From an uncultured Candidatus Babeliaceae bacterium (GTDB lineage Bacteria > Babelota > Babeliae > Babelales > Babelaceae), in assembly GCA_963704655.1 (NCBI GenBank), contig OY969927.1:96001-160000 (forward strand): a stretch of DNA of 64,000 nt. Reading direction: 5' to 3'. The number at the start of each line of letters is the position of its first letter. Position 1 is the first letter of the stretch. Below are positions 1 through 64,000 of this stretch, in pieces. A program made the position numbers and the translations under genes. The notes below the pieces were generated by a model, which saw only the letters and a program-made list of their open reading frames with translations, searched no databases and was not told the DNA's origin.

Positions 1-74
1 AAACGTGGCAAGAAAGCGTCTCTTTGCTTAATGCACTTGCCAAAGAATGCGCAGACGCAGGCGATGATACTAGT

Positions 75-998
75 TTAGTCAATTTTAAAATGAATCTCTT
101 GAGAGGCTAATGTGAAAGATTCATTCATATTTTCAGAATAGTTAGTTAACTTTAAAATGTGTGATATAAGTTCATCTGGTAAATGCTTCCTGAGTCCTAA
201 AATTGCAAATTTTGCACGGCTTCCAAACCAATAATACCATATTAACCAATCTGCAAGATCCTTCTGTTTATTTTTGCGTAAATACGTTATCGCGTCATTT
301 GCCGTATCAAGGTCAGATCCATAATCTATAAAGAGTTCAAAAAATTTTTTTCGGGGATTTTTTAACTGCCAATCCTCCCTATAGCTCACTCTCAGAAGAT
401 GTTGATTTCTATGCGTCATAAGTGCAGGATATAGTTTCAAAAGACTTTGCAGATATTCAAGGCTGTTCCATTGAGTAAGCGCTACGTCCAGTGCTGAAAT
501 CTGAATTTTTTTGCCTTCCGGTATTGGTTGTACTTCTTTAAAAACGGGCACGCCATTTTTTAATAATAAATAAAGTGATTTTTTATCTTTGCAACAAGAC
601 CATATATTTTCAAAATCTGTTTTTAATAAATGATCTTTATGCAAACCTTTTTCAAAATATAATTGTGCTAATGATAAGTCGTTATTGTAGAAAGCTCCCT
701 GAAATGCTCCGCGATGTAACGTCAACTTATCAGCATCTTTAAATTCGGAATTTGGGTCAGCGCCTGCAAGCAATGCACACGCTATTTTTGGTCGATTAAT
801 ACGGTAGTGGTTTGGAGTACCTCGTGATGACAAAGAATATTTTTTTAACCGGTTGTTTTTTATAGCTTGGGGCGCAATGCTAAGCATTCGGTAACGCCGG
901 CTATCTTTAAGATCACTATAATTTAATGGAGAATAAGAACCTTCAGTTGCATAGAGAGTTGGAAGAACTAATAATATGAAAATTAGATTTATATTCAT
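75..998 (-). CDS. Exported ankyrin-like protein with C-terminal F-box-like motif
   Basis: Signal-peptide-like N-terminus (MNINLIFILLVLPTLYA); ankyrin-like segments (LLAGADPN, LLLKNGV, FIDYGSD); C-terminal LPDELISHILKL. Alternative start 1013. Confidence 0.6.
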   Translation of the reverse strand: MNINLIFILLVLPTLYATEGSYSPLNYSDLKDSRRYRMLSIAPQAIKNNRLKKYSLSSRGTPNHYRINRPKIACALLAGADPNSEFKDADKLTLHRGAFQGAFYNNDLSLAQLYFEKGLHKDHLLKTDFENIWSCCKDKKSLYLLLKNGVPVFKEVQPIPEGKKIQISALDVALTQWNSLEYLQSLLKLYPALMTHRNQHLLRVSYREDWQLKNPRKKFFELFIDYGSDLDTANDAITYLRKNKQKDLADWLIWYYWFGSRAKFAILGLRKHLPDELISHILKLTNYSENMNESFTLASQEIHFKID

Positions 999-1018
999 AT
1001 AATATGTATTCATTAAAA

Positions 1019-1516
1019 TTAATATCTTCTTAATCGGTCATTTATAAGCATTGATTGGGTAAATCCCGTATTGATTTCGTCCAAGTATTCTTTTTGAACG
1101 CTTAATTGCTTACGTATATATAGAATTTTATTATGTAGTTCAGCAAGTTTTTTATAGAGCGTGTGGTGTTGCTGGTTAAATTTACGCAGCGCTTCAAGAT
1201 CATCATAGATCTGACTGAGATCAAATTTTAAGAGTCGAGCCATTCTTGCGATTGGTAAAGATCGATCACAACCATATAAAAAAAACTCTGACCATCTTAC
1301 ATCGCTCCGTACGCCAATTACGCGAAGCTCTTGCATAGCTTCTTGGCTCATGGGTTCAAAGCTTAATAACTTTGCATAGCGAGTATTCATGATGTCGTAT
1401 GTTTCTTGAGCATGAGCAAGTGCTTGGCTGGAAGAAGTGGCCCTTTTTGCACATGCAGACAAGAGCAATAGGACTATGAGGGCGATAGAATGGTGAAATG
1501 AGAATAGGTTTTTCAT
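1019..1516 (-). CDS. Putative lipoprotein
   Basis: Hydrophobic N-terminus ending in lipobox LSAC; helical body. Confidence 0.6.
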   Translation of the reverse strand: MKNLFSFHHSIALIVLLLLSACAKRATSSSQALAHAQETYDIMNTRYAKLLSFEPMSQEAMQELRVIGVRSDVRWSEFFLYGCDRSLPIARMARLLKFDLSQIYDDLEALRKFNQQHHTLYKKLAELHNKILYIRKQLSVQKEYLDEINTGFTQSMLINDRLRRY

Positions 1517-1692
1517 GAAGATTAACTTTATATTTTGACTATTTTATAGTATGTAATAACCTTATCGAAATGGCTAAAATTGTCAATTATGCTATAATAA
1601 TAGCGATAAATGATTGAAATATTAGGTTGAAATAATTTAAAAAAGCCTTAAACTGTATGTATTGAAAAAATAATGACATGCGAGTATAGTAA

Positions 1693-1778
1693 GGCGAGAT
1701 TCCCGAGCGGCCAAAGGGGACGGACTGTAAATCCGTTGGCATACGCCTTCGAAGGTTCGAATCCTTCTCTCGCCACCA
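1693..1778 (+). tRNA. tRNA-Tyr(GTA)
   Basis: Cloverleaf, anticodon loop CTGTAAA, long variable arm, GTTCGAATC, encoded CCA. Confidence 0.97.
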
Positions 1779-1885
1779 TCTTGCGCTTATCCAGGCCTAC
1801 CGGCTTGGCAAGCTTCAGATGGCAGGCCAGTTGAGGCGCCTTTAGTCCTGAGTGAGTCGAAGGGTTCAGATGGCAGGCCAGTCTA
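1775..1885. repeat. Dispersed REP-like element (family A) with internal 18-bp direct repeat TTCAGATGGCAGGCCAGT
   Basis: 1775-1831 matches the reverse complement of ~48144-48200 with about 4 mismatches; TTCAGATGGCAGGCCAGT occurs at 1814-1831 and 1865-1882. Confidence 0.8.
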
Positions 1886-1963
1886 ATTGGCGGGTTATGG
1901 CCAGAAAAGGGCGTAAGTACTATATAAGTTTGGGGTTGAGTAAAACAAGATTTTTGAAATTAT

Positions 1964-2039
1964 GCGGGAATAGCTCAATTGGTAGAGTGGCAGCCTTCCA
2001 AGCTGTAGGTTGCGGGTTCGAGTCCCGTTTCCCGCTCCA
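1964..2039 (+). tRNA. tRNA-Gly(TCC)
   Basis: Cloverleaf, anticodon loop CTTCCAA, CCA end. Confidence 0.97.
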
Positions 2040-2053
2040 GATAATCGTTTTGC

Positions 2054-2129
2054 GCTGGCGTAGCTCAGTTGGTAGAGCAGCTGATTTGTAATCAGCAGGT
2101 CGTCGGTTCAAATCCGACCGCCAGCTCCA
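2054..2129 (+). tRNA. tRNA-Thr(TGT)
   Basis: Cloverleaf, anticodon loop TTTGTAA, CCA end. Confidence 0.97.
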
Positions 2130-2213
2130 TACAATTTCATGCAATTTGAAGTTGTTTTTTGTTATTTTTTCGATTAATATTAATACATTAAGATCAAAAA
2201 GATAAAGACCTTT

Positions 2214-2290
2214 GCCCACGTAGCTCAGTTGGTTAGAGCACTTCCTTGGTAAGGGAGAGGTCACCGGTTCGAATCCGGTCGCGGGCTCCA
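2214..2290 (+). tRNA. tRNA-Thr(GGT)
   Basis: Cloverleaf, anticodon loop TTGGTAA, CCA end; one A:C mismatch in the acceptor stem. Confidence 0.95.
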
Positions 2291-2328
2291 AAGGCTTCTT
2301 ATAAGAGTTTTTAACTGCGCAGGTTGCC

Positions 2329-2487
2329 ATGGCAAAAGAGAATCGAATCGTTATTAAGCTTAAAAGCACGGAAAGTCCTCACGTTTACTGGACAACCAAA
2401 AATAAAAATAATACCACTGGTCGGTTAGAAATTAAAAAATTCGACCCGGTAGTTCGTAAGCATGTGGTATATAGAGAATCTAAGTAG
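2329..2487 (+). CDS. rpmG: 50S ribosomal protein L33 (52 aa, Cys-free type; not in ORF track)
   Basis: Manual translation [52 protein letters not shown]; canonical position before tRNA-Trp/secE. Confidence 0.95.
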
Positions 2488-2497
2488 AGTATCATGA

Positions 2498-2573
2498 AGG
2501 CCAGTAGCTCTAACGGCAGAGCGGCAGACTCCAAATCTGCGGGTTGGGGGTTCGAATCCCTCCTGGCCTGCCA
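2498..2573 (+). tRNA. tRNA-Trp(CCA)
   Basis: Cloverleaf, anticodon loop CTCCAAA, CCA end; lies between rpmG and secE. Confidence 0.97.
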
Positions 2574-2659
2574 CACTACTTCGTTTTTTGAACTTCGAAG
2601 TACAATGGCTTGATGACAGAATAGTTACTATTAGGTTGTGTAAGGTAAGAGGCAATAAA

Positions 2660-2851
2660 GTGAAAAATTTAACTAAGTTCTTAACTGACGTCCGTGTTGA
2701 GCTTTCTCGAGTAGAGTGGCCAACGTTCAACGATTTTGTTGGAGCAACAATTGTTGTTCTTTGTATTGTTGCAATTTTTGCGGTCTTTTTTGGAATAGTT
2801 GATAAAGGGCTTTCTACCGTTGCCCAGTATATTTTTTCTTTAGGTAAATAA
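2660..2851 (+). CDS. secE: Preprotein translocase SecE
   Basis: ELSRVEWP motif plus a single TM helix; GTG start; upstream of nusG. Confidence 0.93.
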   Translation: MKNLTKFLTDVRVELSRVEWPTFNDFVGATIVVLCIVAIFAVFFGIVDKGLSTVAQYIFSLGK

Positions 2852-2867
2852 TTTTTAGGTATAGTGC

Positions 2868-3389
2868 ATGAAACGTTGGTATGTTATTCAGATTTTTGCA
2901 GGGTATGAAGAGGCTATTAAAGCTGACCTTCAAAAACGCATTCAAGAAACTGGCATGCAAGACAAATTTGGTCAAGTCCTTATCCCTTCAGCCAAGATGA
3001 AGCAGTTTTTTGATGCTGCTGATGCGGTGAAGGATGAACAGCTTTTTCCGGGCTACATGCTTGTGGAAATGGAAGTACTTCCTGAAACAATCCGTTTAGT
3101 AACAACTGTTCCGCGCGTTACACGTTTTCTTGGTGGTAAAAATCCCATTGCGATTTCACAAAGAGAGATAGATCGGATTATCGCCCAGATGAAGGGTGAG
3201 GTTAAACTTTCTGTTGAACGTCATAATTTTGAAGTAAATAAAGAGGTTGAGATTTCTTCCGGTCCGTTTACGGGTTTTATGGGAGTTATCAATTCTATTG
3301 ATGAAGAGAATGAAAAGCTTTCGGTTATGGTAAGCATTTTTGGAAGAATGACACCAGTCGAATTGGGATTTGATCAAGTTAAACATTAA
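2868..3389 (+). CDS. nusG: Transcription antitermination factor NusG
   Basis: WYVIQ, LFPGYML, KOW motif GPFTGF, SIFGRMTPVEL. Confidence 0.97.
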   Translation: MKRWYVIQIFAGYEEAIKADLQKRIQETGMQDKFGQVLIPSAKMKQFFDAADAVKDEQLFPGYMLVEMEVLPETIRLVTTVPRVTRFLGGKNPIAISQREIDRIIAQMKGEVKLSVERHNFEVNKEVEISSGPFTGFMGVINSIDEENEKLSVMVSIFGRMTPVELGFDQVKH

Positions 3390-3420
3390 AAAGTAGGTTT
3401 CTACTGTTTGGATTAAAGCT

Positions 3421-3843
3421 ATGGCAAAAGAGATAAAAGCACAAGTAAAATTGCAGATCCCAGGTGGGGCTGCAACACCTGCGCCTCCAGTTGGTTCCGC
3501 ATTAGGACAACATGGCGTGAATATTATGGATTTTTGTAAGCAGTTCAATGCGAAGACTGCTGATAAAAAAGGCCAAACTATTCCGGTTATTATAACCATC
3601 TATAAAGATAAAAAATTTGATTTTACTATCAAAACGCCTCCAACATCAGAACTCATTAAAAAGAAGATTAATCTTGCAAAAGGCGCTTCTAAAACTGGTT
3701 CTGAAAAGGTAGGCAAAATATCTTGGAAAGATATTGAAGAAATAGCAAAGATCAAGATGCCTGACCTTAATGCTGTAGATATTGAACAAGCTAAAAAAAC
3801 AATAGCCGGTTCAGCTCGCAGCATGGGACTTGAAGTATTTTAG
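3421..3843 (+). CDS. rplK: 50S ribosomal protein L11
   Basis: [19 protein letters not shown]. Confidence 0.98.
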
Positions 3844-3866
3844 TTAGTCGTAAAGGAACGTGCAGT

Positions 3867-4556
3867 ATGACCCATCAAGGTAAAAAGTATACAAAAGCGC
3901 ACGAAGCACTGGGGCAAAAGAAAATCTTTTCTCTCCAGGAGGGTGTCGCCAAGCTCAGAGAGCTTGCATATGCCCGGTTTGATGAATCTGCTGATGTAAG
4001 TGTTAATCTTGGGATTGATGCTGCAAAAGGGGACCAAGCTGTTAGAGGTTCTGTCTTAATGCCGCATGGCAGTGGTAGAACTATCAAAATTTTGGTATTT
4101 GCAAAGGGACAATACGCGGATGAGGCTGAAAAAGCAGGCGCTGACTATGTTGGTGCTGAAGATCTCCTCGAACGTATTGAATCTGGTTGGCTTGACTTTA
4201 ATTATGCGATTGCAACACCTGACCTTATGGGGTTAGTGGGTAAAGTTGCACGTATTTTAGGTCCACGAGGTCTTCTTCCGAATAAAAAAACCGGAACGGT
4301 TACCTTTGACATTGCTTCGACGATCGCTGATTTGAAAAAAGGACGTTTGTTCTTTAAAAATGATAAAGCGGGGATAGTACATTTTTCTTTTGGTAAATTG
4401 TCTCAGGGCAATGAAAAGCTTGCAGATAATTTGAAAGCTTTTCTTAAAGTGCTTTCGACAAGTAAGCCAGCTGCATCAAAAGGAAAATTTATCCGCAAGA
4501 TAACGGTTTCCTCTACAATGGGGCCCGGCATTCCTGTACATGCTGAAGAATTATAA
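3867..4556 (+). CDS. rplA: 50S ribosomal protein L1
   Basis: LGPRGLLPN, SSTMGPG. Confidence 0.98.
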   Translation: MTHQGKKYTKAHEALGQKKIFSLQEGVAKLRELAYARFDESADVSVNLGIDAAKGDQAVRGSVLMPHGSGRTIKILVFAKGQYADEAEKAGADYVGAEDLLERIESGWLDFNYAIATPDLMGLVGKVARILGPRGLLPNKKTGTVTFDIASTIADLKKGRLFFKNDKAGIVHFSFGKLSQGNEKLADNLKAFLKVLSTSKPAASKGKFIRKITVSSTMGPGIPVHAEEL

Positions 4557-4584
4557 GTGCTAGGATTGAGGTAAAGGTATAACC

Positions 4585-5103
4585 ATGAATCGTCAAGAAA
4601 AAAGTTCGGCTATTGAAATACTCAAAAATGAGTTTCAAAGCAATGAAGCAGCCTTTATTGTGGGCATGCAAGGAATGACGGTTGCTCAAGTTGAATCACT
4701 TAGAAGAGGTGTTCGTACACAAGGTGGCAAATTTCAAGTTGCTAAAAACTCTTTATTGCGCTTAGCAACAAAAGATATTCCAAGTGTTCAGAAACTTTCA
4801 CCTTATTTTAAGGATCAAGTTGCCGTTATTTTTGTTTCTAAAGAAGCATCAAGTGTAGCTAAGCTCATTTGTAATGTTTCTGAAGAAAATGAGCATTTGA
4901 AAATTGTTGCAGGCTGTTATGAATCACGTGTGTTTGATCAAGATATGGTCAAATTCTTAGGTTCATTGCCTCCTAAAGATATCATGGTTGCACAACTATG
5001 TGGTCTTCTGAAAGCTCCAATTGCTCAACATGTAAGTGTGTTGAATCAAATTATAGCCCGGTTGTTGTATGTTTTAAAACAGGCATCCGAAAAGCAAAGT
5101 TAA
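4585..5103 (+). CDS. rplJ: 50S ribosomal protein L10
   Basis: GMTVAQVESLRR, VAKNSL; operon position. Confidence 0.95.
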   Translation: MNRQEKSSAIEILKNEFQSNEAAFIVGMQGMTVAQVESLRRGVRTQGGKFQVAKNSLLRLATKDIPSVQKLSPYFKDQVAVIFVSKEASSVAKLICNVSEENEHLKIVAGCYESRVFDQDMVKFLGSLPPKDIMVAQLCGLLKAPIAQHVSVLNQIIARLLYVLKQASEKQS

Positions 5104-5145
5104 TCGTCGTTTAAGGTATTATTTTTAGTATTTAGTGGAGACATT

Positions 5146-5529
5146 ATGTCAAAGTCTATGGAAAATCTCGTAAAAGAAATTAGTGGTTTAACTGTTCTTG
5201 AACTTGCAGAATTAACAAAAGCACTAGAAACAGCCTTTGGTGTTTCTGCTGCTATGCCTATGGCTGCTGCAGCTCCTGCTGCTGAAGCTTCTGCAGGTAA
5301 GAAAGAAGAAGAAAAAACTGAGTTCAAAGTTGAATTAGTTGATGCTGGCGCAAATAAAATAAACGTTATTAAAGCGTTACGTCAAGTGAAAAAAGATCTT
5401 GGTTTAACTGAAGCTAAAAAAATGGCAGAAGAAACTCCTTCTGTTATTGCTGAAGCAGCTTCTAAAGATGAAGCTAAAGTTATGAAAGAAACACTTGAAG
5501 CAGCTGGTGCTAAAGTTAAACTTTCATAA
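5146..5529 (+). CDS. rplL: 50S ribosomal protein L7/L12
   Basis: LTVLELAEL, Ala-rich hinge, EKTEF, LGLTEAK. Confidence 0.98.
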   Translation: MSKSMENLVKEISGLTVLELAELTKALETAFGVSAAMPMAAAAPAAEASAGKKEEEKTEFKVELVDAGANKINVIKALRQVKKDLGLTEAKKMAEETPSVIAEAASKDEAKVMKETLEAAGAKVKLS

Positions 5530-5612
5530 TTGCCTAAGTTAAATTACTTAGCTTTTATAATATAGCGTGTTGATGGTTGCATATAATTTTTTGTAGTACA
5601 AGGAGCAGCTTA

Positions 5613-14058
<8,446 letters not shown>

Positions 14059-14080
14059 AATGTATGAATAATATAAGGTT

Positions 14081-14155
14081 AGGCGCGTAGCTCAGTGGTA
14101 GAGCATTGCTTTGACGTAGCAAGGGTCAGCGGTTCAATCCCGCTCGCGCCTACCA
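14081..14155 (+). tRNA. tRNA-Val(GAC)
   Basis: Cloverleaf, anticodon stem TTGCT/AGCAA with loop TTGACGT, CCA end. Confidence 0.93.
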
Positions 14156-14184
14156 AACACAATTTGTGGAGACAAAGAGATATT

Positions 14185-14451
14185 ATGATTACCGTAGAAA
14201 GAAAAAACGAACTTGTTAAAACTTTTAGAATCCATGACACAGATTCAGGTTCTTTAGAATTACAAGTTGCGCAGTTAACAGAACGTATTAATGACTTAAA
14301 TAAGCACTTTGCTTTATTCCCAAAAGATAATCATTCCCGCACTGGGCTTATGAAACTTGTTGGTCGTCGTCGTACATTCTTGGCTTATTTGCAAAAATCT
14401 GATAATGATAAATATGTAGAGCTTATTGGAAAGCTTGGTATTAGAAAGTAG
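14185..14451 (+). CDS. rpsO: 30S ribosomal protein S15
   Basis: DSGSLELQVAQLT, KDNHSRTGLMKLVGRRR; start reset to ATG 14185 because the longer ORF overlaps the tRNA. Confidence 0.96.
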   Translation: MITVERKNELVKTFRIHDTDSGSLELQVAQLTERINDLNKHFALFPKDNHSRTGLMKLVGRRRTFLAYLQKSDNDKYVELIGKLGIRK

Positions 14452-14536
14452 TGAGTTTACTCACTAAAAGTGGGTTTTGCTCACCAATAATAAGCTCATA
14501 AAGCCGGTAAAATTAAACATAAAGTAAAGGTATTTG

Positions 14537-16621
14537 ATGGCTATGGAAAAAAAATTTAGCTTGCCAGAATTCGGTTATGAAGTAACATTTGGTAAATTTG
14601 CTGGTCAAGCAGACGGTGCAGCATGGTTACAGCAGGGTGGAACAATTGTTCTTTCAACGGTAGTGTCTGCTACAGCGTCAGAATTTCCGGGCTTTCTTCC
14701 TTTATCTGTTGATTATCGTGAATTATTTGCTGCCGCAGGTAAAATTCCAGGCGGTTATTTTAAGCGCGAAGGCAAATTCAGCGATAATGAAGTTTTAACA
14801 AGTCGCTTTATTGACCGCGCAATTCGCCCACTGTTCCCAGAAAATTACTTTAATACGGTTCAAGTTATGGCTACGGTTTACTCTGTAGACCGTGAACATG
14901 TGCCACAACCACTCGCGCTTCTTGCGACATCGTTGGCGCTTATGTCCTCTAAAGTTCCCTTTTTAGGGCCAGTTGGTATTGCCGAAGTTGCTTTAATCGA
15001 TGGTAAATGGGTTGCTTGCCCTACTTATTCCCAAAGTTTAACAACAACAACAAAAATTACTGTTGCTGGTGACTTTGAAGGTATTTGTATGGTTGAAGGA
15101 ACCGCAAATCACATCTCGGAAGCAGAGTTTTTAGATGCTCTTTTCCTTGCGCATGACGTTATTAAAAAACAAGTTGTTTGGCAGCAAGAGATTATTAAAG
15201 AAATCGGCCTTCCAAAAGAAGCCATTGTTGAAAAATTTGATATTTCTGCATGGCAAAAACGTGCATTTGATGCATTAACAGATGATCGCGTTAAAAGCAT
15301 GTTCACTCCAGACAAAGTTCTCCGTGGTGAAGTTCAAAAAGAACTAAAAGATCACTTTTTCAAAACCTTCGAAGCAGAGATTGCACTAGAAAAAGTTTCG
15401 ACCGTATTCTTAGGGTATATTTTTGATAAAGTATTAAGTGCAAAAATTACTGAACTCTGTTTTACAGAAAATAAACGTATCGATTCACGTGCTTTTGATC
15501 AAGTGCGTCAGATCACCAGCGAAATTGGTCTTCTGCCATATGTACATGGATCAGCCTTATTTACACGTGGACGCACGCAGGCATTAGTAACAGCTACGCT
15601 TGGCAGTGGACAAGATGAAGCTAAAATCGATCGCCTCATGGGTGATACGCTTGAAAGCGCATTCATGTTGCATTATAACTTCCCTCCATTTTCAGTTGGT
15701 GAAGCTCGTCAACAACGAGGTCCTGGTCGCCGAGAAATTGGTCACGGGTACCTTGCTGCTTCTGCGATTCAACAAGTTTTGCCTCCAAAAGAAGAATTTG
15801 CTTATACTATTAGACTTGTTGCTGACATGCTTGAATCTGATGGTTCAACCTCTATGGCAACTGTTTGTGGTTCTATTTTAGCTCTTATGGACGCTGGGGT
15901 TCCCATCAAGTCTATGGTGAGTGGTGTTGCTATGGGACTTTTGAGAAGTTCAAAAGGTGAATTTAGAGTACTAACCGATATTTCGGGTATTGAAGATGCT
16001 TTTGGGTTAATGGACTTTAAGGTTGCTGGTACAGAAAATGGTATTACAGCGATTCAGATGGATATTAAACACAAGGGTGGTCTTGAACGCTCAGTATTTG
16101 AGATGGCTCTTGCAGCAGCCCTTAAAGGACGTATGCATATTTTGGGTGAGATGAAGAAAACTATTACTTCTCCGCGTCCACAACTTTCTGCATTAGTTCC
16201 CCAAATGGTGAGCTTTAAGATCCCGACTGAAAAAATTGGTGCAGTTATCGGTTCTGGCGGTAAAGTTATTAAAGAGATTATTGCAAAAACTGGCGCTTCA
16301 ATTGATATTGGAGATGACGGTTTAGTTAAGATCTTTGGTAAGGTTGGCCCTGGATTAGATCAAGCTGTATCATGGGTTAAAGTTTTAGGTGGTCAAATTG
16401 AACGCGGTATGACGTTCCAAGGCACCGTAAAACGTGTTGCAGAATTTGGTCTTTTTGTCGAGGTTGCTCCTGGACTTGATGGCTTAGTACACGTATCAAC
16501 GGTTCCCCGTCAAGAACAAAATGAATTTGCAAAAAAATATCCAGTTGGTGCGCAAGCTTCTGTTGAAGTACTTGACTATGAACAAGAGACTGGTAGAATA
16601 CGCTTAAAAGTTATACAGTAA
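14537..16621 (+). CDS. pnp: Polyribonucleotide nucleotidyltransferase (PNPase)
   Basis: FLPLSVDY, GKIPGGYFKREG, RREIGHG, DFKVAGT, KH and S1 domains. Confidence 0.98.
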   Translation: MAMEKKFSLPEFGYEVTFGKFAGQADGAAWLQQGGTIVLSTVVSATASEFPGFLPLSVDYRELFAAAGKIPGGYFKREGKFSDNEVLTSRFIDRAIRPLFPENYFNTVQVMATVYSVDREHVPQPLALLATSLALMSSKVPFLGPVGIAEVALIDGKWVACPTYSQSLTTTTKITVAGDFEGICMVEGTANHISEAEFLDALFLAHDVIKKQVVWQQEIIKEIGLPKEAIVEKFDISAWQKRAFDALTDDRVKSMFTPDKVLRGEVQKELKDHFFKTFEAEIALEKVSTVFLGYIFDKVLSAKITELCFTENKRIDSRAFDQVRQITSEIGLLPYVHGSALFTRGRTQALVTATLGSGQDEAKIDRLMGDTLESAFMLHYNFPPFSVGEARQQRGPGRREIGHGYLAASAIQQVLPPKEEFAYTIRLVADMLESDGSTSMATVCGSILALMDAGVPIKSMVSGVAMGLLRSSKGEFRVLTDISGIEDAFGLMDFKVAGTENGITAIQMDIKHKGGLERSVFEMALAAALKGRMHILGEMKKTITSPRPQLSALVPQMVSFKIPTEKIGAVIGSGGKVIKEIIAKTGASIDIGDDGLVKIFGKVGPGLDQAVSWVKVLGGQIERGMTFQGTVKRVAEFGLFVEVAPGLDGLVHVSTVPRQEQNEFAKKYPVGAQASVEVLDYEQETGRIRLKVIQ

Positions 16622-16676
16622 GTGCATAACAGTATGCGTTATGTCGCAATGAGTATCTCATAAGAAAGTATATAAA

Positions 16677-17474
16677 ATGTTTAGTATGCATCGCGCCGGC
16701 AATCGGAATTTTGATCAGTTACGTCAACTTAATGTTACGTATGATATTTATCCTTACGCAGCCGGATCAACTCTTTTTGAGATGGGCAACACGAAAGTGT
16801 TATGTGCTGTAACCTTGCAAAATGGTGTACCGCACTTTTTGCGTGGAAGAAAATGTGGTTGGTTAACAGCTGAGTATTCATTACTTCCTGCTTCAACGCC
16901 GGTACGTACAGTGCGTGAGATAACTACCAATAAACGTAGTGGTAGAACTATAGAGATTTCACGTTTGATTGGTCGGTCATTGCGAGCTATTGCGGATCTT
17001 TCAGTGCTTGGTGAACAAACAATCTTTATCGATTGTGATGTCTTGCAAGCAGATGGTGGAACACGTACTGCGTGTATCACAGGTGCTTATTTAGCGCTTA
17101 AAGCTGCACAGACACGTTGGCAACAAAAAGGAATTATCATGCAGCCGTTCTTAAAAGACGAGCTTGCTGCAGTTTCTGTTGGTGTTGGCAATGGTTCATT
17201 AATTTTGGATATGGATTTTGCAGAAGACAGTTCAATCGATGTTGATTTTAACTTTGTTCTTACCCGTTCAAATAAAATTATCGAATTGCAAGGTTCTGCT
17301 GAACGTGCACCACTTTCTTGGGAAGATCATGAAAGTATTAATAAACTTGCGCTTAAAGGTTCTGCTGAGTTATTTGAATTTTATGATCAACATCCGTATG
17401 AGTTGCCCGTAAGCCAATTTTATGAAAAATATGTCAGCGCTACCCGTTTTTCAGATTTTAACTGCGATATATAA
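16677..17474 (+). CDS. rph: Ribonuclease PH
   Basis: GWLTAEYSLLP, GRTIEISRLIGRSLR, DCDVLQADGGTRTA. Confidence 0.97.
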   Translation: MFSMHRAGNRNFDQLRQLNVTYDIYPYAAGSTLFEMGNTKVLCAVTLQNGVPHFLRGRKCGWLTAEYSLLPASTPVRTVREITTNKRSGRTIEISRLIGRSLRAIADLSVLGEQTIFIDCDVLQADGGTRTACITGAYLALKAAQTRWQQKGIIMQPFLKDELAAVSVGVGNGSLILDMDFAEDSSIDVDFNFVLTRSNKIIELQGSAERAPLSWEDHESINKLALKGSAELFEFYDQHPYELPVSQFYEKYVSATRFSDFNCDI

Positions 17475-17489
17475 CAATAGGTTTGTATA

Positions 17490-35604: not shown

Positions 35605-36816
35605 TTAATTATTTGGCTGTGGTGCAACGAAAGGTAGCGGTTGAATGAGTGGCATTGAGGTCAATTGATTTTTTAAGCTTCGAGCTCTATTTAAAATCCA
35701 CTGTTCTTGGGGTAGACATGGGGTGAGCGCTTGAATAATATCATTACAGATTCTAACAGCATTATATTTCTCAACAGGGTCCGTCATGTGTGCTTTAATA
35801 TCGGCTAGTCTAAGGAATGTGGCATTTAAAACATAGCGACTTACATTTTCTGGGTTTTGTACATTTTCTTCAAGTATACGTGTATAGAGCGCTAGTGCTA
35901 TATTCAGATTTGCCCCAAAATTATAATTATTGTTGATGCGATAAAGTTCACTTAACATAAAGCGGTAATAATTTCGCAAATCAGGAGTGATTTCTGGTTG
36001 GTTATTGATATAGTGTTGTAAAATTTGTATGAATACATCTCTATTTTGATTCATAAGTACCAATGCGTCATGGACGATCAACCCTTGTTCGGGTGGGCAA
36101 ATTCTAAGCTCTTCAATAATTGCCCAGCAGAGGTGAAGAGCTGCCGCAGGGTTATCTGTTCTTATTGAAATAGCCAAAAAAAGACGCGAGGCATTTAATG
36201 TAATAGATCTGACGCTTTGTGGATTATTTTTACCTTCTGTGATGATAGTTCCATATAAATTATTCATGTAAGTATTTTCTTCTGGCGTGCGTGTTGGTAA
36301 GGTGCGTAGCATTTCTGCAATTCTAAAACGCTCTTCATTGCGATCTAAAGGTGATATGATAATTGCCGGGTCATTGAGAAGGTGATTATATGCGCGCATT
36401 AAAATGCGAGGATTTATTATAATACCGGTTGTAATATCAGGTATTGAGTTACTATATTTGTCTATCATTGCTGTAAATTGGTAAGATCTTTGTACAGCAA
36501 TTTCTGGTGTTGTCGCACTGTTAAAATAAGCAGAAAATAGTTCTTTAGCTCTTGTTTGATCCGCTAGGCGCTGTTCGTTTTGTGGAGCAGTTAAAGATCT
36601 TTCAAATAAAAGATCTGACAACGTGTATTGATACTGTGCTAATTCTTCTTGGCTTAGAAATTCAGGGTTGTTTTGCGCCTCAGTCATGAGTACTTCAAGA
36701 TCTGCGATATAGGCGTTCTTTTCTTCCTGAGTAAGCTGTTGCTCCGGGGCTTGCTGTGCATGAATACCTGCGCAGATGAAAACAGCAATTAAAAATAAAT
36801 ATTTTTTATACATCAT
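35605..36816 (-). CDS. Exported helical-repeat protein
   Basis: Signal peptide ...GIHA; two internal repeats (P..RN..RF.L.E..R ... NP..V....LNA....LA). Confidence 0.7.
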   Translation of the reverse strand: MMYKKYLFLIAVFICAGIHAQQAPEQQLTQEEKNAYIADLEVLMTEAQNNPEFLSQEELAQYQYTLSDLLFERSLTAPQNEQRLADQTRAKELFSAYFNSATTPEIAVQRSYQFTAMIDKYSNSIPDITTGIIINPRILMRAYNHLLNDPAIIISPLDRNEERFRIAEMLRTLPTRTPEENTYMNNLYGTIITEGKNNPQSVRSITLNASRLFLAISIRTDNPAAALHLCWAIIEELRICPPEQGLIVHDALVLMNQNRDVFIQILQHYINNQPEITPDLRNYYRFMLSELYRINNNYNFGANLNIALALYTRILEENVQNPENVSRYVLNATFLRLADIKAHMTDPVEKYNAVRICNDIIQALTPCLPQEQWILNRARSLKNQLTSMPLIQPLPFVAPQPNN

Positions 36817-36827
36817 TATTAAAGCCT

Positions 36828-37934
36828 TTATTGTGGTGCCTGTCTTTTGCGTTGTTGTTCTAATTGCCCTTTATAGTGCGTGAACCATTCATTTAAGCTG
36901 TTTAATAAATTTTGAGCGGGCGTAAGAAGACTCTGGCTTTCTGCAGGCAGCTTTTGCTCATCTTGAATGATCATGTTTGCAAGTTGCCAGGCTTGATTTT
37001 TTGCTTGTGGGACAGGCTCTTGAGCAAGTTGGGATGCATTATCAAATATGTTTCTTCGCAATTGACGCGTATAACCAAGGAGATTTTGTCTCTGAGCTTC
37101 ATTTTCAATTTGTTGAGCATCTCTGATAATAGTGTTGGTAAGATCGAGAATTGTACCAATTCTTCCTGATCGAATAAGTTCGTTAGCCAGTCTAAACCGT
37201 GCCCAGTTTAATATCTCTGGAGAAACATCTGCTTGGGGCGCATTGGTCACTGTTTGATAATAATTCAATGCGTAAGCAAGTGAACCGCGGCTTGGATGGC
37301 CCATCCGGTTTATTTCACCAAGATAAAATCGATATTTATTTTTTTCACGTGGGGTTAATTCAGAAGACTTAATCAATTCTAATAATATGGGTTTAAAGTC
37401 CATACGCTCTTCTAATGTAGGTGTTTCAAGAACAAGCTGTGCAATATCCTTATATCTTTTGAGTTGAGGTCTTAAGGGTGAAGTTTCTTTAAAAAACTCT
37501 TGTGAAACTTCCTCGGCGCGCTTTTTATTTCTTTCTTTTAAAGTTGGGTCTTCGGGTTGGCCAAGAACATTATTTTGCTGCAATAAACCATTTATTAATA
37601 AATATTGTGCATCACCAAGATCATCAGGCTTAACAAATTCTCTATTGGTCTTGGCGCTTGCAAGAATTTCTTCGAGTTGTGGAATTACTGGTACCGGTGT
37701 TTGGTACTGAAAATCTATATCCCTTTTGATTGTGTTCATTAAATGGGAATTTTCTATTTGCTGCAACAGTATACGTGTTTTTCGCTCAAGATCCTGAGTT
37801 TTAGCACGACTTTCAATATTGGTAAGATTAGCAAGTCGTTCTTCGGCAAGTCTTGTTAATTCAGCGGCATACACTTGTGCATATGTTAAAGAGTAGAGAA
37901 TGCTGGTTATAAGAAATAGCAGGTTTTTATTCAT
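36828..37934 (-). CDS. Exported helical-repeat protein, paralogue of 35605..36816
   Basis: Signal peptide; LEEILASAKTNREFV and TPREKNKYRFYLGEINR...LNWARFRLA match the neighbour's motifs. Confidence 0.7.
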   Translation of the reverse strand: MNKNLLFLITSILYSLTYAQVYAAELTRLAEERLANLTNIESRAKTQDLERKTRILLQQIENSHLMNTIKRDIDFQYQTPVPVIPQLEEILASAKTNREFVKPDDLGDAQYLLINGLLQQNNVLGQPEDPTLKERNKKRAEEVSQEFFKETSPLRPQLKRYKDIAQLVLETPTLEERMDFKPILLELIKSSELTPREKNKYRFYLGEINRMGHPSRGSLAYALNYYQTVTNAPQADVSPEILNWARFRLANELIRSGRIGTILDLTNTIIRDAQQIENEAQRQNLLGYTRQLRRNIFDNASQLAQEPVPQAKNQAWQLANMIIQDEQKLPAESQSLLTPAQNLLNSLNEWFTHYKGQLEQQRKRQAPQ

Positions 37935-38038
37935 ATTTAAAGCCCTTTGTATTATTTTTAAGTATTTACTTTAATTATAGCGCTTAAAGTATTTTAAAAG
38001 CAATGCTTTTGGGGCAGTATTCGCCTTTTAGCGGGGTT

Positions 38039-38635
38039 TTAAGCTCGTAGTGGAGATTTTTGGGGAAGTAGCAGGCTATGAATGCTTTGCATGTCGCTAT
38101 GAAAGGTCCCTGGGTGTGAATAATAGCGCCCTATAAAAAAACCGATCCCGGTAGCTAAAATTGCTGCGTAGCCTGTATAGAGTAGATTTTTATAGTGGGA
38201 ATCTCGTTGTGTGGACTCAAGTTTATGGCGAAAGTTTTGTTGGGACGCTTCAAGTTTTGAGACGTTTATTTTAAGTTGGTGCATTGCCCGGCCTATTCTT
38301 TCCTGAGGGCTGCCTTCAGAAGATACTGCTTGCATAGGTGCGATATTGATTCTGGACGTTCTAGCAAGAGCATCTTTTAATTTTTTTGACTCTTTTAAAA
38401 TTGATTTGCCCTGTTTTGTGTTAGAGGCCACAAAATAGCGCTGGGCGCCGGGGTGAAACCCCGTAACTTCAATAAAAACAAGATCCCGAGGGTCTGCGTC
38501 AGCAGGCATTACAAAAGTTATATACTCTTCATCTTGAGCATAAAGTTTTAAAAAAAGTATGAGAAAAAATATGGTGAGCTGCTTAACCCAAGGGATTACG
38601 AGCTCACCATACGTGTTATTTTTTTGAACAGACAT
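38039..38635 (-). CDS. Membrane protein with coiled coil and C-terminal TM helix (R-SNARE-like)
   Basis: N-terminal hydrophobic stretch; heptads followed by KNL and a TM helix; abuts the dnaJ stop codon. Confidence 0.6.
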   Translation of the reverse strand: MSVQKNNTYGELVIPWVKQLTIFFLILFLKLYAQDEEYITFVMPADADPRDLVFIEVTGFHPGAQRYFVASNTKQGKSILKESKKLKDALARTSRINIAPMQAVSSEGSPQERIGRAMHQLKINVSKLEASQQNFRHKLESTQRDSHYKNLLYTGYAAILATGIGFFIGRYYSHPGTFHSDMQSIHSLLLPQKSPLRA

Positions 38636-39781
38636 TTATCTTAAAAATTTTTTGAAAAAAGCGGTTATCGAACCCTGCGCGCCATTGGTTTTGGTGCCAA
38701 TAAGTTCAGAGTATTTCTCTAAAGACTCTTGCGCATCAGAAGGCAACTTTTTAGGGATATCACATTGCGTGGTGATAACTAAATTGCCGCGACCTTTGCC
38801 ACGAATTTTAGGAAACCCTTTACCAGCAATAATAATACGTTCGCCAATTGGGCAGCCACGTGGAACCTTGATCGTCTCTTTTTCGCCATCTAAGGTCTCA
38901 ATATCCATTTGGCAGCCAAAAACAAGCTGTGGATAAGTAAGGGTAATAGCAGATTCAAGGTCATCATCAACGCGTTTGAACTGTTTATGAGGCATAACAG
39001 CTATTTTTAAAAACAAGTCGCCATACTCGCCGCCAAAGATACCAGCATCACCTTTGCCAGCAATGCGCAATTCTGCGCCGTCATAAATCCCTGCTGGGAT
39101 ATTAACGCTCACGGTGTCATATTTTTGAATACGTGATTGGCCTTTACATGCTTTGCATGGTGAAGGTATCGTGTATCCAAGCCCCTGACAATTTGAACAG
39201 GGCTGTGAGTAAGCAAACATACCTTGTCTAAAGGTTGTTTGGCCGCTTCCGTCACATTCTTTACATGCGTGCGCAGTTGTGCCTTTTTCAGCAGCTTTGC
39301 CGTCACAGGTGGTACAAACCACGAAATGGTAGTAAGTAATATCTTTTTTAACCCCTTTGAATGATTCTTCAAAGGTAAGGGTGACTTCTTTTGCTAAATC
39401 ATGACCACGTTTAGGTGTAGGTCCAGATTTTTTACGTCTTTTTTGTTGCGCCCCGCCGCCAAAGATATCGCCAAACATATCAAAGATGTTTTCCATATTA
39501 ACATCTTGGCCCTGGCCAAATCCATTAAAACCACCAAAGCCTTGCCCGCCGCCCATATCAGCGCCAGCGTGGCCAAATTGGTCGTACTGTTTTCGTTTGG
39601 TAGCATCTGAAAGGACTTCATAAGCACCCGAGACTTCTTTAAAGCTTTCTTCGGCCGCTTTGTTGCCGGGGTTACGATCTGGGTGATATTTTAAGGCAAG
39701 CTTGCGGTATGCAGCTTTGATATCTTCTTGTGATGCTGAACGTTGAACACCAAGTATTTCGTAAAAATCTTTTTGAGCCAT
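38636..39781 (-). CDS. dnaJ: Chaperone DnaJ
   Basis: J-domain HPD, G/F region, four CxxCxG(x)G-type repeats. Confidence 0.98.
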
Positions 39782-39832
39782 AATTATATTTTTTTATTTT
39801 AATGAGCTTGAAAAAACACCATCTTGCGGTGC

Positions 39833-39912
39833 CCCGTTGTGTCATCCCGGACTTGATCCGGGATCTTATCCGTTTACAAAGAGACCCTGAAACGAGCTCA
39901 GGGTGACACGGG
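39833..39912. repeat. Palindromic REP/MITE-like element
   Basis: Outer stem GTGTCATCCC/GGGTGACAC enclosing inner hairpins ATCCCGGA..TCCGGGAT and CCCTGA..TCAGGG. Confidence 0.75.
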
Positions 39913-39933
39913 ATAATATCTCTATAATTCTAA

Positions 39934-39959
39934 CGCTTTTTGGAATTTTGAGCAATCGG
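39934..39959 (-). repeat. Duplicated 3' end of the epimerase gene (att-like; partner at 40784..40809)
   Basis: CGCTTTTTG(G/A)AATTTTGAGCAATCGG, 25/26 identical; this copy reads DCSKFQKALEL* on the minus strand. Confidence 0.85.
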
Positions 39960-40077
39960 TGCACGAACAGGAAAATTTATCACTTTTCGATATTATATAA
40001 AAATAGCAATTTGCAGTATCAGAAGCCCATAATGAGGCGAAAAGTTAGGTAAAATCCCTATAAAGTAGATAAAACTC

Positions 40078-40106
40078 TTGATTTTACCCCCCCCCCATGA
40101 TAAATT
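40078..40106 (+). promoter_or_regulatory. Putative sigma70 promoter with a C10 homopolymer in the spacer
   Basis: TTGATT - 17 nt (containing C10 at 40087-40096) - TAAATT, with TGn; 50 nt upstream of the ATG at 40156. Confidence 0.55.
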
Positions 40107-40155
40107 CATAATAGTAATATAATTAATATAATTAAATCTAAAAAAAGGAGATACT

Positions 40156-40725
40156 ATGAAAAATCGAATAATTATTTTACTATCGTTTACTTTCTTATCA
40201 TCAGCGATGGCGCTTACACAGGTTGATTTTAAAAAACTTGATGAGATTGTCAAAGAATCTGTAGCAAATCCATCTAAGAATCAAAGAAAATATAATAATC
40301 TTTGGGAGGATGGTGTTCTTACGGTAAAGGGTCTAAATTATGATGCTTTAGTGCAGTTAATTCAGGCCAATGCCGATACTCGTACTCCGAGGAGTGATTT
40401 GAAGGCTTTACGTTCTATGATTGAAGGGCAATGTAATTCATTAGGATTTACAGGCAGACTAATAAAAACATATATAAAAGGTGATAATAAGAAACAACAA
40501 ATCTGCTATATGTGCCGCAACTATTGGGAAAATGCAGCTAAGTACGATACAGAATTAAGGCTTGCAACCTTTTCTTTTAAAAATCCGAATTCATCAATTA
40601 TTCATCCTAAGGCTTACGAATATGTTTGTGGTAGTTTACCTCTGGCAAGCGAAGCTGTTAATGATGAGTCTGAGCGCGAACTTACAGCTCAGGAACAAGC
40701 TGATTTAGCACAAATCACCGCTTAA
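40156..40725 (+). CDS. Exported hypothetical protein
   Basis: AAGGAG RBS; signal peptide ...SAMA. Confidence 0.8.
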   Translation: MKNRIIILLSFTFLSSAMALTQVDFKKLDEIVKESVANPSKNQRKYNNLWEDGVLTVKGLNYDALVQLIQANADTRTPRSDLKALRSMIEGQCNSLGFTGRLIKTYIKGDNKKQQICYMCRNYWENAAKYDTELRLATFSFKNPNSSIIHPKAYEYVCGSLPLASEAVNDESERELTAQEQADLAQITA

Positions 40726-40742
40726 AATTAAGAAACATAAAC

Positions 40743-40773
40743 AAAAAAAGGCCCCGAAATTTCGGGGCCTTTT
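40743..40773. terminator. Bidirectional intrinsic terminator
   Basis: AAAAGGCCCCGAA-AT-TTCGGGGCCTTTT between convergent genes. Confidence 0.85.
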
Positions 40774-40774
40774 G

Positions 40775-41668
40775 CTATAAAAGCGCTTTTTGAAATTTTG
40801 AGCAATCGGCCTGCGAATGCTTAATGTCACCAGGGCGATCTGGCAGGTAAGATACTGGTTGTTGATATTCTGGATGCTGCTGCAAAAGTTCTTCAAGTTT
40901 AGATTGCAGGGTGATGCTCGTGCCCGTTGCGATATTAAATGGCTGGCCGTCAGCATAACGTGCATTAAGCATGCCAGCTTTTAATGTTGCTTTGACAACG
41001 TCATTAACATGAATAAAATCCCGTGTTTGTTGGCCATCACCAAATATCGTTATAGGCTCATTATTAACTATTTTATGGTTCAATACTGCTACAACGCCAC
41101 CATTGCCTGCGGCATGGTTTTGGCGCGGGCCGTAGACATTGAAATAACGTAAACAAACGGTTTCAAGTTCATAGCAGTTTGCGTATAGTTGGCAGAGTTC
41201 TTCGCCAAGTTTTTTTGAATATCCGTAGGTCGAGACGGGGTTAGTTTGAGTTTCTTCTGTGCAAAGGCCCTCATGGTTACCGTAAACGGCCGCGGAAGAG
41301 GCAAAAATTACCCGCTGGCAACCGTTTAGCCTGGCTGCTTCAAGAATATGCGCCGAACCTTGAACATTCGTTTCTAGGCAAAAATGGGGGTTGTTTTGGC
41401 TTGCCGCCACAGAAACTACTGCCGCAAGATGAAAAACGGTCTCTATTTCTTGGCAGGCCTGTACCGCAGTATGAATATCGGTAACAGAGCCGTGTATGAA
41501 TTCGATATCAGCTTTTATGGCATCAAGGTTTGCATATGAACCGGTTTCCATATTGTCTAAAACGCGGACATATGCGCCAAGAGCAACTAATTTTTCACAC
41601 AGGTGCGAGCCTATAAACCCTGCGCCTCCGGTTACTAATACCATTCTTTTTTTATAAAAGTTTTCCAT
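40775..41668 (-). CDS. NAD-dependent epimerase/dehydratase (extended SDR)
   Basis: TGGAGFIGSH, SSAAVYG, YGYSK, LRYFNVYGP, GDGQQTRDF. Confidence 0.93.
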   Translation of the reverse strand: MENFYKKRMVLVTGGAGFIGSHLCEKLVALGAYVRVLDNMETGSYANLDAIKADIEFIHGSVTDIHTAVQACQEIETVFHLAAVVSVAASQNNPHFCLETNVQGSAHILEAARLNGCQRVIFASSAAVYGNHEGLCTEETQTNPVSTYGYSKKLGEELCQLYANCYELETVCLRYFNVYGPRQNHAAGNGGVVAVLNHKIVNNEPITIFGDGQQTRDFIHVNDVVKATLKAGMLNARYADGQPFNIATGTSITLQSKLEELLQQHPEYQQPVSYLPDRPGDIKHSQADCSKFQKALL

Positions 41669-41761
41669 TTTTCTACCCGCTTTATTAATACTCTTCTGCA
41701 CAGTAGATATAGAATTAATTATTCAAAAAGTCGAGCCTGCTTAGATATATGTGTGATGTGT

Positions 41762-42754
41762 TTATATATTCTTTTTAAGAGTTTCCCGTGCTTGTCTTCT
41801 TATTTTTGGTGATGTTTCAGGTGAATTTATTATATTTTCAAGAATTTCGCGTGCCTTTTCTTTATTATTTATTAAATGGCTTGAATAATGAATTGCTAGA
41901 TTAATTTGATTTAATTGAGCCTTTTCTTTGTATTCGTTAGTAGATTTTAATGAGCCAAAGACAATATCATCTAATGTATCGTTCATGTTATCAAGCTCTT
42001 GTTCAGATGGTTCCTGGTGAAGTTTTTCAAAGATGATTTCAAAAAGATCATCTAATGCTCTTTTAACTGTGCTTGTTTCTGCTGGTGAATCAGTATTAAT
42101 AATTTCTAAAATAAGTTTTGTTGCCTTTGGTAGATCTTTTGCAACTTCGCCTTCTTGGGGTTCTTTGGGTGCATATATATATTTCCCTGCAATAAAGAGT
42201 TGACTATTATAGGCAGCTTTCAGCTGTTGTTGATTAATAGGGGCTTTTGCATTGAGCATTTTTATATCATGTATAACTCTTAATGCCACTTCCAGTTTCA
42301 TGTTTCTTGTATTGATATCAACAAGTGTGTTTAAATACGCTACAAGTGGTCCCCGGCTTCGTTTAAGAAGATCCTTTGGAATAAGCTGATTTTCTACTGA
42401 ATTTAAAAATTGATCTTTTATATCATCAGTAAGAATGTTATCTTTTTCAAATCGTTTAAGTATTCTTAGGATGATATCAAAGGATCTGTCCCGTAAATCC
42501 TGATCATGAAGTTCTTCATTGAAAAGTGTGTCATACAGTTGTTCTAATGCGTTTTTGGAGTTTTGGGTAAAATCGGCAGGGGTGATTCTACCATTACCAA
42601 ACTTCTGCAGACTCACATAATACAAATCTTCAGCTGAGTTTATTTTTATTGCAAATTTTAAAGTTTCTGGTGGTATTTCAGGAAGCTCGGCGCTCCATGC
42701 TACATGCGGTAGCATACTTAATGTTATAGCTATACGTGATAATAATTTTTTCAT
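41762..42754 (-). CDS. Exported helical (TPR/Sel1-like) protein
   Basis: Probable start MKKLLSRIAITLSMLPHVAWSA; helical composition. Confidence 0.65.
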   Translation of the reverse strand: MKKLLSRIAITLSMLPHVAWSAELPEIPPETLKFAIKINSAEDLYYVSLQKFGNGRITPADFTQNSKNALEQLYDTLFNEELHDQDLRDRSFDIILRILKRFEKDNILTDDIKDQFLNSVENQLIPKDLLKRSRGPLVAYLNTLVDINTRNMKLEVALRVIHDIKMLNAKAPINQQQLKAAYNSQLFIAGKYIYAPKEPQEGEVAKDLPKATKLILEIINTDSPAETSTVKRALDDLFEIIFEKLHQEPSEQELDNMNDTLDDIVFGSLKSTNEYKEKAQLNQINLAIHYSSHLINNKEKAREILENIINSPETSPKIRRQARETLKKNI

Positions 42755-42893
42755 GGATATCCCCCGATTTTGCTTCAAGTATAAAATATAGTTACCGCAG
42801 AAAACAAGAGTATATTTTTTATCGCGCATCTCTTTTATTTAAAGTAATTTATGTATATATTCCTGCTAGATCTATTTTTTATAAAGGGTAGGT

Positions 42894-43070
42894 ATGAAAA
42901 AAATAGTTGTATGGTCATTTATGGTGGCAGTTAATTTTTGCAATGGCGCAATGCCTCAGCCGATAACTTCAGGGCTTCGCTTAAAGATAGAAAGATTAGA
43001 AATGCAGCATAAGATATTTTTACATATCTGCGAGCAAAAAAATCAGCAACGCCTTAGATCGAAATTATAA
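42894..43070 (+). CDS. Small exported protein (58 aa; not in ORF track)
   Basis: AAGGGTAGGT RBS-like sequence; MKKIVVWSFMVAVNFCNGA signal peptide; basic helical tail. Confidence 0.55.
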   Translation: MKKIVVWSFMVAVNFCNGAMPQPITSGLRLKIERLEMQHKIFLHICEQKNQQRLRSKL

Positions 43071-44372
43071 CGGTTGCTTAAGTAATTTTTCTGCCATGTG
43101 CTTGCCCTCTAAAAGACCCTCTTGCATGCTTGAATATTTCCAGCCGCCGTATCTGCCGATAGAGTGGATGTCTTTTTCTTCAAGTCTTTGATGAATCAGC
43201 AGTAAGTTTTTGTCCCGCCAGGCGTCAAATATAACATAGGCATGCCCAATAGTGATTATCTTTTCTGTTGTAATCTCACTATCGTCAATTTTTAATATCT
43301 TCTTGGTTTGGGCAATTGCAGTTTCAAGCATGTGTTTAACCTCGGCTTGTGGTTTTTGTAGATGAGAAAACTCGCCATAGAGTGATGAATAGCCTTGCGG
43401 GGCCATGCTGGCTGCAAAGTTGTTTGAAAAGCCGATACGGTAAAAAGGGTACTGTTTTTCTGGGTAGTAAATCCAATGCTTGTCTGAAAAATTTTCTCGC
43501 TTAATTCCCAAATTAAAATTAACTACGCTATTGCATAAAAGCTTTTTTGCCTGACGCGCAAGATCAGTCGTGCTTGACTCTTTAATACAGGTTAAAAAGA
43601 TATTAAGCGGCATCGTGTTAATTAGCGTTTTATACTGTTCACTTGTGCCATCTGAAAATATAACTTTTTTTTCTTGAAGATCTATTTGGGTTACCGTTTT
43701 TTGTAGCTGAACTGGCTGTTTAAGTTGTGCGTGTAACTTTTTTATCCAAAAGAATATACCGTCTTGTTTTGGGTAAAAAAATTGTGCATTATACCCGATC
43801 TGTTGTTCTTGTGGCGGCTGTAATGCGCCGGTGATCATCTCTGTTAAACTAGTTTTGGGTACAAATCTTCCGGTCCATGACGATGAAAGTTTTTCAATAG
43901 GATATGAAAATATCTTTTCTTGATACGGGTAAAAAAAATGCTCAGCTATCCCTTTACCAAAATTGGTAAGCACCCAGTTTTTAAAGTCTTTCGGTAGCTT
44001 TTTTGTGCGGGGTCGTTCGATAAAACCTTCTATGCATTCAGCAATGGTACGTGGGGGCAAACCGTGTAAATTAACTTGGTATGGGTAGTGCGTATAGGTA
44101 TCTTGTGAATAGATAAATGATCTGCGGTTAATCGTATTAAAATTTTCAAAGCCTACTACGCTGGCAATAAACTCTTTAAAATAGTTGTCATTAATGTGCA
44201 ACAAATGGCCTGTGTAATCAAAAGTGAAACCATCTTGATAAACAGATCGGCACAAACCTCCTACTTCAGCTTCCTTTTCAAATAGTTTATAATCAGTAAA
44301 ACCGAGTTTTTCTAAGTGATATGCGGTTGAAAGACCGGTTAAGCCTGCACCGATAATTACTATATCTGCCAT
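43065..44372 (-). CDS. FAD-dependent oxidoreductase (HemY-like / UDP-galactopyranose mutase-like)
   Basis: IIGAGLTGL, GGLCRS, FTFDYTGHLLH, HAYV, GRYGGWKY. Confidence 0.8.
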   Translation of the reverse strand: MADIVIIGAGLTGLSTAYHLEKLGFTDYKLFEKEAEVGGLCRSVYQDGFTFDYTGHLLHINDNYFKEFIASVVGFENFNTINRRSFIYSQDTYTHYPYQVNLHGLPPRTIAECIEGFIERPRTKKLPKDFKNWVLTNFGKGIAEHFFYPYQEKIFSYPIEKLSSSWTGRFVPKTSLTEMITGALQPPQEQQIGYNAQFFYPKQDGIFFWIKKLHAQLKQPVQLQKTVTQIDLQEKKVIFSDGTSEQYKTLINTMPLNIFLTCIKESSTTDLARQAKKLLCNSVVNFNLGIKRENFSDKHWIYYPEKQYPFYRIGFSNNFAASMAPQGYSSLYGEFSHLQKPQAEVKHMLETAIAQTKKILKIDDSEITTEKIITIGHAYVIFDAWRDKNLLLIHQRLEEKDIHSIGRYGGWKYSSMQEGLLEGKHMAEKLLKQPL

Positions 44373-44437
44373 AATGTGCTCCTTTATGCACAGCAGTTAT
44401 AGAATGAAATAAAAAAAATGTCGAGGACGATGAAACT

Positions 44438-44899
44438 ATGAATAAGTACGTAGTATTATTAACGGTATGCTCAAGTTTGTGTATTTTAAATGCTTCTGAG
44501 CACAATTCTACAATAAAATTGTCGCGTGAAAAAAAATTTGTTTTTCTTATAGGTGTAAGTGATAGATATCAATTGAAAAGAATTAATAAATGTATTGAAC
44601 GTGCTGCGAAAAAAGTAAGGAACGCTACTCATTGTTCTTTGAGTCAGAATATTCAAATTGTGCCTGTAATAGAAAAAGAAGTTATTGATTTGGAGCATCA
44701 AGCTCCTTCTAGCGTCAGTGATAAAAAAGATCCTAGTGTTAACCCTGAGATTGAACATGATAATAGAAAACAAGAAGGCTCTGGTGTAGCATCAGCAGAA
44801 ATTGATATTTTTGAGTATCAAGCTTTTTCAAAAGCTGGTGATAACATAAGTCCAAGTATCAAACCTGCACATATCATGTCATTTATTATGAGAGAGTGA
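44438..44899 (+). CDS. Exported hypothetical protein
   Basis: Signal peptide ...ILNA. Confidence 0.6.
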   Translation: MNKYVVLLTVCSSLCILNASEHNSTIKLSREKKFVFLIGVSDRYQLKRINKCIERAAKKVRNATHCSLSQNIQIVPVIEKEVIDLEHQAPSSVSDKKDPSVNPEIEHDNRKQEGSGVASAEIDIFEYQAFSKAGDNISPSIKPAHIMSFIMRE

Positions 44900-44906
44900 T
44901 TTATAA

Positions 44907-45794
44907 TTACATAATATGTATGCCGGAGCTCTCGTCATAAGAAAATTCAAAATGTCCACTTCCTGCCGGGCACGTCACGCGGCACTTAAAGGTTTGTGTA
45001 TAAAAATCTTGTCCAGAACGTGACGGCGGTAATGCGATCTTTTTAATGCTTTGCAATAAATGTGCAATATGTTCATCTAACGCTGGTGTGCCAGTTGATT
45101 TTAAAATTTCAACAGCAACAATTTCACCTTTTTGATTAATCACAATTGAGGTGATAATAGTTGAGTCTACAGGAACGGGTGAAAAATAATCTTTTTTATT
45201 CAGGCTGCAGGCGATTTTTAATGCAGAAAATATCTTATTACGAAGCCTGCCATCGGTAATTTCACGCATTTGTGCAGCAACACCGTTTTTTATAGCCTGT
45301 TCTTTGGTGTACACCGCATGGGCATGTCGTTTTGCAGCCTGCTGTTTTGAAATTGCATCCATAAAACTTGCTGCAGTAAGCGGTTTATCTTTTTGTTCAT
45401 CGGTTGGCGCCGCTGTCTTTTTTGTCCACGAAGATCGCCGTTCTTCTGCCGTGCGGCCCTTACGTAATGGGCTCACTTCAGCTGGCATTTCTATCTCGCG
45501 CGGCGCTTCAACTACTGGAGCAACTTCTTGAAACGGAATTTCAGAATATTCTTGTGTTTGTGCAGCACTTGGTTGTTGTATCGGTTGTTCATACACTGTT
45601 TGGCTCGGTGCTGGCGCCTGCGCAGTTGTTGATGGCGCTTTATACCAGACAACGCGTTTTTCTCTGCCACCTAACGGATAATCGACATGGGAAGTTTTTA
45701 AAATATACAGCAGGCAAAAGCCGATCAGCAGATGAAAAATAAGGGTGACAGCCCAACTGATATAGGCGCTATGTACTTCAAGCACTTTAAACAT
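44907..45794 (-). CDS. TonB/TolA-like energy transducer
   Basis: N-terminal TM helix with His (IFHLLI), Pro/Gln-rich linker, TonB_C-like INQKGEIVAVEILKSTGTPALD. Confidence 0.65.
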   Translation of the reverse strand: MFKVLEVHSAYISWAVTLIFHLLIGFCLLYILKTSHVDYPLGGREKRVVWYKAPSTTAQAPAPSQTVYEQPIQQPSAAQTQEYSEIPFQEVAPVVEAPREIEMPAEVSPLRKGRTAEERRSSWTKKTAAPTDEQKDKPLTAASFMDAISKQQAAKRHAHAVYTKEQAIKNGVAAQMREITDGRLRNKIFSALKIACSLNKKDYFSPVPVDSTIITSIVINQKGEIVAVEILKSTGTPALDEHIAHLLQSIKKIALPPSRSGQDFYTQTFKCRVTCPAGSGHFEFSYDESSGIHIM

Positions 45795-45874
45795 GATCTT
45801 GCCTTTACTCGATACTACTTTGTGAAAGTATAGCCTAAGTTGTAATTGATGCACGAGGATATTTTTCTTTTACT

Positions 45875-45916
45875 CCGCTCACCCAGAGCGGAGGCTGAAA
45901 GCCGAAGTCGAAGGGT
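45875..45916. repeat. REP-like element (CCGCTCA...GTCGAAGGG family B)
   Basis: Shares its ends with elements at ~1846-1865, 48074-48101 and 54387-54433. Confidence 0.6.
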
Positions 45917-45945
45917 TGGGGATATAAGAAACTGATCGGGTGGAT

Positions 45946-46449
45946 TTAAAATAATTTTTTAGCTTGAGTGATATTGATAGAGGGTTGAATTTCAAAAAAA
46001 TAAAGTAGTTGCCAGGCTCGTGTTTTCTTGGCCTGTAGGCTGTCAGTTATATCCCATGGCGGGTATACACGCATTGCACGCTTGCCGCCTTTACCTTCTT
46101 TTGATACAAACCCTTTTTCATAGAGTATTTTTTGGGGAAAAACAAATTGACCAAAATGCTCAGCGCTGCGGACACTTACTATAAATAGATCAATAGGATC
46201 TGTTATATCGAAAGGTATAATAGGCTCGCTGCCAATTCGTTTCCATAACGTAACAAATTGCCCAATTTTTGTCGGAGTAATTTTTGCTACTCGAAACTTT
46301 ATAACTTTATTATTCATTTCAAACTCACATGCGCCATATTCCGGACTTTCTGCTTCTTGCATTACCTTTTTACACGTAAATCCGCTTGGTTCATATGCAA
46401 GCTTTTGGGCTGCTAAAAGATCAGGGTGAATGGTGGGATAAGTTTTCAT
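45946..46449 (-). CDS. MepB-family protein
   Basis: FRVAKITPTKIGQFVTLWKR, GQFVFP, GKRAMRVYPPW. Confidence 0.9.
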   Translation of the reverse strand: MKTYPTIHPDLLAAQKLAYEPSGFTCKKVMQEAESPEYGACEFEMNNKVIKFRVAKITPTKIGQFVTLWKRIGSEPIIPFDITDPIDLFIVSVRSAEHFGQFVFPQKILYEKGFVSKEGKGGKRAMRVYPPWDITDSLQAKKTRAWQLLYFFEIQPSINITQAKKLF

Positions 46450-46451
46450 GA

Positions 46452-46814
46452 TTAATGTATATTGCCCATTCGAACTATGCGAACTGATTGTTCTGTGACC
46501 ACAATAAAATTATTTTGAATTTGATCTGCATAATGAGTCAAGATTTTTTCTAAAATATTAATTTTATGTTTTGGTTGCCAATTAAATAAGCGTAATAAAA
46601 TAATGCCGCAGTGGTTACTATTATTTCTAAATACAATATCTCCAAAATCTTTATCCATAGTTATTAGTACTCTATTTTCGAGTAATGCTTTCTGCAGTAC
46701 AATTACATCCGGTACGCCTGGAGAAAATTCTAGAATTGATGTAACATCATACCCCTGATCTTTCAACCATGCGGCGACCCCATGACCAACGCATTCATCA
46801 ACCAAGAATTTCAT
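46452..46814 (-). CDS. DUF5615 PIN-like protein (putative toxin)
   Basis: MKFLVDECV, LITMDKDFG, GIILLR. Confidence 0.88.
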   Translation of the reverse strand: MKFLVDECVGHGVAAWLKDQGYDVTSILEFSPGVPDVIVLQKALLENRVLITMDKDFGDIVFRNNSNHCGIILLRLFNWQPKHKINILEKILTHYADQIQNNFIVVTEQSVRIVRMGNIH

Positions 46815-47056
46815 AGAGTATTGCCAGATGAGATAGGTGCAAAAACAGAATTATCAAGAGCTTTTTGAGCAAACAGAAGACATGCATAAATATCTTCTTT
46901 TGTAATGTGCGGATATTCAGTAAGGATTTCTTCGATCGTGATTCCCTGAGCTAATAAACCCAAAATTTGTTGCACAGTTATACGAGTGCCTTTAATTATA
47001 GGTTTGCCGACCATAACTTTAGGGTCAATAATGATTTTACCTAAAAGATTTTTCAT
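46811..47056 (-). CDS. DUF433 protein (putative antitoxin)
   Basis: GKPIIKGTRITV, EILTEYPHIT; 4-bp overlap with the PIN gene. Confidence 0.92.
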   Translation of the reverse strand: MKNLLGKIIIDPKVMVGKPIIKGTRITVQQILGLLAQGITIEEILTEYPHITKEDIYACLLFAQKALDNSVFAPISSGNTL

Positions 47057-47077
47057 ACTATTCCTTTCATATTTTTT

Positions 47078-48052
47078 TTATATATCCTGAGATTTAATAA
47101 TCTGTACTTTGCGTTTTGTTTTTTGAATGCCCCAAGTTGAGGTAATCCAGTGGGTTTTTGATTCCGGTTGTTCAAAAAAGCGAGTAATCTCTGCAAAGAA
47201 TTTTTCAGTTGGCGTAAATTGCACCCCTGCGTGAATTATCCATAATAAAAGAATACGATGTTGTAAGACTGGGTCGAGTGTGAGAAACTTTTCACAAGCC
47301 AGCCAATTGTCTTGTACAAGATTGTTGTACTGTTCTTGTGCCGTTTTTTCGATATAGTTATCAGCTTGTTGCAGTTGTTCGATCGTGCGGACAAGATTTT
47401 CTGTAGCGCGTGCATCAAGGGCAGCATACGCTGGAATTAGCGTGTGACGAATGTTATTACGCAGAAAGTTTGTGTCTTTGTTTGTTTTGTCGACACAATA
47501 AGCGATATTGTTTTCTTGCAAAAAATTTAAAATCTCTGTTTTACTTGTTTCAAGTAACGGACGGATATAGTTGTCATAACGGGGTTTAATACTGGTGAGT
47601 CCCGTTAAACCTGATCCGCGAATAAGGCGGATAAAAAATGTTTCAATAAGATCATCCTGATGATGCGCAAGGGCAATAGCATCTGCGTGTTGCTCGTGTG
47701 CAAGATCTTGAAAAAATGCTCTTCGTGCATTACGGGCATCTTGTTCAGGTGAGCCCGATGGGCTCTTTGTTTGTTTAATATCACGTAAATGCTTTTGAAA
47801 ATAGGGGATATTACGTTCTGTGCATAAATTTTTGCAAAATTCTGCATCCTGTGGCGATTCTGTCCGCCAGCCATGATCAAGATGCGCCGCTATCAGTTTT
47901 AGATTATATTTTTTTTGGATATTCAAAAAAAAGTAGAGTAAAAAGACAGAGTCGGGGCCACCAGAAAGGCCGATAATAATAGTTTGATCGGGAGAAATAA
48001 GATTCTCCCGATTACAAAATTGTTCTATTTTGTTAAATAAGCTTAATTGCAT
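47078..48052 (-). CDS. tilS: tRNA(Ile)-lysidine synthetase
   Basis: SGGPDS, AHLDHGWR, AHHQDDLIET, IRPLL, RNNIRH. Confidence 0.95.
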   Translation of the reverse strand: MQLSLFNKIEQFCNRENLISPDQTIIIGLSGGPDSVFLLYFFLNIQKKYNLKLIAAHLDHGWRTESPQDAEFCKNLCTERNIPYFQKHLRDIKQTKSPSGSPEQDARNARRAFFQDLAHEQHADAIALAHHQDDLIETFFIRLIRGSGLTGLTSIKPRYDNYIRPLLETSKTEILNFLQENNIAYCVDKTNKDTNFLRNNIRHTLIPAYAALDARATENLVRTIEQLQQADNYIEKTAQEQYNNLVQDNWLACEKFLTLDPVLQHRILLLWIIHAGVQFTPTEKFFAEITRFFEQPESKTHWITSTWGIQKTKRKVQIIKSQDI

Positions 48053-48073
48053 ATGCTTCTCATGCCACCCGCT

Positions 48074-48200
48074 AACCCTTGCGTAAGCTCAGGATGAGCG
48101 GTAATACTACTTGCTCCGCCGAAGTGTCGGGATGAGCGAGTAGACTGGCCTGCCATCTGTAGCTTGCCAAGCCGGAAGGCATGGATAAGCGCAGGATGGT
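48074..48200. repeat. Cluster of REP-like elements (families A and B) downstream of gyrB
   Basis: 48141-48200 is the reverse complement of the element at 1775; GGATGAGCG motifs at 48074-48101 and 48127-48138. Confidence 0.8.
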
Positions 48201-50582
48201 TAAATATCAAGGTTTTTGACAAAGTGGCCATTCTCTTCGATAAATGATTTTCTGCCGGTAACATCATCACCCATAAGAGTGTCAAACCAAGCGTCAGCTT
48301 CTAATGCATCACCGATAGTTACTTGGAGTAACTGACGACGGGTGATGTCCATAGACGTTTCCCACAACTGTTCTGGGTTCATCTCTCCAAGACCTTTATA
48401 GCGTTGGATGGTCATGTATGGTTTGCTGATTTTTGAAATGGCAGTAATAAGTTCAAGGATGGAGTTACCTGAAATAGTTTTTTCTCTGTCAGATATAGCT
48501 AGTGTCCACGGGTTACTTAAAATAGCAACTTTTTGACGGGCATCTTCAAGCTTTTCTGTTTCAATGCTGGTGAAGAAGTCTGAAGCAACTTCCCATGGCT
48601 TATGCATATAGGTTAATACGATTTGATCAACTGGAATACCTTCAGTATGTCTAATGCTGATTTCATATTTAGGTAAAAATGCTCTTATTTTTTCAACAAG
48701 TTCTTGCGTAGTAAGCGTTTGACCACGAACTGCATTATAGGCAGACATAAGCATCATGATCTGTTCATAGTTTAATTTAAACTTGAACGAGATAATCTCA
48801 AGCTGTTCCTCAAAGAGTTTTACTAAATCAAGAATTGCATGCCATGCAGGAGTTTCAAGTGTTTTTGATTCTGCGATAAGTTTGGTATTTTCACGTGCCC
48901 ATTCGATTAAAAACTGCTTAAGGGCCTTTTCATCTTTAAGATATTGCTCTTTTTTACCGATCTTTGCTTTAAATAATGGCGGTTGCGCGATATAAAGATA
49001 CCCGGTTTCAACCAGTGGCTTCATATATCTATAAAAGAACGTTAATAAAAGGGTTCTGATATGTGAACCGTCAACGTCAGCATCGGTCATTAAGATAATT
49101 TTATGATAACGTGTTTTTTCTAGATTAAATTCGTCATTAGTCAACACCGCTGCCAATGGCTGCAATAAGTGATTTGATCTCTTCGTTTGCAAGAATTTTA
49201 TCTAAGCGTGCTTTTTCTACGTTTAAGATTTTACCGCGAATGGGCAAAATTGCTTGCGTAAATCTATCACGAGCTTGTTTTGCAGATCCGCCTGCAGAAT
49301 CACCTTCTACAATGAAAAGTTCGGTTTTAGATGGATCTTCTGTTGAGCAGTCTGCTAATTTACCCGGTAAAATAGTAGATTCAAGAACCGTTTTTCTGCG
49401 TGTTAATTCACGTGCTTTTTTTGCAGCATCGCGTGCACGCATGGCAAGTTCAGCTTTTTGTAAAATCTTACGTGCGATTTGAGGGTTTTCTTCAAAATAG
49501 GTATCAAGAAATGCAAAGACCCAAGATTCTACAAGGCCCTTAACTTCGCTATTGCCAAGTTTTGCTTTTGTTTGACCTTCAAATTGCGGCTCAGCAACTT
49601 TGATATTGATAACGCAGACAAGTCCTTCACGAACATCTTCACTTGAAAATGAGTCTGTGCCTTTAAGGATATTAAACTCTTGTGCGCGACGGTTACATGC
49701 TTTGGTTAATGCGCCTTTAAAGCCGGCAACGTGTGTACCGCCTTCAGTCGTGTTAATATTATTTACAAAAGAGTAAAGTTGTTCGCCATAACCTTCATTA
49801 TATTGTAAGGCAACCTCAAGAAGATTTTGTTCATCTTCTTTAAACATGTATAAGATATCTGGAAATATTGGCGTCTTTTTTGAATTAATATATTCAATAA
49901 AAGAAACAATACCGCCCTCAAAATAAAACTCATGGCTTTTGTTAGTGCGTTCATCAAAGATAGTAATGCGTAAGCCTTTGTTTAAAAACGCAAGTTCTCT
50001 AAGACGCGCAGAAAGAGTATCGAAATTAAATTCGACTGTTTCTTTAAATATTAAAGGATCGGGTTTAAAGCGAACAAATGTTCCACGTTTAGCGGTTGTT
50101 CCCGTTTCATGCAACAGATCAAGCGGATTTCCGCGGGCATAGTCCTGGTCAAAGATTTTGCCATTTCTAAAAATGGTAAGATGTAATGATTCAGAAAGTG
50201 CGTTAACTACCGAGACACCCACGCCATGTAGCCCGCCAGAAAACTTATAGGTATCTTTGTCAAACTTACCGCCGGCATGTAATTTAGTTAAGGCAACTTG
50301 TGCAGCAGATACGCCTTCTGTTGGGTGGATATCAGTTGGGATACCGCGGCCGTTATCTTCAACAGAGCAGCTACCATCTTCGTGTAATATCACGGTAACG
50401 GTGTTACAATAACCGGCAAGCGCTTCATCAACCGAGTTGTCTACGATTTCGTAAACAAGGTGATGTAGGCCTTGCGGTCCGGTGGAACCGATATACATAG
50501 CAGGACGTTTACGTACCGCTTCTAAACCTTCTATAACACGAATCGACTGTGCTGAATATTCTTTTTCGTTCGGGTTGGACAT
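48200..50582 (-). CDS. gyrB: DNA gyrase subunit B with one frameshift near 49140 (probable error)
   Basis: EAVRKRPAMYIG, LHAGGKF, IVEGDSAGG, MTDADVDGSHI, QRYKGLGEMN; removing one base at ~49140 gives GVDNDEF in frame. Confidence 0.95.
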
Positions 50583-50710
50583 GGCGGTGCCTCCTTAAGA
50601 CTAAAACTTGAGCATGGAATAATTTTTGTTTAAGCTACTATATTTGTATGCTTATTTACTAGTATTTAAGTATACTCTATACTACAGTTTTTTCTATGGC
50701 AGCCTTGCGT

Positions 50711-50927
50711 GTGTCATCCTGATAGTTCGAAAAATTCACTACTAAAGACCCGCCTGTCAGCCGCCGCTCGTGATGAGTACTTCGACTTTGCTCAGCATGA
50801 ACCCAGCGGAGCCTGCCCTCCGTAGCCCTTCGGCAAGCTCAGGAGTAAACCCGAGGCGTAGGCTGGGTCGAATTCATGGAGAAGGCTGGGAACTCGTTGG
50901 TGTGCCAGCGCACTGCTTTAGGATCTC
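50711..50927. repeat. GC-rich cluster of nested palindromic/REP-like motifs
   Basis: GTGTCATCCTGA...AGGATCTC ends enclosing CTTCGACTTTGCTCAG, CCTGCCCTCCGTAGC and CCCTTCGGCAAGCTCAGG, which are related to the other intergenic repeats. Confidence 0.55.
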
Positions 50928-50954
50928 TTGCGCTAGCAAACCGACTCTTATTTT

Positions 50955-51380
50955 CTATGGTAGTTTAATCAGGTTTAATATGGTGCCCATTACATGCTGA
51001 TGCTTAATTACATCATTGCAGATTAGTTGTGCTAAGATTCTGTTGTACTGGTGGGTGGTTTTATTGCGAGCATCGGCTAACTGCATAAGCTCATTAACAA
51101 GATCTTCTGGTAGTAACTTATATTTATAGCAGGCACGGAATGTTTCTCTTGGAGAAGCCACCTCAATCTCGTGACGCGCTTCAAGATATTGTTTTAAAAA
51201 TTTCCAGAGCGTCTCGTAGGCAAGTTCGAAATGTTGAATAACTCCAGAAGAAAGCAGATCTGCAACATCGCTGTCGTCGCCTTCTTTTTCCATAAGCCTC
51301 TGTTGAGTTTTTATGGCTCGACTAAGTGCTTCATAAGCTTGATGAAAATTTATATATTTTTTATCAAGATCATTTACCAT
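50955..51380 (-). CDS. HEPN-domain protein (HI0074-like; putative toxin)
   Basis: GVIQHFELAYE, SPRETFR, RNKTTH (Rx4H). Confidence 0.9.
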   Translation of the reverse strand: MVNDLDKKYINFHQAYEALSRAIKTQQRLMEKEGDDSDVADLLSSGVIQHFELAYETLWKFLKQYLEARHEIEVASPRETFRACYKYKLLPEDLVNELMQLADARNKTTHQYNRILAQLICNDVIKHQHVMGTILNLIKLP

Positions 51381-51658
51381 AAAATTCCCGTCAGGATAAT
51401 GTGATCCTTCATGTCTTTGTCAACTGCCTGGAGATCTATGAGATCTACCTCTTGCGCCATGGGCAATGCATTAAGCAAATTCCAGAGAAATTGCTGTTCA
51501 TGTATATCTAATCTAAAGCCAACGTCGATGGCGATATCGACATCTGAACCAAGTTTGTTTCTATTTTGGGCATAAGAGCCGAAAAGATAAATCGCAGCTT
51601 GTGGGTAGAAAGCTCTGATTATTTTTATAATGGCGTCTTTTTGTGGAGTTTCTGACAT
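51374..51658 (-). CDS. Minimal nucleotidyltransferase (MNT; putative antitoxin)
   Basis: LFGSYA...SDVDIA...VDLID. Confidence 0.9.
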   Translation of the reverse strand: MSETPQKDAIIKIIRAFYPQAAIYLFGSYAQNRNKLGSDVDIAIDVGFRLDIHEQQFLWNLLNALPMAQEVDLIDLQAVDKDMKDHIILTGILW

Positions 51659-51741
51659 ACTTTTTATAGGTTAAAGTGTTTTTTACATGATATCTTATTT
51701 TATACTGAGTAAGCAAATATTTATTATTGAAGGGGGCGCAT

Positions 51742-52155
51742 ATGATTTATGCCATTGCTTTTTTATATTCAGGAAACTCTGTTCTTTTAGTTCGCCGCTG
51801 TAATGCTGCATATGGAAACTGTTTATACTCGCTTGTTGGTGGCAAGGTCGAGCCGGGCGAGTCTGGCATTCCTGCCCTTATCCGTGAAGTTAAAGAAGAA
51901 GTTGATATAGATCTTACCGAACATGATCTTGAATTTGTGCATGTGCTGCATAGAAAAGGAACAGAATCAGAATTTATCGCACTCTGTTTTAAAGCTGATA
52001 TTACGGGCAAGCCATTTAGAAATGTCGAGCCAGAAAAGCATGACGATATACAGCTTTTCCCTTTGGATAATCTGCCTGCAAATATTCTCCCTGCGCATAA
52101 GCAGATTATAGAAGCAATTTCTAAAAAACAGCTCTATTCTGAGCACGGCTGGTAA
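51742..52155 (+). CDS. NUDIX hydrolase
   Basis: Nudix box GGKVEPGESGIPALIREVKEEVDI; NVEPEKH. Confidence 0.92.
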   Translation: MIYAIAFLYSGNSVLLVRRCNAAYGNCLYSLVGGKVEPGESGIPALIREVKEEVDIDLTEHDLEFVHVLHRKGTESEFIALCFKADITGKPFRNVEPEKHDDIQLFPLDNLPANILPAHKQIIEAISKKQLYSEHGW

Positions 52156-52171
52156 ATAAAAAGGAGATTTT

Positions 52172-52618
52172 ATGAAAAAAATATTTTGTTTGATTTTTTT
52201 AATAACGCCACTTTTTGGTGGAATGAAAAAGTACAGTAGAGCATATCTTTATAGTATTAGGACTACTGTCGCAAGAGGCAAATCGCCGGATCAGGCTTTT
52301 GATTTCATATTATCTAAACTTTGGCTTCCCTCAGATGCAGATCACTATGAAAATATCCCTGAAGCTATTGTAGCATTGAAAGGTTTTAAAACTGTTGTTG
52401 AGGCGTATCGCCAAAAAAACGATAAAGCCCTTTGTTCCGATTTATCACATGGCGCAAAGCCCTTAAGCGATTCATTTGATCAAGTAAAAGAGTTAAAAGA
52501 TCCATTTGATAAGGTAGAGCGCTTAATAGATGGTATGAACTCTAAAAGGACATATCTCGAGTCTAAAAAAGAGTCTGAAAATGAATACGAAGGTTTTTTA
52601 AGTTGGCTTTTTAAGTAA
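52172..52618 (+). CDS. Exported hypothetical protein
   Basis: AAGGAG RBS; MKKIFCLIFLITPLFG signal peptide; amphipathic end GFLSWLFK. Confidence 0.8.
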   Translation: MKKIFCLIFLITPLFGGMKKYSRAYLYSIRTTVARGKSPDQAFDFILSKLWLPSDADHYENIPEAIVALKGFKTVVEAYRQKNDKALCSDLSHGAKPLSDSFDQVKELKDPFDKVERLIDGMNSKRTYLESKKESENEYEGFLSWLFK

Positions 52619-52646
52619 TTTACTCATGATCTTGGGGCTATTTTTA

Positions 52647-52679
52647 AAAAAACAGCTCTATTCTGAGCACGGCTGGTAA
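52647..52679 (+). repeat. Duplicated 3' end of the NUDIX gene (att-like; partner at 52123..52155)
   Basis: AAAAAACAGCTCTATTCTGAGCACGGCTGGTAA, 33/33 identical, including the stop codon. Confidence 0.92.
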
Positions 52680-52772
52680 TTTTTATAGCAAAAAGCTCTC
52701 TTTTCTTGTAAAGTATTCTTTCTTCAGGCAATACTTACTAAGTTACATAAAGCACGAAAGTTAAAAAAATAT

Positions 52773-53252
52773 ATGGCATTACTTAAAGAACAGCCCTTTT
52801 TTGAGCATGATCTAGAGTATATGAGGCAGGCATACGATCTTGCTTTAAAGGCATTCGAGCTGGGCGAGGTTCCCGTAGGTGCCGTTGTTGTAGATGCTAG
52901 TGGAAATATTCTTGGTCTTGGTTATAATAGAACCGAAATTGAAAAGTGCCAAAATGCCCATGCAGAGGCATTTGCCATAAAAAGTGCGTGTGAAAAGTTG
53001 CATGATTGGCGGCTTGAAGGTTGCACGCTTTATGTAACACTTCAACCTTGTATGATCTGTTACGGACTTTCTGCGCTCAGCAGGATTGAACGTATAGTAT
53101 ACGGTGCTGTTTCCCCTCTTTATGGGTTTCATATTGACACCAAAGATCTACCTGGGGTATACGTTAAGCACACTAAATTTTTTTCGTCAGGAGTGATGAA
53201 AGATGAAATTGAAGCGTTATTGAAGCAATTTTTCAAAGAGATGCGAAAATAA
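52773..53252 (+). CDS. tadA: tRNA adenosine(34) deaminase
   Basis: GEVPVGAVVV, AHAE, WRLEGCTLYVTLQPCMIC. Confidence 0.92.
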   Translation: MALLKEQPFFEHDLEYMRQAYDLALKAFELGEVPVGAVVVDASGNILGLGYNRTEIEKCQNAHAEAFAIKSACEKLHDWRLEGCTLYVTLQPCMICYGLSALSRIERIVYGAVSPLYGFHIDTKDLPGVYVKHTKFFSSGVMKDEIEALLKQFFKEMRK

Positions 53253-53264
53253 GCAGGAGAGAGT

Positions 53265-53603
53265 ATGAATAATAATTATGATAAAATGAAACAAAAGCTT
53301 TTGGAACGCAAAAAAGAGCTTGAAGAGCTTTTAAAAGGTCTCTCGGAAGAAAAAGTTACCGATACCGAAGTTCAAGATCCGGGTGACCAAGCCGCTGCTG
53401 CAACTTCTGAAGATATCATTATTTCTATTCAGGCTAATGAATATGAAGAATTTCGCATGATCACTAAGGCTTTAAAGGCCATAGAAGATGGTACGTATGG
53501 TGCGTGCATGGACTGTGGGAATCCAATAGCTGAAAAAAGGCTTTTGTTATACCCTAATGCTACCAGATGCATTACCTGTCAAGAGGCTGCTGAAGAGCGG
53601 TAA
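53265..53603 (+). CDS. DksA/TraR C4 zinc-finger protein
   Basis: Coiled coil with DPGD tip; YGACMDCG...RL...CITC. Confidence 0.9.
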   Translation: MNNNYDKMKQKLLERKKELEELLKGLSEEKVTDTEVQDPGDQAAAATSEDIIISIQANEYEEFRMITKALKAIEDGTYGACMDCGNPIAEKRLLLYPNATRCITCQEAAEER

Positions 53604-53686
53604 TCCAGCTTTTTATTGCTTAGGTGCCATAATAATAAAATGGGGGTTTGTAGAAAAAATCCATTCTGATATACTTGGAAGGTGTT

Positions 53687-53762
<76 letters not shown>

Positions 53763-53849
53763 GCCGTGTCCCCGATAGGGTGGAAGCGACGGTGAATGAG
53801 CCGATACAGCAGATGAAAAAGTATATGTTATAAGGACTAAATAAACCAT

Positions 53850-54377
53850 ATGAAAACAACAACCAAGCCATTGAGCAAAAGCTCAACACCAAAAGCGACC
53901 TCGGTAGCTCCTAAAGCTGCAGCTCAGCCTAAAGCTGTTGCAGTAAAAAAAGCACCTGCAGCGTCTGCAGCAAAAAAGAAAACTAATGCCCCAGTATCAC
54001 ACGGCGTTGGAAGACGTAAGTCTTCAGTTGCCCGTGTTTGGTTACGCACCGGCAAAGGTACATTTACGGTAAATGGAAAAGAAGTCCTTTCTTATTTTGA
54101 TACCGAAGTAAGCCGTGCAAGTGCATTAGCTCCGTGGACAATGTTGCCGCATTTAAGCAAAGAATTTGACATTGAAGTAAATGTTAACGGCGGTGGGATG
54201 AACTCTCAAGCTGATGCAGTTAAACTCGGTGTTGCGCGCGCTGTTATTGAAGTTCGTGACGATGCTCGTGAAATATTGCGTTCACAAGGATTATTGACGG
54301 TTGATTCGCGCATTAAGGAACGTAAAAAATACGGTCAAAAAGGCGCACGTCGTAAATTCCAATTTGTTAAACGTTAA
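53850..54377 (+). CDS. rpsI: 30S ribosomal protein S9 with Lys/Ala/Pro-rich N-terminal extension
   Basis: GRRKSSVARV, GGGMNSQADA, ERKKYGQKGARRKFQFVKR. Confidence 0.96.
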   Translation: MKTTTKPLSKSSTPKATSVAPKAAAQPKAVAVKKAPAASAAKKKTNAPVSHGVGRRKSSVARVWLRTGKGTFTVNGKEVLSYFDTEVSRASALAPWTMLPHLSKEFDIEVNVNGGGMNSQADAVKLGVARAVIEVRDDAREILRSQGLLTVDSRIKERKKYGQKGARRKFQFVKR

Positions 54378-54386
54378 TTTGGGCCA

Positions 54387-54433
54387 CCGCTCATCCCGAG
54401 TGTTTTGCGAAAGCAAAAATTATTGAGGGACGG
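54387..54433. repeat. REP-like element (family B)
   Basis: CCGCTCATCCCGAG...GAGGGACGG with inner TTTTGC-GAAA-GCAAAA hairpin. Confidence 0.55.
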
Positions 54434-54475
54434 ACTGGCGTCTTAATTGTAATAGAGTAGTAAAAAGGTTTTGAT

Positions 54476-56323
54476 ATGTGCAGTGTGGTTGGATACAATG
54501 GTCATCAAGTATGTAAAAAAATGATACTTGAAGGACTTGCTCGTTTAGAATATCGTGGTTACGATTCTTCTGGGTTTGCGTGTATTACTCCTGCGTTAAA
54601 GCTTGCTAGTGTGAAATCTCAAGGTGGCATAGAACAGCTTTCTTCTAAGATAGCCCTTCATCCTGAGCTTGCATTAGATGGTACTCTTGCAATTGGTCAT
54701 ACTAGATGGTCCACGCATGGTGTTTCGTCAGATAATAATGCGCATCCGCATTATGATTGTCAAAAGACTATTGCTGTTGTACATAATGGTATTATTGAAA
54801 ATTTCGCTTTTCTTAAGGAAAAGCTCCAACTTGTGGGTCATCACTTTATCTCTCAAACAGATACAGAAGTGGTGGCCCATCTTTTTGAAGATGAGCTTAA
54901 GACTAAAACATTAGAAAAAGCAGTTCTCTCTTTGGTTTCTAAAATTCAAGGTGCGTATGCTTTGCTCATTATCTCAGAAAAATATCCCGATTATTTAATT
55001 GCTGTTCGGAAAAGTTCGCCACTTTGCTTAGGCATTGGCAAAGATGAAACGTTTGTTGCTTCAGATGTTTTTGCATTTGTTGGTAAGACAGATCAAGTAG
55101 TTTTTTTACCGGATGAATCATTTGCGGTGATATCTAAAACTGGATATCACGTTTATAATTTTTTTGGTGAACGTATCTATCCACCAGTTCAAAAAAACAC
55201 TTGCACATGGACCCATGAAGGCAAAGGTGGTTATGCCCATTATATGCTTAAAGAGATCTATGAACAAAAACGTGTCATTATAGACACGGTTAATTTTTTA
55301 CGTGCAAGCAAAGCCGCTGGAATACATGAGCTCAATTTATCGTATGAGATGGTCCAAGAATTACAGAATATACATTTTATAGGCTGTGGAACTTCATGGC
55401 ATGCGGGTATGATCGCTGAGTATTTTATGCAAGAAGTTGCACAGATTCCAACACAATCATTCTTAGCATCTGAGTTTCGCTATAAAAAATTCTTTGCATA
55501 CCCACGTTCACTTACATTTATTATTTCTCAATCTGGTGAAACGGCAGACTCACTTGAAGCCTTACGCTTATTGAGTGTTTCAAAGCAACCAACAGTAGCG
55601 CTTACTAATGTTGCATCAAGTTCGATGGTGCGCGAGGCTGATGGTTTTTTACTTACCCAAGCGGGTCAAGAGATTGCAGTTGCGTCAACTAAAGCATTCA
55701 CTGCGCAAGTTGCGGCACTGTATTGGCTTGCTCATTGGATAGCACATATTAAAGGGTTAATTACGACTCAGGCTATTACTCGTGCAGAAGAAGAGTTACT
55801 TGTTGCTGCTGAAATTCTAGAAAATAGTATTGAGCGGTATAAGTTCGATATTATTTCACGTATAGCACCACAGTATGTGCAGTATAAACATTTTATTTTC
55901 CTTGGGAGACATATCAGTTTTCCCTTTGCGCTTGAAGCTGCGCTTAAGTTAAAAGAGATAGCCTACATCTTTGTTGATTGCTACCCTGCAGGTGAACTTA
56001 AGCATGGTCCGCTTGCGCTTATCGACCCTCAAACGCCTGTTGTGTTATTTTCTTGCTTAGATGAAACTATCTATAAAAAATTATGTGGTAATGCGCAAGA
56101 AGTTAAAGCACGCGCGGGACATTTAATTGTCTTTGCTTTTGAGCATCAAAAAGATCTCATTGCACTTGCTGATACGGTGTTTATTTTTCCAAAAGTTAAT
56201 CCACTGCTCGCTCCCCTTGTTATGACCGGGCTGGTTCAATTTTTTGTGTATCAGATCGCAACTATTTTAGATCGACCTATCGACCGCCCGAGAAACTTGG
56301 CAAAATCAGTTACCGTAGAATAA
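54476..56323 (+). CDS. glmS: Glutamine--fructose-6-phosphate transaminase
   Basis: N-terminal Cys, LEYRGYDSSG, GHTRWSTHG, SQSGETAD, ELKHGP, PRNLAKSVTVE. Confidence 0.98.
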   Translation: MCSVVGYNGHQVCKKMILEGLARLEYRGYDSSGFACITPALKLASVKSQGGIEQLSSKIALHPELALDGTLAIGHTRWSTHGVSSDNNAHPHYDCQKTIAVVHNGIIENFAFLKEKLQLVGHHFISQTDTEVVAHLFEDELKTKTLEKAVLSLVSKIQGAYALLIISEKYPDYLIAVRKSSPLCLGIGKDETFVASDVFAFVGKTDQVVFLPDESFAVISKTGYHVYNFFGERIYPPVQKNTCTWTHEGKGGYAHYMLKEIYEQKRVIIDTVNFLRASKAAGIHELNLSYEMVQELQNIHFIGCGTSWHAGMIAEYFMQEVAQIPTQSFLASEFRYKKFFAYPRSLTFIISQSGETADSLEALRLLSVSKQPTVALTNVASSSMVREADGFLLTQAGQEIAVASTKAFTAQVAALYWLAHWIAHIKGLITTQAITRAEEELLVAAEILENSIERYKFDIISRIAPQYVQYKHFIFLGRHISFPFALEAALKLKEIAYIFVDCYPAGELKHGPLALIDPQTPVVLFSCLDETIYKKLCGNAQEVKARAGHLIVFAFEHQKDLIALADTVFIFPKVNPLLAPLVMTGLVQFFVYQIATILDRPIDRPRNLAKSVTVE

Positions 56324-56406
56324 TAATTTTATTAAACTCTAGACATACCTCTTTTTAAGAGTCTATTTTTATAACGTGTTTCATTTTTAAAATTAAGGAA
56401 AGCGTT

Positions 56407-59400
56407 ATGATAAAAAAAGTTATTTTTATGTTCTATGTGGTATGTGTCTTTGTTATGCATGCAGATGAACTTTCTTCATCTGAGATGCTCACTATTATTC
56501 AGAATCCAAATGAAACGTTTGTTACCTTTGGCCCAAGTTCGGGCAATGTAGCAGAAATCTTTAAGAAAATTTCTCAAGAATCCCCAGGATCTTTAATGCC
56601 CGCTTTACAAGCGCTTTGCAAAGAGATCAAAGCGGGTAAAAGCACCGCACCCCGTGAAATTGTAGAAAGTGCTGTACAAGAGGCGATTGTATGTTTACAG
56701 CAATTACAAGAGCGCTTGCTTCAAGAATTGATCCATCAATGGGCAGAAGGGCTACAATCATATCTTCAAAAATTATTAAATAACCAAGTTAATATACAAG
56801 TTTATACTAGCGATGAAGAAGTTGCAGTAAAAGGGCCGCGTCCAGGAACGCCTTTACAACAGGTGATAAATGTTGATCCGCGCTATCTTGATTCACGTGA
56901 TCTCTATCTACGTAATCTTGAAGTTACTGGGGAATTATCGATTAATGATTTAGTTATAACAGGAAGTCCTGCATGTATTACATTTGAAGATTTATCAAAT
57001 AACGTATTAGGTAAAATCTGTGTGACTGAGCATGCTATGGTTCTTGCCCCTGTTCCACCGCGCGCTATTCAAGCAACATGTGATGGTGACTTGCGTGGGG
57101 TATCTGCTATCGATTTTCAAATGAGCAGAGTTTCGCCTGACGAAGTTGCATCTGGAGATTATTCTGTAATTTCTGGCGGACAAAATAATACGGCCTCTGG
57201 CAATTATTCTGTGGTAAGTGGTGGCTTAGATAACAGTGCACTAGGGGAATTCAGTTTTGTTGGTGGCGGTCAAGAAAATACAGCTGGTAATGACTATGTC
57301 TTTATTGGCGCCGGCTTTCTTAACACAGCAACTGGAATCGCATCAGGCGTTGTGACCGGTGCAGAAAATTTTGCAGCTGGTGATTATAGCTTTATTGGTG
57401 GCGGTTTACTTAACGCAGCAACAGGAATCGCATCTGGCGTTATGGTTGGTACAGACAATTTTGCCGGTGGCGATTATAGCTTTGTTGGTGGCGGTGAAAG
57501 CAACCAAGCAGCTGGCTTAGCATCAGTAGTTGTTGGCGGTAAAGGTAATGTTGCTTCTGGCGATTATAGTTTTATTGGCGGGGGTGACCCAAATGTTGCT
57601 TCAGGCTATGCTTCAACCATTGGTGGTGGACAAAATAATACAGCTCAAGGCGATTACAGCTTAGTTGGCGGCGGTGAAAATAATAATGCACAAAATGATT
57701 ATGATGCCGTAGTAAGTGGTTCTGGAAATACTGCTTCTTTTGGTTATAGCTTTGTCGGTGGCGGACAACAAAATACTGCAGAATTATATTCTGTTGTTGG
57801 TGGAGGCGCATCTAATGCAGCTTCACAGCTACTTACTGTTGTAGTTGGCGGGGTTGGAAATACCGCATCAGAGCGTTATGCTGCTGTTGTTGGCGGTCAA
57901 CATAATACAGCTTCAGGTTACAATAGTTTTGTTGGCGACGGTTATTATAATAATGCACAAAATGATTATGATGCTGTCGTAAGTGGTTCTGGAAATATTG
58001 CAAACGGGCCATTTGCTTTTGTTGGCAGCGGCCAAGGAAATATGGCATTAGCACGAGGTGCTGCTGTCGTTGGCGGCGGTTCAGATAGTTCAAATCCGAA
58101 TAGCCCAAATATCGCATCTGGACTTGATTCATTTATTGGCGGTGGTATTGGAAATACTATTAATAGTAGCGCACTATATTCAGCAATCGTAAGTGGTTCT
58201 GGAAGTTCTGCAGAAGGTAGGTTCGCATTTATAGGCGGTGGTTATAATAATACCGCTTTAGGTGAATGTTCCGTGGTTGTTGGTGGCGGCACTGATGGAA
58301 TTAATTTCTCCGGAAATGTGGCATCCGGTGCGACATCATTTGTTGGCGGCGGCTTTAGCAACCAAGCAACATCTGGTTATTCTGCGGTTGTTGGCGGTAG
58401 TGTAAATCAGGCATCTGCTTCTGGTAGTTTTGTTGGGGGCGGACAATATAATATCGCACAAGGAACGGATTCATTTGTAGGTGGCGGTTATTACAACAAC
58501 GCCGCAGGGTTTTGTTCAGTTGTTGTTGGGGGTGGCTCAGATAATACTATTAACCGTGCGGGTAATGTTGCATTAGGAAGCGCGTCATTTATTGGTAGCG
58601 GTGTTGGCAACCAAACAGTTAGTAATTATGATGCTGTGGTAAGTGGCTCTGGAAATACTGCAAATGGGCCATTTGCATTTGTCGGGAACGGCCAAGGTAA
58701 TATGGCATTAGCACAAGGCGCTGTTGTCGTTGGTGGCGGTTCAGATATTTTAAATCCGAATAGCCCAAATATCGCATCTGGATTAGATTCATTTATTGGC
58801 GCAGGTATTGGTAATAATATTGATAGTGGCTCACCATATTCAAGCATAGTTAGTGGCTCTGGAAATATCGAAGAAGGTTCGGCCTTCAGTTTCATTGGCG
58901 GCGGTGTGAGAAATACACTCAATGAAACAATGTTTTCTGTTGTTGGTGGCGGTTTAGAAAATACAGTTTATTCATCACCATTTTCTGTTGTAGGTGGTGG
59001 GCAGTTCAATACAGTAAGTATTGGATCGACATTGGCTTTTGTAGGTGGTGGGCTGTCCAATACAATAAGTGAAGCGCCATTTTCTGTTGTAGGTGGTGGG
59101 CAAGCAAATACTGCTGGTAATGACTATGTCTTTGTTGGCGGCGGTTTAGTTAACACAGCAACAGGAATTGCATCTGGCGTTATGGTTGGTACAGGAAATT
59201 TTGCCGGTGGCAATTATAGCTTTGTTGGTGGCGGCGAAAGCAACCAAGCAGCTGGCTTAGCATCAGTAGTTGTTGGTGGTAAAGGCAATGTTGCTTCTGG
59301 CGATTATAGTTTTATTGGCGGCGGTGACCCTAATGTTGCATCTGGAAAATATTCAGTAGTTACTGGTGGTCTTAATAATACAGCTCTAGGCGACAATAGT

Positions 59401-62400
59401 TTTGTTGGTGGCGGCTATTATAATAATGCACAAAATACTTATGATGCTGTCGTAAGTGGTTCTGGAAATAGTGCAAGTGGGCCATTTGCTTTTGTTGGTG
59501 GCGGATTTGAAAACCAGGGATATGGTGCTGGCTCAGTGATTGTCGGTGGCGGTTATGATGGCACCAATTATGCTGGCAATACTATTTCTACTGATGGAAC
59601 CGCATACGCATCATTTATTGGCGGCGGTCTTAATAATAACATTGAAAGTGATTCGCAATATTCAGCTATAGTAAGTGGTTCTAGTAATACCATTTATCCA
59701 ATGTCTTCATATTCAGTTATAGTTGGCGGTCAAGGAAATGTGGTAGAGGACGCTCAGTGTTTTATTGGTGGTGGAATAAATAATAAAGCCGAAGGTCAAT
59801 TTTGTGTAGTAGTTGGTGGCCTGTCTAATGCTGCTGGCAATTCTTATGATGGCGTTGTATGTGGTTCTGGAAATAACGCATCTGGCGGCTATAGTTTTAT
59901 TGGTGCTGGCATTGGAAACTCTGTTTTTGGAGAAGATTCATTTGTTGGTGCTGGCCTTGGAAATCTGGCACAAGATACTTATGATGCAGTTGTAAGTGGT
60001 TCTGGAAATAGTGCAAGTGGGCCATTTGCTTTTGTTGGCGGGGGCTATAATAACCAGGCATATGGTGTTGGCTCAGTGATTGTCGGTGGCGGTTATGATG
60101 GCACCAATTATGCTGGCAATACTATTTCAACCGATGGATTATCACCTGCGTCATTTATTGGCGGCGGCATTGGAAATAGTATTAAAACTTACTCACCATA
60201 TTCTGGCATTGTAAGTGGCTCTGGAAATACTGCAAATGGGCCATGTTCTTTTGTAGGCGGTGGCTTTGAAAATCAGGCATTAGCACAGGGCGCTGTTGTT
60301 GTTGGTGGCGGCATTAGTGAAAATGATTCTCCTGCGGGTAATGCTTCATCGGGTGTATCATCATTTATTGGTGGCGGTCTTGCAAATACCATCAACCCGG
60401 GTGCTGCTTATTCAGGAATTGTGAGTGGTTCTGGAAACACTATTGTTGCGGGCGGCCAATTCTGCTTTATTGGTGGCGGTTATGAAAATAATGTCAATGG
60501 ACCAACGGGATATATCGGAGGTGGAAGTTCAAACACCATTGGAACCGGTGCAAATATTTCTACGATTGTTGCTGGTCAAAGCAATACTATTCAGCCATAC
60601 ACGGGTCATGCATTTATTGGTGGTGGTTTTGACAATACCATTTACCAAAGCGCTGGTGCTGAAGCTTATTCAGTTATAACTGGTGGCGCTGGAAACAACA
60701 TCCAGCCTAACGGTTATTATGGCTTCATAGGTGGCGGTCTTGCAAATACCATCAATCCAAACGCTGCTTATTCAGGAATTGTGAGTGGTTCTGGCAACAT
60801 TGCTTCTGGCGGATTCGCATTCATTGGTGGCGGTTATGAAAACCAGGCAATTGGAGAAGGTTCTGTTGTTGTTGGTGGCGGTAATGATGGCACGAATCCA
60901 GCAGTTGGAAATCGTGCATTAGGTACAGCATCATTTGTTGGTGGTGGCATTGCAAACACTGCTGGAAGTACTTACGACGCTGTAGTAAGTGGTTCGGGTA
61001 ATATTGCTTCTGGCCCATTTGCATTTGTAGGCGCTGGTTATAATAACATTGCATCAGGAGCAGGATCTGTTGTTGTTGGTGGCGGCTATTATAACAATGG
61101 TTTGAATACTTATCTTGCTGGAAATAGCACTAATGGGAATTCTACCAGCTTTATTGGTGGTGGATTGAACAATCAAATAGCGGGACCATATAGTTATGTC
61201 AATACAATAGTAAGCGGATCTACTAATTATATTGGCGAAACTTCTTCTTATAACCTTATTGGCTCAGGTGTAAATAACGTTATTAGAAATAGTAATAGTG
61301 GCTCAAATTATTCAGCAATACTCATGGGATATGCTAACCAGATACTTGATAATAATTACTCAACTATTGTAAGCGGATCGAGCAACACCTTACATGCGCC
61401 GGGCTCTGGAACATATTCTGGCAATTTTATCGGTGGTGGTACAGCTAACCAAATCACCGGAAATTACGCAGTTATTGCGGGTGGTGAAAACAACCAAATT
61501 GGTACTAGCTATGGTGTTATAGTTGGTGGCCAAAATAATGCTGCTGGTAACTACGCTGTTGTTGGTGGCGGTTATAATAACACTGCATCAGGAGCAGGAT
61601 CTGTTATTGTTGGTGGTGGATTTGATAATACAACGTATGCTCAAAATAGCACCAGCTCTAATGCTACTTTTATTGGTGGTGGCTTGAATAATATCATTAA
61701 TGGCAACAGTGCTTATTCAGCTATTGTAAGTGGTTCATCTAATGCTATTAATATTAACTCAATAGGTTCTGTTATCGGTGGTGGCACAGGTAACCAAATC
61801 ACGGCAAATTACGCTGTTATCCCAGGTGGTGCAAATAATACTGCAAAGGGCAATTACTCATTTGTTGCAGGTCAAAATGCAAGTGATTCTGCTTCAGGAA
61901 CTGCCTATAGTAATGTATTCGTTTGGGCAGATGGCACAACACCTACACTTACCGTAACAGCAAACAAGTCATTCAATGTCCTTGCTCATGGCGGAGTGCA
62001 ATTTGCAACTTCTGTCGATGGCTCAGGTAATTTAGCAAATGGTGTATATCTTCCTGGTGGATCAGGCGGTTGGATAAATACATCTGATAAGTCTGTAAAG
62101 AATAGTTTTGAAGAAGTAGATTCATTAGATGTATTAGATAAAGTAGTACATTTGCCTATTGAAAAATGGAGTTATAATACACAAAATTCTTCAATTCGTC
62201 ATATGGGCCCTTATGCACAAGACTTCCATAAAGCATTTGGCCTTGGTGAAGATCCACGCGGTATTAACACCGTTGATGCTGAAGGCGTGTTGTTTGCAGC
62301 AATTCAGGGTATGTATGAACTGCATAAAGATGATATGAGGAAAATGAAAGCCCAAATCAAGAAGTTAGAAAACAGAATTAAAGAATTAGAGGGCCAAGAA

Positions 62401-62460
62401 AAAACAACAGGCAGTTCATGGTTTTCCAGAAGTGAACCAGTAGATGAATTGGAAGAGTAA
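56407..62460 (+). CDS. Giant exported Gly-rich repeat fibre/adhesin with C-terminal peptidase S74 (intramolecular chaperone) domain
   Basis: Signal peptide; about 1600 aa of ~15-aa repeats S(F/V)(I/V)GGGxxNxAxG; TSDKSVK...RHMGPYAQDFHKAFGLG followed by a coiled coil. Confidence 0.85.
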   Translation: MIKKVIFMFYVVCVFVMHADELSSSEMLTIIQNPNETFVTFGPSSGNVAEIFKKISQESPGSLMPALQALCKEIKAGKSTAPREIVESAVQEAIVCLQQLQERLLQELIHQWAEGLQSYLQKLLNNQVNIQVYTSDEEVAVKGPRPGTPLQQVINVDPRYLDSRDLYLRNLEVTGELSINDLVITGSPACITFEDLSNNVLGKICVTEHAMVLAPVPPRAIQATCDGDLRGVSAIDFQMSRVSPDEVASGDYSVISGGQNNTASGNYSVVSGGLDNSALGEFSFVGGGQENTAGNDYVFIGAGFLNTATGIASGVVTGAENFAAGDYSFIGGGLLNAATGIASGVMVGTDNFAGGDYSFVGGGESNQAAGLASVVVGGKGNVASGDYSFIGGGDPNVASGYASTIGGGQNNTAQGDYSLVGGGENNNAQNDYDAVVSGSGNTASFGYSFVGGGQQNTAELYSVVGGGASNAASQLLTVVVGGVGNTASERYAAVVGGQHNTASGYNSFVGDGYYNNAQNDYDAVVSGSGNIANGPFAFVGSGQGNMALARGAAVVGGGSDSSNPNSPNIASGLDSFIGGGIGNTINSSALYSAIVSGSGSSAEGRFAFIGGGYNNTALGECSVVVGGGTDGINFSGNVASGATSFVGGGFSNQATSGYSAVVGGSVNQASASGSFVGGGQYNIAQGTDSFVGGGYYNNAAGFCSVVVGGGSDNTINRAGNVALGSASFIGSGVGNQTVSNYDAVVSGSGNTANGPFAFVGNGQGNMALAQGAVVVGGGSDILNPNSPNIASGLDSFIGAGIGNNIDSGSPYSSIVSGSGNIEEGSAFSFIGGGVRNTLNETMFSVVGGGLENTVYSSPFSVVGGGQFNTVSIGSTLAFVGGGLSNTISEAPFSVVGGGQANTAGNDYVFVGGGLVNTATGIASGVMVGTGNFAGGNYSFVGGGESNQAAGLASVVVGGKGNVASGDYSFIGGGDPNVASGKYSVVTGGLNNTALGDNSFVGGGYYNNAQNTYDAVVSGSGNSASGPFAFVGGGFENQGYGAGSVIVGGGYDGTNYAGNTISTDGTAYASFIGGGLNNNIESDSQYSAIVSGSSNTIYPMSSYSVIVGGQGNVVEDAQCFIGGGINNKAEGQFCVVVGGLSNAAGNSYDGVVCGSGNNASGGYSFIGAGIGNSVFGEDSFVGAGLGNLAQDTYDAVVSGSGNSASGPFAFVGGGYNNQAYGVGSVIVGGGYDGTNYAGNTISTDGLSPASFIGGGIGNSIKTYSPYSGIVSGSGNTANGPCSFVGGGFENQALAQGAVVVGGGISENDSPAGNASSGVSSFIGGGLANTINPGAAYSGIVSGSGNTIVAGGQFCFIGGGYENNVNGPTGYIGGGSSNTIGTGANISTIVAGQSNTIQPYTGHAFIGGGFDNTIYQSAGAEAYSVITGGAGNNIQPNGYYGFIGGGLANTINPNAAYSGIVSGSGNIASGGFAFIGGGYENQAIGEGSVVVGGGNDGTNPAVGNRALGTASFVGGGIANTAGSTYDAVVSGSGNIASGPFAFVGAGYNNIASGAGSVVVGGGYYNNGLNTYLAGNSTNGNSTSFIGGGLNNQIAGPYSYVNTIVSGSTNYIGETSSYNLIGSGVNNVIRNSNSGSNYSAILMGYANQILDNNYSTIVSGSSNTLHAPGSGTYSGNFIGGGTANQITGNYAVIAGGENNQIGTSYGVIVGGQNNAAGNYAVVGGGYNNTASGAGSVIVGGGFDNTTYAQNSTSSNATFIGGGLNNIINGNSAYSAIVSGSSNAININSIGSVIGGGTGNQITANYAVIPGGANNTAKGNYSFVAGQNASDSASGTAYSNVFVWADGTTPTLTVTANKSFNVLAHGGVQFATSVDGSGNLANGVYLPGGSGGWINTSDKSVKNSFEEVDSLDVLDKVVHLPIEKWSYNTQNSSIRHMGPYAQDFHKAFGLGEDPRGINTVDAEGVLFAAIQGMYELHKDDMRKMKAQIKKLENRIKELEGQEKTTGSSWFSRSEPVDELEE

Positions 62461-62492
62461 GAATTAAGGATAGTTAAAAGAACTGTTTATAT

Positions 62493-62530
62493 AAAAAGGG
62501 GTTCGGATTTTTCCGGGCCCCTTTTGTTTT
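62493..62530 (+). terminator. Intrinsic terminator
   Basis: AAAAGGGGTTCGGA..TCCGGGCCCCTTTT followed by a T-run. Confidence 0.8.
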
Positions 62531-62592
62531 ATAAATCTTTTTGCTATCTTGATACCAGTTTTTTCACACGCTATTAATAAAAAGGATTTATC

Positions 62593-63204
62593 ATGAATGT
62601 ATGGGCATTATTTTTAAGTTTTATTAGTTCACTTTCTGTTCCAAGTTGCGCTGCAAAAAAAATTGATACGCAAGCAGCAAAAAATGATCACAAAGCTCAG
62701 GTTGTTGTCCTTATGTCAACAGACAGGCCAGACAGTAACACAAGCCGTGTAGCAGATAACGTGGTTGCTGCATATCAGCAAACCGGTCTTTCTGCAGAGC
62801 TTTTTAAAGTAACAGATTTCGGTGCAGATTTTTATGCGCCAACTGCCTATGCACAAAGGCCAGAAGCTTTTACAAAATTTAATGATGCAGTATTAGCTGC
62901 AGATTTGGTAGTGTTGGTAACCCCAGAATATAATGCTACCGTGCCAGCGCCATTAACACGCGTGATTAATTTATTATCATTTCCAAATTCATTTCAAGAT
63001 AAAAAATATGCAATTGTTTCATTGAGCATGAGTCCTTATGCTGCTGCACGTGCGCATGAGCAACTTAAAAAGACATTGCTTGATCTGCATGCAGATGTTC
63101 AAGATAACTTGAATCTAAAAGTTGCTGAAGTTCAAAATGTAACCAAAAGCACCAATATCTATGCTGACCATGCTGCAAAAGTTGCAGAAGCGTTACAAAA
63201 ATAA
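62593..63204 (+). CDS. NAD(P)H-dependent FMN reductase-family protein with signal/lipoprotein-like N-terminus
   Basis: STDRPDSNT, ADLVVLVTPEYNATVP. Confidence 0.8.
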   Translation: MNVWALFLSFISSLSVPSCAAKKIDTQAAKNDHKAQVVVLMSTDRPDSNTSRVADNVVAAYQQTGLSAELFKVTDFGADFYAPTAYAQRPEAFTKFNDAVLAADLVVLVTPEYNATVPAPLTRVINLLSFPNSFQDKKYAIVSLSMSPYAAARAHEQLKKTLLDLHADVQDNLNLKVAEVQNVTKSTNIYADHAAKVAEALQK

Positions 63205-63218
63205 TAATAAAAATGGGC

Positions 63219-63252
63219 AAAAAAAGGGGCTGGAATTTTCCAGCCCTTTTTT
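63219..63252 (+). terminator. Intrinsic terminator
   Basis: AAAAAGGGGCTGGAA-TT-TTCCAGCCCTTTTTT. Confidence 0.85.
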
Positions 63253-63342
63253 ACTTAATTTAGAAAAAGGATCAAAAAATATTGCTTTTTGAGGGATTTG
63301 TCTGGTAATATGGTAATAATAAGTCTAAAGCGTAAGGCAAAT

Positions 63343-64000
63343 ATGAATTATAAGAAGAGAATTTACGAAAAATTAATTAAAGATGCTGCCAAACTTTTTA
63401 AAATCATCTTTCTTGTCGGAGCCAGGCAGGTTGGGAAGAGTTCGTTATTTAAACATCTATTTCCGAACCTAAAAGTATTTGTTTTTGATCCTGTACAAGA
63501 TATGTACAATGTCCGAAAGGACCCAGATCTTTTTTTGAAGGATTTTGGCACACCTTTAGTTCTTGATGAAATTCAATTTGTTCCGGAGGTTTTACCATCA
63601 TTAAAAAGATTTGCAGATAATTCAGATGCAAAGGGTCAATATTTTTTAACCGGCTCCCAGCAACTTTCAATTTTAAAATCAGTTTCAGAGTCTTTGGCTG
63701 GCCGAGTGGTTATTATCCCCATTGGTCCTATGACACCTCAAGAAATGTACGATACTTTTGATGAAGAGAAAAATTGGTTTTTGCAGTATGTAAAAAATCC
63801 AGATTCTTTTTTTAAAAATGTTGATAAAAAAATTAATAATGCGCCATCACGACTTGAGGCTATTTGGCGCGGCGGCATGCCGGGTATAATCGAGTTGCCC
63901 AATAGCGCATTGCCTTTATATTTTTCTTCTTACGTACAAACATATGTTGAGCGCGATGTGCGGTTGCTTGAAAATATCGAGGACCTTGCAGCATTTGGTA
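63343..64000 (+). CDS. AAA+ ATPase (AAA_14/DUF4143-type), truncated by the window end
   Basis: Manual translation: Walker A GARQVGKS, Walker B LVLDEIQ, LTGSQ, ESLAGR, RGGMP, YVERDV. Confidence 0.9.
   Translation, partial: MNYKKRIYEKLIKDAAKLFKIIFLVGARQVGKSSLFKHLFPNLKVFVFDPVQDMYNVRKDPDLFLKDFGTPLVLDEIQFVPEVLPSLKRFADNSDAKGQYFLTGSQQLSILKSVSESLAGRVVIIPIGPMTPQEMYDTFDEEKNWFLQYVKNPDSFFKNVDKKINNAPSRLEAIWRGGMPGIIELPNSALPLYFSSYVQTYVERDVRLLENIEDLAAFG

Follow-up and report, generated by a model that had tools for sequence, protein, structure and literature searches.

How a single orphan gene comes to lie between two copies of the end of its neighbour is the question raised by a locus in the genome of an uncultured Babeliaceae bacterium. 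The window analysed was a stretch of 64,000 nucleotides from contig OY969927.1, and the locus lies at genome position 148123. The neighbour is a NUDIX hydrolase gene (51742..52155, + strand; PF00293, E 1.4e-16), which is intact and has its ATG at 51742, preceded by GAAGGGGG; the listed ORF begins at a TTG at 51727. The last ten codons of the gene together with its TAA form the first copy (52123..52155, + strand) of a direct repeat of 33 nt, AAAAAACAGCTCTATTCTGAGCACGGCTGGTAA. A second copy follows at a spacing of 524 bp (52647..52679, + strand) and is identical at 33/33 positions, so that the perfect duplication of the NUDIX 3' end, stop codon included, was found as claimed in the preliminary description. 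The repeat stretches to 38 nt at 95% identity, with two mismatches (52118-52155 and 52642-52679). Exactly two copies of the 33-mer are present in the genome of 1.3 Mb when up to six mismatches are allowed, with none on the opposite strand. Copy 1 belongs to the working gene, and copy 2 is a displaced, non-coding relic which abuts the native spacer.

The inserted segment between the copies measures 491 bp (52156..52646, + strand) and has a G+C content of 33.8%, against 40.6% for the NUDIX gene. It carries an ORFan of 148 aa (52172..52618, + strand) with an N-terminal hydrophobic segment and, as read from the letters, a ribosome-binding site AAGGAG (52161..52166, + strand) 5 nt ahead of its ATG. 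This ORF is the only one of at least 45 aa on the + strand between the copies. It had been presented as the sole enclosed gene, an exported orphan with its own ribosome-binding site; its strand, its orphan state and the binding site were confirmed, but a 39-aa ORF on the minus strand is enclosed as well, and export is suggested by the N-terminal MKK and the hydrophobic stretch as read by eye. The 148-aa ORF belongs to no Pfam family and has zero relatives among 5.8 billion proteins of 81-259 aa. Its best Atlas score was 0.76, and searches of the other family genomes gave 0/40, save for one match at E=0.009. An AlphaFold2 single-sequence model was all-helical with a pLDDT of 54, too poor for fold comparison. 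No promoter or terminator pattern was found between NUDIX and tadA and, since the ORF has no promoter-like site of its own, it is probably co-transcribed with NUDIX.

The locus is part of a variable spot with gyrB (N-terminal reading frame, 49137..50582, − strand) as conserved left flank and a tadA-type deaminase gene (52773..53252, + strand) as conserved right flank. A 1-nt frameshift interrupts the reading of gyrB, and the assembly is thus not free of errors. An accessory toxin-antitoxin pair also lies in the spot (50955..51658, − strand; HEPN 50955-51380, MNT 51374-51658), which is present in the relative G002 and absent in G003 and in metagenome contig L143. On L143, gyrB, NUDIX and tadA follow one another in this order with a single repeat copy. 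Its NUDIX orthologue (717-1130, 80.7% DNA identity) passes directly into the spacer and tadA, the 491-bp segment is absent, and positions 1093-1132 match both copies of the window. The native NUDIX-tadA spacer of the window (52680..52772, + strand) is homologous to the L143 DNA past the NUDIX stop, and by comparison with L143 and G003 copy 2 runs on into native downstream DNA. The empty site with which the preliminary description had wished to compare the locus is thus found in L143. At the level of sequence comparison, these relatives show an ancestral state gyrB-NUDIX-tadA with one copy of the 33-38 bp, and a single-gene insertion behind the NUDIX 3' end is supported.

A tadA-anchored metagenome scan yielded 64 loci, among which L143 (85%) was the sole close one, other full-length matches being at most 49% identical; a metagenome scan for the end of NUDIX, written as a degenerate pattern (QLYSEHGW plus TAA), gave 0 matches. 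In G003 the first 131 bp of NUDIX are fused to about position 52660; a deletion from an ORFan-bearing or from an ORFan-free ancestor yields the same product, so this fusion cannot discriminate. Short contigs of other sequencing runs bridge the junctions, copy 1 in record 3 of X1 and copy 2 in record 13 of X3 and record 16 of X4. In X3 and X4, the ORFan and the relic up to 52722 match the window at 98.6-99.6%, against about 88-91% for the tadA and dksA pieces, a contrast which shows that the ORFan-relic block has moved between diverged lineages; these contigs do not cover the left part of the locus, and the left end of the shared tract was not recovered. No excision joints, empty allele or circle were seen in the X1-X4 contigs, which is neutral as evidence given their low depth.

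A general, sequence-flexible route to gene 3' ends had been proposed from two cases, together with a genome-wide search for duplicated gene ends. That search yielded about a dozen further cases and supports the proposal. Short-range repeats scoring at least 20 numbered 1140 in the genome (293 of them isolated), versus 0 in two block-shuffled genomes. At 14 loci in all, one or two inserted genes are followed by a second copy of the 3' end of the gene that precedes them; the targets include NUDIX, epimerase, RodA, UvrB, GrpE, DprA, BamA and ATP synthase alpha, among others. These loci are made up of 12 of the 17 repeats classed as 'gene 3' end / intergenic' and two from other classes. Left out of the 17 were the repeats at 66617 (125-nt spacing), 920778 (without an ORF of at least 45 aa), 474593 (20 nt, repeat-element-like), 620170 (a terminator hairpin) and 884239 (within the SpoU case). 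Over the 14 loci the repeats range from 22 to 135 nt and are unrelated in sequence, and at nine of 11 measurable loci the similarity ends 0-2 nt past the stop codon. Empty sites were found in relatives for 6/14 loci (NUDIX, epimerase with 5/5 relatives, uvrB, rodA, dprA and grpE), a count that leaves the pilB locus out of the comparison with relatives. At atpA and SpoU other DNA occupies the place in the relatives, which are therefore uninformative.

The cargo at other loci includes toxin-antitoxin pairs and GIY-YIG genes, the latter at two of the 14 loci only (grpE and pilB), and the word effector, applied to the cargo in the preliminary description, is not borne out. Independent relics occur in relatives as well: behind rodA in G001, with different cargo, and in G004 twice behind bamA, behind PALP and behind GNAT. 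The bamA locus of G004 is a stacked array with two relics; the NUDIX locus has one relic only. In G000, the relics at rodA, dprA, grpE and uvrB each have one more strain-specific gene behind them. The order at rodA is the rodA end, cargo, a terminator copy, the rodA relic, a gene and another terminator copy.

The epimerase locus, the second target for which the same layout had been claimed, lies in the window too and confirms it with a repeat of 26 nt and one mismatch (39934-39959 and 40784-40809). The working copy has the 26-nt core (40784..40809, − strand) in the 3' end of the gene (40775-41701), which now ends in KALL before the stop. In the insert of 824 bp (39960..40783, + strand) lie an ORFan of 189 aa (40156-40725, + strand) and a hairpin resembling a terminator; the insert is absent from 5/5 genus relatives. 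The relic (39920..39959, − strand) abuts the native spacer before dnaJ (38636-39781) and retains the ancestral last codons, KALEL plus stop, which are found in G004; the end of the working copy differs.

Working copies and relics were compared over 11 loci and 169 codons, and differ by 31 synonymous versus 9 non-synonymous changes. The synonymous share of 0.78 compares with 0.21 expected (binomial P=3.6e-14) and, by our own calculation, with about 0.35 for a relic drifting freely from an identical start. The mostly synonymous differences at the older loci argue for two working alleles and not for a decayed duplication. At uvrB, five states were found where the relic agrees with G003 and the working copy with G004. 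The relic looks ancestral at epimerase, PALP (3/4 sites) and dprA (3/4), the working copy at bamA and rodA. The copies are identical at NUDIX and near-identical at SpoU (109/111), rodA and pilB. As a pattern of sequence, the differences at the diverged loci favour recombination that used the gene end as its anchor and involved DNA from a diverged relative, over site-specific integration.

We lean, with modest confidence, towards reading the NUDIX repeat as the mark left by an insertion anchored through homology, a '3'-end displacement' in which the resident tail was displaced. Incoming DNA from a related lineage, with the 148-aa gene directly behind a NUDIX stop, would have recombined with the resident chromosome. 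Its left side would pair by homology inside NUDIX and its 3' end, and its right, non-homologous end would be joined illegitimately to a point 33-38 nt ahead of the resident stop, at a short A/T-rich microhomology (TTT..AAAAAA). Copy 1 would provide a complete tail for NUDIX, the new gene would use NUDIX transcription and its own ribosome-binding site, and the resident tail would be shoved downstream as non-coding copy 2, still joined to the native spacer and tadA. Later the block could spread between strains via ordinary homologous recombination in the flanks, and recombination of one copy with the other could remove it. Such displacement would have acted behind at least 13 other genes, at times repeatedly, giving arrays of gene, cargo, relic and older cargo. 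RecA, DprA, a PilB-type ATPase and Ku (145 bits) are encoded in the genome; the ComEC-like frame has two in-frame TAA, which makes present-day competence doubtful. A donor arrangement, with the ORFan behind NUDIX and no relic, was not found. One-sided joining is proposed for displacement arrays, with no test of a duplication outcome in the available part of that work (PMC5361080). We infer that one-sided recombination would yield duplications and not deletions.

Exactly the observed layout would also result from Campbell-type integration, the circle integration of the preliminary description, in which a small circle reaching from 33-38 nt before the NUDIX stop to just past the ORFan enters by one homologous crossover and duplicates that stretch. 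On present data its sequence product is indistinguishable from that of 3'-end displacement; the rodA locus has the layout expected as the leftover of a circle with both flanks, RecA is encoded, and the direct repeats could regenerate the circle. A length of 33 bp is, however, at the lower limit for a RecA-dependent crossover, and the origin of a circle with just a gene tail still requires an illegitimate joint. We regard such a circle as unlikely. A duplication in place, where two nicks offset by about 33-38 nt, or the ends of a break staggered by that length, are filled in at the end of NUDIX and a foreign fragment is end-joined, fits the NUDIX locus equally well, since identical copies make donor and resident alleles indistinguishable there. 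The near-identical copies at SpoU, rodA and pilB and the encoded Ku agree with it too. But at five of 11 measured loci this would require a cut placed precisely after the stop codon, and the diverged loci differ allelically, with a synonymous bias well above that of free drift; a duplication in place is held to be quite improbable.

The preliminary description had called the layout att-like and had in view a trans-acting recombinase or circles of 524 bp. The layout does resemble attL/attR at a gene 3' end, and two tyrosine recombinases and one large serine recombinase are encoded elsewhere in the genome, but the PF00589/PF00239 matches lie only at 389322, 530369 and 840799, with no recombinase in or beside the insert, and the repeats of the 14 loci are unrelated and of many lengths. 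No transposase, integrase or recombinase was found in the NUDIX insert, nor any homing-type endonuclease, its 148-aa ORF having no Pfam family. Inverted matches between the ends of the insert reach no more than 7 nt, so that terminal inverted repeats are lacking, and the duplication far exceeds the usual target duplications of transposons, which speaks against a transposon; nor was an attC-like imperfect palindrome found, with no inverted repeat within or at the insert ends and no integrase nearby. Shared motifs were limited to post-hoc matches, the 10-mer ATT[C/T]TGAGCA common to the repeats of NUDIX and epimerase (p roughly 0.03) and the 8-mer GAGCATAT in three repeats (81 in the genome versus about 75 expected), and no uptake-sequence-like 8-mer stands out (best z 6.7). 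Having no shared core, inverted repeats or recombinase behind it, the att-like reading is not supported, and site-specific integration, whether by att sites with an integrase, an integron-like cassette, a Xer/dif-type module or a transposon, is very unlikely. A comparable remnant could be left by a second NUDIX gene in tandem that had lost its 5' part to deletion or overwriting, and tandem NUDIX genes or fragments do occur (G001:C4, G012:C25, G018:C14). L143, however, has one NUDIX followed directly by spacer and tadA, which refutes the remnant at this locus unless L143 cleanly lost a copy, and the same layout is found at single-copy housekeeping genes for which no second copy exists in relatives, leaving this origin a minute chance. 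As 33 is a usual k-mer size, an overlap of 33 bp next to a gyrB gene with a frameshift might finally suggest an artefact of assembly. Yet contigs from other runs span both junctions, with two further studies covering copy 2; the imperfect extension by 5 nt and the homology to the empty site are biological, and repeat lengths differ at the 13 other loci. Assembly error, which the preliminary description had named as a refutation, is next to impossible.

Insertion with long target duplication is reportedly covered by earlier work of Nobusato and colleagues from 2000. In the available text of Furuta et al. 2010 (PMC2853133), such insertions have repeats of >30 bp, with one copy at the empty site of a related genome and no other mobile-element genes; the repeats often span a translation stop or start and leave the target intact. 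The examples given there are mostly from naturally competent species, and the cargo consists of restriction-modification genes, whose DNA breakage is proposed as the cause (PMC2853133). The NUDIX locus is like the type described in that text in its direct repeats of >30 bp (33 bp perfect, 38 bp at 95%), the length of a long target duplication, which are not multicopy, in its single-copy empty site (L143), its intact target and its lack of a mobility gene. Restriction-modification cargo is missing, as the NUDIX cargo has no Pfam family, but such cargo is part of the Furuta screen and not of the mechanism. Compared with the cases in the available text (PMC2853133), those presented here differ in their small ORFan cargo (elsewhere toxin-antitoxin and GIY-YIG genes), in their number of 14 loci in 1.3 Mb, and in the two alleles at diverged loci. 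The NUDIX locus is an example of a known insertion mode, unusually frequent in this genome.

Displacement of Rhs C-termini is said to have been described by Jackson and colleagues in 2009. For the T6SS effector-immunity arrays of Vibrio cholerae, the available part of Kirchberger et al. 2017 (PMC5361080) describes a conserved upstream stretch as homologous anchor and a far end that is joined illegitimately; the former 3' end is carried downstream together with the adjacent genes, and repetition builds arrays. The bamA locus of G004 resembles a sequential displacement array as described there. The T6SS and Rhs anchors are, in the parts of these sources available, the constant part of a toxin or spike gene with toxin tips and immunity genes as cargo, whereas here core genes and a NUDIX gene are followed by unrelated small genes. 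The atp6 gene of Allomyces is reportedly a case of an mORF hybrid. In such hybrids, according to the available text of Beaudet et al. 2013 (PMC3630166), the resident gene has acquired a C-terminal copy of foreign origin, behind which come the inserted ORF and the native C-terminal relic, the relic being nearer to relatives than the inserted copy. This pattern was seen here at epimerase, PALP and dprA and not at bamA and rodA, and the NUDIX copies are identical. The mORFs of that text are organellar and encode the endonuclease driving their spread; the bacterial NUDIX insert does not, and GIY-YIG genes occur at grpE and pilB only. In the minimal mobile elements and recombination hotspots of Neisseria, a given pair of core genes encloses alternative small cassettes, which homologous recombination exchanges once DNA has been taken up. 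The gyrB-tadA spot is like these, but the exchange in Neisseria uses both flanks and leaves no duplicated gene tail. No description of scars behind bacterial core genes with cargo other than restriction-modification genes was found in the literature outside subscription journals, and a search on direct repeats, insertion and competence yielded no paper naming Dependentiae.

Taken alone, the NUDIX locus is an ordinary example, with a cargo gene of unknown function. Small host-associated genomes are rich in ORFans between core genes whose arrival route is rarely visible; here the scars are preserved. They number 14 in 1.3 Mb and are accompanied by empty sites, by arrays of stacked relics and, in sister species, by events that took place independently behind one and the same gene. 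What was termed a long target duplication may be two alleles united by one-sided recombination and not a duplication, and a poorly understood insertion mode becomes testable, through population genomics as well as in a model organism that can be transformed. A more speculative and rather doubtful reading is that gene 3' ends are landing pads of break-driven cassette capture in this Dependentiae lineage, an 'integron without an integrase'. Breaks near gene ends would be repaired from the DNA of diverged relatives, with synthesis running past the donor stop codon; the breaks might stem from the small GIY-YIG nucleases of the genome with their hairpin repeats, and Ku might seal the far end. If true, this would be the main route by which secreted ORFans and toxin-antitoxin modules are interleaved with core genes in these protist-associated bacteria.

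The 33-mer AAAAAACAGCTCTATTCTGAGCACGGCTGGTAA was found at positions 52123–52155 and 52647–52679, both on the forward strand and with a spacing of 524 bp. The first copy comprises the last ten codons and the TAA of a NUDIX gene (PF00293, E = 1.4e-16, forward strand, ATG at 51742 as likely start) and is called the working copy; the second, the relic, is non-coding. With two mismatches admitted, the repeat search extends the repeat to 38 nt (52118–52155 and 52642–52679). Across the genome of 1,298,077 bp, in which the window spans 96001–160000, the 33-mer occurs twice, also when up to 6 mismatches are allowed, and at this threshold no occurrence was found on the opposite strand of the whole genome. 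Two block-shuffled genomes contained no short-range repeats with a score of at least 20, compared to 1140 in the real genome (293 isolated), and the repeat is therefore not a chance match. This confirms the perfect duplication of the NUDIX 3′ end reported in the preliminary description.

The 491-bp segment between the copies contains a single forward-strand ORF of 148 aa (52172–52618), preceded by AAGGAG (52161–52166, forward strand, read from the sequence). Its G+C content is 33.8% versus 40.6% for the NUDIX gene. Upstream of NUDIX are an MNT/HEPN toxin-antitoxin pair and gyrB; the second copy is joined to the native downstream DNA, with a tadA-type deaminase gene, a DksA-like gene, rpsI and glmS. 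A pattern search from NUDIX to tadA yielded no promoter-like or terminator-like patterns, so the ORFan is likely transcribed together with NUDIX. On the minus strand, gyrB is split over two overlapping frames (49137–50582 and 48200–49192, overlap 49137–49192), the first ending in ...GSGVD* and the second going on with ...NDEFNLEKTRYHK. This apparent 1-nt frameshift in an essential gene, where no homopolymer is present, could be genuine or stem from an assembly error.

No Pfam family was detected in the 148-aa ORFan by a Pfam scan, no further copy is present in its own genome, and a search of 40 further family genomes gave no match save for one hit at E = 0.009. No relative was found among 5.8 billion proteins of 81–259 aa, and the ESM Atlas likewise gave none (best 0.76). 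Single-sequence prediction gave a poor, all-helical fold (pLDDT 54). The sole basis for describing the protein as putatively exported is its N-terminus, MKK followed by a hydrophobic stretch as judged by eye.

Metagenome contigs were scanned for an empty site with tadA as anchor, which returned one close relative, L143 (1593 nt, tadA protein 85% identical). Its gene order is gyrB, NUDIX (137 aa, 80.7% DNA identity), spacer and tadA, with a single repeat copy and without the ORFan. Positions 715–1132 of L143 align to 51740–52157 of the window and positions 1093–1593 to 52642–53140; because these alignments overlap, the 40 nt at 1093–1132 match both repeat copies. The DNA past the NUDIX stop codon of L143 is homologous to that past the second copy. 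The alignments therefore show an ancestor with a single copy, into which the ORFan segment was inserted, leaving the second copy attached to the native downstream DNA. The empty site of L143 proves this insertion.

The gyrB–tadA interval is a variable spot among the five genus relatives (G001–G005). G002 has HEPN/MNT and lacks both NUDIX and the ORFan, G003 has the first 131 bp of NUDIX fused at about 52660, without the ORFan, and G004 carries a RelE-like toxin gene, named by sequence appearance, ahead of tadA. The latter gene and its neighbour form a module (G004:C4:36858–37351) that is 73% identical to a region of the genome under study (G000:C1:1166127–1166605), which sits behind the uvrB relic and holds an HTH gene (Pfam HTH_26); one accessory module thus appears at different hotspots in sister species.

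Contigs of four public runs (X1–X4) were aligned to 50600–53700. X1 record 3 (52045–52196) spans the first copy with no differences; X1 and X2 possibly represent the source sample. The second copy is spanned, with two differences each, by records from two other studies, X3 record 13 (52576–52722) and X4 record 16 (52434–52722), and an assembly error, which the preliminary description had listed as a refuting condition, is thereby very improbable. Both records diverge past 52722. The unaligned ends of both overlap the unaligned beginning of X4 record 17 and are similar to the L143 spacer, so they probably run on into a diverged form of the window's spacer. In X3/X4, pieces with tadA and dksA (records 14, 15, 17 and 18) differ from the window by about 9–12% and those with the ORFan plus relic by 0.4–1.4%; the ORFan block has thus passed recently between lineages about 10% apart.

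The genome was scanned for isolated imperfect direct repeats with a spacing of 120–4000 bp, and 17 were classed as a gene 3′ end with an intergenic copy downstream. Twelve of these have the layout of the NUDIX locus (five were dropped) and, together with two from other classes, make 14 loci. By Pfam name the targets are NUDIX, epimerase, RodA/FtsW, a PALP enzyme, UvrB, a SpoU methylase, DprA, GrpE, ATP synthase alpha, BamA/Omp85 and a PilB-type ATPase; the others are two genes of 93 and 132 aa and a GNAT-like gene, so named after its C-terminal sequence. Repeat lengths range from 22 to about 135 nt, and at the 11 measurable loci the similarity between copies stops 0, 0, 0, 0, 0, 1, 2, 2, 2, 5 and 19 nt past the stop codon. 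Each insert carries one or two genes, mostly for small family-less proteins, often with a hydrophobic start of the MKK type; the cargo also includes two GIY-YIG genes and two MazE/PemK pairs. Six of the 14 loci have an empty site in a relative: NUDIX, uvrB (G004, 6-nt gap; G003, 82-nt gap), rodA (G004), dprA (G003, G001), grpE (G003, G005) and epimerase. At the last locus the dnaJ–epimerase gap is 20–97 nt in all five genus relatives, and the window has an 824-bp insert, whose 189-aa ORFan is encoded on the opposite strand. The epimerase case cited as a parallel in the preliminary description, and the general, sequence-flexible route proposed there, are both upheld. Short G+C-rich hairpin-type repeats adjoin several insertion sites (39839–39910 and 50811–50861 of the window, 1164781–1165043 of the genome) and are multicopy in this genome and its genus relatives (28–40 nt at 90–100%).

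In G000 another strain-specific gene often sits after the relic (rodA, dprA, grpE, uvrB), as would be expected from repeated insertion at one gene end. Relics also occur in the relatives: behind the same rodA, G001 holds another cargo, of 99 aa, with a relic of about 65–68 nt, and G004 has relics of PALP (144 nt) and of the GNAT-like tail (69 nt). The latter genome also has an array of bamA, a 138-aa gene, a 100-nt relic (93%), a 364-aa gene, a 65-nt relic (85%) and a MazE/PemK pair, which is 79% identical to the pair directly behind bamA in G000. The PALP relic on G004:C5 (L142, reverse complement, 5434–6627) gives another ORF, resembling by eye the C-terminal part of a lactate/malate dehydrogenase, its last residues and stop; the illegitimate joint seems to fall inside another gene here.

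Other repeats were observed in the genome. At L029, a sequence resembling, by eye, a whole 5S rRNA gene occurs twice (G000:C1:77280–77412 and 78130–78262), 850 bp apart and flanking a single 180-aa gene; this order is kept in G001, G002 and G003, so the arrangement is old. L028 is a mirror-image 5′-end case: 33 nt (G000:C1:1118790–1118822 and 1119568–1119600) repeat the start region of what is, by motif, presumably a truA-like gene, with the other copy upstream of the preceding 233-aa gene, also present in G001 and G002. The scan listed seven repeats of the 5′ end/intergenic class and 25 of the 5′/5′ class, the latter being start and signal-peptide regions common to neighbouring small genes. 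At L030, a tRNA-3′-end-like sequence is present three times within 5.3 kb (G000:C1:226077–226113, 226784–226820 and 231348–231370) with small ORFs between, which resembles the pattern classically left by integrative elements next to a putative tRNA gene.

Working tails and relics were compared over 169 codons within the repeats of 11 loci, revealing 31 synonymous and 9 non-synonymous differences. Under random single-base change, 21% of the differences would be synonymous (binomial P = 3.6e-14), and under selection on the working copy with a drifting relic about 35% by our own calculation, against the 78% observed. Most of the divergence therefore arose before the joining, when both copies were working ends in different lineages, and this is evidence that the copies represent two alleles rather than a decayed duplicate. 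At grpE the ratio of synonymous to non-synonymous differences is 5:0. The epimerase relic ends in the ancestral KALEL*, as in G004, and the working copy in KALL*; at uvrB, five states are common to the relic and G003 where the working copy agrees with G004. The polarisation is not uniform, since at PALP and dprA the relic agrees with relatives at three of four sites each, whereas the working copy does so at bamA and rodA. The NUDIX locus offers no sites for this comparison, its copies being identical. That identity fits a duplication made in place by a staggered break, but the allelic signature of the other loci is at odds with such an origin, which is considered improbable.

The simplest account, held with slightly better than even confidence, is one-sided homology-anchored recombination. 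A conserved gene would serve to pair the resident chromosome with DNA from a related lineage. Homology would run out at the stop codon, since the donor carries another neighbour beyond it, and the far end would join illegitimately at a point a few tens of bases ahead of the resident stop. A break near the gene end would explain the short relics; after a break further upstream, leftover homology would let repair end as plain gene conversion. The block could then spread through ordinary recombination in the flanks, as in X3/X4, and may be lost through recombination between the copies. A circle integrated by a single crossover in short homology would yield the same product and is a less probable, though conceivable, route. 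A site-specific integration system is very improbable: the mechanism of the preliminary description, with att-like sites, circles or a recombinase, found no support, with the only recombinases of the genome far from the NUDIX locus, no core common to the repeats of the loci and no terminal inverted repeats at the ends of the 491-bp insert. Genes fitting one-sided recombination are encoded, namely RecA, DprA, a PilB-type ATPase and a full-length Ku; the ComEC-like frame holds two in-frame TAA codons. The Ku homologue (145 bits) is located at G000:C1:1243857–1244390, and the search of the five genus relatives turned up no more than a fragment, in G001.

The NUDIX locus belongs to an already known kind of insertion. 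Furuta et al. (PMC2853133) describe insertions flanked by repeats of more than 30 bp, for which the genome of a relative has an empty site; the repeats often extend across the start or stop and leave the target gene intact. The insertions occur mostly in competent species and carry restriction-modification genes in all cases, with DNA breakage as the suggested cause; the NUDIX insert matches them in structure but not in cargo. For displaced 3′ ends and immunity-gene arrays of T6SS clusters, Kirchberger et al. 2017 (PMC5361080) propose an origin by homology-facilitated illegitimate recombination, anchored in a conserved upstream stretch, and they cite the same idea for Rhs ‘C-terminal displacement’. 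Mitochondrial mORF hybrids, according to Beaudet et al. 2013 (PMC3630166), consist of an inserted C-terminus, an endonuclease ORF and a native C-terminal relic. Of interest here are the frequency of such insertions in this genome, their anchoring at ordinary genes, the ORFan cargo and the evidence that a ‘duplication’ often represents two alleles.
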